From Alphaproteobacteria bacterium (lineage in GTDB: Bacteria; Pseudomonadota; Alphaproteobacteria; Bin95): a stretch of DNA of 64,000 nucleotides. Positions 1 to 64,000 of the stretch are shown piece by piece. The notes beneath the pieces are model-generated. The model saw only the letters and a list, made by a program, of their open reading frames with translations. It did no database searches and had not been told where the DNA came from. Positions within the stretch are counted from its first letter, which is position 1, and each line of letters begins with the position of its first letter. Position numbers and translations under genes: made by a program. Where the stretch lies: contig CBDBGH010000003.1 in the NCBI GenBank assembly GCA_965205265.1, forward strand, positions 4,384,001 through 4,448,000. The letters run 5' to 3'.

Positions 1-570
1 GGGCGGGCGGCCCGGCATGGCGGTGTCGGCGTGGTCGAGCGCGGGATCGGTGACTTCGAAGACCTGGAACTCCACTTCCAGACCCATGACCGCCCGCATG
101 TTCCGTTCGGACAGCCGGTCGCAAGCCGCCTGCAGCACCTGGCGGGAGGCGAAGGAAACGGGCTCCCCCGAAGTCGTCGCCACGTCGCAATGGATCAGCG
201 CGGAATGCGACGACCAGGGCAGCCGGCGGAATGTGTCCGGCAAGGGCGCAAGCAGCAGGTCGCTCGCTCCGAGCATCGGCGCGCCGCCCGCATCCGACCA
301 GACGGGAAACACGGTCCGGTGCGAGACGTCCTTGAGCAACAGCGTGCTCGGGACGCGAATGCCGGAGGCGAAGGCGTCCGTCAGCGCCTCGGCGGTAATC
401 GTTTTGCCGCGCAATATGCCGTGCGGGTCGGCAAGCACCGTGCGAACGGTCTCGATCCCCTCCGCTTCGACCAGGGCAACGACCTCCGCCGCGCGGGCGA
501 TATCGTCGGCGGAATACGCCCCGGAGCCTGCGAGCGCGCCCGCCCTTATCCTGTCTTCAACGGGGCTCAT
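1..570 (-). CDS. Glutamine synthetase-like (gamma-glutamylation) protein, 5' part; runs off the window
   Basis: Not in ORF track. Hand translation from ATG at 570: MSPVEDRIRAGALAGSG...IETVRTVLADPHGILRGKTITAEAL...PSTLLLKDVSHRTVFPVW. The D-x-H-G-x-L-R-G-K motif fits the GS beta-grasp domain. Starts 6 bp downstream of the Rieske gene. Confidence 0.85.
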   Translation of the reverse strand, partial: MSPVEDRIRAGALAGSGAYSADDIARAAEVVALVEAEGIETVRTVLADPHGILRGKTITAEALTDAFASGIRVPSTLLLKDVSHRTVFPVWSDAGGAPMLGASDLLLAPLPDTFRRLPWSSHSALIHCDVATTSGEPVSFASRQVLQAACDRLSERNMRAVMGLEVEFQVFEVTDPALDHADTAMPGRPP

Positions 571-576
571 GCCCGC

Positions 577-1893
577 CTACAGGGACGCATCCCAGGGGCA
601 CGCGGCGCGGCGTTCCCGGTCGGTGCGCATGCTGGCGGCCTCCCAGTCCGCCGTGTCCGCAATGGCGTCGTTGGACAGGGGCCCGGCGATCCGGGCCGCG
701 TCGCGGTTCAGCATCGGCAAGGCGGCCCCGTCGCCCGCGGCCAGGCTCTCCATCGCCGCCTGCAGCAGCCTGCGGTAACGGACGATGCCTATGTCGGTGC
801 TGCCCAGATGCTCTTCGGTGCGGTCCTGAATCGGGCCCATGCCCTCGACGGCCCACTGGTCGTGCACATTGATGTCGAACCCCATGCCGGTCCAGGTCCG
901 GGTCGCCTGCTCCTCCGGATCGTATCCGTAATCGTTGCGCCGGTTCTTCAGCGGCGCGTAGGCGGGCAGGCTGTGCTCCTTCAGCCTTTGCGCGCGCATC
1001 GTGTCCTTGTCCACGGGTTTGTCGAAGCTGGTGAACAGCGAATACCAGTAGCAGGTCTCGTCATCGACCGGCACATGCCACTGGGTGATCGTCATTTCGC
1101 GGCTCATCGGGATGCAGATCGCGCCGGGAAAGATCTGGTTGGTGACGCGCACATGGGTCAGGCCGTTTTCCATATGCCGGAGCGTGGTCAGCCTGAGGCC
1201 GAAATCGGTTTCCTCCACCCTGATCTCGGGGCGCGGATAGTCCCGCAGCAGCCGGGTCATGGGGATGTTGGAGCCGGCGGCAGCGCTGTCCCGGAACTGC
1301 CTGCCATAGCCGTCCTTCGGGTCCTCGTCTTCCAGGAAGCGGTGCAGGAAGGAGGCATGGGCGGGGTCGATGCCGATTTCCAGCGCCTGCAGCCAGTTGC
1401 ATTCCCAGAGGCCCTTGAAGGCGAAGACATGGCTGCCGGGCGCCCGGAAACAGTCGAAATTGGGGAAGGCCGGCGGCTCCCCCGGGCCCAGATAGGCAAA
1501 GACGACGCCGTTCTTTTCGACGACCGGGTAGGAGGTCGTCCGAAGCCGTTCGCGCATCCGGGAGCCCTCGGGCTCGCCCGGCTGCTCCAGGCACCGGCCG
1601 TCGCGGCCGTACAGCCAGCCGTGGAACGGGCAGCGCAGGCCGTTGTCCTCCCGGCGGCCGAAGCAGAGGTCCGCGCCCCGGTGCAGGCAGTGCCGGCCGA
1701 TCAGGCCGAGCCCGCCTTCGTCGTCGCGAAACAGCACGAGCCGCTCGCCCAGAAGCGTCACCGGCGCCACCGGGCGCCCGCCGTCCAACTCCTCCGCCAG
1801 CGCCGCCGGCTGCCAGTAGCGGCGAAGCACTTCGCCGGCGGGTGTGCCCTTGCCCGTGCGGGTGATCCGTTCGTTCAGTTCCCGGCCGATCAT
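577..1893 (-). CDS. Rieske non-heme iron oxygenase alpha subunit (phthalate dioxygenase/LigXa-like)
   Basis: CLHRG...CPFHGW Rieske motif and EIGIDPAHASFLH mononuclear iron motif; start chosen at MIGRELNERITR. Confidence 0.92.
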   Translation of the reverse strand: MIGRELNERITRTGKGTPAGEVLRRYWQPAALAEELDGGRPVAPVTLLGERLVLFRDDEGGLGLIGRHCLHRGADLCFGRREDNGLRCPFHGWLYGRDGRCLEQPGEPEGSRMRERLRTTSYPVVEKNGVVFAYLGPGEPPAFPNFDCFRAPGSHVFAFKGLWECNWLQALEIGIDPAHASFLHRFLEDEDPKDGYGRQFRDSAAAGSNIPMTRLLRDYPRPEIRVEETDFGLRLTTLRHMENGLTHVRVTNQIFPGAICIPMSREMTITQWHVPVDDETCYWYSLFTSFDKPVDKDTMRAQRLKEHSLPAYAPLKNRRNDYGYDPEEQATRTWTGMGFDINVHDQWAVEGMGPIQDRTEEHLGSTDIGIVRYRRLLQAAMESLAAGDGAALPMLNRDAARIAGPLSNDAIADTADWEAASMRTDRERRAACPWDASL

Positions 1894-1916
1894 GGGTTCC
1901 GCTCCTGCAATTCGGG

Positions 1917-3152
1917 CTACCCGGCCTGACGGACCGCGGGCGGCGCCAGGCATGCCTTGAGCGGCGTGCTCGAATCCGCCGCGGCAGACCTGTCGAACCG
2001 GCCGGGCGCGCCGACCATCCGGCGCGAGGCCATGTGGTCGGCGACCGCATTGACGGAATAGACGGCGACCAGACGTTCGCCCAGCGTCTCGATCAGGCTG
2101 AAGCTGCCGCTTTCGACATCGCCGCGGACCGTGATTTCGCTTCCGGCAAGCGACAGGCCCGTCATCTGGAGCTTCATGTCGAACTGGTCGCTCCAGAACC
2201 ACGGCACAGGATCGTAGGCCGCGCCTGCGCCCGCGATCTGCCCGGCCGCCGCCTTGCCCTGATCGACGGCGTTCTGCACCGATTCGAGCCGCACCCGGCG
2301 GCCCGCCGCCGGCAGATGGAAGGCCGTGCAGTCGCCGATGGCGTACACATGCGGAAGCGAGGTCCGCAACGCTGCGTCCACAAGCAGTCCGCCGAGTTCG
2401 GTCGCGGCGCCCGCCTCTGCGCCCAGGCCTGTCTCAGGCCGGTTGCCGACGCCCACCAGAACGAGGTCGGCCGCCAGGGTTGCGCCGTTCGAAAGCGCGA
2501 CCGAGGCGATCCGGCCGGCATGGGCGGCGACCCTGTCGATTTGCGCGCCGAGGTGGATGCTCACGCCCCCGGCCCTGTGCCGGTCCGCGATGTAGTCCGA
2601 CAGGAAGGCGGGCGCCGCGCGCTTCAGCAGCCGCTCCTCGGCCTCGACGACATCGACCGAAAGCCCGAGCTTGCGCGCCGTGGCGGCCACCTCCAGCCCG
2701 ATGAACCCGCCGCCGACGACAACGAGCCTCGCGCCGGGCGCAAGCGCATCCTGCAGCGCAAGCGCGTCCCGCATGCTCCGGAGATGGAAGACATTGGCGT
2801 AGCGGAAATTCTCGAGCATCCGCGCGCCGGCTCCGGTGGCGAGCACGGCCTTGTCGTAGGCGAGGGTCCCGTCTTCCAGGCGCACGGTTTTCGATGCCGG
2901 GTCGAGCGCCAGGGCGCGGGTCCCGGGAAGGAGCTCGATGCCGTTGCGCTCGAAGAAGTCCGGCCCCCGGAGCGCGATCTGCTCCGGCCGCTTCTCGCCC
3001 GCCAGCATCGCCTTGGAGAGCGGCGGCCGGTGATAGGGCGGACAGTCCTCTTCCCCGACCAGCCGAATCGGCTCCCCGTAGCCCGCCTGGCGCAGCGAGA
3101 CGGCGGCCTGAACGCCGGCATGGCCTGCGCCGACGATGACGGTGCCGGACAT
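1917..3152 (-). CDS. FAD/NAD(P)H-dependent ferredoxin reductase (putidaredoxin reductase-like)
   Basis: GAGHAG, PYHRPPLSK, GGGFIGLE, AIGDC and VPWFWSDQF motifs. Confidence 0.93.
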   Translation of the reverse strand: MSGTVIVGAGHAGVQAAVSLRQAGYGEPIRLVGEEDCPPYHRPPLSKAMLAGEKRPEQIALRGPDFFERNGIELLPGTRALALDPASKTVRLEDGTLAYDKAVLATGAGARMLENFRYANVFHLRSMRDALALQDALAPGARLVVVGGGFIGLEVAATARKLGLSVDVVEAEERLLKRAAPAFLSDYIADRHRAGGVSIHLGAQIDRVAAHAGRIASVALSNGATLAADLVLVGVGNRPETGLGAEAGAATELGGLLVDAALRTSLPHVYAIGDCTAFHLPAAGRRVRLESVQNAVDQGKAAAGQIAGAGAAYDPVPWFWSDQFDMKLQMTGLSLAGSEITVRGDVESGSFSLIETLGERLVAVYSVNAVADHMASRRMVGAPGRFDRSAAADSSTPLKACLAPPAVRQAG

Positions 3153-3475
3153 CAGACCTGCACGCCCGGCAGGTCGAAGACCGCTCCTTCCATGGACGGC
3201 TCCAGCTCGATCTGGCAGGAAAGCCGGCTGTTCGGGCGCCGTTCGTCCGCCGTGAAGTCCAGCATGTCCCGTTCGTATTCGTCGGTCGCCTCCCCGACCA
3301 TCTCAGGCGCGTACACATGGCAGGTCGCGCAGGCGCAAGCCCCGCCGCATTCGGCCTCGATGCCCGGCACGTCGTTGCGGATGGCGGTTTCCATCACGGT
3401 GGCGCCGCGAAGACCGCTCACCCGGAACGTCTCTCCCTCGGCAGTCCTGAAGGCGATATTGATTTCATCGGTCAT
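3152..3475 (-). CDS. [2Fe-2S] ferredoxin, adrenodoxin/putidaredoxin type
   Basis: AECGGACACATCHV and SRLSCQ; stop overlaps the reductase ATG. Confidence 0.93.
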   Translation of the reverse strand: MTDEINIAFRTAEGETFRVSGLRGATVMETAIRNDVPGIEAECGGACACATCHVYAPEMVGEATDEYERDMLDFTADERRPNSRLSCQIELEPSMEGAVFDLPGVQV

Positions 3476-3506
3476 GCGGTCGATGCCCCTGCCGGCCGAA
3501 GCGGTC

Positions 3507-4346
3507 TCAACCCTCGAAGGCGATGAAGGTCCTGAGTTCGATGCTCTCGCGCGGCGGGGCGGCGGGGTCCTGGTCCGGCAGAGCGAAGGCGCCGTGGGGC
3601 GTGTAGCGCGCGCGGCCGTCGTCCAGGCTGTCCCAGCCCTTGATGAGCAGCACCTCGTCGCGCTCCATATGCGGCGCCCAGTACCAGCGATGCGCGGGCG
3701 AAAAGGCGAGCTGGTAGATTTCGCCCACCCGGTCGGGAAAGACCTGGTCGGTGGCCAGCAGGTCCTCTTTCGGGATGCTGCCGGTATCGGCCAGCGCCAG
3801 CGGCGAGCGCGCGACCGGCCCCCGGATCGGCCGCCAGACATTGATCTGCACGATCCGCCCGCCCGAGCCCAGCACGCGGTCCACGGTCTCGCCGCCCAGC
3901 ACGTCGCGGGCGCGCTTCGGCCCCGAGTCGTCCGTATAGTCCACATGCACCCGGCCCGCCGGCATGCGCATGCCGTCCGGATTGGACGCGCTCGTGCCCG
4001 CATCCGAGCGCCGCGTGCGGTCGAACACGGTGGCGATGTCCGCTCCGGTCAGGCCTTTCAGCAGGTCCTCGACCTCCCGGTCATAGGCTTCGGCGCCTGC
4101 TCCGTCGTCGTAGAGGTCGTCCACCGCCGTCTCGTGCCGGCGCAGCTCGAATCCCGTCGCATCCAGCGACAGCCGATCCCGCTCGGCGCGCATGTCGTGG
4201 ATGACGACCGGGCGGTTCTCGGTCCTGAAATGGATCCGGGGCACTCCGCCCGTGATCTGCGAACTCTCGAACCAGGGCTTGGCGTCCTGGCGGACCGTGA
4301 AGGTGAGGTCCGCAACGATTTGGCTCGCATTGTGGGCATCCGGCAT
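3507..4346 (-). CDS. CmcJ/NvfI/AsaB-family oxidoreductase
   Basis: VHVDYT, INVWRPI, PLALAD, TPHGAF and RESIELR motifs. Confidence 0.8.
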   Translation of the reverse strand: MPDAHNASQIVADLTFTVRQDAKPWFESSQITGGVPRIHFRTENRPVVIHDMRAERDRLSLDATGFELRRHETAVDDLYDDGAGAEAYDREVEDLLKGLTGADIATVFDRTRRSDAGTSASNPDGMRMPAGRVHVDYTDDSGPKRARDVLGGETVDRVLGSGGRIVQINVWRPIRGPVARSPLALADTGSIPKEDLLATDQVFPDRVGEIYQLAFSPAHRWYWAPHMERDEVLLIKGWDSLDDGRARYTPHGAFALPDQDPAAPPRESIELRTFIAFEG

Positions 4347-4460
4347 GGCGGCACCGAAGCTCCTTTACGTCTTTCGCTCGGGGGGCGACATTCGGGTTTT
4401 ACAGGTGGACCGAAACCGGCGGGCGGTCAAGGGCGCGGGCCGGAAGGAGAGGGGATTTCC

Positions 4461-5189
4461 ATGCGACTCGAAGGCAAGACGGTTCTGGTGACGGCCGCGG
4501 GACAGGGCATCGGGCGGGCGATCGCCGTTGCGGCGGCGGCCGAGGGCGCGCGCGCAATCGCAACGGACATTGCGACCGAAAAGCTCGCCGGTTTGGGCAC
4601 GGGCATCGAGACGCACCGCCTCGACGTGACCGACGGCGCGGCCGTGGCGGCATTCGCCGGGCGGACCGGGCCTGTGGATGCGCTCTGCAACGTCGCGGGC
4701 TTCGTCCACCACGGCACGATCCTGGAGGCGACGGAGGCGGAGCTGGATTCCGCCTTCGACCTCAATGTGAAGTCGATGTTCCGCACCATCCGGGCCTTCC
4801 TGCCCGGCATGACCGAGAGGGGCCAAGGCTCCATCGTCAACATGGCCTCGGTCGCCTCCAACCTGAAGGGCGTGCCCTTCCGCGCGGTCTATTCCACCAC
4901 AAAGGCGGCGGTGATCGGGCTGACGCGGGCGGTGGCGGCGGACGCCATCTCGACCGGTGTGCGCTGCAACGCGATTGCGCCCGGCACGGTGCAGTCGCCG
5001 TCGCTGGACGAGCGCATCGCCGCCTTCGACGACCCCGTGCAGGCGCGCCGGGACTTCATCGCCCGCCAGCCGCTCGGCCGCCTCGGCACGCCGGAGGAGA
5101 TCGCCGCGCTGGCCGTCCACCTCGCCGCCGATGAAAGCGCCTACACCACCGGCGCCGTCTTCATCGCCGATGGCGGGATCACGCTGTAG
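4461..5189 (+). CDS. Short-chain dehydrogenase/reductase (BDH2/sugar-acid dehydrogenase-like)
   Basis: TAAGQGIG and YSTTK (YxxxK); AGGAGAGGG RBS before ATG 4461. Confidence 0.9.
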   Translation: MRLEGKTVLVTAAGQGIGRAIAVAAAAEGARAIATDIATEKLAGLGTGIETHRLDVTDGAAVAAFAGRTGPVDALCNVAGFVHHGTILEATEAELDSAFDLNVKSMFRTIRAFLPGMTERGQGSIVNMASVASNLKGVPFRAVYSTTKAAVIGLTRAVAADAISTGVRCNAIAPGTVQSPSLDERIAAFDDPVQARRDFIARQPLGRLGTPEEIAALAVHLAADESAYTTGAVFIADGGITL

Positions 5190-5284
5190 GACGGTGCGCC
5201 GGCAGCCTGCCCCGGATCGGAGTCCGGTAGCCGCGCCCTCCTCGAAGCCGACGGCGGGGGTGTTCGAGCAGCGCCGAAGCGCGG

Positions 5285-6958
5285 TCAGAACAGGCCGACC
5301 ACCTCGCCGCCTTCGTCGAGGCCGATGGCCTCCGCCGCCGGCACGCGCGGCAGGCCGGGCATGGTCATGATGTCGCCGCAGACCGCGACCACGAACTCCG
5401 CCCCGGCCGCGAGCCGCACCTCGCGCACCGGGATGGTGTAGCCCTCGGGCGCGCCCCGAAGCACCGGGTCGGAGGAGAAGCTGTATTGCGTCTTCGCCAT
5501 GCAGACCGGCACATGGCCGAACCCGCCGGCCTCGAAGCGCGCGAGCTGGTCCTTCACCCGCGCCGGCGCCTCGGCCCCGTCGGCCCGGTAGATTTCGCGC
5601 GCTACGGCCTCGATCTTCTCCCAGAGCGGCAGGCCGTCCGGATAGACCGGCGCGAACTCCGCATCGCCGCTGTCCGCCAGCGCAGCGACCGCCCGGGCCA
5701 GGCTCTCCGTGCCGCCGCCGCCCTCGGCCCAGTGGGTGCAGACATGCGCGGAGGCGCCGCGCTCGTCGGCAAGGCGCCGGACCGCTGCGATCTCCGCATC
5801 CGTATCCGCGGTGAAGCGGTTGATCGCCACCACCGCCGGCACGCCGAATTTGGCGATATTGTCGAGATGGCGGCCGAGATTGGCGAAGCCCCGCTCGACC
5901 GCGGCGACATCCTCCTCGCCCAGTGCACCCCGTTCGATGCCGCCATGCATCTTGAGCGCGCGCACCGTTGCCACCACCACAACCGCGTCGGGCGCAAGCC
6001 CCGCCTTGCGGCACTTGATGTCGAAGAACTTCTCGGCGCCGAGATCGGCCCCGAAGCCCGCTTCCGTCACCACATAATCGGCGAGCTTGAGCGCGGCCCG
6101 TGTCGCGACCACGCTGTTGCAGCCATGCGCGATATTGGCGAACGGGCCGCCATGGACGAAGGCCGGATTGCCTTCCAGCGTCTGCACGAGGTTCGGCTGC
6201 AGCGCGTCCTTCAGCAGCACCGTCATCGCGCCGTCGGCCTTGAGGTCGCTGGCCGTGACCGGCGACTGGTCGCGCCGCCCGCCGACGTGGATCTGGCCGA
6301 GCCGGCGCTGCAGGTCCGCGCGGTCCGAGGCGAGGCAGAGGATCGCCATGATCTCCGAGGCCACCGTGATGTCGTAGCCCGTCTGGCGCGGGAAGCCGTT
6401 GGCGACGCCGCCGAGCGAGACCGCGATGTCGCGCAGCGCCCGGTCGTTCATGTCCACCACGCGCCGCCAGGTTACCCGGCGGGCGTCCAGCTCCAGCCCG
6501 TTGCCCCAGTAGATGTGGTTGTCCGCCATGGCGGAGAGCAGGTTGTGCGCGGCGCCGATGGCGTGCATGTCGCCGGTGAAATGGAGGTTGATGTCCTCCA
6601 TCGGCACGACCTGGGCGTAGCCGCCGCCGGCAGCGCCGCCCTTCATGCCGAAACAGGGGCCGAGCGAGGGTTCGCGCAGGCAGATCGCCGTGTTCCGGCC
6701 GATGCGGTTCAGCCCGTCGCCGAGGCCGACCGTGGTGGTCGTCTTGCCTTCGCCCGCGGGCGTCGGCGTCATGGCGGTCACCAGGACGAGCTTGCCGTCG
6801 GGCCGGTCCGCCAGGCCGTCGATGAAAGCGGCGCTCACCTTGGCCTTGTCGCTGCCGTAAGCCACCAGCGCGCTCTCGGGGATTCCGAGCCGCTCGCCGA
6901 TTTCGCCGATCGGCCGCAAAACCGTTTCGCGGGCAATTTCGATATCGCTCTTGGCCAT
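5285..6958 (-). CDS. fhs: Formate-tetrahydrofolate ligase
   Basis: [47 protein letters not shown] and CMAKTQYS motifs. Confidence 0.97.
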
Positions 6959-7065
6959 GGGGGGCGCCCTCTCCTCGCCGGACGGAAGGGGCGCAGAATG
7001 ACAAGCCGGCGCGCCCGGCGCAAACGGCTAATGCGCGCGGCCGGGAGACCCTGCTGCGGCCGGAG

Positions 7066-7863
7066 TCAGCCCGATCTCCGCCGGAGCGCGCCGAGGGAAC
7101 AGGAGACGGCGAAAAACGCCACGGCCAGGGTCACGATGGTGGGGCCGGTCGGCGTGTCCCAGCGCCAGGACGCGGCAAGGCCGGCGAACACGGAGGCGAC
7201 GGCGATGAGCGTGGCGCCGGCCGCCATGCGCTCCGGCGTGCTGGAAAACGACCGGGCGGCTGCAGCCGGAACGATCAGCATGGCGGTGATGAGCAACACG
7301 CCGACCACCTTGATCGAAACGGCGACAAGCACGGCAATCGCGATTGTGATGACAAGCTGCTCACGTCCCGGATCGATGCTGCCGCCGCGCGCGAGTTCGG
7401 GGCTGAGCGTTGCCGTCAGAAGCGCCGACCAGCGCCAGACGACCAGGCCCAGCACCACCGCCGCCCCGCCCCAGATCACCGCGAGGTCCCCGCGCGTCAC
7501 GGCCAGGATTTCGCCGAACAGATAGGCCTCCACGTCTATGGAGCGCGGGGATACGACCGCGACCGCCACGAGGCCGACGGCGAGGCTGCCATGCGAGGCG
7601 ACGCCCAGCAGCGTGTCCATGGGGAGGCCGCGACCGGAGAAGGTCGAAACGGCGACCGCCATCGCCACCGCGGCGGCGAGCACGCCAATGACGGTGGACA
7701 TCGAAAAGGCGAGCGAAATGGCGACGCCCAGGATCGCGGCATGGGCGGTCGCGTCGCCGAAATAGGCGATGCGCCGCCAGACGACGAAGCAGCCGAGAGG
7801 GCCCGCCGCCAGCGCCACACCGATACCGGCAAGACAGGCGCGGGTCAGGAAGTCGTCGAGCAC
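7066..7863 (-). CDS. znuB: Zinc ABC transporter permease
   Basis: LGCFVVWRR.AYFGDA.AHAA motif; hydrophobic; GTG start inferred; operon context. Confidence 0.92.
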   Translation of the reverse strand: MLDDFLTRACLAGIGVALAAGPLGCFVVWRRIAYFGDATAHAAILGVAISLAFSMSTVIGVLAAAVAMAVAVSTFSGRGLPMDTLLGVASHGSLAVGLVAVAVVSPRSIDVEAYLFGEILAVTRGDLAVIWGGAAVVLGLVVWRWSALLTATLSPELARGGSIDPGREQLVITIAIAVLVAVSIKVVGVLLITAMLIVPAAAARSFSSTPERMAAGATLIAVASVFAGLAASWRWDTPTGPTIVTLAVAFFAVSCSLGALRRRSG

Positions 7864-8564
7864 CCGTCCTCCGGCGTGTGGCGGTTGAAGGCGAGCGCGC
7901 CCGGCTCCGCCTCGCCGAACAGCATGCGGTATTCCGCGGCCGAGGACACCGCCACGGGCGGCCCCTCGCACCAGATGACGCCGTTGAGCGCGATAACGCG
8001 GTCCGTCGCCCCCATGACCACATGCAGGTCGTGGCTGACCATCAGCACGCCGCAGTCCATGCGGTCGCGCACGGCGCCCACCAGCCGGTAGAGCGCGGCC
8101 ATGCCCGGATAGTCCAGGCCCTGCGCCGGCTCGTCGAGCAGCAGCAGGTCGGGTTCGGCGAGGAGCGCGCGCGCCAGCAGCACGCGCTGGAACTGCCCGC
8201 CGGAGAGCGCCGTCATCTGCCGGCCGCCAAGCTCCGGCACGCCGGTTTCCTCCAGCGCGCGCGCGACGCTGCCGTTTCGCCGCCGGGCGCCGAGGCGCAG
8301 GAACCGCTTCACGGTTATCGGCAGGGTCGAATCGAGATGCAGGCGCTGCGGCACATAACCGATACGCAGCCCCGGCGCCTGCTCCACGCGCCCGGCCGCC
8401 GGCGCGACGGCGCCGACCAGCGCGCGCAGCAGCGTGGTCTTGCCCGAGCCGTTGGGGCCGACGACGGTCACGATCTCGCCGCGCTCCACGGCGAGGTCGA
8501 TATCGTGCAGCGCCAGTTGCTCGCCGAGGCGGACCGAAAGGCCGTGCGCCGCGATCAGCGGCAC
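7845..8564 (-). CDS. znuC: Zinc ABC transporter ATPase
   Basis: GPNGSGKT, LSGGQFQR, LLLLDEP, SHDL; GTG start inferred. Confidence 0.92.
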   Translation of the reverse strand: MPLIAAHGLSVRLGEQLALHDIDLAVERGEIVTVVGPNGSGKTTLLRALVGAVAPAAGRVEQAPGLRIGYVPQRLHLDSTLPITVKRFLRLGARRRNGSVARALEETGVPELGGRQMTALSGGQFQRVLLARALLAEPDLLLLDEPAQGLDYPGMAALYRLVGAVRDRMDCGVLMVSHDLHVVMGATDRVIALNGVIWCEGPPVAVSSAAEYRMLFGEAEPGALAFNRHTPEDGCSTTS

Positions 8565-9076
8565 GGCGCGCCCCCTTCCCCGGCGCAGGCGCGGCAGAGC
8601 CCCTCCGCCTCCATCACCGAGCGCTCGATGGCGAAGCCCGCCGCCCGCGCTTCCCGCAGCAGCGGGGGCGGCGACGGCGACACGCAGGTCTCGGCCACCG
8701 AGCGGCAATTGCGACAGACCAGGAAAGCGGGCGTGTGCGCCTCATGCGGATACATGCAGGCGACGAAGGCGTTCAGCCGCTCCACCTTGTGGACGAAGCC
8801 CTGCTGCATGAGGAAATCGAGCGCCCGGTAGGCCACCGGCGGCTGCGAGCCGAAACCGTCCTCATCCAGACGCTTCAGCAGGCCGTATGCGGGCATGGCG
8901 GCGTGGCTTTCCAGCAGAATCTCCAGCGCGTGCCGGCGGACCGGCGTGAAATTCACCTTGTCTTCCGAAGCCCGGCGCTCGGCCTCGTCGAGCACGCGGC
9001 GGACGCAGTCCCCGTGGTCGTGCGGGCGCATGGCCTCCGCAGCCGTGGTCCGTTCCGTCTGTCTTGCTGCCACCAT
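8555..9076 (-). CDS. zur: Fur-family zinc uptake regulator
   Basis: HDHGDC, PPVAYRALDFL and two CxxC motifs; adjacent to znuABC. Confidence 0.9.
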   Translation of the reverse strand: MVAARQTERTTAAEAMRPHDHGDCVRRVLDEAERRASEDKVNFTPVRRHALEILLESHAAMPAYGLLKRLDEDGFGSQPPVAYRALDFLMQQGFVHKVERLNAFVACMYPHEAHTPAFLVCRNCRSVAETCVSPSPPPLLREARAAGFAIERSVMEAEGLCRACAGEGGAPCR

Positions 9077-9094
9077 CCGCCTTCCCGCCGCTCT

Positions 9095-9117
9095 TGAATG
9101 TTATAGTATAATGTCCA
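9095..9117. promoter_or_regulatory. Zur box between divergent zur-znuCB and znuA
   Basis: TGAATGTTATA-G-TATAATGTCCA, close to the Zur consensus GAAATGTTATA-N-TATAACATTTC. Confidence 0.8.
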
Positions 9118-9153
9118 GAAAATCGATCAGCCCCCAAGATACAGGATGCCCGC

Positions 9154-10197
9154 ATGAAACGCCGCCTCTTTCGACTCCCGCTGTTCGCCGCGTTTGCCTC
9201 GCTGGCCGCCCTGCCGGCCGCGGCGGCGCCCCAGGTCGTGACGGATATCGGCCCGGTCCAGTCGCTCGCGGCGCGCGTCATGCAGGGCGTGGGCGAGCCC
9301 GCGTCGGTCCTGCCACCGGGCGCAACGCCCCACAGCTATTCCATGCGGCCCTCCGAGGCGGCCCGGCTGCAGGCGGCCGACATCGTGTTCTGGGTGGGCG
9401 AGGGGCTGACGCCATGGCTGCACGATGCGGTGGAGAGCCTCGCCGCGGACGCCGTGTCGGTCGAGCTGATGGAGGCGCCGGGGGTGGCGCTGCTCGAGTT
9501 CGGTGAGGAGGGGCACGGCGACCATGACGACGACCATGGCCGCAAGGAAGAGCATGCGCACGAGGACGACGACCGCAAGCACGAACATGCGCACAAAGAG
9601 GACGACGACCACAAGCACGGGCACGACCATAAGGACGAGCACGCTCACAAGGACGAGCACGGCCACGAGCACCATGGCGACATGGACCCGCATATCTGGC
9701 TCGACCCCGCCAACGGCAAGGCCATGCTGGCCGAAATGGCCGCGCGCCTGGCGGCGCTCGACCCGGCCAATGCCGACGCCTACAGGGCCAATGCCGCCGC
9801 CGGGGCGGCCGAGCTCGACGCGCTGGCGGCGCAGGTGGAGGCCCTCGTGGCGCCCGTGCGCGGCAAGGCGTTCTTCACCGCGCATGACGCCTACCGCTAT
9901 TTCGAGCACCGCTTCGAGATCGAGTCCGCCGGCTCGGTGGCGCTGTCCGACGCCGCCCCGCCCGGCCCGGCGCGGCTCGACCGCATCCGCAGCGAGATGC
10001 GCGAACACGGCGCGCTCTGCGTGTTCGTGGAGCCGCAGCTCGACCCCAAGCTCGCGCGGACGGCCGCCGAGGGCAGCGGCGCGCGCGTCGCCGTGCTCGA
10101 CCCGCTGGGTGCGGACCTCGAAGCCGGCCCGGGGCTCTACCCCGCGCTGATCGGGAACCTGGCCCGGAGCCTCGCGGGCTGCCTCGCCGCCTCGTAG
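9154..10197 (+). CDS. znuA: Zinc ABC transporter periplasmic binding protein with His/Asp-rich loop
   Basis: Signal peptide, TPHSY, DPHIWLDP, HDAYRYF and a long His-rich insert. Confidence 0.95.
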   Translation: MKRRLFRLPLFAAFASLAALPAAAAPQVVTDIGPVQSLAARVMQGVGEPASVLPPGATPHSYSMRPSEAARLQAADIVFWVGEGLTPWLHDAVESLAADAVSVELMEAPGVALLEFGEEGHGDHDDDHGRKEEHAHEDDDRKHEHAHKEDDDHKHGHDHKDEHAHKDEHGHEHHGDMDPHIWLDPANGKAMLAEMAARLAALDPANADAYRANAAAGAAELDALAAQVEALVAPVRGKAFFTAHDAYRYFEHRFEIESAGSVALSDAAPPGPARLDRIRSEMREHGALCVFVEPQLDPKLARTAAEGSGARVAVLDPLGADLEAGPGLYPALIGNLARSLAGCLAAS

Positions 10198-10204
10198 CCA
10201 GCGC

Positions 10205-11272
10205 TCAGTAGGAGAAGGGCCAGGCGCGGAGCCGGTTGCGCGCCCGGCGCCAGAGCGCGGCCAGGCCCTCCGGCTCCAGCACCAGGAAGACCAGGATCAG
10301 GATGCCGAAGGTTATCTGGCGCACCTGCGCCACCGCCTGCGCCATATAGGCGAGGTCCACGAACCAGGACCCGGCCGTGGTCATGGCGAGGAACACGAAG
10401 CGCGGCACGAGGCTGAGGAAGGCGAGCCCCAGCAGCGCCCCCCACACGCTGCCGAGCCCGCCGATGATGTTGACGGCGAGGTAGTAGATGGAAATGGCGA
10501 AGGTGTATTGCTGGTAGTTGGCGACGCCCAGATAGTAGGTGAACAACACGCCCGCGACGCCGCCATAGGCCGCCGAAAGCGCGAAGGCGGCGAGCTTCAC
10601 CCGGGCGGTGTCCACGCCCATGAGGGAGGCCGCCGTCTCGTGCTCGCGCACCGCGACCATGGCGCGGCCGAGGCGCGAGCGGCCGAGATTGAGCGCCGCC
10701 AGCAGCCCGGCGACGGCCACGGCCATGACGAACAGGTAGAGCTCCGCCGCGCTGTCGAGCCGGAGCCCGAACAGCTCCGGGCGCGGCACATGGATCGAGG
10801 CCTGGATGCCGCCCGAGATCGCCGGCGTGCGGTTGATGATCCACTCGATGACCAGCTGCGCGGCGAGCGTGGCGATGGCGAGATAGAAGCCGCGGATGCG
10901 CAGCGACGGTAGGCCGACGACAATGCCGATCAGCGCCGCCAGCGCCGCGCCGGCCGGGAGCGTGAGCCAGAACGGCATGTCGAGGCGCACCGCGAGATTG
11001 GCGGCCGTGTAGGCGCCGACCGACATGAAGGCCCCGTGGCCGAGCGAGATCTGGCCGGCATAGCCGAGCAGGATGGTGAGCCCGAGCGCGCCCACGAGGT
11101 TGATCGCGTTGAGCGTGAGCACCGCCAGCAGGTGCTCGTCGCCGAAAAGCGGCACCGGCACGAACAGCAGGAACAGCGAGGCCCAGACGGTCCGCCGGAC
11201 GGCCGGATGCGGGAAGAGCGCCATGTCGGCGCGGTAACTGGTCTTGTAATGGCCGGATTCGCGGAGGAACAT
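10205..11272 (-). CDS. Branched-chain amino acid ABC transporter permease (LivM-like)
   Basis: GYAGQISLGHGAF, LRIRGFYLAIATLA and IIGGLGS motifs. Confidence 0.9.
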   Translation of the reverse strand: MFLRESGHYKTSYRADMALFPHPAVRRTVWASLFLLFVPVPLFGDEHLLAVLTLNAINLVGALGLTILLGYAGQISLGHGAFMSVGAYTAANLAVRLDMPFWLTLPAGAALAALIGIVVGLPSLRIRGFYLAIATLAAQLVIEWIINRTPAISGGIQASIHVPRPELFGLRLDSAAELYLFVMAVAVAGLLAALNLGRSRLGRAMVAVREHETAASLMGVDTARVKLAAFALSAAYGGVAGVLFTYYLGVANYQQYTFAISIYYLAVNIIGGLGSVWGALLGLAFLSLVPRFVFLAMTTAGSWFVDLAYMAQAVAQVRQITFGILILVFLVLEPEGLAALWRRARNRLRAWPFSY

Positions 11273-11312
11273 GCCCGCCCGAACGGGTAACGGATGAGCG
11301 GGTGAGCAAAGC

Positions 11313-11720
11313 ATGAAACTCAAGCGCGTGGAACATGTCGCCATCGCGGTGCGCGACATGCGGGCATCGATGAAGATGCTGGAGGAGACGCTCGGTCTCG
11401 AACTCGACTATGAGGAGCGCATCGGCGACACGCGGCTCGCCATGTATCCCGTCGGCGAGACCAGCATCGAGCTGCTGCAGGCCGAGGGCCCGGCCTCACA
11501 GGTGAACGGCTGGATCGAGGACAACGGCGAGAGCATCTACCATCTCTGCTTCGAGGTGGACGACATCGACGCCGCGCTGGCGGAGCTGAAGGGCAAGGGT
11601 GTCCGCCTGATCGACGAGACGCCGCGCACCGGCCATGGCGGCAGCCGCATCGCCTTCCTCGACCCGGCCTCCACCGGCGGCATCGTCATCGAGCTGGCGG
11701 AACTGCCGGCGGGGCATTAG
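11313..11720 (+). CDS. mce: Methylmalonyl-CoA epimerase / VOC family protein
   Basis: HVAIAV, IELL, HLCFEV, IAFLDP and IEL metal-binding pattern. Confidence 0.75.
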   Translation: MKLKRVEHVAIAVRDMRASMKMLEETLGLELDYEERIGDTRLAMYPVGETSIELLQAEGPASQVNGWIEDNGESIYHLCFEVDDIDAALAELKGKGVRLIDETPRTGHGGSRIAFLDPASTGGIVIELAELPAGH

Positions 11721-11767
11721 GGCGCGATCGATTCGGGTTGAAACCGGCGGAGCGCCGCCCCCCTTTT

Positions 11768-11857
11768 CGTCGCCCCGGACGCCCGGAGGGCGATCCGGGG
11801 CCTTGACGCCATAGCGCTCAGGCGTCGCGAGGCCCCGGCTCAAGGGCCGGGGCGACG
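11768..11857. repeat. REP/RIME-like multi-palindromic intergenic element
   Basis: Terminal inverted repeat CGTCGCCCCGG...CCGGGGCGACG enclosing three hairpins; lies between convergent genes. Confidence 0.7.
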
Positions 11858-11865
11858 GTTCCAGG

Positions 11866-13464
11866 CTACCCCAGAACCTCCCCGCGGCGGCGGAGGAGGC
11901 GGCCGGGGAGCGCGCCGGTGTGTTCGCCCTCGTGGATAACGACTTCGCCGTTGACGATCACCGTCCCGACGCCCGCCGGATAGGTGTGCGGCTCGTCGAA
12001 GGTCGCCTCGTCGCGGATCGCGCCCGCGTCGAACAGCACGACATCGGCGGCCTGGCCTCCGCGCAGCAGGCCCCGGTCCGCCATGCCGAGCGCGCGTGCG
12101 GCATTGCCGGTCATCTTCGCCACCGCCTGTTCCAGGGTCAGCAGCCCCTCGTCGCGGGCGTAGCGGCCGAGCACGCGCGGGAAGGTGCCGTAGAGCCTCG
12201 GATGCGGCTTGCCCTGGGAGGTGACGCCGTAGGGCGCGACGCAGGGGCCGTCCGAGCCGACCGTCATGGAGGGCTCGGCCGCGATGCGCCGCACGTCCTC
12301 TTCTGACATGCTGCGCACCAGGATGCGCGTGCCGCCCCGGTCTTCGACCACGATGTCGAACACGGCCTCCAGCGGGTCGCAGTCGCGCGCGGCCGCGATC
12401 TCCGCGATCGTTTTCCCCGGCTCCGCGGCGCCGGGCGAGTTGGCGATGCGGATATCGTCCCAGCTCTCGATATGGCCGAAATTGTTGAAGCCGACCTCGG
12501 CGATCTTCTGGCGCACGCGCGAGCGAATCTCCGGGTTGGCGAGCCGCGCCAGCATGGCGTCGATGCCGCCCTCCTGCAGCCAGACCGGCAGCAGGAAGCG
12601 CAGCGGATTGGTCGCCCAGTCATAGGGATACTGGTCGCAGTGCACATCGACGCCCCGCGCGCGCGCCGCCATGAACTGGCCGAGCAGCTTGTCCGCCTCG
12701 CCCCAGCGCCCGGTGCCGGAGAGCTTGAGATGCGCCACCTGGACATGGATGCCGCATTGCTCGCCGACGTCGATGGCCTCCGCCACCGCCTCATGCACCT
12801 CGTGGCTCTCGTCGCGCACATGGCTCGAATAGCGCCCGCCATGCGCCTTCACCACCCGGCCGAGCGCCAGCACCTCCTCCGGCTTCGCGTAGCAGCCGGG
12901 CGCGGTAAAGAGGCCGGAGGAAAGCCCGAGCGCGCCCGCCTCCAGCGCCTCGGCCAGCATCTCCTGCATGTGCCGGAGTTCCGCGTCCGAGGGGTCGCGG
13001 TCCTCCATGCCCATCGCCATCAGCCTCAGCGTGTTGTGGCCGGCCTGCATGACGGTGTTCAGCGAAAGCGCCGGCCATGTGTCCATGTAGCGGGCGAAGT
13101 CCGTCTCCTCGAAGGGCAGCCAGGGCGCGCTCGCGGCCAGGTAGTCGCGCAGCATCTCCACCCTGCCGGGCAGGGCGGGCGCCACGGAGAAGCCGCAATT
13201 GCCGACCACCTCGGTGGTCACGCCCTGGCGGATCTTGCATTCCGCCTTCGGGTTGAGCGGCAGGGTGAAGTCGGAATGGGTGTGGATGTCGATGAAGCCG
13301 GGCGCGACGGTCAGGCCGTCCGCGTCGATCACCCGTTCCGCGCTGCCCGCATAGCCTTCCTCGACGGCCTGGATGCGCCCGCCCCGGATCGCCAGGTCGG
13401 CCTTGCGCCCGGGCGCTCCGGTCCCGTCCACGACCTCGCCGCCCCTGATGAGAATGTCGTCCAT
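11866..13464 (-). CDS. N-acyl-D-amino acid deacylase (D-aminoacylase)
   Basis: PGFIDIHTHSD, GNCGFS, HVRDE, GSDG and HPRLYGTFPR motifs. Confidence 0.92.
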   Translation of the reverse strand: MDDILIRGGEVVDGTGAPGRKADLAIRGGRIQAVEEGYAGSAERVIDADGLTVAPGFIDIHTHSDFTLPLNPKAECKIRQGVTTEVVGNCGFSVAPALPGRVEMLRDYLAASAPWLPFEETDFARYMDTWPALSLNTVMQAGHNTLRLMAMGMEDRDPSDAELRHMQEMLAEALEAGALGLSSGLFTAPGCYAKPEEVLALGRVVKAHGGRYSSHVRDESHEVHEAVAEAIDVGEQCGIHVQVAHLKLSGTGRWGEADKLLGQFMAARARGVDVHCDQYPYDWATNPLRFLLPVWLQEGGIDAMLARLANPEIRSRVRQKIAEVGFNNFGHIESWDDIRIANSPGAAEPGKTIAEIAAARDCDPLEAVFDIVVEDRGGTRILVRSMSEEDVRRIAAEPSMTVGSDGPCVAPYGVTSQGKPHPRLYGTFPRVLGRYARDEGLLTLEQAVAKMTGNAARALGMADRGLLRGGQAADVVLFDAGAIRDEATFDEPHTYPAGVGTVIVNGEVVIHEGEHTGALPGRLLRRRGEVLG

Positions 13465-13568
13465 CCGGGCGTCCTCCAGCAATCGCAAGCGTCAGCCCGC
13501 AGGATAGCGCAACTTGCCCTCCGAATGCGCGGGGCAAAGAGGAAGGAACGGCCGCCTTCGCAGGATAG

Positions 13569-13700
13569 CCCTCTCCCGCAAGCGGGAGAGGGTTGGGTGA
13601 GGGGCCGCTTGCGCGTCAGCGCAAGCGGCGGGCGAAGCCCCGGCAACCGCCCGTCGCGCGGAGAGGCCTTCCCCCGACCCCTCCCGCCCAGCGGGAGGGG
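13569..13700. repeat. RIME-like element with two related palindromes
   Basis: CCCTCTCCCGC-AA-GCGGGAGAGGG (13569-13592) and CCCCTCCCGC-CCA-GCGGGAGGGG (13678-13700). Confidence 0.75.
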
Positions 13701-13719
13701 AGGCCGTCCGGCTTCCGCT

Positions 13720-15162
13720 TCAGCCCGCCCCGCCCGCGATCGGCGGCTTGCGGGCGAACCAGGGGCGGGCGGCCTCGATCTGGGCGGAGAAGCGGAAGAG
13801 CGCCGCCTCGCCGCCATAGGGCGCGACCGCCTGCACGGCGACCGGCAGCCCGTCCGCATTCGTTCCCACGGGCAGCATCACCGCCGGCTGGCCGGTGATG
13901 TTGAACCAGACGGTGAAGGGCGAGAAGGCGAAGACGCGCCGCCAGTATTCGTCCACGTCCTCCATCGTCATGTCGAGCCAGCCGAGCTCGACCGCGATGC
14001 CCGTCGCCAGCCCCGGCGTCAGCAGCAGGTCGTACCGGCTGTGGAAGGCGGCCATCTGCCGGCCGAGCCGGTGCATGGCCTGCGTCGCGCGCACATAGTC
14101 GGCCCCGCTCACCCGCTCCGCCATTTTCGCGGAGAGCCAGGTGATGCGCTCGACCTCGTCCTCGCGCGCCGCGCGGCCGGCGGTGGGGTGGCTCGCGAGA
14201 TTGACCGCGGTGTTGGCCGCCATGAGGGTGAGGAAGGTGGGCACCGCCGCCCCGCCGTCTATGGCGGGGTCGGCCTCCTCCACCTCGTGCCCGAGTTCGG
14301 CGGCGAGGCTTGCGGTCTCCTCCAGCACGCGGAGCGCATCCGCCCCGACCCCGGCGCCGTTTGGCGCGCGGCGGGTGAACGCGATGCGCAGCCTGCCGGG
14401 GTCGGCGCCCGCTTCCTCCAGGAAGGGCCGGGCCGGGGGCGCGGCGCTGTAGGGGTCGCCGGCCCCCGGCCCGCATGTGGCGTCGAGCAGGGCCGCGCTG
14501 TCGCGCACGGTCAGCGTGACGGCGTGCTCGGTGGACAGGCCCCCCAGCCCCTCGCCCATATAGGGCGCCATGGTGTTGCGGTTCCGGGTGGGCTTGAGGC
14601 CGACCAGCCCGCAGCAGGCCGCCGGGGCGCGGATCGAGCCGAAGCCGTCCGAGGCGTGGGCGGCCGGCAGCATGCGCGCGCCGACCGCCGCGGCCGCCCC
14701 GCCGCTGGAGCCGCCCGATATGCGCGCCGTGTCCCAGGGGTTCTTCGTCGCCCCGTGCAGTTGAGGCTCGCAGGTGAGGCTGAGGCCGAGCTCGCAGGTG
14801 TTGGTCCGCCCGAAGATGACGACGCCGGCGCGCTTCAGCCGCTTCACGAGCTCGCTGTCCTCCGCCGGGACGGCGTCCTCGAAGAATTTGCAGCCCCGCG
14901 TGGTCGGGAAGCCGGCGAGCGAGGCGCTCAGGTCCTTCAGCAGATAGGGCACGCCCCGGAGCGGCCCGTCGGGCAGGCCCTCGGCGATGGCCTGCCGGCC
15001 ATGGTCGTAGAGCCGGGCGGTGACGGCGTTGACCGCGCCGTTGCGCGCCTCGACCCGCTCGATTGCCGCTTCCAGAAGCGCCTCCGGCGTCGTCGCGCCG
15101 CTTGCGACGAGCGCGGCCAGCCCGACCGCGTCGTGGTTTTCGTAATCCGCAAAAGCCGCCAT
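13720..15162 (-). CDS. Amidase signature family protein
   Basis: LLKDL, GGSSGG and SDGFGSIR catalytic motifs. Confidence 0.93.
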   Translation of the reverse strand: MAAFADYENHDAVGLAALVASGATTPEALLEAAIERVEARNGAVNAVTARLYDHGRQAIAEGLPDGPLRGVPYLLKDLSASLAGFPTTRGCKFFEDAVPAEDSELVKRLKRAGVVIFGRTNTCELGLSLTCEPQLHGATKNPWDTARISGGSSGGAAAAVGARMLPAAHASDGFGSIRAPAACCGLVGLKPTRNRNTMAPYMGEGLGGLSTEHAVTLTVRDSAALLDATCGPGAGDPYSAAPPARPFLEEAGADPGRLRIAFTRRAPNGAGVGADALRVLEETASLAAELGHEVEEADPAIDGGAAVPTFLTLMAANTAVNLASHPTAGRAAREDEVERITWLSAKMAERVSGADYVRATQAMHRLGRQMAAFHSRYDLLLTPGLATGIAVELGWLDMTMEDVDEYWRRVFAFSPFTVWFNITGQPAVMLPVGTNADGLPVAVQAVAPYGGEAALFRFSAQIEAARPWFARKPPIAGGAG

Positions 15163-15393
15163 CCCGACCCCCGTTCGCATCCGCCGCCGCGCTGCGCGCG
15201 GCGAACATTGCATATGGCGGCGTTGGCGCCGCCGCCGCCACTATAGCCGCGACGGCGGACCGGAGACATGCAGGGGCTTTTCCGGCCGCATCCCTTCTTC
15301 CTCTCTCCCCGCTTGCGCCGGCGCGCCGGTTCCGGTCCGCGAAGGGTGGTATAACCTCCGGCGCGCGATACCGGCCCCGCAGGGAGGAAGACC

Positions 15394-16182
15394 ATGCGCC
15401 CGACGGCAAGGGAAAAGGCGGATTTCGACCGCGACGGCGCGGTGCTGATGAAAGGTGTCGTGCCGGCGGCATGGCTCGGCGTGCTCGCGGACGCGGTCGA
15501 GCGCGACATCGCGGAGCCGGGGCCCTATTTCAACGGCTACCGGCCGGAAGCCGGGCGCTTCCACGGCAATCTGCGCATCTGGGAGACGCATGAGGGCTTC
15601 CGCGCCTTCTGCTGCGAAGGACCGCTCCGGGCGGTGGCGGCGCGGTTCCTGGACGCCGAGCGGCTCAACCTCTTCTACGACCAGCTGTTCGTGAAGGAGC
15701 CGGGCACGCCGCAGCCGACGCGCTGGCACAACGACCAGCCCTACTGGCCGGTGCGCGGCTGGCCGGTCATGTCCTTCTGGCTGCCGCTCGACCCCGTGAC
15801 GCGCGAGAGCGGCGCGCTCTCCTTCGTCGCCGGCTCGCACCGTTGGGAGCGCTGGTTCCAGCCGGAGCCCTTCGCGAAGGGCGGCGCGGAATACGAGCGC
15901 GGCGAGAACTACGAGCCGATGCCCGACATCGACGCCGGCGGCTACGACATCCTCTCCTGGGACATGGAGCCGGGCGACGCGCTCGCCTTCCACGCCATGA
16001 CCGTCCACGGCGCGGGCGGCAACCTCACCTCCGATACCCGCCGGCGCGGCTATGCGGTGCGCTATTGCGGCGAGGGCTGCGCCTATTTCGCCGGTCCGGG
16101 CCCGAACAACGACCTGCGCAACCCGGCGCTGGCCGACGGCGACCCGCTAGACAGCGCCCAGTTCCCGGTCGTCTGGCCCTGA
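15394..16182 (+). CDS. Phytanoyl-CoA dioxygenase (PhyH) family Fe(II)/2OG enzyme
   Basis: WHND (HxD), TVHG and RR motifs; GGAGG RBS. Confidence 0.9.
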   Translation: MRPTAREKADFDRDGAVLMKGVVPAAWLGVLADAVERDIAEPGPYFNGYRPEAGRFHGNLRIWETHEGFRAFCCEGPLRAVAARFLDAERLNLFYDQLFVKEPGTPQPTRWHNDQPYWPVRGWPVMSFWLPLDPVTRESGALSFVAGSHRWERWFQPEPFAKGGAEYERGENYEPMPDIDAGGYDILSWDMEPGDALAFHAMTVHGAGGNLTSDTRRRGYAVRYCGEGCAYFAGPGPNNDLRNPALADGDPLDSAQFPVVWP

Positions 16183-18471
16183 GGCCTGTTCTGTTTCTGC
16201 CCGGTCGCGGCCAAGGTCACCACGCGCGACCACCCGATCCTGAAGGACGTGATCTGCATGAAGGGCGCCTATGCGCCGAAGCATTTCGCGCATCCCGACC
16301 GCATCCTCTATCCGCTCAAGCGCGTGGGCGTGCGCGGCGACGGCCAGTGGCAACGGGTCACCTGGGACGAGGCGATGGACGATATCGCCGAACGCCTCCA
16401 GGCGGTGATCGACAAATACGGGCCGGAAGCCTTCGCGGTCGGCCAGAGCGGCGCGACCGGCCTGTCCGACCACGGCCTCTGCCGGCGTTTCATGAACCAT
16501 GTCGGCTCGCCCAACTGGATCAGCGGCGTCGCCTATTGCGCCGGCAACACGGCGGCGGTGAACCGTTATGTCTATGGCTGGTTCCCGCGCGGCGACGTCC
16601 TGAACTCCAAATGCATCGTGCTGCTCGGCCACGATCCGCGCCGGCACAGCTGGACGATGGAATACAAGGCGATCCGCATGGCGCAGGCCGCGGGCGCCAA
16701 GCTCATCGTGGTCGATCCGCGCCGCAGCGGGAACGCCGAGCGCGCCGACATCTGGCTGCCGCTCCGGGCCGGCACCGATGCGGCCCTGCTGCTCGGCTGG
16801 CTCCGGGTCATCGTCGATGAGGAGCTCTACGACAAGGCGTTCGTGCGCGACTGGACGATCGGCTTCGACAAGCTGGTCGAGCGCCTCCAGGAATATCCGG
16901 TGGAGCGCGTCGCGGAGATTACCGGCCTCACGGAAGACCGGATCCGCGATCCGGCCCGCATGTATGCGACGACGGCGCCCGCCTGCATCCCCTGGTCGCC
17001 GATCACCGACCAGCAGGTGTCCAGCACCTCGGCCATCCGGCTGCAGGCCATGCTGCGCGCGATCACCGGCAATATCGATGTCAAGGGCGGCGAGGTGTTC
17101 GTCGGGCCGAGCCCCGTCATGCGCTTCGACTCCGAGATCGAGATGGCGCACCTGCTGTCCGAGGAGCAGAGGGCCAAGCAACTGGGCGCGGACAAGCACC
17201 CGGTCTTCACCTTCCGCGGCATGAAGGCCTTCGAGGACGCCACCGAGCGCGTCTGGGGCCACCGCTACGTCAATCTCGTCAACGGCTGCTACATGGCCAA
17301 CCCGATGGCGGTGTTCAAGGCCATGGAGGACAGCGACCCCTACCCGGTCAGGGCCTTCTTCATGATGGCCAACAACGCGCTGATGGCCTACGCCAACGGC
17401 GAGCGCGTGTACCGGGCGATGATGAAGCAGGACCTGCTCGTCTCCTTCGAGCACAACATGACGCCGAGCGCGCAGATCTCGGACTATATCCTGCCGGGCG
17501 ACTCTTGGCTGGAGCGGCCCTCCATGCAGGCCGGCATCAGCGACCAGGCGATGGAGCCGCCGGGCGAATGCCGCAATGTCACCTATTTCTGGCACATGCT
17601 CGCCAGGCGCATGGGGTTCGGCGACGCCTTCCCCTGGACGAACCAGGAGGACTTCATCAATTACCGCCTGGAGCCGGGCGGGGCGGTCTGGAAGGGCGTC
17701 GTCGCGGCCGGGCGTCCGCCCAACCTGCATCGCGGCCAGGCGCCCGATCCCGGGGAGAAGCAGTATCTCAGGACCGGCTTCGCCACGCCGTCCGGCAAGG
17801 TGGAGCTCTATTCCGAGGTGCTCGAAAATCTCGGCTTCGACCCGCTGCCCTACTACCGCGAGGCGGCGGAGCCCTGCGAGCGTTTCCCGATGGCGAGTTT
17901 CGTCGGCTGGCCCGAGGACGAGTATTTCCGCTCCGGCCACCGCCACATCCCGGAGCTGCGCCGGCGCGCGGCGGACCCGATGTTCATGATCTCCCCGGCG
18001 GAGATGGAGCGGCTCGGCTTCGAGGAAGGCGACTGGGCCCGGCTCGAGTCCTCGACCGGTGCCATGGTGGCCCGCGTCTATGGCCGCTCGTCCATGCCGA
18101 AGGGCCTGGTGCGGATCCCGCATGGCTGGTGGAAGCCGGAATCGCGGCCGGGGCTGGAGAACATGTCCGGCATGTGGGCCTTCAATGACGGGCAGGTGAC
18201 GCCCGACGACGAGGAGGCGCTGATCGACCGCGAACAGGGCATCCCGCACATGAAGGGCATGCCGTGCTCGCTGGTCGCGCTGACGGCCGAGGAGGTCGCC
18301 GCGCTTGAGGCGGAGTTCGGTCCGACCGCCGATCTGCCGCGCGGCCCGGAAGGCAAGGTGCTGCAGTCCAGTTCCAAGCCCGGCGATTTCATGTTCGACG
18401 ACATCACCGGCGACGGCGTGGAGTTCGAGGCCGTATCCCTCTCGATCTACGGCCGCACCTCGGCGATGTAA
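16183..18471 (+). CDS. Acetylene hydratase-like molybdopterin (DMSO reductase family) oxidoreductase; N-terminus appears truncated, possible pseudogene
   Basis: Colinear with recalled acetylene hydratase motifs: ICMK, RRFMN..GSPNW, C.GNTA, IWLPLR.GTDAAL, MANP, PGD.WLERP, ATPSGKVELYS, RIPHG.W, D.EQG.P. The open frame extends upstream only to the PhyH stop and lacks the CxxCD start of the Fe-S motif. Confidence 0.8.
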   Translation, partial: GLFCFCPVAAKVTTRDHPILKDVICMKGAYAPKHFAHPDRILYPLKRVGVRGDGQWQRVTWDEAMDDIAERLQAVIDKYGPEAFAVGQSGATGLSDHGLCRRFMNHVGSPNWISGVAYCAGNTAAVNRYVYGWFPRGDVLNSKCIVLLGHDPRRHSWTMEYKAIRMAQAAGAKLIVVDPRRSGNAERADIWLPLRAGTDAALLLGWLRVIVDEELYDKAFVRDWTIGFDKLVERLQEYPVERVAEITGLTEDRIRDPARMYATTAPACIPWSPITDQQVSSTSAIRLQAMLRAITGNIDVKGGEVFVGPSPVMRFDSEIEMAHLLSEEQRAKQLGADKHPVFTFRGMKAFEDATERVWGHRYVNLVNGCYMANPMAVFKAMEDSDPYPVRAFFMMANNALMAYANGERVYRAMMKQDLLVSFEHNMTPSAQISDYILPGDSWLERPSMQAGISDQAMEPPGECRNVTYFWHMLARRMGFGDAFPWTNQEDFINYRLEPGGAVWKGVVAAGRPPNLHRGQAPDPGEKQYLRTGFATPSGKVELYSEVLENLGFDPLPYYREAAEPCERFPMASFVGWPEDEYFRSGHRHIPELRRRAADPMFMISPAEMERLGFEEGDWARLESSTGAMVARVYGRSSMPKGLVRIPHGWWKPESRPGLENMSGMWAFNDGQVTPDDEEALIDREQGIPHMKGMPCSLVALTAEEVAALEAEFGPTADLPRGPEGKVLQSSSKPGDFMFDDITGDGVEFEAVSLSIYGRTSAM

Positions 18472-18481
18472 CGAAAGACTG

Positions 18482-18519
18482 CGCCCCCTTCCCCGGTCTC
18501 CGGCCAGCGGAAGGGGGCG
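18482..18519. terminator. GC-rich hairpin after the molybdopterin enzyme
   Basis: CGCCCCCTTCC...GGAAGGGGGCG 11-bp stem; no U-tract. Confidence 0.45.
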
Positions 18520-18559
18520 GCGGTTCCACCTGCAGCGGAAATGCTGTAGGGGACGGCGC

Positions 18560-19435
18560 ATGTCTCTTCGGGGGGATGCGCCGTTGTCGTATGAAACGCT
18601 GGCCGTCGAAGTCGAGAACGGCCTGCTTACGCTCACGCTCAACCGGCCGGAGCGGTTGAACGCCGTCAATGCCGTGATGATTGGCGAGTATCTGGCGGCG
18701 CTGGACGCGGCCGACCGCGACGACGAAGTGCGCGCGGTCATCGTCACGGGCGCCGGGCGGGGGTTCTGCGCGGGCGCGGACCTCTCCGGCGGGCCAGGCA
18801 CATTCGACCGCACCCCGCCGGAGCCGGGCGCGCGGCACCGCGACGGCGGCGGCCTCGTGGCGCTCCGCCTCTTCGACATGAAGAAGCCGGTGATCGCGGC
18901 GGTGAACGGCCCGGCCGTCGGCTTCGGCGTCACGCAGATCCTGCCGATGGACATCCGCCTCGCCTCCACCGAGGCGCGCTTCGGCTTCGTCTTCTCCCGG
19001 CGCGGCGTGGTGATGGAGGCCGCGTCCTCCTGGTTCCTGCCGCGCCTTGTGGGCATGCAGCGCGCGATGGAATGGGTCGCGACCGGCCGCGTCTTCCCGG
19101 CCGAAGAGGCGCTCGAGGGCGGGCTGGTGCGCTCGCTGCATGCGCCCGACGATCTGCTGCCGGCGGCGCGTGCGCTCGGGCGCGAGATCGCGGACAACGC
19201 CTCGCCCATGTCGGTCGCGCTCTGCCGGCAGATGATGTGGAAGATGCTGGGCGAGGCCCACCCGATGGCGGCGCACCGGATCGACTCGCTCGGCATGGCC
19301 CATACCGGCGCCTCCACGGATGCGCGCGAGGGCGTCGCTTCCTTCCTGGAGAAGCGCCCGGCCGCCTTCGCCTCCACGCCCGGCAAGGCGATGCCCGGCT
19401 TCTATCCCTGGTGGGACGAGCCCCGCTTCGGCTGA
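18560..19435 (+). CDS. Enoyl-CoA hydratase/crotonase family protein
   Basis: LNRPERLNA, FCAGADL and KPVIAAVNGPAVGFG motifs. Confidence 0.92.
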   Translation: MSLRGDAPLSYETLAVEVENGLLTLTLNRPERLNAVNAVMIGEYLAALDAADRDDEVRAVIVTGAGRGFCAGADLSGGPGTFDRTPPEPGARHRDGGGLVALRLFDMKKPVIAAVNGPAVGFGVTQILPMDIRLASTEARFGFVFSRRGVVMEAASSWFLPRLVGMQRAMEWVATGRVFPAEEALEGGLVRSLHAPDDLLPAARALGREIADNASPMSVALCRQMMWKMLGEAHPMAAHRIDSLGMAHTGASTDAREGVASFLEKRPAAFASTPGKAMPGFYPWWDEPRFG

Positions 19436-19475
19436 GGCAACGGGTCCCGCCCCGAATCCCGCGCCGGAGAGTGTC

Positions 19476-20996
19476 ATGGCCCGCAACCTGCCCAACATCC
19501 TGCTGATCCAGGCGGACCAACTGAAACCCCAGATGCTGTCCGCATATGGAGGCCCGGCGCTGACGCCGCATCTCGACCGGCTCTCAGGGGAAGGCGCGGT
19601 TTTCGAGAACGCCTATTGCAACTTCCCGCTCTGCGCGCCCTCCCGCTTCTCCATGCTGGCCGGGATGCTGCCCTCGCGCGTGCGCGCCTTCGACAATGCC
19701 GCGGAGTTCGCCGCCGCCACGCCCACCATGGCGCATTACCTGCGGCTCGCCGGCTACCGCACCGCGCTCGCCGGCAAGCAGCATTTCGTCGGGCCGGACA
19801 TGCTGCACGGCTTCCATGAACGCCTCGTGCCGGAACTCTACCCGACCGATTTCCACTGGACGCCGGACTGGGACGAGACCCGCATGGAGTCGAACAACGA
19901 TTCGAGCGGCGTCATCCGCTCCGGCATCTGCGCGCAGAGCATGCAGATGGACCATGACGAGGCAGTCCTTGCCCGGTCGGCCGCATGGCTGCGGGACCGT
20001 TCGCGCCAACGGGACGGACAGCCCTTCTTCCTCGCGGTCTCCTTCACCCACCCCCATGAGCCTTATTTCGCCAAGCGCGAGCACTGGGCGCGCTACCGCC
20101 ACGAGGACATCCCGATGCCCGCGACGCCGCTCCCGCCGGAGCCGGAGCGCGACCTCCACAGCCGGCGTATGCTCGCCCATCACGGCCTGCTGGAAGGGGA
20201 CATTACGGACGCGCATGTGCGGACCGCCCGCCACGCCTATCTCGCCAATTGCTCCTGGCTCGACGACATGGTGGGGACGCTGCTGGCGGTGCTGGAGGCG
20301 GCGGGCTTCGCGAACGATACCGCGGTCCTGTTCACCTCCGACCACGGCGACATGCTCGGCGAGCGGGGCCTCTGGTTCAAGAAGCACTTTTTCGACCACG
20401 CGGCGCGGGTGCCGCTCATTCTGCACGCACCCGGCCGGTTCGCCGCCGCCCGCCGGTCCGAACCCGTCTCGCTGGTGGACCTGCTGCCGACGCTTTGCGG
20501 CCTCGCGGGCTTCGACCTTGCGGACCGCGCGCCCCGCCCGCCCGACGGCGCGAGCCTGCTGCCGCTTTGCGAAGATGCGGCCGCTGCCTGGAACCGGCCG
20601 GTGTTTGCGGAGATGACCTCCGAGGGCGTGCCCTCGCCGATGTTCATGGTCCGCAACGGGCGCTTCAAGCTCATGACCGGCGGCGGGGCACCCGACCTGC
20701 TCTTCGACCTCGAAGCCGACCCGGAAGAGCGGCGCGACCTCGCCGCCGACCCGGGCAGCGCCGATGCCCTCGCCGCGCTCCGCCTTCTTGCGGAAGAAAC
20801 CTGGGACGCGGCCGCGCTGGAGCATGAAATCCGCGCGAGCCAGCGTGAGCGCCGGCTCGTCCAGGCCGCGCATGGAAACGGCCCCGCGCCGCTCTGGGAC
20901 GCGCTCGAATCGGACCCCGTGCGGGCGTCCTGCCTCCGCGCGCCCGACGACTACAACGACTGGGCCTGGCGCGGAATCGAGCCCTCTGCTCCGTGA
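19476..20996 (+). CDS. betC: Choline sulfatase-like sulfatase
   Basis: PNILLIQADQL, PLCAPSR (CxPxR), GKQHFVGPD, YPTDFHWTPDW and SDHGDMLGERGLWFK. Confidence 0.78.
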   Translation: MARNLPNILLIQADQLKPQMLSAYGGPALTPHLDRLSGEGAVFENAYCNFPLCAPSRFSMLAGMLPSRVRAFDNAAEFAAATPTMAHYLRLAGYRTALAGKQHFVGPDMLHGFHERLVPELYPTDFHWTPDWDETRMESNNDSSGVIRSGICAQSMQMDHDEAVLARSAAWLRDRSRQRDGQPFFLAVSFTHPHEPYFAKREHWARYRHEDIPMPATPLPPEPERDLHSRRMLAHHGLLEGDITDAHVRTARHAYLANCSWLDDMVGTLLAVLEAAGFANDTAVLFTSDHGDMLGERGLWFKKHFFDHAARVPLILHAPGRFAAARRSEPVSLVDLLPTLCGLAGFDLADRAPRPPDGASLLPLCEDAAAAWNRPVFAEMTSEGVPSPMFMVRNGRFKLMTGGGAPDLLFDLEADPEERRDLAADPGSADALAALRLLAEETWDAAALEHEIRASQRERRLVQAAHGNGPAPLWDALESDPVRASCLRAPDDYNDWAWRGIEPSAP

Positions 20997-21087
20997 GCCT
21001 GCCGGCGCCTTCGCACAAGGTCGCCCTGCATGCAGTTTGTTGATTTGTTCCTCATTCGTGGTACATTGGGGACAGTGGGAGACTGCC

Positions 21088-21345
21088 ATGACGAAGACAG
21101 CCACGATTCGGGCCCGTGTAGAACCGGCGCTCAAGGAAGAGGCGGAAACGGTGTTTTCGCAATTGGGGCTTTCGGCAACCCAGGCGATCAGGCTGTTCTA
21201 CAGGCAGGTCACCCTGCAGCACGGGCTGCCCTTCGAGGTGAAAGTCCCCAATGCCGAGACGCGCGAGGCCCTTCGTCAAGCCGTTGAGCGCGAAGACCTT
21301 ACCGAATACGAAAGTCTGGACGCACTCAAGGCCGCACATCGCTGA
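21088..21345 (+). CDS. RelB/DinJ-family antitoxin
   Basis: MTKTATIRARV...GLPFEVKVPNAET; directly upstream of the toxin. Confidence 0.9.
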   Translation: MTKTATIRARVEPALKEEAETVFSQLGLSATQAIRLFYRQVTLQHGLPFEVKVPNAETREALRQAVEREDLTEYESLDALKAAHR

Positions 21346-21348
21346 AAC

Positions 21349-21615
21349 ATGCGGCTGCTCACGACGAAGCGGTTCGAGAGAGAAATCCGACGCTGTCGCC
21401 GACGCGGCAAGGACCTTGGGAAATTATGGTCCGTCGTGGACCGGCTTCTGTCCAGAGAGCCGCTGGAGCGGCGCCATCGCGCGCACCGCCTGTCCGGTGA
21501 ATGGTCCCGGTCCTGGGAATGCCACCTGGAACCCGACTGGCTCCTGGTCTGGCATGTCGATGACGACGCCCTCATCCTGACGCGGACCGGAACGCATTCG
21601 GACCTGTTCGGATGA
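21349..21615 (+). CDS. YafQ-family mRNA interferase toxin
   Basis: HRLSGEW, ECHLEPDWLL and RTGTHSDLF motifs. Confidence 0.92.
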   Translation: MRLLTTKRFEREIRRCRRRGKDLGKLWSVVDRLLSREPLERRHRAHRLSGEWSRSWECHLEPDWLLVWHVDDDALILTRTGTHSDLFG

Positions 21616-21650
21616 CGAAACTGCCGGATTCGCGCGTTCGTCGCCGACCG

Positions 21651-22496
21651 CTATGCCTCCGCGAATTCGAGCGGCACGCCGCAGGCGTCTTCCGGCGCGA
21701 CGCGAACCCAGCCGGTACTACCACCCGCAGGAGAAATACCGCCCTCGCCCAGTGCGCGCAGAACAGGCTCGATCGAAGGCACTTCGATCCTGAGGCCCAG
21801 ATAGAAGGGCCGCGCGGGCAGCGGGTCCGGCAGCGGCCCGTAGGGGCCGGCGCTTTCCGCCGCGTCTGCCGGCCTCGCCAGATAGACATGGCCCCGCCCG
21901 ACATCCAGTTTGCCGCCGGCCGCCGGCCGCCCCAGCAGCCGCGCCCAAGGCCCGGCCACCGCCTCGACATCGTTCACGACGGCAGCGGCGGCCACGAGGT
22001 TCTGCGCGCCGTTGGCGTGGTCCATCGAGCCCGGTGGGCGCATCAGTTCCGGCGTCTTGTGCCCGCAGAGAAAGGTGCCGAGGCCGCCCGTCTCCCCCTC
22101 CGGGATCTGGAGGTTGCGGAAGCGCACGATGGCGTCGGGCCGGTCGGTCAGCGGGCGCGCGAGATCGTCCGGCCCGGTCGGGGAGAAGCCTTGCGCCTCG
22201 ATGTCGGCGCGGGCGGCGTCGGCGTCCGGTGTGCCGAGCGCGATCTTCACAAGCCCTTCGCCGCGCGTGTCGAGGAATGCGCCGAGCCCCAGAGTGTCGA
22301 GATGTTCGGGCTCGTTGATGCCGAGCAGCTCCAGATAGCTGTCGGCGAACATGATGCAGTGGTTCGCCGTCGCCTTGCCGACATGGTTGCCGAGCGGAGC
22401 GGCGGTGAAGCCGAGACGCTCGAACTGTGCGCGCGCCGCGTCGAGGTCGCGGACGCCGATAATGGCATGGTCGATCCCCCGGATTGCATCGGTCAT
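21651..22496 (-). CDS. VOC/glyoxalase-like domain protein
   Basis: GIDHAIIGVRDL, LGF..., TANHCI and YLELL motifs. Confidence 0.82.
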   Translation of the reverse strand: MTDAIRGIDHAIIGVRDLDAARAQFERLGFTAAPLGNHVGKATANHCIMFADSYLELLGINEPEHLDTLGLGAFLDTRGEGLVKIALGTPDADAARADIEAQGFSPTGPDDLARPLTDRPDAIVRFRNLQIPEGETGGLGTFLCGHKTPELMRPPGSMDHANGAQNLVAAAAVVNDVEAVAGPWARLLGRPAAGGKLDVGRGHVYLARPADAAESAGPYGPLPDPLPARPFYLGLRIEVPSIEPVLRALGEGGISPAGGSTGWVRVAPEDACGVPLEFAEA

Positions 22497-22585
22497 GGGG
22501 TCTGGCCTCCTGTTTCCGTCCGTGCAGCCTGAATCCGGGACGAGCTTAGCGCAGGAGCCGGCCCGGTTTAATCGCCGGGCGGTCG

Positions 22586-22996
22586 TCAGCCGAGCAGCGG
22601 GTTGCGCGCGGCGAGGCCGGGAAAGCGGCCGAAATCGCGGTCGGCGGTCCAGAATTCCGTCACGCCATGCGCGATGCAGAGCGCGGCCACCCGCGCATCG
22701 TGGACCATCGGCCCCCGGATGCGCCCGGCGAGAAGCTGCTCCTTCAACACCGTCCAGTGCGCCCCGGTTTCGGCCAGCAGTTCCGCGACCGGGGATTCGA
22801 GCCAGGTATCCACCTGCTCCAGGGCTTCCGCCATCGAGGACGGCGGGTCGTAGATGTTCGGATGGCTCGCAATGGCAATGAATTCGTGGATGCACGGCCA
22901 GGGCAGCCCCCAGCGCACGCGTCCCTCGGCCAGTTCCCTTACGTGGAACCGGGCCGGCTCGTGCCATTCCGAATCGGCCCGGTGAGCGTAAACTAG
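22586..22996 (-). pseudogene. vapC: VapC PIN toxin, 3' fragment (interrupted by IS stack)
   Basis: LVYAHR...HEF...VHDARVAA...TADRDFGRF...NPL; joins in frame to the fragment at 30258-30285. Confidence 0.9.
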
Positions 22997-24176
22997 TATC
23001 CTGATCGAGAAGTTTATTAGAATAAGATTATCGGTTTTGATGGAGGGCTGACCGGTGGGGAGAGCAGCGGTCGCGATTACTTTGTCGGCAGCAGAACGAC
23101 GAGAGTTGGAGGGTTTGACGCGGCGTCGGAAGACGGCGCAGGGACTGGCGCGTCGGGCTCGGATTGTCCTGGCTGCTGCTGAGGGTCTGGAGAACAAGGC
23201 GATAGTTGCGCGCTTGGGAGCGGATGCGAATACGGTCGGCAAATGGCGGCGGCGTTTTGCCGAGCGCGGGCTTGACGGGCTCTATGACGAGCCGCGCCCG
23301 GGCGCTCCGCGCAAGATCGGTGACGAGGAGGTTGCGGAGGTCATTGCCCGCACCCTGGAAGAAACACCCCCCGACGGCACGCATTGGAGCCTGCGCTCGA
23401 TGGCGCGCGCTGCAGGCTATGCGCCCTCGACGATCCATCGCATCTGGCAGGCTTTCGGCCTGCAGCCGCATCGCTCGGAGACGTTCAAGCTGTCGTCGGA
23501 CCCACTGTTTGTGGAGAAGGTGCGGGACATTGTCGGCCTCTATCTCGACCCGCCCGAGCGCGCGCTGGTGCTCTGCGTCGATGAGAAGAGCCAGATCCAA
23601 GCTCTGGACCGCTCCCGCCCGCTGCTTCCCATGCGGCCGGGTCAGGTCGAGCGGCGTACTCATGACTACACGCGCCATGGCACCACCACGCTGTTCGCGG
23701 CGCTGGACATCGCCACCGGCCGGGTCATCGGCCAGTGCTTGCCGCGCCACCGCAGCCGGGAGTTCCTCAAGTTCCTGCGCACGCTCGAAGCCCAGGTCCC
23801 CGGCGAGCTCGACGTCCATCTGGTGATGGACAACTACGCAACCCACAAGACGCCCGCCGTCCGGCGTTGGCTGGCCCGGCATCCCCGCTGGCATGTCCAC
23901 TTCACGCCCACCGGCGCCTCCTGGCTCAACCAGGTCGAGCGCTTCTTCGCACTCTTGACCGAGAAACAGCTCAGGCGCGGGGTTCATCGCTCGCCCCAGG
24001 AACTCGAGCAGGCCATCCGGAACTACATCGACACCGTCAACGCCGACCCGCGACCCTTCCGCTGGACCAAATCCGCCGACGACATCCTTGCCACCATCAA
24101 GCGCTTCTGTCTGCGGACGCTGGAAACTGCCGAACGCCAGATGAAAATCATCAAAACTTCAGAATCAGGACACTAG
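22993..24176 (+). mobile_element. IS630-family element A, copy 1 (intact)
   Basis: CTAG-bounded; inverted repeats TAGTATCCTGATCGAGAAGTTT / TAGTGTCCTGATTCTGAAGTTT. Confidence 0.95.
23055..24176 (+). CDS. IS630 DDE transposase
   Basis: [17 protein letters not shown] and [10 protein letters not shown]; the stop codon is the TAG of the terminal CTAG. Confidence 0.95.
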
Positions 24177-25230
24177 AGCGGAATCCGATCATGTTGCGGA
24201 GTATCCTGCGGCGTTGAAGTAGTTTTTGCATTCTTGCGGTGAGAAGGTCTGGGAGATTTGTCCGATGGTGTTCCAGAGGCTGTCGACAGTTCTCTCGGCA
24301 GCTTTTCGTAGCCTTGCCTTGAGCTTTGCGAAGGCGAGTTCGATGGGATTGAAGTCAGGGCTGTAGGGCGGCAGGAAGAGGAGTTGCGCGCCGGCGTTTT
24401 CGATCATCTTGCAAACCCTGGGTCCCTTGTGGCTTGAGAGGTTGTCCATGACGACGATATCGCCGGGCCTCAGTTCGGGGACGAGGACCACTTTGACGTA
24501 GGCCTCGAAGGCATCGCGGTCGATGGCGCCGGAGAGCACGAAGGGGGCAATCATGCCGCGCGGCGTGAGCCCGGCGACGAAGGTGGTTGTGTTCCAGTGT
24601 CCGTGAGGGACGGCCATGCGCAGACGTTTGCCGCGCGGGGCCCAGCCGTGGGTGCGGGCCATGTTGGTCTTGGCCCCTGTCTCATCGATGAACACCAGCC
24701 GGTCGGGGTCGAGGCCGGGCTGGCTGTCGCGCCAGGTGCGCCGTCGGCTCAGCACGTCCGGGCGATCCTGCTCCGCCGCCTGGCCGGTCTTTTTTTGCGC
24801 GTGATGGCGTGGCGCACGAGGAAGCGCTGTATCGCCCCGTAGCTGAAGGCGAGGCCCCGGTCCCCGAGAGCCGCGCGCAACTCCTCGATGGTCATGTCCC
24901 GCTTCTCCTCAAGAAGACCCAGGATCACATCGCGCTGCGCTTCGATCCGCCCCGAGCGACGGTCCCCGCCAAGCGCCTTCGGGCGCGCGTCTCCCTGTTC
25001 GCGCGCCAGCGCACGCCAGCGGCTCACGCTCGCCGCACTCACCCCAAAACGCGCACCGGCCGCTCTATGGCTCATGCCCGCACATACCGCCGACAGAACC
25101 CGATTACGAAGATCAAGGGAAAGCGCTTTCGGCATCTCAGCCGGCCTCCTCATCCCGGCCGACATCTTGAATCACAAATCCTCCGCCCCGTGAATCCCCC
25201 TCGATTCAATCAGGTCAGATCATGCTCTAG
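24173..25230 (-). mobile_element. IS630-family element B (two ORFs, -1 frameshift)
   Basis: Both ends begin CTAGAGC. OrfA from 25135 (MPKALSLDLR) and OrfB to 24189 ([22 protein letters not shown]); A7G slippery site at 24789-24796. Confidence 0.93.
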
Positions 25231-26254
25231 TGTCCTGATTCTGAAGTTTTGATGATTTTCATCTGGCGTTCGGCAGTTTCCAGCGTCCGCAGACAGAAGC
25301 GCTTGATGGTGGCAAGGATGTCGTCGGCGGATTTGGTCCAGCGGAAGGGTCGCGGGTCGGCGTTGACGGTGTCGATGTAGTTCCGGATGGCCTGCTCGAG
25401 TTCCTGGGGCGAGCGATGAACCCCGCGCCTGAGCTGTTTCTCGGTCAAGAGTGCGAAGAAGCGCTCGACCTGGTTGAGCCAGGAGGCGCCGGTGGGCGTG
25501 AAGTGGACATGCCAGCGGGGATGCCGGGCCAGCCAACGCCGGACGGCGGGCGTCTTGTGGGTTGCGTAGTTGTCCATCACCAGATGGACGTCGAGTTCGC
25601 CGGGGACCTGGGCTTCGAGCGTGCGCAGGAACTTGAGGAACTCCCGGCTGCGGTGGCGCGGCAAGCACTGGCCGATGACCCGGCCGGTGGCGATGTCCAG
25701 CGCCGCGAACAGCGTGGTGGTGCCATGGCGCGTGTAGTCATGAGTACGCCGCTCGACCTGACCCGGCCGCATGGGAAGCAGCGGGCGGGAGCGGTCCAGA
25801 GCTTGGATCTGGCTCTTCTCATCGACGCAGAGCACCAGCGCGCGCTCGGGCGGGTCGAGATAGAGGCCGACAATGTCCCGCACCTTCTCCACAAACAGTG
25901 GGTCCGACGACAGCTTGAACGTCTCCGAGCGATGCGGCTGCAGGCCGAAAGCCTGCCAGATGCGATGGATCGTCGAGGGCGCATAGCCTGCAGTATAGCG
26001 CGACAATCTGGGTGAGAGCCGCGCGTCAATCAGGATGAGATTCCCCGGCGGCATCGGCGAGTTGATGATTGTCGCGCGGGGCGCGGATTGCAAGCGGTTT
26101 CGGATTTTGATTGTCGCGGCGCGACAAACAAGGTTTTCGGAGAGCGTTTTGATTGTCGCGGGGGGGCCGTCGGGTCGGAGAAGAGACGGCCCGCGGAGGC
26201 GATTCCCGCGGGCCGTGAGTGTTGTGGCCGCTGGGCCGATCTGGCGGCAGCGGT

Positions 26255-28602
<2,348 letters not shown>

Positions 28603-29203
28603 CTACTCGGAAAAACGTCACCGTTCGCCCAGCCGACCGACCCCGCCAGAAGGTCCAGGAAAAATTTTTTGAGGCGGCGGCCCGGAACTCCGGTCGGGCT
28701 ACGCCCTCCCTCCGTTCCGGGCCGCCGCCTTCCCCCGTCTCATCCTGATTGTCGCCAGCGTCTCAAGCTGATTGTCGCGCCGCACTGCAGCGCGCGCCAT
28801 CGAGCGCAGGCTCCAATGCGTGCCGTCGGGGGGTGTTTCTTCCAGGGTGCGGGCAATGACCTCCGCAACCTCCTCGTCACCGATCTTGCGCGGAGCGCCC
28901 GGGCGCGGCTCGTCATAGAGCCCGTCAAGCCCGCGCTCGGCAAAACGCCGCCGCCATTTGCCGACCGTATTCGCATCCGCTCCCAAGCGCGCAACTATCG
29001 CCTTGTTCTCCAGACCCTCAGCAGCAGCCAGGACAATCCGAGCCCGACGCGCCAGTCCCTGCGCCGTCTTCCGACGCCGCGCCAAACCCTCCAACTCTCG
29101 TCGTTCTGCTGCCGACAAAGTAATCGCGACCGCTGCTCTCCCCACCGGTCAGCCCTCCATCAAAACCGATAATCTTATTCTAATAAACTTCTCGATCAGG
29201 ATA

Positions 29204-30261
29204 CTAGAGCAGATTCGTTTCATTTGGGTTCATATCCGCATGCAGTGAAGAAGCTTCGGGCGTCCTGTGGAGTGACAGCATCGATGGCGTCGCGGATCGC
29301 ATCCCAGAGCGTATGGACGGAGCGTGCTGCGGCCTTTTTCAGGAGAGCCTTGATTTTGGAGAAGGCCATCTCGATGGGGTTGAAGTCGGGGCTGTAGGGC
29401 GGCAGGAACAGGATGCCGGCGCCTGTGGCCTCGATAGCTTCTCGGATGGCGATGGGCTTGTGGGCCGGCAGATTGTCGAGGATGACGGTGTCGCTTGGCC
29501 TCAGGGTCGGGGCCAGGACCTGTTCGACATAGGCAAGGAAGGCTGCCCCGGTCATCGCCCCATCGATGGTCATGGGGGCGAGGATGCCGTCGAGCGTGAG
29601 GCCGGCGACCAAAGTGGTGGTCTTCCAGTGACCATGGGGGACGGGAGCGCGGCAACGCTCGCCCCTGGGAGCCCGGCCATACATGCGGGCCATCTTGGTC
29701 GAGGTCCCGCTTTCGTCGATGAAGATCAGGCGCTCGGGGTCGAGCCCGGGCTGGTCTTCGAACCAGGCCTGACGCCGGCGTGCGACGTCCGGTCGGTCCT
29801 GCTCGGCAGCATGGGCCGTCTTTTTTTGCGCGTGATGCCGCGACGCTTGAAGAACCCATGCACCACGCTGGGCGGCGGCCGGTAGCCGACCGCCTCCTCA
29901 AGCCTGGCCGCGATCTCCTGGAGGGTCAGGTCGGGCTCCACCTCAACCCACCCCATGATCAGATCGCCGTGACCCTCAATGCGCCCTGGACGGCTACCGC
30001 CGCGTGGCTTCGGCGAGAGGTCGCCTGTCAGGCGCGATTGGCTCACCCAGCGGATCGCAGACGACACCCCGACGCCAAAACGCGCCGCAGCCTGCCGACG
30101 CGACATCCCGGACTCAACCGCTGCAACCACGCGCCGACGAAGATCAACAGAAAGAGACTGCGCCATGCGAGCTGGCCTCCTTCACCAGCCCCCATCGTGA
30201 ATCACATAATCCGCCAATTGGGAATCCCTCAACGATTCAATCGCCCGCGAATTCGCTCTAG
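29204..30261 (-). mobile_element. IS630-family element C (two ORFs, -1 frameshift)
   Basis: CTAGAGC ends. OrfA from 30166 (MAQSLSVDLR) and OrfB to 29220 ([17 protein letters not shown]); A7G at 29820-29827. Confidence 0.93.
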
Positions 30262-30285
30262 AATGTTGGTGTCGACGGCGATCAA
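30258..30285 (-). pseudogene. vapC: VapC PIN toxin, 5' fragment
   Basis: TTG ATC GCC GTC GAC ACC AAC ATT CTA G = MIAVDTNIL; TTG overlaps the antitoxin TGA. Confidence 0.88.
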
Positions 30286-30527
30286 CTGCCCCGCCCGTCA
30301 TAGGCGGCATCGCGGACGCGTTCCCAGCCCGCATCCCGGAACGCCGCCTGCAACCCCCTGCCGCTGACGCTTGCGTCCCGCAGCGCGAACGGCCGGGGCT
30401 CCTGCCCGGCGCGCAACACTTCGCGCAATCCGCGTTCGACCACTGAACGGAAGGTCGCGCCTTCCCGAGCCATATACGCCCTCACCTCTTCGGCGAGGCC
30501 GTCGGAAATTTCCACCGTAGTCTTCAT
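30282..30527 (-). CDS. vapB: VapB-type ribbon-helix-helix antitoxin
   Basis: MKTTVEISDGL...VVERGLR; coupled to the vapC start. Confidence 0.85.
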   Translation of the reverse strand: MKTTVEISDGLAEEVRAYMAREGATFRSVVERGLREVLRAGQEPRPFALRDASVSGRGLQAAFRDAGWERVRDAAYDGRGS

Positions 30528-30549
30528 ACCGTAGCTCCGCAGTCATGAA

Positions 30550-30563
30550 TATGGGTTCCCATA
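30550..30563. promoter_or_regulatory. Putative vapBC autoregulatory operator
   Basis: Palindrome TATGGG-TT-CCCATA about 22 bp upstream of vapB. Confidence 0.5.
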
Positions 30564-30609
30564 CAACATGGTGCGGATGGATGGCGTCAAGTATGCCGTT
30601 TCGCCGCCC

Positions 30610-32157
30610 TCAAGGCCGCATGCGGAAGTAGCTGGGGCCTGTTTCCCGAAGCGGGGCGGAGAGGTTGGCGAATTCGCAGAGCAGCGGGCGGGTGTTGCGC
30701 GGGTCCACGATCTCCTCGATCCAGAAGGTCTCCGCCGAGCGGAAGGGCGAGCGCAGCTTCTCCAGCCGCTCCTCGATCTCGGCGAGCCTGGCGTCCGGGT
30801 CCTCGGCCTCGTCGAGGTCCGCCCGGTAGGCCGCCTCGATGCCGCCTTCCAGCGGCAGCGAACCCCAGAAGCCCGAGGGCCAGGCATAGCGGTAGGAGAG
30901 CCGCCCGCCGTTCTGGTGCGCCGCGCCCGCCACGCCGAAGACATTGCGCAGGATCACCGCGCACCAGGGGATGGTGGTCTGCCAGATCGCCGACATCGCC
31001 TCGACGCCGTAGCGGATCGTCGCCTCGCGCTCGGACTTCGAGCCGATCAGGAAGCCCGGGCAATCGACCAGATAGACCATCGGCAGGTGGAAGGTCTGGG
31101 CGAGATCGACGAAGCGGCGCACCTTGCGGCAGGCGTCCGCCGTCCAGCCGCCGCCGAAGAAATAGGGGTCCGACGCCATCACCGCCACGGGCCAGCCGTC
31201 GAGCCGCGCGAAGCCGGTGGCGACCGACCGGCCCCATTCCCGCCCGAACTCGAAGAAGCTGCCCCGGTCCACCACCGCCTCGACGATGGGGCGCACGCGA
31301 TAGACCTTGCGCCGGTCGCGCGGCACGGCCTCCAGCAGCCAGTCCTCGCGCCTTTCGGGGTCGTCGGTCTGCGGGCCCTGCTCGGCGAGGCTGTCGATGG
31401 AGGAGGGCAGGTAGGAGAGGAACCGGCGCGCGAGGTCGAAGGCGTGCTCCTCGCTGTCGGCCGCATAGTCGATGGCGCCGTTGCGCGCATGGATCTTCCA
31501 GCCGCCGAGCTCCTGCTTGTCGAGCTTCTCGCCGAGGCGCTCGACCACGGGCGGGCCGGCGACGAACAGCGCCGCCTGCTTCTTGACCAGCACGGAGAAA
31601 TGCGCCGCCGCCAGATGTGCCGCGCCAAGCCCCGCCACGGAGCCCAGGCCCAGCGCCACGCGCGGCACGGTCCCCATGTTCTCGACCACCCATTCCCAGC
31701 CCTTGACGCCGGGCACGTTCGAGCGGCCCTCGGTCTCGATGGTCTTGACCGAGCCGCCGCCGCCCGAGCCCTCCACCATGCGCACCAGCGGCAGGCGAAG
31801 CTGGTTCGCCATCTGCTCGCACATGATGTGCTTTTCCTTGATGGTGGCGTCGGCCGAGCCGCCGCGCACGGTGAAGTCGTCGCCGCCGACGACAACCGGC
31901 CGCCCGTCGAGGCGCGCGCGGCCGAAGACGAAGTTGGACGGCAGCAGGTGTTCGAGGTCGTTGCGGCCGTCATAGCTTGCCAGCCCCGCAATCGCGCCGA
32001 TCTCGTGGAAGCTGCCGTCATCGACCAGCGCCGCGATCCGCTCGCGGACATTGAGCCGCCCGCCGTCGCGCTGGCGCCTGACGCGCATCTCGCCGCCGAG
32101 CTTGAGCGCGAAGGCTTCGCGGCGGCGCAATTCGTCGAGTTCGGGCTGCCAGTTCAT
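30610..32157 (-). CDS. Acyl-CoA carboxylase carboxyltransferase subunit
   Basis: DDFTVRGGS, LFVAGPPVV, GFARLDG, VDCPGF and IVDPRNTR motifs. Confidence 0.9.
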   Translation of the reverse strand: MNWQPELDELRRREAFALKLGGEMRVRRQRDGGRLNVRERIAALVDDGSFHEIGAIAGLASYDGRNDLEHLLPSNFVFGRARLDGRPVVVGGDDFTVRGGSADATIKEKHIMCEQMANQLRLPLVRMVEGSGGGGSVKTIETEGRSNVPGVKGWEWVVENMGTVPRVALGLGSVAGLGAAHLAAAHFSVLVKKQAALFVAGPPVVERLGEKLDKQELGGWKIHARNGAIDYAADSEEHAFDLARRFLSYLPSSIDSLAEQGPQTDDPERREDWLLEAVPRDRRKVYRVRPIVEAVVDRGSFFEFGREWGRSVATGFARLDGWPVAVMASDPYFFGGGWTADACRKVRRFVDLAQTFHLPMVYLVDCPGFLIGSKSEREATIRYGVEAMSAIWQTTIPWCAVILRNVFGVAGAAHQNGGRLSYRYAWPSGFWGSLPLEGGIEAAYRADLDEAEDPDARLAEIEERLEKLRSPFRSAETFWIEEIVDPRNTRPLLCEFANLSAPLRETGPSYFRMRP

Positions 32158-32282
32158 GGCCGGATTCCTGCTGTTCTTTGTCTCGTTCCGGGCCGGATGC
32201 TACCCTGTCCCGCGCTTCGTTGGCGAGGGCGTCCCCGGGGCGTCGTAGAGGCGCAGCATCCTGCCAACCGGGGGCGGCCTCC

Positions 32283-33371
32283 ATGCGACTTCTCCTCTAC
32301 CGGCCCGACCGTGAGCGCCTTGCCGCCGATCTGCGGGCGTTTCCGGGCCTCGATATCGCCGTCATGGACGACGGAAAGGCCGTTTGCGGCGCGGACGGAC
32401 GGGCGATCGACCGCCATGCCGTCGCGCCCGAAGCCGCCTATACCTCCAGCGGCCTCTACACGCACGGCCCGGTGCGCGCCTTCTTCGGCGTGCTCCGCCA
32501 TGCGGGGACTCTGCGCTGGCTGCAATCCGGCGCCGCAGGCCACGACGCGCCGGTCTTCCCGCTGCTGGCGCGCGGGGGCGCCGTCATCTGCAACAGCGAC
32601 GCCGCCGCGCCGGCGGTGGCGGACTATGTGCTGGCCGGCGTCATGGCGGCGTTCCACCGGATGCACGAGCGGCGGGAGCAGCAAAGCGGGCGACTGTGGC
32701 GGCGGGTGGAATTCCGGGAGATGGCCGATACGCGCTGGCTGGTGGTTGGCATGGGCCATATCGGCAGGGCGGTAGCGCAGCGCGCGCGAGGCTTCGACGC
32801 CCATGTGACGGGCGTGCGCCGACGGCCTGCGGGCGACGAGCCGGCCGACGCCATGATCGGGCCGTCGGCGCTCGCCTCCGCACTGCCGGACTCCGATGTC
32901 GTCGTATTGACCGCGCCGCTGACGGAGGAGACGCGCGGCATGGTCGATGCGGCGTTCCTCGACCGAATGAAGGAAGGCTCCATGCTGGTGAATGTCGCGC
33001 GCGGCGGGCTGGTGGACGAGCGCGCGCTCCTGGCTGCGCTCGACCGGGGCCGCCCGGCGCATGCGGTGCTGGACGTATTCGAGGAGGAACCGCTGCCCGC
33101 ATGGAGCCGCTTCTGGTCTCATCCGCGCGTCGCTATGACCGCGCATTGCGCCGGTGCCTCTCCCGGCACTGTCCGGCGCAACGACGCGCTCTTCCTCGAC
33201 AATCTGGAGCGCTTCCTCGCCGGCAGGCCGCTCAGAATGCGGATCGACCCGGCGCTGCTGGCCGGCGGGGCCGGGCAGGAACCGGGCCGCCTTCAGTCCT
33301 CGGTCCAGACGGCGAGCTCGTTGCCGTCGGGATCGGCGAAGTGGAAGCGCCGCCCGCCGGGGAAATCGTAA
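32283..33371 (+). CDS. D-2-hydroxyacid dehydrogenase family protein
   Basis: GMGHIG, LVNVARG, LDVFEEEPLP and TAH; 3' end overlaps the convergent VOC gene. Confidence 0.88.
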   Translation: MRLLLYRPDRERLAADLRAFPGLDIAVMDDGKAVCGADGRAIDRHAVAPEAAYTSSGLYTHGPVRAFFGVLRHAGTLRWLQSGAAGHDAPVFPLLARGGAVICNSDAAAPAVADYVLAGVMAAFHRMHERREQQSGRLWRRVEFREMADTRWLVVGMGHIGRAVAQRARGFDAHVTGVRRRPAGDEPADAMIGPSALASALPDSDVVVLTAPLTEETRGMVDAAFLDRMKEGSMLVNVARGGLVDERALLAALDRGRPAHAVLDVFEEEPLPAWSRFWSHPRVAMTAHCAGASPGTVRRNDALFLDNLERFLAGRPLRMRIDPALLAGGAGQEPGRLQSSVQTASSLPSGSAKWKRRPPGKS

Positions 33372-33637
33372 GCGGGCTTCACGATCCTGCCGCCGGCCTC
33401 CTCGATGCGCTGCCGGACCGCCTCGAGGTCGTCGGCGTGAAGCACCACCAGCGGACCGCCCGGCGCGGGGCCGCCTTCCAGTGCGTTGAAGCCGCCCTTC
33501 ATGCGCCCGTCGGCGAACTCTGTGTAGCCGGGGCCGAAATCGGTGAAGGTCCAGCCGAAGGCGCGGCCGTAGAACGCCTTCGCCCGGGCGGTGTCGGTCA
33601 CGGCGAGTTCGATATAGTCGATGCGGACTGCCGCCAT
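33293..33637 (-). CDS. VOC/glyoxalase family protein
   Basis: IDYIEL, FYGRAFGW and FPGGRRFHFADPDGNELAVW motifs. Confidence 0.9.
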   Translation of the reverse strand: MAAVRIDYIELAVTDTARAKAFYGRAFGWTFTDFGPGYTEFADGRMKGGFNALEGGPAPGGPLVVLHADDLEAVRQRIEEAGGRIVKPAYDFPGGRRFHFADPDGNELAVWTED

Positions 33638-33641
33638 TCCC

Positions 33642-34991
33642 TCACGCCTCGCGGCGGTCGCCCTCCGGGCGCACCCAGGCCATCAGCACGAGGCCGATGG
33701 CGAGCAGGGCGAGGATCGGCACCACGCCCACGCGCTGGCTGCCGGAGAGGCCCGTCGCCAGCGCCACCAGGAAGGGCGCGATAAAGGAGGTGGCCTTGCC
33801 GGTGAGCGCATAGAGGCCGAAGGCCTCCGCCATGCGCTCCCGGTCCGCCTGGTGGACCAGCATCGTGCGGGACGCCGCCTGCAGCGAGCCCGCCGTCGCG
33901 CCGATGACGGCGCCGCAGACATAGAAGGCGATCATCGGCAGGGAGGAGGGCGCCTCGGCCGTGCCCACGGTGAGGAACAGCACTTCGTGCGGCGCAATGG
34001 TCATGATGGCGGCTGTGGCCACCGTGAGCGCAACGATATTGAACAGGATCACGGGCTTGGGCCCGCGCCGGACGTCCTGAAGCCCGCCGGCCCAGGCCCC
34101 GAAAGCGCCGAAGACGAGGATGACGAGGCCGAACACGCCGATCTCGAACAGCCCCCATCCGAGCACGCCGGAGGCGTAGATGCCGCCGAAGGTCCCGATT
34201 CCCAGTATCGCGTCGCGGTAGAACATGGAGGCGAGCAGATAGGCGAGCAGGCTCGGCCGGGAGGGCAGGCCGGCGAGCGTCTGCTTCAGGTTTTGCAGCC
34301 CTTCCCTGACGACGCGGGCGGTCGCGCCCGCACGCCGCTTCACGTCCGGCGACCAGAGGAAGAAGGGCACCATAAAGACCACATACCAGAGGGCCGAGAA
34401 CGGCCCGGTCGCGCGGGCGCCCTCGCCCTGGGCCGCGTCGAGGCCGAAGACCGGGGCGATGCCGAGCATCGTCCTGTCCGAGCCGGGAGCCGGCGTCATC
34501 AGGCCGAGCACGATGACGAGCGCCAAGAGGCCGCCCCAGTAGCCGAACGCCCAGCCGGAACCCGATATGCGCCCGAGTTCCTCATGCGGGCCGACTTCCG
34601 GCAGGAGCGAGTTGACGAAGACGGTGGCGATCTCCGCCCCGATCAGCGCCACCGCCAGCAGCACGAGGACCGACAGCGGGTCGTCCATCCCCGGTGTGGC
34701 GAGCCAGAGGCCGGTAACGCCGACCAGGTAAATCAGCGAGAACGCCAGTATCCACGGCTTCCTCGGTCCCTGCGCGTCCGCGACCGAACCCAGCACGGGA
34801 GCCGAGAGCGCCATCAGCACCGATCCCGCCGCAATCGCGTAGCCCCATATCTCCTGGCCGACGACCACGTTCTCGGCCACCCGGGAGGCGAAATAGGGGC
34901 CGAACACGAATGTCGTGATGACCGTGTGGAACGGCTGGTTCGCCCAATCGAAGGACATCCAGCCCCAAAGACCCTTGCCTCCGGCTTTCAT
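33642..34991 (-). CDS. MFS transporter (UMF1/Atg22-like)
   Basis: WMSFDWAN, GRISGSGWAFGY and FGLYALTGK motifs. Confidence 0.88.
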   Translation of the reverse strand: MKAGGKGLWGWMSFDWANQPFHTVITTFVFGPYFASRVAENVVVGQEIWGYAIAAGSVLMALSAPVLGSVADAQGPRKPWILAFSLIYLVGVTGLWLATPGMDDPLSVLVLLAVALIGAEIATVFVNSLLPEVGPHEELGRISGSGWAFGYWGGLLALVIVLGLMTPAPGSDRTMLGIAPVFGLDAAQGEGARATGPFSALWYVVFMVPFFLWSPDVKRRAGATARVVREGLQNLKQTLAGLPSRPSLLAYLLASMFYRDAILGIGTFGGIYASGVLGWGLFEIGVFGLVILVFGAFGAWAGGLQDVRRGPKPVILFNIVALTVATAAIMTIAPHEVLFLTVGTAEAPSSLPMIAFYVCGAVIGATAGSLQAASRTMLVHQADRERMAEAFGLYALTGKATSFIAPFLVALATGLSGSQRVGVVPILALLAIGLVLMAWVRPEGDRREA

Positions 34992-35076
34992 CGGCGCCTC
35001 CCCGGTTGCGGCCGGGCTTCCGGCCGTCCGGCATTGTAAAACACTGCCGCCAGCGGGTCACATGCGTTCGGGCCCG

Positions 35077-35712
35077 CTATCGGCTTTGCTGCGGCTCGAA
35101 GTCCTTGAGGGCCAGAAGCGCAGCGGCGGCGACCATCAATGTCCCGCACACGCGGTTGAGCAGACGGAATCCATGCGCCCGGATCCGGGTCGCGACCCTT
35201 GCGGACAGCCATCCCCAAGCCAGCAGGATCACGCCATCCGCGATCAGATAGGTACCGCCGAGAACCGAAAGCTGGGGAAGCACGGGAGCGGCGGGATCGA
35301 TGAACTGCGGGAAAAGAGCTGCGAAGAACATCACCGCAAACGGGTTGGCGCTCGACGTTACGAAACCCTGCCTGAACAGCCGCGACGCCGAACCGGCCAC
35401 GTTTGCCGCGGTATTTCCGCTCCGCGATTTCGAGATGAGAAGGCGCAGGCCGATCCAGGCCAGGTAGGCGACGCCCAGCCATTTGACGAGGCGGAACATC
35501 TCGGACGATGCGGCGATCGCAGCCGCGATGCCGAACGCGGCGGCGGTCATCTGGAGCATGTTCGCCGAGAGATCGCCTGCGATGGTCCAGCCCGTTCTCC
35601 GCAATCCGTAGCGGGCGCTGTTGGCGATGACGAGCAGCTGGCTCGTGTCCGGCGGAGTCGCAAAGAACACTGCAAGCGCCGCCAGGTAGAGCAGGTAGGT
35701 CTCCACGGTCAC
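35077..35712 (-). CDS. LysE/RhtB family exporter
   Basis: TPPD, KWLGVAYL and GFVTSSANP motifs. Confidence 0.88.
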   Translation of the reverse strand: MTVETYLLYLAALAVFFATPPDTSQLLVIANSARYGLRRTGWTIAGDLSANMLQMTAAAFGIAAAIAASSEMFRLVKWLGVAYLAWIGLRLLISKSRSGNTAANVAGSASRLFRQGFVTSSANPFAVMFFAALFPQFIDPAAPVLPQLSVLGGTYLIADGVILLAWGWLSARVATRIRAHGFRLLNRVCGTLMVAAAALLALKDFEPQQSR

Positions 35713-35739
35713 GGGCTGCCGCTCATAGCCTGCGAACCG

Positions 35740-36633
35740 TCAATCCTTGCGCGGCCTGGCGCTGTAGTCGCCGAAGGGGGCGTCGCGGGCGGCGGCGGTG
35801 CGGCGCATGCCCTGCTCGGCAAGGCTTTCGGCCCAGCGATAGGCTTCCTCTGTATGCCGCGTCATGCCGTCGAACAGCGTGCCGAGCAGTTGCGTCGTGC
35901 GCAGCCCCATATTCTCGAAGGCCTGGTTGATGAGCAGCTTGTTGAGGGCCAGCTGGTTGGCCGGAATGTGCTCGAAGCGCCTCGCGTGGGCCAAGGCGCG
36001 CTCGTCCAGCTCTTCCGGCGGGCAGACATGCGAGACGAGGCCGATGCGGTGCGCCGTTTCCGCGTCGATGGCGTCGCCGCTCAGCAGGAACTGCTTGGCG
36101 TGTTCGAGCCCGAGGCGATAGACCCAGAGCATCGTCGTGGGCGTGCCGTAGATCCGGGACGGCGCGTAGCCGATATAAGCGTCCTCGGCCATGAACAGCA
36201 GGTCGCAGCAGAGCACGAGGTCCGTGGCGCCCCCGACCGCCCAGCCATGTATCGCGCCCAGCACCGGCTTCGGGCAGTCCCATATCTTCATGAACCGCTC
36301 GACATTGCGCCCCATGCTGCGGTAGTCGCGCACCGGGTCCCAGGCGCCGGGGCGCGGCTCCGGGCGCGGCGCGTTGTAAGGCTGGGACCAGCCGGCCTCC
36401 AGCGAGGCGCCGGTCGCCTCCAGGTCGTAGCCGGCGGTGAACGCCCGCCCCTCGCCGCGCAGCACGACCGCGCGCACGGCGGCCGAGGCGGAGGCGCGGT
36501 CGATGGCGCCGGCCACGCCCTCGACCATCTCCTCGGTCAGCGTGTTCAGCCGTTCGGGGCGGTTGAGCGAGACGACGGCGACGGGGCCCCGCTCCTCATA
36601 GAGGACGACCGGGTCCGCCACGGGCGCTGTCAC
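35740..36633 (-). CDS. Crotonase/enoyl-CoA hydratase family protein
   Basis: LNRPERLN, AFTAGYDL and KPVLGAIHGWAVGG; GTG start overlaps the glutaredoxin stop. Confidence 0.9.
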   Translation of the reverse strand: MTAPVADPVVLYEERGPVAVVSLNRPERLNTLTEEMVEGVAGAIDRASASAAVRAVVLRGEGRAFTAGYDLEATGASLEAGWSQPYNAPRPEPRPGAWDPVRDYRSMGRNVERFMKIWDCPKPVLGAIHGWAVGGATDLVLCCDLLFMAEDAYIGYAPSRIYGTPTTMLWVYRLGLEHAKQFLLSGDAIDAETAHRIGLVSHVCPPEELDERALAHARRFEHIPANQLALNKLLINQAFENMGLRTTQLLGTLFDGMTRHTEEAYRWAESLAEQGMRRTAAARDAPFGDYSARPRKD

Positions 36634-36887
36634 TCCAGGCCCAGCAGCCGGTCGAGGGCCTCGCGGGTGAGCGCGTCGCCGGCGAGGAACGTCCCGTCCA
36701 CCTCTATGGCGGGCGTGCCCCTTATGCGGGCGGCGTCGAGGCGGTCCTGCGCGTCCTCGTCCATCATCAGGTCCCGCCGGGCAAACGCGACGCCGCGCGA
36801 CTCCAGATAGCGCTTCACCTGCTCGCAGGGCGCGCAGAGCGGCGTGGTGTAGAGCGTGACCTCCGGCGCCGCCGTCATGGCGCTCAC
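36630..36887 (-). CDS. Glutaredoxin/NrdH-like redoxin
   Basis: LYTTPLCAPC (CxxC) and GTP cis-Pro loop; start GTG 36887 or ATG 36878. Confidence 0.85.
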   Translation of the reverse strand: MSAMTAAPEVTLYTTPLCAPCEQVKRYLESRGVAFARRDLMMDEDAQDRLDAARIRGTPAIEVDGTFLAGDALTREALDRLLGLE

Positions 36888-37768
36888 ACCCTGCCCGCCG
36901 CGCGAAGCTGCCGGTATTCCTCCTTGCGCGCCATCCACTGGGCGTGCGTGGCCTCGTCCTGCCAGGGCTGCTCAGCGGTGAAGACGAGACGCTTCCAATC
37001 CTCGCCGGCGCTCCAGCGGAAGCCGGCCTCGCGCGTGGTGCGCGGCCCCTCGGCGGTTTCCAGCAGGTCGAGCGCCATCTGGAAGATTTGGCGCTGCTGG
37101 GCGGTGTCCCAGGGCTCGCCGCAGGGGCTGCCGAGCGGGAAGTCGGTGAAGACATAGCGGGCGACGCCGCAATGCTCGACAATGTCGCGCGCCGCCCCGA
37201 TCACCACGGTCGGGATGCCCGCCGCCTCGATATGCCTGCTGATCAGACTCACGGTCTGATGGCAGACGGGTCAGACAGGCACCATGAGGAGCGCGTCGAT
37301 GCCGTCCTCGCGGCACCAGGCCAGCGCCTTGGGCGCCTCCTCGGTCATCACCTTGCGCTTGCTGTAGTTGTTGTAGCAGCCGTAGAGCCGGTCCGGCATG
37401 CCCGCGACCCGCCCGTCCGCCACCGCCTCGCGCAGCCGGTCCACCGGGTAGTAGGCGTTCACGTCGTCCAGATGGGTGGCGAAGCGGTCGAAGGACGCGG
37501 TGCGGCTGTAGAGCTTCTCCGTCGGCGTGTCGGCGGAGAAGGAATAGACGCCGCGGAAGTCCTCCTCGACGACGGGGTTCTCCTCCGTCTCCGGGTCGTA
37601 GCGCACCGCGATCTCGCTGGTGCCGATCAGCCCGACGCGGCACTCGACAAGCGGCTTCGCGAGGCGCGCGAACGGCGCCTCCTCGAAATGCGCCCACTCA
37701 TAGGGCTTCTCATAGCCCTGCCGGATATAGTCCTCGCGCGTGCGGTCGATATAGCGCACCGGTTCCAT
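36884..37768 (-). CDS. GrdB/PrdB-like (glycine/betaine/proline reductase selenoprotein B family) selenoprotein, 294 aa, Sec166
   Basis: The two listed ORFs (37271-37828 and 36884-37252) share one frame, separated only by TGA at 37271-37273. Read-through gives DALLMVPV-U-PVCHQTVSLISRHIEAAGIPTV (UxxC). Confidence 0.88.
37237..37264 (-). promoter_or_regulatory. Putative bacterial SECIS element
   Basis: AUCAGAC-CGUGA-GUCUGAU perfect 7-bp stem starting 10 nt after the UGA, with G in the apical loop. Confidence 0.75.
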
Positions 37769-38425
37769 GCATCCCTCCTTCCGGCCTCGTCCCGCCCGAT
37801 TAGACGCCCCGCGCCGCCCGACGGTCAAGACGGAACGGTCCGGATTGCGTTGACCGGCCGCGACATCCCCGGCGCGTCATGTTTCGTCATGCGGCGCCAT
37901 GAGCCTTCCTGGCGATGTGTCATGAAATGTCATGATCCGCATACCGAGGGTTTATATGCCGTAGCCGAATTGGGCATGAAGCCGTCCATTCGGGCAGGGG
38001 TTCCGGGTATTCCATCCGTGTTCCCGGACCTGGTGTTTTCGGCATGTGCCCTTCCTTTCGTTCCGTCTTCGCTCGTTCTGCCCGCCGCCGCGCCGAACGC
38101 GGCGAACACTGCGGATGGCGGCGTTGGCGCCGCCTTGGGCTCGCCGCGTAGCGGGACCCTGTTTCGCGCGTAATCCCGCGCGCGCCTGCGCCCGTGGGCG
38201 CGTGTTACGCGGCGGCGCGGTTCGTGCGCCTGATTGCGCGCGCGAGGCGGCGGACGCACCTTTCCCGTCGACTTCTCGGGTATTTTTTCGCGCCGGTGCG
38301 AAACGGCTCCCAGGACGCCGTTTCATTTCCTGCAAGGTACTGTAGCACAAGATCTGCGAAAATCAATTCATATCCAAGAATTATTACAAATAATTCATGA
38401 ACAATATGCTGGTGACAAATCTACG

Positions 38426-40009
38426 CTACGGCGCGGGGAGCAGCACGCCGGGGTTCATGATGCCGGCGGGGTCGAGCGCGGCCTTGGCGCCCTTGAGCGC
38501 GGCGGCGAAGATGTCGGAGCGCTGGCGGGTGTACCAGGGCATGTGGTCCCGCCCGACGGCGTGGTGGTGGGTGATGGTGCCGCCGGCGTCGATGATCGCG
38601 TCCGAAACCGCGTTCTTGACCGTGTCGTATTGGGCCGAAAGCCGGCCCTGCTCGCCGAGGCCGATAAAGGTGAAATAGGGCGCCGGCCCGTCGGGATAGA
38701 CATGGGTGAAACGGCAGGCGACGATTCCCGGACGCCCCGTCGCCTCCTGGAGCGCGCGCGCCGCCGCGCCCCCCACCTCGCGGTGGAAGTCCTCGAACCG
38801 GTCCCAGGTGATCGCAGTCTCGAAGGTCTCGCGGATGATGGCGCGCGCGGTCAGCATCTCGCGCATGTGCCCGCCCTTGATGAAGGCGTCGCGCCAGCGC
38901 GCGGCCGCGTTCCCGCCGCCGCCTCTCTCTTCCGGCAACCGGCCGCCATGGTCCCGGCAGCATTCGAGCGCGCGCGCCATCCAGGCGTCGAGCGCATGGT
39001 CGGCGCTCTCGAAACCCAGCACCAGCACCGCGGCCGAGCCGTCTCCGGCGCCCGACCAGCGCACCTCGTTATGATCCAGCAGGCGCAGATTGGCGGGATA
39101 GAGCCCGGCCTGGGAGATGGCGCGCACGGCCTCCGCCCCGTCCATGAAACGCGCGAACTCGACCGAGTGGCCGGCGCGGAAGCCCGGGCGGTCCTGCAGG
39201 CGCATCCAGGCCTCGGTGACGATGCCGAGTGCGCCCTCGGAGCCGAGGAAGAGCCGGTCGGGGCTCGGGCCCGCGCCGGAGCCGGGCAGGCGGAAGCTGT
39301 CGTGAACGCCCGCCGGCGTCACGGCGCGCACGCTCTCCGTCATGTCGTCGATATGGGTGAGCCCGGTGGCGTAGTGGCCGGCGCCGCGGGTCGCGATCCA
39401 GCCGCCCAGCGTCGAATATTCGAAGCTCTGCGGGTAGTAGCGGAGCGTCAGGCCGTGAGGCCGGAGCTGTTCTTCGAGGTGGGGACCGTACACGCCCGCC
39501 TGTATGCGCGCGGCGCGCGAGGTGCGGTCGATTTCCAGCACCTTGTCCATGGCGCCCATGTCGATGGAGACCGCGCCCTTGAAGCCGCCGCCGACTTGCG
39601 GATGCACCCCGCCCACCACGGAGGAGCCGCCGCCGAAGGGAATGGCCGCCGCGCCCGCCTCCGCGCACCAGTCGAGCAGCGCCGCAACCTCGCCCTCGTC
39701 GCGCGGGCGGGCCACCAGGTCCGGCGCGCCGGCGAAGTCGCGGTCCATGATGCGGACCTGCTCGTGGAACGAACGCCCGAAGGTGTGCACCAGGCGCTCC
39801 CACTTGTCGTCCGTGGTGACGGGCGCAAGCGAGGAAGGCGGCGCCAGGCGCGGCGGGGCGATCTCGATCTCGTCCACGGTCGGGAACGGCCGGGCCTCGA
39901 AGCCGTCAACCCCGAACACCGCGGCATAGTCCGCCTCGAAGGGCTTCATCTCCTCGTCGGTAAAGCCCTCGCCGACCTTGCCCCAACCCCAGAATTTCCG
40001 CCGCGCCAT
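38426..40009 (-). CDS. FAD-linked oxidase (alkylglycerone-phosphate synthase/VAO-PCMH family)
   Basis: PFGGGSSVVGG, PQSFEYSTLGGW, GSEGALG, THHHAVG and MNPG motifs. Confidence 0.9.
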   Translation of the reverse strand: MARRKFWGWGKVGEGFTDEEMKPFEADYAAVFGVDGFEARPFPTVDEIEIAPPRLAPPSSLAPVTTDDKWERLVHTFGRSFHEQVRIMDRDFAGAPDLVARPRDEGEVAALLDWCAEAGAAAIPFGGGSSVVGGVHPQVGGGFKGAVSIDMGAMDKVLEIDRTSRAARIQAGVYGPHLEEQLRPHGLTLRYYPQSFEYSTLGGWIATRGAGHYATGLTHIDDMTESVRAVTPAGVHDSFRLPGSGAGPSPDRLFLGSEGALGIVTEAWMRLQDRPGFRAGHSVEFARFMDGAEAVRAISQAGLYPANLRLLDHNEVRWSGAGDGSAAVLVLGFESADHALDAWMARALECCRDHGGRLPEERGGGGNAAARWRDAFIKGGHMREMLTARAIIRETFETAITWDRFEDFHREVGGAAARALQEATGRPGIVACRFTHVYPDGPAPYFTFIGLGEQGRLSAQYDTVKNAVSDAIIDAGGTITHHHAVGRDHMPWYTRQRSDIFAAALKGAKAALDPAGIMNPGVLLPAP

Positions 40010-40094
40010 CGCCCCGTCTCCCTGTCGCAGGCGGGAATTCTGGCATGCCGGCCGCCGGGGCGGAAGGGGCAACGGCGTATTGCAGTTGTATTCG

Positions 40095-40108
40095 ATATTG
40101 GTCAATAT
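40095..40108. promoter_or_regulatory. Putative parDE operator
   Basis: Palindrome ATATTG-GT-CAATAT in an AT-rich promoter region 30 bp upstream of the antitoxin. Confidence 0.5.
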
Positions 40109-40138
40109 GAGGACAATCATAAGCAGGAGGGCCAGTCC

Positions 40139-40405
40139 ATGGGGCGCGCAATGACGATGACAGTTCGCCTGAGCGGCCCGCTCAGTGATTTCGTTGCGGC
40201 CAATGTCGGCGAGACCGGCGACTATGAGAGCGTCAGCGAGTATGTCCGCGACCTGATACGGCGGGACAAGGCCCGCTCGGAGCAGGAGGCCTTCGACCGC
40301 CTCAAGGCGGAGCTGGAACGCGCCTTCGCGGCACCGGACGATACCTATCGTGAATTGTCCGCCGGCGACATAATTTCGCGAAGCGGGGCGCGGCCCGGCG
40401 CATGA
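40139..40405 (+). CDS. ParD-like RHH antitoxin
   Basis: GDYESVSEYVRDLIRRD; AGGAGG RBS. Confidence 0.88.
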   Translation: MGRAMTMTVRLSGPLSDFVAANVGETGDYESVSEYVRDLIRRDKARSEQEAFDRLKAELERAFAAPDDTYRELSAGDIISRSGARPGA

Positions 40406-40716
40406 CAAGGGTACGCGTCCAGAGGGCCGCCGCACTCCGTATCGAGGAAATCTACCGCTACAGCCGCGAGCGCTGGGGCGAAGCCCAGGCGGAATCCTAT
40501 GTCACGGGCCTGTTCGAAGCCTTCGATGACATCGCAACCGGCGCGGTCGCGTCGCGCCCGGTTCCGGCGGAGTTCGGAGTGGAGGGCTATGTCTTCCGCT
40601 ACCGGAGGCATTTCATCTACTGGAAGACCCTGAGCGACGGAGCGATCGGCATCGTCACCGTACTTCACGAACGCATGCACCGGGTCGAACGCTTCCAGGA
40701 AGACCGCGAGCCGTAA
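40402..40716 (+). CDS. ParE/RelE family toxin
   Basis: YSRERWGEAQA..Y, HFIYW and VLHERM; ATGA overlap with the antitoxin. Confidence 0.88.
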   Translation: MTRVRVQRAAALRIEEIYRYSRERWGEAQAESYVTGLFEAFDDIATGAVASRPVPAEFGVEGYVFRYRRHFIYWKTLSDGAIGIVTVLHERMHRVERFQEDREP

Positions 40717-40731
40717 GCCGGCCGCCACCCG

Positions 40732-42225
40732 TCAGCGCCTTATGCGCATCAGCAGCACCAGCGGCAGCGCGGCGAGGGCGACGGCTGTGTAGGCGGTGAA
40801 GGCGTTGAGATAGCCGATCATCGCGGCCTGCTGGCCGATCTCGCCGCTGAGTGCGGCAAGGCCCGAGGCCGTGCCCGTGTCGATGACCGCGAGCGCCTCG
40901 TTGTAGGGGGTGATGAATTCCGTGAGCCGCCCGTAGTTCACGCCGCCCGTGCGCAGCAGCACCGTCACGCTCACCGAGATGAAGAAGCTGGAGCCCAGAT
41001 TGCGCATCAGGTGATAGACGGAGGAGGTCTCCGGCAGGTAGCGCGGATCGAGGGTCGAGAAGGTCGCGACCGTGAGCGGCACCCAGGTGACGCCGACGGC
41101 GACGCCCTGCATCCAGGAGACCAGCGCCACGTCCCACCAGGTGGCGTTGGCGTCGAACTGCATCATGATCCAGCCGGATGCCGCCATGATGGCGAAGCCC
41201 GCGCTCATGCCGATGCGCGGGTCGAGCCTGCCCACATACATGGCGAGGAAGAAGCCCAGGATCGCGCCCACGCCCCGCGCGGCCACCAGCTGGCCGACCA
41301 CCGCGTTCGGGAAGCCCGCCAGGTCCTGCAGCATGGGCGGCAGCATCACCATCGGGGTGAAGTTCAGCATGCCGTATATGCCGACAATGCAGAGCCCGAG
41401 CGCATAGTTGCGGTCGAGCAGCAGCTTGAGGTTCAGGAAAGGCCGCCGGGTGGTCAGGCTGTGGGCCAGGAAGATGTAGAGGCCGATGCCGGCAAGACAG
41501 GCTTCCAGCAGGATCTCGGTCGAGTCGAACCAGTCGCGGCGCTCGCCCCGGTCCATCATCAGCTGGAAGCAGACGACCGCGACGGAGAGCGCAAGGAACC
41601 CGGTCCAGTCGAGCCGCGCGCGACGGAGCCTGCCGCCGTCGGTGAGCACCAGCCACATCGCAAGCCAGCTTGCGCCCGCCACCGGCACGACCATGAAGAA
41701 CGCCCAGCGCCAATTGTAGACTTCCGTCAGGTAGCCGCCCACGACCGGGCCGATGACGGGTCCGACGACGACGCCCATGCCGAACGCCGCCATGGCGGTG
41801 CCGTGCTGCGCGCGGGGATAGGTGTCCTGGGTGATGGCCTGGGCGAGCGGGATGATCGGCGCCCCCGCTGCGCCCTGGACGACGCGGAAGAGCACGAGCG
41901 ACTCCAGCGATGTCGCGAAGCCGCAACCGAGCGTGGCCGCGCCGAAGACCGCCATGCCCCAGAGCATCACCGCGCGGCGTCCGAAACGGCCCGTCAGCCA
42001 TCCGGTCATCGGCGTCACGATGGCGGTCGCGACGATGTTGAAGGTCATCGCCCAGGCGATCTGGTCCTGCGTCGCGGAGAGCGAGCCCTGCATTTGCGGC
42101 AGCACCGTCGAGACGACGAGCACGGTGGTGCCGTAGAGCGTCGTGGAGAGCGTCACGGCGGCCAGGATCGACGCCCGCCTGAGCGCCGAGAGGTTCCTGC
42201 CGCCGAACGCCTCCTCCCCGTTCAC
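40732..42225 (-). CDS. DHA2 (EmrB/QacA) MFS efflux permease
   Basis: GWLTGRFGRR, FRVVQG, GPVIGPVVGG, LDWTG and DRGERRDWFDS motifs. Confidence 0.9.
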   Translation of the reverse strand: MNGEEAFGGRNLSALRRASILAAVTLSTTLYGTTVLVVSTVLPQMQGSLSATQDQIAWAMTFNIVATAIVTPMTGWLTGRFGRRAVMLWGMAVFGAATLGCGFATSLESLVLFRVVQGAAGAPIIPLAQAITQDTYPRAQHGTAMAAFGMGVVVGPVIGPVVGGYLTEVYNWRWAFFMVVPVAGASWLAMWLVLTDGGRLRRARLDWTGFLALSVAVVCFQLMMDRGERRDWFDSTEILLEACLAGIGLYIFLAHSLTTRRPFLNLKLLLDRNYALGLCIVGIYGMLNFTPMVMLPPMLQDLAGFPNAVVGQLVAARGVGAILGFFLAMYVGRLDPRIGMSAGFAIMAASGWIMMQFDANATWWDVALVSWMQGVAVGVTWVPLTVATFSTLDPRYLPETSSVYHLMRNLGSSFFISVSVTVLLRTGGVNYGRLTEFITPYNEALAVIDTGTASGLAALSGEIGQQAAMIGYLNAFTAYTAVALAALPLVLLMRIRR

Positions 42226-42683
42226 GGGGCGAGGACGCGCATGAGGAAACGCCGGGCCTCCGCACCTATGCCGGGCGCCTGGCTTTCGCGCGGGCCGGCG
42301 ATGTTGAGCCGGCGGACGCCGTGGCGCCGGAGCCAGGCCGCGGCGGCGGGCGCCTGCACGCGGCGCGAGAGGTCGGCGATGCGCAGCGGGCGGCCCGACC
42401 GCCGGGCGATGGCGGCCGTGAGGCGCGTGCCGCCGGTGAGCGGGCCCCGGCAAAGGATCAGGGTCGCGTCGCTGTCGCGGACATTCAGGCGTGTGCGCAC
42501 GCGGTAGGCGGCGCTCGCCGTCTCGGTGAGGGGATAGCGTTCGGGGACCGGGCCGTCCTCGGCGCGCCGCCCGCGCGGGCACCAGCCGCCGACGGCAAGG
42601 CCGAGCGCCAGCGCGGCGTCGAGTCCGGCCCGGTCCACGCCCGTCTGCCCGCCCGAAACGATCTCCTCCACCGGATGCGTCAT
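42222..42683 (-). CDS. Putative molybdenum carrier / YpsA-like SLOG protein
   Basis: IVSGGQTGVDRAGLD, GGWCPRGRRAEDG, NVRDSDAT and LNIAGPRES; this is the C-terminal end of the long 42222-45563 ORF. Confidence 0.85.
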   Translation of the reverse strand: MTHPVEEIVSGGQTGVDRAGLDAALALGLAVGGWCPRGRRAEDGPVPERYPLTETASAAYRVRTRLNVRDSDATLILCRGPLTGGTRLTAAIARRSGRPLRIADLSRRVQAPAAAAWLRRHGVRRLNIAGPRESQAPGIGAEARRFLMRVLAP

Positions 42684-44017
42684 GGCCGCCGCGATAGCAC
42701 GACGAAGCGCGCGCACAGAAGCCCCAGCGAGATAGCCGTCGAAAGGATCACCGCCTCGAACAGCCCGGCCACGCCCCGCTCCAGCCCGAACGCCAGCAGC
42801 AGCGAGAGCGGCACCATGCAGCCGATGAAGGCGAAGGCCTGTAGCGCCGTCGGCACCCAGGCGTCGGCGCAGCCGCGCAGCGCGTTCAACATCAGAGTCT
42901 GCCCGCCGTCGAAGAGGGGCATGAGCCCGGCCAGCACCAGCACCGGGACCGCGGCCGCAAGCACGGCGGCTTCCGACGAGTAGATGGCGGCGAGGGGCCG
43001 GGCGAGCACCGCCATGAGCGCGCCCGAGGCGGCCATGAGGACGATCGTGACCGCAAGCCCCATCCAGCCGGCGGCGATCCAGCGCCGCCGGTCGCCGCGC
43101 CCGTACGCATTGCCGATGCGAACGCTGGTGGCGATGCCGACGCCGTTCGCCACCATGAAGATGACCGAGATGACATTCAGCACGATGGTGAAGACCGCAA
43201 GCGGGACCGTGCCGAGCCAGCCGGCGAACAGGTGGATGGCAGTGAAGGCGCCCATCTCGACGGCGATGGCGACGGCCGCGGCGTAGCCCACCATCCGCTG
43301 CACCCGCCAGCGCCGCCAGCGCCAGTCGGCGCGGGCGCGGACGCCCAGCCGCGTCCGGTCCGGCATCCACCAGGCCCAGGCGAGCAGGAACGACGCGAGC
43401 CCCCAGCGTATGCCGGTGGTGGCCCAGGCGGAGCCCTCCGCGCCCAGCTCCGGCAGGCCGAACAGGCCGTGGACCAGCAGCAGGTCGGCCGGGATGTTGA
43501 CCAGATTGGCGGCGACGATGGCCCAGGCGGCCGGGCGCGGGCGCCGCACGCCTTCGAGGAAGAAGGCGGTGGCGAAATAGAGGAAGGCGGCCGGATAGCC
43601 GAGCGCCAGGATGAAGAAGACCCGTCCGGCGCCCGCCGCCACATCCCCGCTCTGCCCGGTGAGCAGCAGCACCTCGCGCCCGAACATCCCGAGCAACAGG
43701 CCGACAATGCCGAAGGCGAGCGCGACCGGCACGGCGCGCCGCCAGGCCGCGCCGCTCTCGGCCTCCTCGCCGCGCCCCATGGCCTGCGCCGCCGCGACTG
43801 TGGTGCCGGTGAGCAGCCCCATCGCGGTCAGCAGCAGCGGCAGATAGACCGCGACGCCGAGCGAGAGATATCCCAGTTCCGCCGAGGAGTAGCGGCCGAC
43901 GATGATCGTGTCGGCCACTGTCATCGCCAGCACGCCGGCGCGGCTCACCACCACCGGCAGGGCGAGCCGGTAGAGGTCGGCCAGATGGCCGAGGACGAGG
44001 CGGCGGCGAAGGCGCAT
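42680..44017 (-). CDS. MATE family efflux transporter
   Basis: LALPVV, DTIIVG, LPELGAEGSAWAT and SVRIGNAYG motifs. Confidence 0.9.
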   Translation of the reverse strand: MRLRRRLVLGHLADLYRLALPVVVSRAGVLAMTVADTIIVGRYSSAELGYLSLGVAVYLPLLLTAMGLLTGTTVAAAQAMGRGEEAESGAAWRRAVPVALAFGIVGLLLGMFGREVLLLTGQSGDVAAGAGRVFFILALGYPAAFLYFATAFFLEGVRRPRPAAWAIVAANLVNIPADLLLVHGLFGLPELGAEGSAWATTGIRWGLASFLLAWAWWMPDRTRLGVRARADWRWRRWRVQRMVGYAAAVAIAVEMGAFTAIHLFAGWLGTVPLAVFTIVLNVISVIFMVANGVGIATSVRIGNAYGRGDRRRWIAAGWMGLAVTIVLMAASGALMAVLARPLAAIYSSEAAVLAAAVPVLVLAGLMPLFDGGQTLMLNALRGCADAWVPTALQAFAFIGCMVPLSLLLAFGLERGVAGLFEAVILSTAISLGLLCARFVVLSRRP

Positions 44018-44072
44018 GGGCGGCAATCGGCCTTTCTGTTAGCGTCGCGGGCAGCGGCGGGAGGCGGGGCCC

Positions 44073-45545
44073 ATGCGGATTGCGGTCGGTGGATTTCACC
44101 ACGAGACGAATACTTTTGCGCCGACAAAGGCAAGCTTCGAGATGTTCCGCCGCGCCGACGGCTGGCCGGGGCTCTGCCGGGGCGAGGCCGTTCTTGCCGA
44201 TACCGCCGGCATAAACCTGCCGATAGCGGGCTTTCTGGAGGCGGCGCGCGCCTCCGGCCGCGACTTCGCGCCGCTGGCCTGGGCGAATGCCAGCCCCTCG
44301 GCCGAGGTCGAGGAAGAAGCCTTTGAGCGCATCGCCGGCATGATCGTGGACGGCCTGCGGGGCGCGGGGCCGGTGGACGCGGTCTATCTGGACCTGCACG
44401 GCGCGATGGTGGCCGAGCATCTGGAGGACGGCGAGGGCGAGCTGCTGCGCCGCGTGCGCGATGTCATCGGCCCGGATGTGCCCGTCGTGGCGAGCCTCGA
44501 CCTGCATGCCAATGTCTCGCCGCTCATGGCGGAGAAGGCGGACGCGCTGGTCGTCTTCCGCACCTATCCGCATGTGGACATGGCGGATACGGGCGCACGC
44601 ACGGCCCGCCTGCTGGAGCGCATCCTCGCCGAGGGGCGGCCGGCCAAGGCGTTCCGGCAGGTCCCCTTCCTCATCCCGCTGACGGCGCAATGCACGCTGG
44701 TGGAGCCGGCGGCGGGCCTCTATGCGGGTCTGGATGGACGGGAGCGGGGCGCCGTCTGCTCCGTCTCGCTCGCAGGCGGCTTCCCGCTCGCCGACACGCC
44801 GGATTGCGGTCCGGCCGCGCTCGCCTATGCCGGCGACGGGCGGAGTGCTGCGGAAGCGGCCGACGCGCTGGCGGACGCGGTGCTGGCGGTGCGCGGGCGC
44901 TTCGCCGCCGATTTCCTTTCGCCCGAGGAGGTGGTGGCGCGCGCCGACCGGGTAGGGCGCGCTGGCCGGCCGGCCGTCATTGCGGACAGTTGCGACAATC
45001 CGGGCGGCGGCGGCGACGGCGACACGACGGGCCTCCTGCGGGCGCTGGCAGCCGCGCGGCCGGAGGGCGCGGTGCTGGGCCTCCTGATCGACGCCGAAGC
45101 CGCCGCCGCCGCGCATGAGGCGGGCGAAGGCGGGCGCCTCTCGCTCGCGCTCGGCGGGCGCTCCGGCATTCCGGGCGACGCGCCCTTCGAGACCGACGCT
45201 GTCGTGCGCCGGCTCGGCGACGGGTCGTTCACCTGCACAGGGCCGTTCTACGGCGGCAACCGGATGCAGCTCGGGCCGATGGCGCTGCTGGAGATTGCCG
45301 GCGGCGTGCGGGCGGCGGTGGCGAGCCGCAAGGTGCAGGCGGCGGACAAGGAAATGTTCCGCCATCTGGGCGTGGAGCCGGCGGACTGCCGCATTCTGGC
45401 ACTCAAGAGCTCGGTGCATTTCCGCGCCGATTTCGGGCCGATCGCAGGCGAGGTGCTGATCGCGGCCGCGCCCGGCCCGGTGGCGGCGGACCCGGGCACG
45501 CTCGCCTTCACCCGACTTCGTCCGGGCGTGGCCAGGAGGCCCTGA
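44073..45545 (+). CDS. M81 family (MlrC-like) metallopeptidase
   Basis: HETNTF, LDLHGAM, LDLHAN, TYPHVD, DNPGGG and KSSVHFRADF motifs. Confidence 0.93.
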   Translation: MRIAVGGFHHETNTFAPTKASFEMFRRADGWPGLCRGEAVLADTAGINLPIAGFLEAARASGRDFAPLAWANASPSAEVEEEAFERIAGMIVDGLRGAGPVDAVYLDLHGAMVAEHLEDGEGELLRRVRDVIGPDVPVVASLDLHANVSPLMAEKADALVVFRTYPHVDMADTGARTARLLERILAEGRPAKAFRQVPFLIPLTAQCTLVEPAAGLYAGLDGRERGAVCSVSLAGGFPLADTPDCGPAALAYAGDGRSAAEAADALADAVLAVRGRFAADFLSPEEVVARADRVGRAGRPAVIADSCDNPGGGGDGDTTGLLRALAAARPEGAVLGLLIDAEAAAAAHEAGEGGRLSLALGGRSGIPGDAPFETDAVVRRLGDGSFTCTGPFYGGNRMQLGPMALLEIAGGVRAAVASRKVQAADKEMFRHLGVEPADCRILALKSSVHFRADFGPIAGEVLIAAAPGPVAADPGTLAFTRLRPGVARRP

Positions 45546-46197
45546 AGAGGGGCAGCAGCGCAATCCCGGCCGCGAAGCCGCCGATATGCGCCCAGTAGGC
45601 GATCTGCGCTCCCTCCCCGAAGGTCGAGAGGCCGAAGAAGAACTGGACGGCGAACCAGCCCGCCACCAGCAGCCAGGCCGGCAGGCGCAGCGGCACGACG
45701 AAGAACAGCACCAGGATGCGCGCGCGGGGGCTCAGCACCAGATAGGCCCCCAATATGCCGGAGATGGCCCCGCTCGCCCCGATCAGCGGCACGGCCGAGG
45801 AGGGCTCCGTCAGCCCGTGGGCGAGTGCGGCCAGCACCCCGCAAAGCAGGAAGAAGAGGGCGAAGCGCAGATGGCCCATCGCGTCCTCGACATTGTCGCC
45901 GAAGATGTAGAGGAAGGCCATGTTGCCGAGCAGGTGGGCGAAGTCGCCATGCAGGAACTGCGTCGTCACCAGCGAGAAGGGCGCGGGCAGGATGGCGAGG
46001 TCCGGGCGCAGCTGCAGATCGCCGAGCACCCGCCCCGGCACGAAGCCGAGCGCCAGCAGCCGGCGGTATTCCACCGCCTCCGGCAGTCCCGTCTGCCAGA
46101 TGAACACGACCGCGCAAAGCAGGATCGCGCCCCAGGTGACGAAGGGCGTATCGATGCGCGTGCGCTCATTGTCGTCATGGATCGGCATGAACGGCAT
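45508..46197 (-). CDS. Rhomboid intramembrane serine protease
   Basis: FLHGD.AHLLGNM, GASG and AHIGG motifs. Confidence 0.93.
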   Translation of the reverse strand: MPFMPIHDDNERTRIDTPFVTWGAILLCAVVFIWQTGLPEAVEYRRLLALGFVPGRVLGDLQLRPDLAILPAPFSLVTTQFLHGDFAHLLGNMAFLYIFGDNVEDAMGHLRFALFFLLCGVLAALAHGLTEPSSAVPLIGASGAISGILGAYLVLSPRARILVLFFVVPLRLPAWLLVAGWFAVQFFFGLSTFGEGAQIAYWAHIGGFAAGIALLPLFRASWPRPDEVG

Positions 46198-46278
46198 GCG
46201 CGCGAGACTAGCAGCTTGCGGCGTTCCGCGTGCTACTCTCCGCCCCCGACGATGGCGGGCGGAAGGGCGCGGGATCGC

Positions 46279-48303
46279 ATGGAGAATCTCTGGTCCGACC
46301 GGGAGGCGGAGGCGGCGGTCGCTCGCTGGGGGGCGGACGGCGCGGACCCGGACCTCGCGCTCCGGGTCTATACGACGCGCCTCCTCGGCGGCGAGCCGCG
46401 CCTTGTGCTGCACGGAGGCGGCAATACCTCGCTCAAGACGCGCATGACGGACCTCGCCGGCGACGAGGTGGAGGTGCTTTGCGTCAAGGGCTCGGGCTGG
46501 GACATGGCGCGGATCGAGCCGCCCGGCCTGCCCGCGGTCCGGCTCGCACCGCTCCGGCGCCTCAGGCAGAGGGAGGCGCTCTCCGACGAGGACATGGTCG
46601 CCGCCCACCGGTCCGCCCTGCTCGACCCGGCCGCGCCCTCGCCCTCGGTCGAGACCCTGCTGCACGCCTTCCTGCCGCACCGCTATATCGACCACACCCA
46701 TGCCAATGCCGTGCTGGCGCTGACCGACCAGCCGGACGGGGCGGCGCTCTGCCGCGAGGTCTTCGGCGACAAAGTCGCGCTCGTGCCCTACATCATGCCG
46801 GGCTTCGCGCTTGCGCGGAAAGCCGCCGAGGTCTTCGAGGCGCAGCCGGACTGCGAGGGCCTGATCCTGCTGAACCACGGCGTCTTCACCTTCGGGGAGA
46901 CCGCGCGGGAAGCCTATGACCGCATGATTCGAGTCGCGAGCCTGGCGGAAGCGCGCCTGGCGGCGGCCCCGGCGAAGGTGTTCGCGAGCGCCCGGCTGCC
47001 GGACCGGCCCGCCGCGCCGGAGGAGATCGCGCCCGTGCTGCGCGGCCTGCTGGCGCGGCCCGCATCGGAGCCGGACGGCGAGCCGGGCCGCCTCCTGCTC
47101 GCCTTCCGGGGCGGGGAACGCATAAGGCGTTTCGTCGATGGGGCGGAGGTTGCGCGCTACGGGCTCGCCGGCACGGTCACGCCCGACCACTCGCTCCGGG
47201 TCAAGTCCTGGCCGGTGCTGTTGCCGCCGGCGCGGGCGGGCGCAGGGGATGAGTTCGCAAAGGACGCGGCGGCGGCCATCCGGCGCTTCGAGGCGGACTA
47301 CATGGCCTATTTCGAGCGCGGCAATGCGCGCGCCGGCGGCAGCCGCACGGCGCTCGACCCCGCCCCGCGCGTGTTGCTGGCGCCGGGCGTCGGCCTCTTC
47401 GCCGCGGGCCGGGACGCGAAATCCGCCGCCATCGCCGCCGATCTCGCCGAGGCCGCGGTCGAGGTCATCGCCGACGCCGAGCGCATCGGGCGGTTCCAAA
47501 GCATCGGCGAGGCGGACCTGTTCGACATCGAATACTGGCCGCTGGAGCAGGCGAAGCTCGGCCGCGCCGCACCCCCGCCGCTGGCAGGGCAGGTGGCGGT
47601 GGTGACGGGCGCGGCGGGCGCCATCGGGCAGGCGGTCATGGCGGCCTTCCGCGCGGAGGGGGCGGAGCCGGTCGGCCTCGACCTCGAAGCCGGCCCGGAC
47701 ATCATCGCCTGCGACGTGACCCGCCCGGAGGCGGTCGAGGCGGCTTTCGCCGAGGTCTGCCGCATGCATGGCGGCGTCGATATCCTGGTCTCGAATGCGG
47801 GCGCGGCCTGGCAGGGGCGCATCGGCGAGGTGGGCGAGGCGGAGCTGCGCCGGAGCTTCGAGCTCAACTTCTTCGCCCACCAGTCGGTCGCGCAGGCCGC
47901 GGTGCGCATCATGCGGGCGCAGGGCACAGGCGGCAGCCTGCTCTTCAATGTCTCCAAGCAGGCGGTAAACCCCGGCCCGGATTTCGGCCCCTACGGCGTA
48001 GCCAAGGCCGCGACGCTGGCCCTTATGCGCCAGTATGCCATCGACTACGGGCGCGACGGCATCGCCGCCAACGCCGTCAATGCGGACCGCATCCGCAGCG
48101 GCCTGCTGGACGACGAGTTGGTGGCGGCGCGGGCGAAGGCGCGGGGCGTGAGCGAAGCCGAGTACATGCGCGGCAACCTGCTCGGCCGCGAGGTGCTGGC
48201 GGCGGACGTGGCGCGCGCCTTCGCCGACCTCGCCCGCGCGCGCAAGACCACCGGCGCAGTACTCACCGTCGATGGCGGCAACATCGCCGCCGCCATGCGC
48301 TAG
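46279..48303 (+). CDS. Bifunctional class II aldolase / short-chain dehydrogenase (RhaD-like fusion)
   Basis: GGGNTSLK, PSVETLLH, DHTHA and TPDH; C-terminal SDR with TGAAGAIG and YGVAK. Confidence 0.9.
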   Translation: MENLWSDREAEAAVARWGADGADPDLALRVYTTRLLGGEPRLVLHGGGNTSLKTRMTDLAGDEVEVLCVKGSGWDMARIEPPGLPAVRLAPLRRLRQREALSDEDMVAAHRSALLDPAAPSPSVETLLHAFLPHRYIDHTHANAVLALTDQPDGAALCREVFGDKVALVPYIMPGFALARKAAEVFEAQPDCEGLILLNHGVFTFGETAREAYDRMIRVASLAEARLAAAPAKVFASARLPDRPAAPEEIAPVLRGLLARPASEPDGEPGRLLLAFRGGERIRRFVDGAEVARYGLAGTVTPDHSLRVKSWPVLLPPARAGAGDEFAKDAAAAIRRFEADYMAYFERGNARAGGSRTALDPAPRVLLAPGVGLFAAGRDAKSAAIAADLAEAAVEVIADAERIGRFQSIGEADLFDIEYWPLEQAKLGRAAPPPLAGQVAVVTGAAGAIGQAVMAAFRAEGAEPVGLDLEAGPDIIACDVTRPEAVEAAFAEVCRMHGGVDILVSNAGAAWQGRIGEVGEAELRRSFELNFFAHQSVAQAAVRIMRAQGTGGSLLFNVSKQAVNPGPDFGPYGVAKAATLALMRQYAIDYGRDGIAANAVNADRIRSGLLDDELVAARAKARGVSEAEYMRGNLLGREVLAADVARAFADLARARKTTGAVLTVDGGNIAAAMR

Positions 48304-48424
48304 GCCGCTCTTCCATCTTCACCCCCTCCCCCTCCCGGCGGGGAGCCTGCCCCGGACCGCGCCTGTTCCCGCCTCCGCGCGGGGAATCCGGGGGTCGGGA
48401 GGGGGGCCTTCCGGCGCAGCGGCC

Positions 48425-50632
48425 CTACCCGCCTTTGCCGTACGGATTCGCCGCAGGCCCGCCGCCCGCCTCGTCTTCGCCGCCAGCAGGCGGAACCGGC
48501 GCATAGTGGGCCGGAACCGCGCCGCCCGCCGCGAGGCGCCGGCGGGCCTCCGCCGGCGTCTCGACCAGCGCCGCGGCCGCCAGCGCCGCCTTGCGGTCCA
48601 CCGGGTCGGGCGCGTGGCGGTCCGGCGGCGGCATCGCATCGGCGTGGTAATAGGCGATCTTCTGGCGCGCCGCATCGACCCGCTTGGCCGGATCGATCTC
48701 GCGCTCATTGGCGCCCTTCGCGGCGACCGTGACGCCGTCCACGATCTCGTGGTCGAACCACCATTTCTTCACGAGATTGCGCCGGCCGTTGCCGAGCCGG
48801 TCGTCGAGCCAGGTGGCGACCGGCACGAGCGCCGGCTTCAGGAACATCGCATTGACGCCGAGCCAGCTCGCCATGCGCGGCAGGAGGCCGCCGTCCATGT
48901 CCACCACCTTGTTGAGCGGACAGGTCTTCATGCAGCGCCCGCAGGCCGAGCCGCGCATGTTGGTGAGCCGGTAGCGGGTGCAGCGCTCCACGTCCGGCTT
49001 CCACATCTCGTAGCCGTTGAACATCACCTTGTCCCCGTGCGGAATGGCGTCGCAGGGGCATTCCCGGTCGCATTTGTGGCAATGGTCGCAGAAATACTGG
49101 AGGCCGAAATCTATCGGCTGGTCCACCTCCATCGGCATGTCGGTGGTGAGCACCACGGACTTGAAGCGCGGGCCGACAAAGGGATTGAGCACCAGCTCGC
49201 CGATGCGGCTGAGCTCGCCCAGCCCCGCCCAGAGCAGCAGCGGGATGTGCAACACGTCGCTGTCCGCATTGGTCTGGGCGCGGGAGGGGAAGCCCAGGCC
49301 GCGCAGCGTCTCGCCCATGATGCCGGCGATCTCCGCGCCGCGCAGATAGCCGCGCATGGACTGCGCGCCGGAAATCCAGTCGTCGCCGCTCGCCCCCTCC
49401 ATGGTGTCGTAGCCCTGGTCGATCAGCATGACGACGGCATAGCGGTGGTACATCTCTATCGGGCTGCCGTCCTCCCGGTGCGAGAACCAGGCGTAGCGTG
49501 GAATCTCGCAAATGCCCGTGAGGTCGGAGCCCAGGAAATAGGAGAGCGCCTTGACCGCGCGGGCATTCGCCGCCGGGTCGCCATAGCGATCCCTGTCCCC
49601 CTCCGGAGCTGCTTCGCCGTCCTGGTGGGGCACCATGGCGCGGATAAGCTGGAGCTGGGAGAAGGAGAGCGGATGCTTGAAGGCGAAGCGGGCGCGCTCG
49701 CGCCGGGACTTCTCGCCGAGGTCGCCCTTGGCCGCGCGGGTGAAGAAGGCGGCGCGCTGCGGCACGCGCGGCACCTCCTCGTCGATGATGAGGGTGGTCG
49801 GCCGGTCCACGCGGCGGACCTGCTCCATCGGGTAGCGGCTCCAGTGCGACTTGCGCCTTGCGCGCCGCGCGCGCTCGCGGCCGGAGACCGCGCCGGCGAT
49901 GCCCTTGCGGTAAGCCCGGCCCTGCGCTCGCGCGGCGCCCGGGGCCAGCGGGCTGTCGCACTCCAGTTCGTAGTTGGTCGAGATTACGGCGAGCGCGAAC
50001 CCGCCCTCGATATAGGGGTTGCGCAGCCCGCCGCCTTGCCTGCGCAGGCAGAGCCCGGCCAGCACGGCGAGCCGTTCCAGATCGAGGCTCTCGCCGCCGG
50101 CATGGTGGATGCGGGCCTCGAAGCCCATCTGGCGGATATGGCCGGCGGTGCAGCCGGCGATCTCGAGCACGCGCATCTCGGCCGTGGCGGCAACGGCCTC
50201 CTCCACCCAGGCGCGGGCGAGATTGCCCCGATCCGGCAGGGCGGGACAGGCGACCAGGATGACGACCGCGTGGCTGTGGCCTTCCAGCGCCGGGCAGCCT
50301 TCCAGCCAGGCGTTCTCCGGGATCCGGCAGATGCCGACCTGGTCGGCGTCCATGAAATAGGAGCAGCCCTTGATGTCCTCGGCGCGCCGGTCGAGCCGGG
50401 CCGGCACGGGCGCCGTCTCCGCCGCCGGCCCGCCTTCCGCGAAGCCGGCGAACAGCTCGCGGTAATGCAGCACGGCCGGCCCGAGCGCCCCGCCGGCCTC
50501 CGCAGCTTCCGTGGGCCCGGCCGGGGGCTGCGCCGCCTCCGCCGCGGTCACGGTCCCGTCGCGCGGCAACACCTCCATCGGATAGGTGCCGAGATGGAAC
50601 GGCCGGTTCTTCGATGCGTGGTGGAACAGCAT
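48425..50632 (-). CDS. rdhA: Catabolic cobalamin-dependent reductive dehalogenase (NpRdhA/BhbA type)
   Basis: AGLGELSRIG, FCDHCHKCDRECP and C...SACGRCMKTCP; duplicated N-terminal domain; no Tat signal. Confidence 0.92.
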   Translation of the reverse strand: MLFHHASKNRPFHLGTYPMEVLPRDGTVTAAEAAQPPAGPTEAAEAGGALGPAVLHYRELFAGFAEGGPAAETAPVPARLDRRAEDIKGCSYFMDADQVGICRIPENAWLEGCPALEGHSHAVVILVACPALPDRGNLARAWVEEAVAATAEMRVLEIAGCTAGHIRQMGFEARIHHAGGESLDLERLAVLAGLCLRRQGGGLRNPYIEGGFALAVISTNYELECDSPLAPGAARAQGRAYRKGIAGAVSGRERARRARRKSHWSRYPMEQVRRVDRPTTLIIDEEVPRVPQRAAFFTRAAKGDLGEKSRRERARFAFKHPLSFSQLQLIRAMVPHQDGEAAPEGDRDRYGDPAANARAVKALSYFLGSDLTGICEIPRYAWFSHREDGSPIEMYHRYAVVMLIDQGYDTMEGASGDDWISGAQSMRGYLRGAEIAGIMGETLRGLGFPSRAQTNADSDVLHIPLLLWAGLGELSRIGELVLNPFVGPRFKSVVLTTDMPMEVDQPIDFGLQYFCDHCHKCDRECPCDAIPHGDKVMFNGYEMWKPDVERCTRYRLTNMRGSACGRCMKTCPLNKVVDMDGGLLPRMASWLGVNAMFLKPALVPVATWLDDRLGNGRRNLVKKWWFDHEIVDGVTVAAKGANEREIDPAKRVDAARQKIAYYHADAMPPPDRHAPDPVDRKAALAAAALVETPAEARRRLAAGGAVPAHYAPVPPAGGEDEAGGGPAANPYGKGG

Positions 50633-50689
50633 GGCCCCGCCGCCTTGTCCGCGCTCAGCAGGGACTCCAGCCCGCCGCCCGCCCCGCTG

Positions 50690-51856
50690 TCAACCGGCCC
50701 CGAGCGTCTCGACGGCGTGGCGGCCGATGATGTTGCGCTGAATCTGGTTGGTGCCTTCGACGATCTGGAGCACCTTGGCGTCGCGGAAGAAGCGCTCGAC
50801 GGGATTGTCGGCCGAAATGCCGGCTGAGCCCCAGAGCTGCACCGCGTCGGTCGCGACCGACATGGCGGCGTCGGTCGCCAGGCATTTCGCCATCGCCGCC
50901 CAGGGCGCAAGCGCGCGGCCCGAAACGCCCGTATCCGCAAGCGCGGCGGCCTTGTAAACCATCTGCCGGGCGGCCTCGGTGCGCATGGTCATGTCGGCCA
51001 GCATCCAGCGCACGCCCTGGAAGTCCGCGACCGGCTGCCCGAACGCCTCGCGCCCGCGCACGAACGCCGCCGCCAGGTCGAGCGCGCCCTGCGCCAGCCC
51101 CACGCCGCGCGCGCCGATCATCGGGCGCGAACGGTTGAACGCCTCCATCACCGTCAGCCACCCCTCGCCCTCCGGCCCGATGCGGTTCTCCTCCGGCACG
51201 AAGGCGCCGTCGAAGAAGAGCGGGCAGGAGGGGATGCCGCGCGAGCCGAGCTTGCGCTCCAGAGCGCCGATGGTGAGGCCGGGCGTTCCCTTCTCGACCG
51301 CGAACACGGAAATGCCGCGGTGGCGCGCGCCCGGATCGGTCTTTGCCGCGACGACGATGAAATCGGCTTCCGGGCTGTTGGTGCACCAGGCCTTGGCCCC
51401 GTCGAGGCGGTAGCCGCCCGGCTCGCGGACCGCGCGCGTGCGGATGCCGGCGGCGTCGGAGCCGGATTGCGGCTCGGTGACGGAGATCGCGGCCTTCAGA
51501 TCGCCACTAGCGAGGCCCGGCAGCCAGCGCTCATGCTGCTCGGGTGAGCCGCCCGCCAGCACGGCGGCAAAGGGCGTCCACTGGACGAGCAGCAGATAGG
51601 CGGTGTTGTAGCACACGCGCCCCAGCTCCTCGATGACGAGACAGCCGGAGAGCACGCTGTCCGCGCCGCCATAGCGCTCCGGGAAGGGCAGGGCGAAAAG
51701 GCCGAGGTCCCGCAGCGCCGCGAACATGTCATGCGGATAGGCCGCCTCCCGGTCGATCTCCGCCGCGCGCGGCACCACCTTCTCGCGGGCAAACGCGCGC
51801 ACCGTGTCGCGTAGCAGAAGCTGTTCCCCGCTGAGCCCGAAATCCTCCGCGAGCAC
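50690..51856 (-). CDS. Acyl-CoA dehydrogenase
   Basis: TEPQSGSD, KLGSRG, REAFG and IVEGTNQIQR motifs. Confidence 0.93.
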   Translation of the reverse strand: MLAEDFGLSGEQLLLRDTVRAFAREKVVPRAAEIDREAAYPHDMFAALRDLGLFALPFPERYGGADSVLSGCLVIEELGRVCYNTAYLLLVQWTPFAAVLAGGSPEQHERWLPGLASGDLKAAISVTEPQSGSDAAGIRTRAVREPGGYRLDGAKAWCTNSPEADFIVVAAKTDPGARHRGISVFAVEKGTPGLTIGALERKLGSRGIPSCPLFFDGAFVPEENRIGPEGEGWLTVMEAFNRSRPMIGARGVGLAQGALDLAAAFVRGREAFGQPVADFQGVRWMLADMTMRTEAARQMVYKAAALADTGVSGRALAPWAAMAKCLATDAAMSVATDAVQLWGSAGISADNPVERFFRDAKVLQIVEGTNQIQRNIIGRHAVETLGAG

Positions 51857-51868
51857 TATGCGGCTGCC

Positions 51869-52984
51869 CTACTCCGCAGCGGCGGCGAGCGGCGGGGCGG
51901 CGCCGATCTCGACGCCGGTGTCGTGTGCCTTGAGGCGGGGCAGCACCTTCTCTGCGAAGAGGCGCTGGTTCTCGCGCGCGATGTCGTAAGGCATGCCGCC
52001 ATAGGAAAGCGCGGCCAGGAAGCCGCCGCAGCCCGCGCGCTCGACATTGGCGATCACGCCGTCCACCACCTCGTCCGGCGTGCCCCAGACCTGGAGGTCG
52101 GCGAGGAAGCGCACGAAGGTGTCGATGCCGTGCTTGCGGATGTTGCGGGCGAGCGCGCCGTAATATTCGTAGCCCGGAATGTCGGCCAGGCCCTCATTGT
52201 GGAACTCGTAGTGCTTGAGGGCCGAGCGGCAGTAGCCGACGATGTAGTTCTCATACATCTCGCGCGCCTTCTCGCGGTCCTCATGCACGGCGACGAAGCT
52301 CGCGATGATCGGCTTCGGCGCTTCCTCGCCGCCATTGTGCCGGCGGTAGAGCTCGCGGTAGTTCTCCAGCTCCTCCAGCGTCTTCTCCCAGGGCTTCTGG
52401 GCGGTGATGAGGATGCCGATGCCGAGCCGGGCCATGATCTCCGCCGACTGCGGCGAGACGGAGGCGGCGTAGGTGCGCCCCCGGAAGGACTTGAAGGGCC
52501 GGGGGCGGATATCCGTCGGCGGCTGGCGGAGATGCTTGCCGTCGCTCTCGATGGTGCCGGTCTCCAGCGCGCCCATCACCGCCTCGGCATATTCGACGAA
52601 GCGCTCGCGGCTCTCGCCCATTTCGAGGCGGAAGCCGTTGAACTCCACCCGCCCGAGGCCGCGCCCCATGCCGAAGATCGCCCGCCCGTCGGACAGGTGG
52701 TCGAGCAGCGCGATCTCCTCCGCGATCCGGACCGGCTCGTGCCAGGGCAGCACGACCACCATGGAGCCGAGGCCGACGCGCGTGGTCCGCCCGGCCATGT
52801 AGGTCAGGAACTGGGTCACGCTCGGGCACATGGTGTAGTCGGTGAAATGGTGCTCGGCCGACCAGATGCTGTCGAAGCCCATCGGCTCCGCCGCCTCGGC
52901 CAGCGCCACCTCCTGCCGCCAGACCTCGCGGTCGGTGAGTTTCCTGTCGGGATTCTGGAAAAAGCAGCTCAGGCCGACATGCAT
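51869..52984 (-). CDS. Luciferase-like (LLM) flavin-dependent monooxygenase
   Basis: GFDSIWSAEHHF, PVRIAEE..LLDHLSDGR and GTPDEV motifs. Confidence 0.92.
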   Translation of the reverse strand: MHVGLSCFFQNPDRKLTDREVWRQEVALAEAAEPMGFDSIWSAEHHFTDYTMCPSVTQFLTYMAGRTTRVGLGSMVVVLPWHEPVRIAEEIALLDHLSDGRAIFGMGRGLGRVEFNGFRLEMGESRERFVEYAEAVMGALETGTIESDGKHLRQPPTDIRPRPFKSFRGRTYAASVSPQSAEIMARLGIGILITAQKPWEKTLEELENYRELYRRHNGGEEAPKPIIASFVAVHEDREKAREMYENYIVGYCRSALKHYEFHNEGLADIPGYEYYGALARNIRKHGIDTFVRFLADLQVWGTPDEVVDGVIANVERAGCGGFLAALSYGGMPYDIARENQRLFAEKVLPRLKAHDTGVEIGAAPPLAAAAE

Positions 52985-53094
52985 GGCAAAGACGCGCTCC
53001 CCGGGTCGCTATGGGCGGTGTTCGCGAAGTCCCGAACCTGCCCCGTTCCGCGCCTTCGGGTCAAGTCGCGGGCGGGAGCCGCCAGGCTGGACCG

Positions 53095-53475
53095 CTATCG
53101 GAATGTTCGAATGAAGCCGTCTCCAATCTCTACGAACAGTCGCCGCGGCGAGGGGGTCTCCGCCAACGCCCATTCATGTTCGATCAACGACATCGCCGCC
53201 TCCACTCGCCGGGCGGCGATCGTCTCGCGGCAGGACAGCTTTATCAGGCTGAGCCGTCTGTAACGCCTTTGGCCGACGCCGCGCCGCTGGGCCAGTTTGC
53301 GCATATCGCCGTCCAAGGCGACCAGAATAGCTTCGTTTTCCATCGAAATCGTCGCAACGAGAGGGTCCGGCGAGCCGGGTTCCGCAGCATCGGGAAAATA
53401 GATGACCTCATGTCCTCTGTCCTCGAAACAGAGCCCAACGGATTTCGGTACCCCTTCGTCCAGAAATAATTTCAA
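53095..53475 (-). CDS. DUF5615/PIN-like toxin
   Basis: MKLFLDEGVP, SPD and ALDGD acidic PIN pattern; downstream of a DUF433 gene. Confidence 0.75.
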   Translation of the reverse strand: MKLFLDEGVPKSVGLCFEDRGHEVIYFPDAAEPGSPDPLVATISMENEAILVALDGDMRKLAQRRGVGQRRYRRLSLIKLSCRETIAARRVEAAMSLIEHEWALAETPSPRRLFVEIGDGFIRTFR

Positions 53476-53492
53476 GCCTTAATCTCGCGCAT

Positions 53493-54164
53493 TCAGGCGG
53501 CAATGCCGTCGCCTTCATGCCGGAGTGCGGATTCGATATCGGCTTCGGTAAGGGCTGGATACTCCTCTTGTATCTGCTGTACTGTATATCCCTCTTTGGC
53601 AAATTCCTTTATGGAGTCTACTCGAATCCTCGTGCCGGCTATGACCCAAGCGTTGTGGCAGACGCTTCGAGACCTTATCACAACCCCTGAAGCATCGTTG
53701 CTGCGTTCCCTCATGGTCTCGATGTCCCGCTTTGTATCGGAAACGATGACTCGAAGAGGGATTCCGATCACATACTGCTTGCTGACGATTTCGCGATATT
53801 GCGTCGTATCCGGTTCGACAAATACGACACGACGATTCAGCACAAAGAGTTCCGTCGCCCCCCATTTTTCTTCCGACATCTGAGGAAGCTCTTTGGCGGC
53901 TTTGCGAAGATGCTGCAAGGAAACCCCATATTGATTGCGGAGGACATTGAGCACGCGCAGGGAAACGACATCCGTAAAGGAATAGATTCTGCTGAATGCA
54001 ATCCTCCTGTTCTCTTCCGCAAGCGAAGGGGCGAAGAAACCCGTCCGGTCCCAGTATCGAAGCTGTCGCTTCGAAATCCCGGTAAGCCGTTGCACCTGGT
54101 CTTCGCTAAAGGCCGAAACGATCACTGGAACCGCCGCACATGGATACCTCCGCTGCGGAATCAT
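53493..54164 (-). CDS. MerR-HTH + DUF433 antitoxin (start uncertain)
   Basis: LTGISKRQLRYWD...RIYSF HTH; C-terminal IAGTRI...YPALTEADIESAL. Confidence 0.8.
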   Translation of the reverse strand: MIPQRRYPCAAVPVIVSAFSEDQVQRLTGISKRQLRYWDRTGFFAPSLAEENRRIAFSRIYSFTDVVSLRVLNVLRNQYGVSLQHLRKAAKELPQMSEEKWGATELFVLNRRVVFVEPDTTQYREIVSKQYVIGIPLRVIVSDTKRDIETMRERSNDASGVVIRSRSVCHNAWVIAGTRIRVDSIKEFAKEGYTVQQIQEEYPALTEADIESALRHEGDGIAA

Positions 54165-54215
54165 ATGTCAGCGAAATCCCGAAAGTCAAAACGAGCCGAA
54201 GGCCTCTGCCCCGAC

Positions 54216-57841
<3,626 letters not shown>

Positions 57842-57844
57842 GGA

Positions 57845-58966
57845 TCACACGCGCATCGGCATCAGCACATAGAGCGCGCTCGAATCCACCATGTCGCGCA
57901 CCACTGTAGGCGCTGCCGGGTCGGCGAGCTCGAGCGCCGCCGTGCCGCCTTCGATGCGGCGCAGAATTTCGAGCAGGTAGCGGGCGTTGAAGCCGATCTC
58001 CATCGGCGCCCCGTCGAACCGCACGTCGATTTCCTCCGTCGCCGTGCCGTAGGTCGGGTCGGCGGCGGAAAGCTGGACGCTGCCCGTGTCGATGGCGAGC
58101 TTGACCGCCCGGGTGCGCTCGGAGGAGATCGCCGACACGCGGTCCACCGCCTCGGCCAGCGTACCGCTTTCGACTTCGAGCCGCTTGTCGTTGCCGGCCG
58201 GGATCACGCGCTCATAGTCGGGGTAAGTGCCGTCGATGAGCTTGGAGGTGAGCTCGACGCTGCCGATGACGAACCGGATTCCGGTTTCGGACAGCGCAAT
58301 CGAGACATCCCCGTCTTCGCCCTCCAGCAGCTTGCGGAGCTCCTGCACCGCCTTGCGCGGCACGATCACGCCGCCCGGCATGTCCTCCGCGCCCGCCGGC
58401 CTCGGCACCTCGACCCGCGCCAGCCGGTGACCGTCGGTCGCGACCGCGCGCAGTACCGGCACGCCCTCATGCTCCGTGGTGTGCAGGTAGATGCCGTTCA
58501 GGTAGTAGCGCGTTTCCTCGGTGGAGGCGGCGAAGCCGGTCCGGTCGATCAGGCCGCGCAGGTCCTCGGCGGCAAGCTGGAAACGGCAGGCGAACTCGGC
58601 CTTGGACAGCTCCGGGAACTCTTCCGGCGGCAGAGCGGAAAGCGTGAAGGTGGACCGCCCGCAGCGCAGCCTTATGCGGTCCGAGCCGTCCTCGGTCTCC
58701 AGCTCCACCTGCGCGCCGTCGGGCAGCTTGCGGGCGATGTCGTAGAGCACCTGCGCCGGCAGCGTGGTGCCGCCGCCCGAGACCGCGTCGGCGTCCACAG
58801 TCTCCACGGCGCCCAGCTCCAGGTCGGTCGCCGAGAGGCGCAGCCGCCCGTCCGCCGCTTCGAGCATGACATTGCCCAGAATCGGGATGGTGTTGGCCCG
58901 TTCGACCACGCTCTGCGCATGGCTGAGCGATTTCAGGAACTGGCTGCGTTCGATGGTGAGCTTCAT
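57845..58966 (-). CDS. dnaN: DNA polymerase III beta clamp
   Basis: ATDLE, RYYLNG, ATDGHRL, YPDY, GFNARY and LMPMR motifs. Confidence 0.98.
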   Translation of the reverse strand: MKLTIERSQFLKSLSHAQSVVERANTIPILGNVMLEAADGRLRLSATDLELGAVETVDADAVSGGGTTLPAQVLYDIARKLPDGAQVELETEDGSDRIRLRCGRSTFTLSALPPEEFPELSKAEFACRFQLAAEDLRGLIDRTGFAASTEETRYYLNGIYLHTTEHEGVPVLRAVATDGHRLARVEVPRPAGAEDMPGGVIVPRKAVQELRKLLEGEDGDVSIALSETGIRFVIGSVELTSKLIDGTYPDYERVIPAGNDKRLEVESGTLAEAVDRVSAISSERTRAVKLAIDTGSVQLSAADPTYGTATEEIDVRFDGAPMEIGFNARYLLEILRRIEGGTAALELADPAAPTVVRDMVDSSALYVLMPMRV

Positions 58967-59051
58967 CGTCGCTCCCGGAGCGGCTATGGTGTCCAGTGGC
59001 GGGCTTTTGTTAGCCTTCCACTATAACAGCCCCGATTCGGGAGGGGAATCC

Positions 59052-59813
59052 ATGTTGAGCACCACCGAGTTGGAAAAATACCACACGGACGGCTATGTGA
59101 CGCCCGGTTTCCGGCTGCCCGAACGGGACCTTGAGGATATCCGCGCCCATCACGGCCGGCTGGTCGAACGCCACCCCGAATACCGCGACTACTGCCCGAA
59201 CCTGCTGGCCCACGACCTGGCCTTCCTGAACTGGGCGCGGGTGCCGGAAATCCTCGACATGGTGGAGCAGGTGCTGGGCCCGGACATCGCGCTCTGGAAC
59301 TCCAGCTTCTTCGCCAAGCCGGCGCTGAACGGGCGCAAGACGCCCTGGCACCAGGACGGCGAATACTGGCCGGTGCGCCCGCTCGCCACCTGCACGGTGT
59401 GGATCGCCGTCGATGCCTCGACGCAGGAGAATGGCTGCCTGAACGTGCTGCGCGGCTCGCACCGGGACAGGCGGCTGCGGGCGCATGACATCAATGACGA
59501 CCCGGCCTACACGCTGAACCAGGAGCTGCGCGAGGAGGAGTTCGACGAAGACCTCGCCGTGCCCATCGAGCTGGAGGCGGGGCAGGTTTCGTTGCACGAC
59601 GTCTATCTGGTCCACGGCTCCGAGGCCAACAACTCCCCGAAGCCGCGCCGCGGCATGACGCTCCGCTACATGCCGACCACCTCCGTGTTCGACCGCGGGA
59701 TCGCCGCCGCCCTCGCCCGCGACAAGGGCCTCGTCAACCACGCGGACCGCACGCTCTTCCTCATGCGCGGCGAAGACCGCTCCGGCCAAAACGACTTCCG
59801 CATCCGCCTTTGA
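59052..59813 (+). CDS. PhyH-family Fe(II)/2OG dioxygenase
   Basis: FFAKP, WHQD, ENGCL and VHGS motifs. Confidence 0.9.
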   Translation: MLSTTELEKYHTDGYVTPGFRLPERDLEDIRAHHGRLVERHPEYRDYCPNLLAHDLAFLNWARVPEILDMVEQVLGPDIALWNSSFFAKPALNGRKTPWHQDGEYWPVRPLATCTVWIAVDASTQENGCLNVLRGSHRDRRLRAHDINDDPAYTLNQELREEEFDEDLAVPIELEAGQVSLHDVYLVHGSEANNSPKPRRGMTLRYMPTTSVFDRGIAAALARDKGLVNHADRTLFLMRGEDRSGQNDFRIRL

Positions 59814-59844
59814 GGCGGCCGGGCGCTCGGAGGACCAGGCGGCT

Positions 59845-61044
59845 GTGACGAGCGAAGGACCGGACCTCGAAGGGCTGCGCTTCTTCAGCGAGCCTTCGGA
59901 CCGCGAGCGCGCGGCGTTCTTCGTGGGCCGCGCCGGCGAAATCGAGGACATCGAACGCGCCCTGGCGCGGGCGCTGCGCCACGCAAAGGCCGGGCAGCGC
60001 TCCGCAGGCGCCACCCGCCTGATCCAGGGCGCGCCGGGAGCCGGAAAATCCGCCCTGCTTGCCTATCTGGAGGAGACATGGACGCAGGCCGGCAGGCAGG
60101 CGCCGCACGTCCTCCTCGTTCATCTGGGGGAGCTTGCAGACCCGGACCGCATGGCACAGGCCGTTGCGGCGCGTCTCGACCCGCGCCGGGCGGAACGGTT
60201 CCGGCGCACGGAGACCCGCAGCGGCAACATAGGCATCAGCGGCATCGGCGGGGCCTGGGCCGCCGAAACCGCGCCGCCGGCCGGGTTCGGCGCGCTGCGC
60301 GATATGTTTCCGCCGGAGCGCTGGGAACGCCCGCTCTGCCTGCTGGTCGATGAGGTGCAGAATCTGGAGCCCGATCAGGCGGGGATCGTCCGGCGCCTGC
60401 ATGAGGCGGTGGACGGCCTGCCGGTCGTGCCGGTGCTGGCGGGGCTCGCCAACGCGCAGCATGTACTGGCGAAGCGCGGTATTTCCCGGCTGTCCGTCGG
60501 GGCCGTCCACATGCTGGGGCGGCTGGAGCCGGGCCAGCCGGCGGCCTCCGTGAGAATGATGCTGGAGCGCTTCCGGGTCGAGGCGGCCGAAGCGGAGGCG
60601 GCGCGTTGGGCGGCCCTTCTGGAAGAGCAGTCGGACCGCTGGCCGCAGCATCTCGGCAACGGGATGCGCGCGCTGGCGGAAGGCCTGCTGGCGTCCGGAG
60701 GCGCGCTCGCTCCCGTTGACGAAACGGCGGTTCTGGACGGGGCGGAGGAACGGCGGCTGGACTCCTACCGGGCGCGGCGCAGCCCGGAGATGCTCGGCTC
60801 CGGCCTTCTTTTGGCAGCCGTGATGGAAGCGATTCCCGAGGACGGGCTCGGCTATGTTGAGACACTTCGCATCATTGAGGAGAACGCCGGCGCCGTGAGC
60901 GGCCGGCGGCTGCCGCCCGGCATGGAGCCGGAGGAATATCTGGACCATCTGGTCCACCGGGGCGCGCTTCAGGACGACGGAACCGGACGCCTCGCCTGCC
61001 CGATTCCGAGTTTCCGCCGATTCCTGGCCGAGGCCGGGAGCTGA
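59845..61044 (+). CDS. Orphan P-loop ATPase (AAA_16-like)
   Basis: FVGR..E, Walker A GAPGAGKS and Walker B LLVDEVQ; possible C-terminal winged helix. Confidence 0.75.
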   Translation: MTSEGPDLEGLRFFSEPSDRERAAFFVGRAGEIEDIERALARALRHAKAGQRSAGATRLIQGAPGAGKSALLAYLEETWTQAGRQAPHVLLVHLGELADPDRMAQAVAARLDPRRAERFRRTETRSGNIGISGIGGAWAAETAPPAGFGALRDMFPPERWERPLCLLVDEVQNLEPDQAGIVRRLHEAVDGLPVVPVLAGLANAQHVLAKRGISRLSVGAVHMLGRLEPGQPAASVRMMLERFRVEAAEAEAARWAALLEEQSDRWPQHLGNGMRALAEGLLASGGALAPVDETAVLDGAEERRLDSYRARRSPEMLGSGLLLAAVMEAIPEDGLGYVETLRIIEENAGAVSGRRLPPGMEPEEYLDHLVHRGALQDDGTGRLACPIPSFRRFLAEAGS

Positions 61045-61059
61045 GCCGGCCGGACCCGT

Positions 61060-61509
61060 TCAGGTTGCAGAACCGGCAGGTCTTCCGGTCGGGCAGCAAG
61101 CGGCTTCCGCCTCCGCCGCCCTCGGCCCGAGCGCGTCGAAGAGGGCGTCGGTGTCGTCGGTGATCCGGTACCATTCCCAGCGCAGGCCCTGCGGCTCCTT
61201 CGCCCAGACCTTGTTCTGCGTGGCGTGGCAGCAGCGCGTTTCCTGCTCGATCAGGTGATCGATGCCGGCGGCCTGTATCCGGTCCGTGGCAGCAGCGACA
61301 TCCTCCTCCCGGAAGACCTCGACGCCCAGATGGTTGATGCGCTCGCCCGCGCCCGGGCGCTCGAACAGCACGAGCTTGAGCGGCGGGTTGTCGATGGCGA
61401 AATTGGCGTAGCCCGGCTTGCGCTTGTGGACCGGGGCCGCGAACATCTTCGAATAGAAGTCGATGGCCTCTTCGAGATCGTCCACATTGAGGGCGAGTTG
61501 CAGGCGCAT
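61060..61509 (-). CDS. ArsI/CadI family VOC metalloenzyme
   Basis: MRLQLALNV, GYANF, NHLGVEV, CCHA.QNKVW and WEWY motifs. Confidence 0.88.
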   Translation of the reverse strand: MRLQLALNVDDLEEAIDFYSKMFAAPVHKRKPGYANFAIDNPPLKLVLFERPGAGERINHLGVEVFREEDVAAATDRIQAAGIDHLIEQETRCCHATQNKVWAKEPQGLRWEWYRITDDTDALFDALGPRAAEAEAACCPTGRPAGSAT

Positions 61510-61520
61510 GGCAGCCTCCT

Positions 61521-61829
61521 TCAGGGCCGGGCGGGAGCCCGGCAGGCCCCCTGGCAGCAATTGTCGGTAAGGAACCGCAGCAACGCCTCCATGTGCGGAA
61601 AGTCGGCGGCATAGACGAGTTCGCGCCCCTGGCGCGCGCGCCGCACCATGCCGGCTTCCTTCAGCGCCTTCAGATGGAAGGAGAGGGTTGCCGCCGGAAT
61701 GTCGAGAGCGCCCGCAATCGCGCCGGCGGGCAAGCCCTCGGGACCCCGCTCGACCAGCAGCCGGAACACGTCGAGGCGCGTCTCCTGCGCCAGCGCGCCC
61801 AGGGCGGTAATTGCGGCGTTCTTTTCCAT
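61521..61829 (-). CDS. arsR: ArsR family repressor with C-terminal CC
   Basis: ALAQETRLDVFRLL, TLSFHLK and LTDNCC motifs. Confidence 0.9.
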   Translation of the reverse strand: MEKNAAITALGALAQETRLDVFRLLVERGPEGLPAGAIAGALDIPAATLSFHLKALKEAGMVRRARQGRELVYAADFPHMEALLRFLTDNCCQGACRAPARP

Positions 61830-61831
61830 AT

Positions 61832-61847
61832 TTCCAATATAGTGGAA
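61832..61847. promoter_or_regulatory. Putative ArsR operator
   Basis: TTCCA-ATATAG-TGGAA inverted repeat abutting the arsR ATG. Confidence 0.5.
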
Positions 61848-61859
61848 TTGACGTGCCTG

Positions 61860-62762
61860 TCAAGCGGCGTGGGACGAAGAGTCTCCGGGGACGGAAGCGG
61901 GGCGCCCCGTCTCATGCAAAGCGGGATCGGCGAAGGCAAGGCGGCGGGCCATGACGCGGACGGCTTCCGGGTTGCTGTCCACCAGCACGGCGCACCGGCC
62001 GTTGCGGACCGCCGCTTCGCCGGTCGTGCCGCTGCCGGCGAAGAAGTCGAGCACCCGATCGCCCGGATTGGAATGCACGCGGACGATGCGGTTGAGGATC
62101 GCGACGGGCTTCTGCGTCGGGTAGCCGGTCTTCTCCTTGCCGTTCGGACTCACGATGGTCTGCCACCAGACATCCGTCGGCGTCTTGCCGCGCGCCGCCT
62201 TTACAGGCCCGACAAGGCCCGGCGCCATATAGGGAATGCGGTCGATGTCGTCATAGCGGTAGGTGTAGTTGTCCGGGTCCTTCGCATACCAGAGGATGTT
62301 GTCGTGCTTGGCGGACCAGCGCCGCTTCGACCGCGCGCCGTAATCGTAGGCCCAGACGATCTCGTTGATGAAGGATTCGCGTTCGAATATGCCGTCCAGC
62401 AGCACCTTGCAGTAATGCGACTCGCGATAGTCGATATGGAGGAAGAAGGAGCCGTGGGGCGCAAGCAGCCTGTAAGCCTCCCGGAGCCGGGGCTCGATGA
62501 AGGCCATGTAGTCGTCGAAGACGTCGTCCCAGGAGGAGGCGCCAAGCCGGACCGTGCGGTAGCGCCGGCCCTGGAAACCCGTCCGGTCGCCCTCGTCGTC
62601 GCGGATGGTGCGGAGCCGCGTGCGCGCTTGCGCCTTGCCGGTGTTGAAGGGCGGGTCGATGTAGATGAGGTCGAAGCTGCCGTCCCCGAAGCGGGAGAGC
62701 ACCTCCAGATTGTCGCCCAGATGGATTTCGAGCTTCGCCGATGCGCTCTCCGGGGCCGTCAT
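61860..62762 (-). CDS. Orphan beta-class N6A/N4C DNA methyltransferase
   Basis: YIDPPF precedes YPTQKP and DFFAGSGT. Confidence 0.9.
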   Translation of the reverse strand: MTAPESASAKLEIHLGDNLEVLSRFGDGSFDLIYIDPPFNTGKAQARTRLRTIRDDEGDRTGFQGRRYRTVRLGASSWDDVFDDYMAFIEPRLREAYRLLAPHGSFFLHIDYRESHYCKVLLDGIFERESFINEIVWAYDYGARSKRRWSAKHDNILWYAKDPDNYTYRYDDIDRIPYMAPGLVGPVKAARGKTPTDVWWQTIVSPNGKEKTGYPTQKPVAILNRIVRVHSNPGDRVLDFFAGSGTTGEAAVRNGRCAVLVDSNPEAVRVMARRLAFADPALHETGRPASVPGDSSSHAA

Positions 62763-64000
62763 GCCGCGCGGGCCAGCCGGCCGGGCAGCGCGCCGGTGGC
62801 CTCGCCCTCCTCGAATGTGACCTCGCCCGCGCAGACCGTCGCCCGGTAGCCCTCCGCCCGCTGCACAAGGCGGCGGCCGCCGGCGGGCAGGTCGTGGACC
62901 ATCTCCGGCGGGCGGAGCCTGAGGCGTTCGAAATCGATGATGTTGATGTCGGCGCGCAGCCCCGGCTCCAGCCGGCCGCGGTCGGAGAAGCCGTAAAGGG
63001 CGGCCGTCTCCGCCGTCTGCGCCTTCACCAGCCGGGGCAGCGGGAAGCCCGGCCCCCGGCTGCGGTCGCGGCCCCAATGGGTCAGCACATAGGTCGGGAT
63101 GCTGGCGTCGGAGATCAGCCCGCAATGCGCGCCGCCGTCGCCGAGGCCGAGCACGGTGTGCGGATGGTCCATCATCCGGCGGATATCGCCGTGGTCGAGC
63201 CGGCTGTAGTTCACGAAGGGGAAGAAGATGAGCTCCCGCCCCTCGCGCTCCAGCATCCGGTCCAGCACCAGCTCGCGCGGGTCGCAGCCCTTGCGCTCCG
63301 CCTCGGCGAGCACCGAGCTTTCCGGCGCGGGCTCGTAGTCGGGCGGGTCGCCCAGGGTGAACATCTTGTGGAAGCCGCCGGTCACGTCCTGCATCAGCCG
63401 GCTGCGGTGGTTGCGGCGCTCGCCGAGCAGACGCGCGCGGAACTCCGGCCGGCGGAGGATCGCCACCCGCTCTGCGAGCGGCAGGTGGGCAATTTCCCGG
63501 TAGGCGGGCATGGTCGAGAACGGATGCAGCGAGGCGGAGAGGCCGAGCATCAGCCCGACCGGCCGCGCCGCCACCTGGGCATGCAGCGCCACGCCGTCGG
63601 CCGCGGCCTCCTCCAGCCAGCCGAGCACGCTCTCCCACTGGTCGGGCCGCTCGTCGCGCTGGACGACGGTCAGCCAGCTGCGCCCGTTCGCGCGCTCCGC
63701 CATGCGGCGCAGGAGGTCGAGTTCGTACGCCTCCTCGTCGAGGTCCGAAATCCAGCCGATGGTGCGCCCGCCGACCTTACCCACAGCGTCGGCCAGCCCC
63801 AGCAATTCGCGTTCCTCGGCGAAGGCGCCGGGCACGCGCTCGCCGTCGGCCGTCAGGTGCGCGGTGGTGCGCGTGGTCGTGAAGCCGCGCGCGCCCGCCT
63901 CCAGCGCCTCCCGGACGATGTCGGCCATGACGCCGACATCCTCCTCGGTCGCCGGCTCGTTGGCGATGCCACGCGCGCCCATCGCATAGGCCCGGACGGC
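62759..64000 (-). CDS. N-acyl-D-amino acid deacylase family amidohydrolase, 5' truncated by the window
   Basis: GLGDGGAH, DRGRLEPGLRADIN, DLPAGGRRL and TGALPG motifs. Confidence 0.85.
   Translation of the reverse strand, partial: AVRAYAMGARGIANEPATEEDVGVMADIVREALEAGARGFTTTRTTAHLTADGERVPGAFAEERELLGLADAVGKVGGRTIGWISDLDEEAYELDLLRRMAERANGRSWLTVVQRDERPDQWESVLGWLEEAAADGVALHAQVAARPVGLMLGLSASLHPFSTMPAYREIAHLPLAERVAILRRPEFRARLLGERRNHRSRLMQDVTGGFHKMFTLGDPPDYEPAPESSVLAEAERKGCDPRELVLDRMLEREGRELIFFPFVNYSRLDHGDIRRMMDHPHTVLGLGDGGAHCGLISDASIPTYVLTHWGRDRSRGPGFPLPRLVKAQTAETAALYGFSDRGRLEPGLRADINIIDFERLRLRPPEMVHDLPAGGRRLVQRAEGYRATVCAGEVTFEEGEATGALPGRLARAA

What the first reader, a model, noticed from the sequence alone, without database searches (positions are those of the whole stretch)
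36884..37768. Hidden selenoprotein: stand-alone GrdB/PrdB-like reductase with UxxC and a SECIS hairpin
Seen: two ORFs called separately share a frame and are divided by one TGA (37271-37273). Read-through gives VPV-U-PV-C-HQTV, and a perfect 7-bp stem-loop (AUCAGAC/CGUGA/GUCUGAU) begins 10 nt after the UGA. Known: Sec followed by xxC is the active site of glycine/betaine reductase GrdB and D-proline reductase PrdB, and the E. coli fdhF SECIS sits about 11 nt after its UGA. Inference: this is one 294-aa selenoenzyme. No prdA, grdE, grdA or grdC partners are nearby, and the organism has many O2-dependent enzymes, so its chemistry is probably not Stickland reduction.
Basis: partly seen in the sequence, partly recalled or inferred. 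Interest (0 to 1): 0.85.

Follow-up and report, generated by a model that had tools for sequence, protein, structure and literature searches.

The report
PrdB-like selenoprotein gene with glutaredoxin partner
The two "separate" reading frames are one real gene for a selenocysteine-containing relative of proline-reductase subunit B, read through a UGA with the help of an RNA hairpin and paired with a small glutaredoxin-like gene; the call is right, but this family has been on selenoprotein lists since 2005 and its substrate is still unknown.

Summary
A minus-strand gene (37768..36884, 294 codons) carries one in-frame TGA at codon 166 in the motif U-P-V-C. A perfect 7-bp hairpin starts 10 nt downstream.

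Comparative evidence shows the UGA is very probably read as selenocysteine:
- All 109 family matches in 36 of 37 genomes of the same order carry exactly one TGA.
- All 36 full-length database homologues have Cys at that column.
- The closest database entries stop at residue 165.
- In 103 unique Sec-form loci from many phyla, the hairpin codons are frozen at synonymous sites and two stem pairs covary. None of 21 Cys forms keeps a perfect stem.
- The part after the UGA is under the same purifying selection as the part before it.
- The genome has selA, selB, selD and tRNA-Sec.

No GrdE/PrdA or GrdA family gene was found in the genome, so this is not a Stickland reductase.

An 82-aa CxPC glutaredoxin-like gene starts 5 nt after the stop, and 59 of the 71 loci in this clade have it.

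The family is already catalogued as "proline reductase PrdB" in the Sargasso Sea and GOS surveys, and this scan has met it before on other DNA. It is a new member of a known kind with unknown substrate.

The parts
36884..37768 (-). PrdB-like selenoprotein gene: 294 codons plus TGA stop, with Sec at codon 166
   Evidence: Translation with TGA=U. NCBIfam TIGR04483 PrdB scores E 1.9e-27 and 96 bits, covering residues 32-238, below the cut-off of 300. Orthologues at 72-97% identity over residues 1-294, each with one TGA. dN/dS is 0.09-0.28 on both sides of the UGA.
37271..37273 (-). UGA read as selenocysteine (codon 166, motif U-P-V-C)
   Evidence: TGA at this column in 103 of 103 unique Sec-form loci, and TGT/TGC in 21 of 21 Cys forms. 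Two outliers were checked by hand: L146 has TGA and L062 has Cys. Cys in 36 of 36 full-length database homologues.
37242..37260 (-). Core SECIS hairpin: 7-bp stem AUCAGAC/GUCUGAU, loop CGUGA, starting 10 nt after the UGA and lying inside codons 170-176 (HQTVSLI)
   Evidence: On alignment A2 (36 sequences, 33 distinct) 98.7% of cells are paired. Two of 7 pairs show compensatory change (UA<->CG in 13 cells, GC<->AU in 2 cells), and 0 of 500 shuffles reach the observed score. Codons 172-174 are ACC, GTG and AGT in 103, 103 and 101 of 103 Sec forms, against GTG in 0 of 21 and AGT in 0 of 21 Cys forms.
37234..37267 (-). Possible extended SECIS: a lower stem GUCUGC/GCAGGC around the core hairpin
   Evidence: Minimum-free-energy fold of this sequence. 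The register of the lower stem differs in other loci, so it is not established.
37773..37779 (-). Shine-Dalgarno-like AGGAGGG, 4 nt before the ATG
   Evidence: Read directly from the sequence.
36630..36878 (-). Glutaredoxin-like partner gene: 82 aa, CAPC motif, ATG 5 nt after the selenoprotein stop
   Evidence: Pfam PF00462 at 2.2e-12. NCBIfam TIGR02196 (YruB-family) scores 54 bits, below the cut-off of 88.55. A homologue lies directly downstream in 59 of 124 unique loci, all inside one clade of 71 rows with SH-aLRT 100. C15 and C18 are invariant in 28 aligned sequences.
35740..36621 (-). Crotonase/enoyl-CoA hydratase family gene: GTG start 8 nt after the glutaredoxin stop, probably the same operon
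   Evidence: NF006128 scores 299.8 bits, above the cut-off of 257. Junction read. Conserved downstream only within the genus.
35077..35712 (-). LysE/RhtB-type exporter gene, 27 nt after the hydratase gene on the same strand
   Evidence: Pfam PF01810 at 3e-25. NF007812 scores 108 bits, below its cut-off.

Best explanation
This is one gene for a 294-residue selenoprotein of the PrdB-like branch of the glycine/betaine/sarcosine/D-proline reductase 'protein B' superfamily.

Shown or strongly supported:
- The UGA at codon 166 is conserved and alternates only with Cys codons in relatives.
- It is followed by a hairpin at SECIS distance that is kept by selection on the RNA itself.
- The downstream half is under purifying selection.
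- The genome has the full Sec machinery.

SelB-dependent insertion of Sec at U166 is therefore the expected reading.

Inferred:
- U166 and C169 sit at the start of a helix that follows a beta-strand. They act as a selenol/thiol redox pair that attacks a substrate and ends each turnover as a selenenylsulfide.
- The co-transcribed, probably translationally coupled CxPC glutaredoxin-like protein reduces that selenenylsulfide again. It would take the place that PrdC or thioredoxin has in the clostridial enzymes.
- No pyruvoyl subunit (PrdA/GrdE) is found in the genome, so the substrate is not D-proline or glycine handled in the Stickland way.
- The substrate is unknown. The operon here (hydratase, LysE exporter), and a roughly twofold excess of acyl-CoA enzymes near family members, point weakly to a small carboxylate or acyl-CoA-linked compound.

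The confidence given (0.85) is for the whole statement read as 'a real Sec-encoding gene of the catalogued PrdB-like family, not a Stickland subunit, with a conserved glutaredoxin-like partner gene'. Taken alone, the Sec call is about 0.95 and the inferred redox cycle with the partner about 0.5.
For: UGA/Cys alternation:
- 109 of 109 family matches in 36 of 37 genomes of the order have exactly one TGA.
- In a class-wide sample, 30 of 401 genomes have the family. Of 43 matches, 27 have one TGA, 14 have no stop, 1 has TGA plus TAG and 1 has TAG.
- 36 of 36 full-length database homologues have Cys at column 166.
- 84 of the 120 best database hits cover only the N-terminal 55-64% of the query, and 81 of them are 165-166 aa long, so they end at the UGA.

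SECIS:
- 94 of 103 unique Sec forms make 7 of 7 stem pairs, 7 make 6 and 2 make 5.
- 0 of 21 Cys forms make 7 of 7.
- Synonymous sites of codons 172-174 are frozen in Sec forms only.
- Two of 7 stem pairs show compensatory changes.

Selection: dN/dS is 0.09-0.28 after the UGA, as before it, in 9 orthologue pairs.

Sec machinery:
- selA scores 531 bits and selB 435 bits, and the two genes are adjacent.
- selD scores 277 bits.
- tRNA-Sec scores 72.6 bits and has anticodon tca.

Homology: TIGR04483 PrdB matches at 1.9e-27 over residues 32-238. By my arithmetic from the aligned ranges, U166 falls near profile position 153. PrdB of C. difficile has Sec at 151 (passage in PMC11229817).

Partner: the glutaredoxin-like gene is directly downstream in 59 of 71 rows of the clade, in both Sec and Cys forms.

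No pyruvoyl subunit: PF09338 is found in 0 of 11 genomes that carry the family. A positive control rang elsewhere.

Structure: the AF2 model has pLDDT 92 and pTM 0.90, with strand 159-163 followed by helix 167-182.

RNA: contigs from RNA libraries of two studies (1237 and 1381 nt, from close relatives) bridge both the UGA and the junction with the glutaredoxin gene.
Against: - There is no direct evidence of selenium in the protein. Nothing here shows translation past the UGA in this organism.
- RNA-library contigs may contain DNA and show neither transcript ends nor translation.
- The hairpin alone is only z = -2.3 against shuffles, and no Rfam family matches it.
- Part of the hairpin follows from the conserved peptide itself: the codons for H/V, Q/L and T/S are complementary, and 9 of 21 Cys forms still make 6 of 7 pairs. 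Conservation is therefore not wholly independent of the protein.
- The redox cycle and the role of the glutaredoxin-like protein rest on synteny and analogy only.
- The acyl-CoA association is weak: 24 of 94 loci within 1.5 kb against 11% of random windows in one genome, with kin not independent.
- The hydratase neighbour is conserved only within the genus.
Confidence: 0.85

Rival explanations
1. The protein is a general thiol/selenol redox protein, for example a peroxide, disulfide or persulfide reductase working with its glutaredoxin. In this reading it is not a substrate-cleaving reductase of the PrdB kind.
For: The UxxC motif sits at a helix start, as in thiol oxidoreductases. It has a dedicated glutaredoxin-like partner. 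Rhodanese genes lie nearby in 5 loci. The surveys list the family among thiol-dependent redox selenoproteins (passage in PMC1088965).
Against: Homology is to the substrate-attacking subunit PrdB over nearly its whole length. Many residues far from the UxxC motif are invariant, which suggests a defined ligand pocket. The fold is a two-lobed alpha/beta type rather than a thioredoxin fold: best VIA-align Z 9.4 to LacI/SDR-like chains, which is generic.
Confidence: 0.25
2. It is a true Stickland-type D-proline or glycine/betaine reductase B subunit that works with partner subunits encoded elsewhere or not recognised.
For: PrdB is the best-scoring named family. Public sources label relatives 'D-proline reductase (dithiol) PrdB'.
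Against: - The score is far below the equivalog cut-off (96 against 300 bits).
- PF09338 (PrdA/GrdE) was not found in this genome or in 10 other genomes with the family, and the control rang elsewhere.
- PF04723 (GrdA) was not found (no positive control).
- The genome has two haem-copper oxidase genes.
- The motif is U-P-V-C-H-Q-T, without the third Cys of the UxxCxxC motif given for GrdB in a review passage (PMC13188914).
Confidence: 0.03
3. The UGA mostly terminates translation, or is read by near-cognate suppression, so the functional product is the 165-residue N-terminal piece or a non-Sec read-through protein.
For: Gene callers and databases hold the 165-aa form. Sec insertion is never complete in bacteria (general knowledge).
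Against: The part after the UGA is under purifying selection equal to the part before it. The hairpin is kept only where the codon is TGA. Homologues replace TGA only by Cys codons. The catalytic motif would be cut in two.
Confidence: 0.03
4. It is a pseudogene or a true split gene created by a nonsense mutation or a sequencing error.
For: A single in-frame stop in one genome, taken alone, looks like this.
Against: The same TGA is present in 103 unique loci from many phyla and in 109 of 109 matches in the order. dN/dS is below 0.3 downstream of it. RNA-library contigs of relatives keep the arrangement.
Confidence: 0.01

Closest known systems
The 'Proline reductase PrdB' UxxC selenoprotein family of the Sargasso Sea and GOS selenoproteome surveys (Zhang, Fomenko & Gladyshev 2005, PMC1088965; Zhang & Gladyshev 2008, PMC2398784; passages and tables read)
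   Same: - The UxxC motif with Sec.
- Relation to pfam07355/PrdB.
- Both Sec and Cys forms exist: GOS lists 235 Sec and 110 Cys sequences.
- It is abundant in oxic marine bacteria, and many of the relatives found here are marine MAGs.
   Different: I could not match sequences one to one with the survey sets. The papers treat the family as proline reductase. In the passages I read they do not separate a PrdA-less, glutaredoxin-linked clade.
PrdB, selenoprotein subunit of clostridial D-proline reductase (NCBIfam TIGR04483; C. difficile PrdB U151, PMC11229817, passages read)
   Same: Homologous over almost the whole PrdB length (residues 32-238 against profile positions 19-220 of 238). Sec is at the equivalent position, in UxxC.
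   Different: - The score is 96 bits against a cut-off of 300.
- It has about 30 extra N-terminal and 55 extra C-terminal residues.
- No PrdA pyruvoyl subunit is found in the genome.
- It has a glutaredoxin-like neighbour in place of the PrdC that the read paper passages name as PrdB's reductant; PrdC itself was not searched for here.
- The host is capable of aerobic respiration.
GrdB/GrdF/GrdH, substrate-specific selenoprotein B of glycine/sarcosine/betaine reductases (TIGR01917, TIGR01918, NF040794, NF040795; PF07355)
   Same: Weak homology of the C-terminal two thirds (E 1.7e-9 to 2.2e-7). Sec followed by xxC.
   Different: About 140 residues shorter. All scores are far below their cut-offs. 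There is no third Cys of the UxxCxxC motif. No GrdA (PF04723) or GrdE (PF09338) was found in the genome.
E. coli fdhF SECIS (recalled from the literature, not read here)
   Same: A hairpin in the coding sequence directly after the UGA, with a spacer of about 10-11 nt before the upper stem-loop and G and U in the apical loop.
   Different: Different sequence. Here the element lies inside a strongly conserved peptide (HQTVSL) whose codons are complementary to one another.
YruB/NrdH-type glutaredoxin-like proteins (TIGR02196, TIGR02194), for the partner gene
   Same: About 80 aa, a CxxC motif at the same place, and a glutaredoxin fold family.
   Different: Below both cut-offs (54 against 88.55 bits and 34 against 85.75 bits). 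It has its own conserved CxPC and DLMMDE motifs and is fixed next to PrdB-like genes.

Membership tests
Bacterial selenoprotein gene (SelB/SECIS-dependent UGA recoding) | In-frame UGA conserved in orthologues | tested here: met
   109 of 109 matches in the order have one TGA. 103 unique Sec-form loci carry TGA at the same codon.
Bacterial selenoprotein gene (SelB/SECIS-dependent UGA recoding) | Cys (and nothing else) at the same column in homologues without UGA | tested here: met
   36 of 36 full-length database homologues. 21 of 21 Cys-form loci have TGT/TGC. L062 also has Cys.
Bacterial selenoprotein gene (SelB/SECIS-dependent UGA recoding) | Hairpin at SECIS distance after the UGA, supported by covariation and specific to UGA forms | tested here: met
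   One outlier (L146) has a shifted hairpin. bSECISearch was not available, and Rfam has no matching family.
Bacterial selenoprotein gene (SelB/SECIS-dependent UGA recoding) | selA, selB, selD and tRNA-Sec in the genome | tested here: met
   All are above the curated or gathering cut-offs.
Bacterial selenoprotein gene (SelB/SECIS-dependent UGA recoding) | Selenium found in the protein at that residue | not testable with these tools
   Needs 75Se labelling or mass spectrometry.
D-proline reductase PrdB (TIGR04483 equivalog) | Score at or above the curated cut-off of 300 bits | tested here: not met
   96.2 bits.
D-proline reductase PrdB (TIGR04483 equivalog) | Pyruvoyl subunit PrdA (PF09338) encoded with it | tested here: not met
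   No PF09338 match in the genome, which is 98.98% complete. None in 10 further genomes with the family. The control rang in 1 of 81 other genomes.
D-proline reductase PrdB (TIGR04483 equivalog) | Sec in UxxC at the position of PrdB U151 | tested here: met
   By my arithmetic from the aligned ranges (residues 32-238 against profile positions 19-220), U166 falls near profile position 153. U151 is taken from PMC11229817.
Glycine/sarcosine/betaine reductase protein B (TIGR01917/TIGR01918/PF07355) | Score at or above the family cut-offs | tested here: not met
   TIGR01918 scores 32.3 against 65.45 bits and TIGR01917 scores 30.1 against 602 bits. Pfam gives no hit at E <= 0.01 for the query, though PF07355 is precomputed on some homologues.
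Glycine/sarcosine/betaine reductase protein B (TIGR01917/TIGR01918/PF07355) | GrdA (PF04723) and GrdE (PF09338) partners | tested here: not met
   The PF04723 search had no positive control, so its absence is less certain.
Marine 'Proline reductase PrdB' UxxC selenoprotein family (survey lists) | UxxC motif, PrdB/pfam07355 relation, Sec and Cys forms side by side | tested here: met
   and the tables read.
Marine 'Proline reductase PrdB' UxxC selenoprotein family (survey lists) | Sequence identity with the survey's own members | not tested
   The survey sequences were not fetched.
Glutaredoxin-linked PrdB-like clade (defined here) | CxPC glutaredoxin-like gene directly downstream on the same strand | tested here: met
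   The window has a 5-nt gap. 59 of 71 rows of the clade with SH-aLRT 100 have the gene.

The most novel reading that the evidence does not exclude
The PrdB-like protein and its glutaredoxin-like partner form a self-contained two-protein selenoenzyme. It would carry out PrdB-type reductive cleavage of a C-X bond next to a carboxyl or thioester WITHOUT any pyruvoyl subunit, in aerobes, drawing electrons from the glutathione/glutaredoxin pool. Its substrate would be a product of acyl-CoA or osmolyte metabolism.

In addition, Sec would be ancestral in this clade. The SECIS would be written into the conserved HQTVSL peptide, so that this 'protein motif' is partly an RNA motif, which Cys forms keep as a decaying fossil.
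Probability: 0.2. Interest if true: 0.65.

Novelty: new member of a known kind. Interest (0 to 1): 0.3.

Why it matters
For annotation: the gene and nearly all its close relatives are stored in public databases as 165-residue fragments. Of the 120 best hits, 84 are N-terminal pieces. NCBIfam release 20 gives no hit above its curated cut-off, so none of its models names the protein. A rule combining the UGA, the invariant hairpin and the PVCHQTVSL context would repair hundreds of records.

For biology: the family is one of the commonest selenoproteins of oxic marine and soil bacteria, and the papers I read label it only as proline reductase. In the genomes checked here it lacks the subunit that reaction needs. 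The conserved glutaredoxin partner gives a concrete, testable two-protein system. This window itself adds a further member, a local operon (hydratase and LysE exporter) and a clean Sec-against-Cys codon contrast. It does not add a new kind of element.

Tried and rejected
- Pfam scan of the read-through protein: no family at E <= 0.01.
- PDB by sequence: only chance-level rows, E 0.43-0.66.
- Foldseek against PDB with the AF2 model: nothing at E <= 0.001.
- VIA-align over 48,161 chains: best Z 9.4 (LacI-type and SDR-type alpha/beta chains). This is in the range the tool calls common, so it shows no specific relative, and no PrdB/GrdB structure appears to be solved.
- Rfam at E <= 10 over 36800-37800: six chance-level rows, none on the hairpin.
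- Promoter/terminator scan of 36300-38500: two promoter-like sites near 38367-38418 and no terminator-like site, so nothing informative.
- Small ORFs in the 650-nt upstream gap (37930-38350): similar only in the nearest relative, so not treated as genes.
Binding therefore remains untested.
- Positive control for the PF09338 search: 10 genomes carrying the family gave none, and it was finally found in 1 of 81 genomes of another class. No positive control was obtained for PF04723.
- RNA-library contigs: X3 and X4 cover only parts of the gene. The contig ends (36547/36481 and 37783/37860) are not taken as transcript ends.
- Acyl-CoA neighbourhood: only about twofold over one genome's background, so it is kept as a weak lead and not used to name a substrate.
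- Literature searches for a characterised stand-alone form ('PrdB-like', 'GrdB-like', 'selenoprotein B-like', 'PrdB homolog'; prdB + selenoprotein + aerobic + Alphaproteobacteria + prdA; D-proline reductase + selenocysteine + marine + metagenome + prdB) found none in the held library. Subscription journals are not covered.
- Earlier notes near this place in the same genome: none.
Full report
**1. Observation**

The feature is on the minus strand. The gene starts with ATG at 37768..37766, four bases after an AGGAGGG Shine-Dalgarno-like site at 37779..37773. It ends with TGA at 36886..36884. The mechanical ORF list splits it into 37271..37828(-) and 36884..37252(-), which share a frame.

Read with TGA=U the gene gives 294 residues with U166 in ...LLMVPV-U-PVC-HQTVSL.... 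The TGA is at 37273..37271. Ten bases later comes a perfect hairpin, AUCAGAC / CGUGA / GUCUGAU (37260..37242). A lower stem can extend it to about 37267..37234.

Taken alone, the 71-nt fold is only modestly unusual: -31.3 kcal/mol, z = -2.3, and 3 of 200 shuffles fold at least as well.

**2. Is the UGA a Sec codon? Homologues**

NCBIfam places the protein nearest to PrdB. TIGR04483 matches at E 1.9e-27 and 96 bits over residues 32-238 against profile positions 19-220 of 238, far below the equivalog cut-off of 300. The GrdB/GrdF/GrdH models match more weakly. Pfam gives nothing at E <= 0.01.

In the 5.8-billion-protein search, 1686 proteins matched and the best 120 were listed.
- 36 of the 120 are full length (282-312 aa) at 43-57% identity.
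- 84 cover only the N-terminal 55-64% of the query at 65-93% identity. Of these, 81 are 165-166 aa long, so the gene callers stopped at the UGA.
- All 36 full-length homologues have Cys at column 166, in PVCPVCHQT(I/V)SL.

**3. The DNA of relatives**

In the window's own order the family was found in 36 of 37 genomes, with 2-5 copies per genome. All 109 listed matches contain exactly one TGA.

In an even sample of the class, 30 of 401 genomes have it at E <= 1e-40. Of 43 matches, 27 have one TGA, 14 have no stop, 1 has TGA plus TAG and 1 has TAG.

I fetched three sets of loci:
- 30 loci from the order search.
- All 14 no-stop places and 6 of the TGA places from the class search.

Four duplicates were dropped. 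That left 124 unique loci matching the motif: 103 with TGA and 21 with TGT/TGC at the column.

Two loci did not match my pattern and were checked by hand.
- L146 has TGA followed by PVCHMS and a shifted hairpin.
- L062 has Cys followed by P-L-D, so it lacks the second Cys.

No locus has a residue other than Sec or Cys at this column.

**4. The hairpin**

In the 103 Sec forms, codons 172-174 are ACC (103), GTG (103) and AGT (101; the other 2 are GGT). Codon 171 is CAG in 100 and CAA in 3. Codon 175 is CTG in 99, TTG in 3 and CTC in 1. The neighbouring codons 167-169 use all synonymous forms freely.

The stem makes 7 of 7 pairs in 94 Sec forms, 6 in 7 and 5 in 2. In the 21 Cys forms, GTG at codon 173 and AGT at codon 174 never occur, and none makes 7 of 7 pairs.

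However, 9 of the Cys forms still make 6 of 7 pairs (ACCAGAC / CAUCA / GCCUGGU). The peptide HQT-x-SLV is built of mutually complementary codons, so part of the pairing comes with the protein. These Cys forms look like decaying SECIS remnants.

On an alignment of 36 Sec-form segments (33 distinct), 98.7% of cells pair. Two of seven pairs change on both sides: U-A to C-G in 13 cells and G-C to A-U in 2 cells. No shuffle out of 500 reaches the observed covariation score, and slid registers pair in 14-30% of cells.

The spacing (10 nt to the stem, loop starting 17 nt after the UGA) fits what I recall of the E. coli fdhF element and of bacterial SECIS rules. That comparison is recalled, not tested here.

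**5. Selection and machinery**

For nine orthologue pairs, dN/dS is 0.09-0.28 in codons 167-294 and 0.09-0.28 in codons 1-165. The part after the UGA is therefore translated and constrained.

The genome (98.98% complete) has all four Sec components.
- selA scores 531.5 bits against a cut-off of 267.9.
- selB scores 435.2 bits against 242.25, and lies next to selA.
- selD scores 277.1 bits against 125.
- tRNA-Sec scores 72.6 bits against a gathering score of 47, and ARAGORN gives anticodon tca.

TGA is also this gene's own stop codon, so the genetic code is not reassigned.

**6. Not a Stickland reductase**

PF09338 (PrdA/GrdE) and PF04723 (GrdA) give no match in the genome. PF09338 is also missing from 10 further genomes that carry the family. 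The same search found it at 1.5e-137 in 1 of 81 genomes of another class, which serves as a positive control. PF04723 has no such control.

The genome has two haem-copper oxidase subunit I genes. The motif is U-P-V-C-H-Q-T and lacks the third Cys of the UxxCxxC motif that a review passage gives for GrdB (PMC13188914).

**7.

Five bases after the stop codon starts an 82-aa gene (36878..36630) with a CAPC motif. It matches Pfam Glutaredoxin at 2.2e-12 and TIGR02196 (YruB family) at 54 bits, below the cut-off of 88.55.

Eight bases after that gene's stop, a crotonase/enoyl-CoA hydratase gene starts with GTG at 36621 (NF006128, 299.8 bits against a cut-off of 257). A LysE/RhtB-type exporter gene follows 27 bases later. 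A gap of about 650 nt upstream holds no conserved ORF.

A homologue of the small redoxin lies directly downstream in 59 of the 124 unique loci. On a quick maximum-likelihood tree of the 124 proteins, all 59 fall in one clade of 71 rows with SH-aLRT 100. Besides these 59, the clade holds:
- a subclade of 7 where an O-methyltransferase gene takes that place,
- 4 rows without a recognised neighbour,
- 1 row followed by a CoA-transferase gene.

The clade spans Alpha-, Beta- and Gammaproteobacteria, SAR324, Rokubacteria and Acidimicrobiales, by record titles. It contains 61 Sec and 10 Cys forms and needs at least 4 Sec/Cys switches. The whole tree needs at least 8. In 28 aligned partner proteins the two Cys of CxPC are invariant.

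**8. Further context (weak)**

Recurrent neighbour families are CoA-transferase III (16 loci), SDR (15), acyl-CoA dehydrogenase (14), enoyl-CoA hydratase (13) and AMP-dependent ligase (13).

With home-made profiles, at least one of the four acyl-CoA families lies within 1.5 kb in 24 of 94 loci and within 6 kb in 43 of 94. The figures for random windows of the window's own genome are 11% and 24%. That is about twofold, with related genomes and a single background genome, so it is only a lead.

The second paralogue of this genome (C3:4133663-4134445, 46% identical, one TGA) is also followed directly by a crotonase gene, and then by a copper amine oxidase gene. The genome has about 35 crotonase genes, and the two concerned are only 27% identical.

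**9. Structure**

An AlphaFold2 model built from 37 aligned sequences is confident (mean pLDDT 92, pTM 0.90). It places U166 between strand 159-163 and helix 167-182, at a helix start with C169 one turn on. That geometry is usual for redox-active CxxC-type pairs; this is inference.

No solved relative was found by sequence or by Foldseek. The wide structural search gives only generic two-lobed alpha/beta matches, with best Z 9.4.

**10. Expression hint**

In RNA libraries of two studies, assembled contigs of close relatives lie on 36547-37783 (1237 nt, 32 differences) and 36481-37860 (1381 nt, 55 differences). They bridge both the UGA and the junction with the redoxin gene. Such contigs may include DNA and show neither transcript ends nor translation.

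**11. What is known**

The Sargasso Sea survey lists 'Proline reductase PrdB', motif UXXC, with 42 Sec genes. That makes it the third most abundant selenoprotein family there (PMC1088965, passages and tables). The GOS survey lists 235 Sec and 110 Cys sequences under pfam07355 (PMC2398784, table passages). Two reviews count D-proline reductase PrdB among the most widespread bacterial selenoproteins (PMC9312934 and PMC13188914, passages).

Three full-text searches found no paper that separates or characterises a PrdA-less, glutaredoxin-linked form. The held library lacks most subscription journals.

This scan has reported the same family, including the glutaredoxin partner, several times on other DNA. 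Those notes agree with what I tested here.

**12. Verdict**

The gene is a genuine Sec-encoding member of a long-catalogued, functionally unsolved family.

Its likely working is a U166/C169 selenol-thiol cycle, re-reduced by a dedicated glutaredoxin-like partner and acting on an unknown small substrate. This is inferred, not shown. Interest is modest because neither the family nor its partner is new. The open question, which is what one of the commonest selenoproteins of oxic bacteria does, remains open.

Noticed in passing
L152:1862-4078 (+), = G000 contig C3 about 4509861-4512077 (outside the window): The genome's selD is the C-terminal half of a 738-aa frame. The N-terminal half is a pyridine nucleotide-disulfide oxidoreductase domain (PF07992 at 7.9e-25, then AIRS and AIRS_C). 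I recall such fusions from the selenium-genomics literature but did not check.
   Followed up: partly
L151:4518-5894 (+), = G000 contig C3 4133663-4134445 (outside the window): A second PrdB-like gene in the same genome, 46% identical, also with one in-frame TGA. It has no glutaredoxin-like neighbour but is followed directly by another crotonase gene and then a copper amine oxidase gene. Both paralogues sitting next to crotonase genes is unexplained.
   Followed up: partly
Genomes G001-G036: The window's order is rich in this family: 2-5 copies per genome and 109 of 109 matches with one TGA. This includes a class lying in 410-440-aa frames (GrdB-like length, about 32% identity). PF09338 was nevertheless not found in the 5 such genomes tested.
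   Followed up: partly
Loci L051, L079-L083, L088, L089, L091, L094, L104 (Cys forms): Cys forms inside the glutaredoxin-linked clade keep a near-hairpin, pairing at 5 or 6 of 7 positions in all but one of those seen (L082: 4). The Val and Ser codons are changed from those fixed in Sec forms (GTG to ATC, and AGT to AGC or another Ser codon). They look like recent Sec-to-Cys conversions carrying a fossil SECIS.
   Followed up: partly
L146:6475-6520 (+): A Dehalococcoidia member has U-PVCHMS instead of U-PVCHQT. The usual stem is lost (3 of 7 pairs by eye). A shifted 5-bp hairpin (CCGUG/AGUCU/CACGG) could replace it.
   Followed up: no
L062 (G299), minus strand near 4200-4240: A distant Cys-form homologue (37% identity) has C-P-L-D in place of U/C-P-V-C, so it lacks the resolving Cys.
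   Followed up: no
Loci L100, L107-L109, L111, L117, L142: A well-supported subclade (7 rows, SH-aLRT 100) has an O-methyltransferase gene (PF00891) directly downstream in place of the glutaredoxin-like gene.
   Followed up: no
Loci L041, L043, L047-L049: Another paralogue group in the same family of genomes is followed by a TauD/TfdA-type dioxygenase gene and two small conserved ORFs of unknown family.
   Followed up: no
window 29220-29693 (-): A 157-aa ORF matching only the DDE_3 transposase domain (PF13358 at 4.7e-29), probably a fragment of an insertion sequence.
   Followed up: no
window 38426-40435 (-): Upstream neighbour on the same strand: an FAD-linked oxidase (FAD_binding_4 plus FAD-oxidase_C, GlcD-like at 108 bits, far below the cut-off). 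It is separated from the selenoprotein gene by a gap of about 650 nt that holds no conserved ORF.
   Followed up: partly
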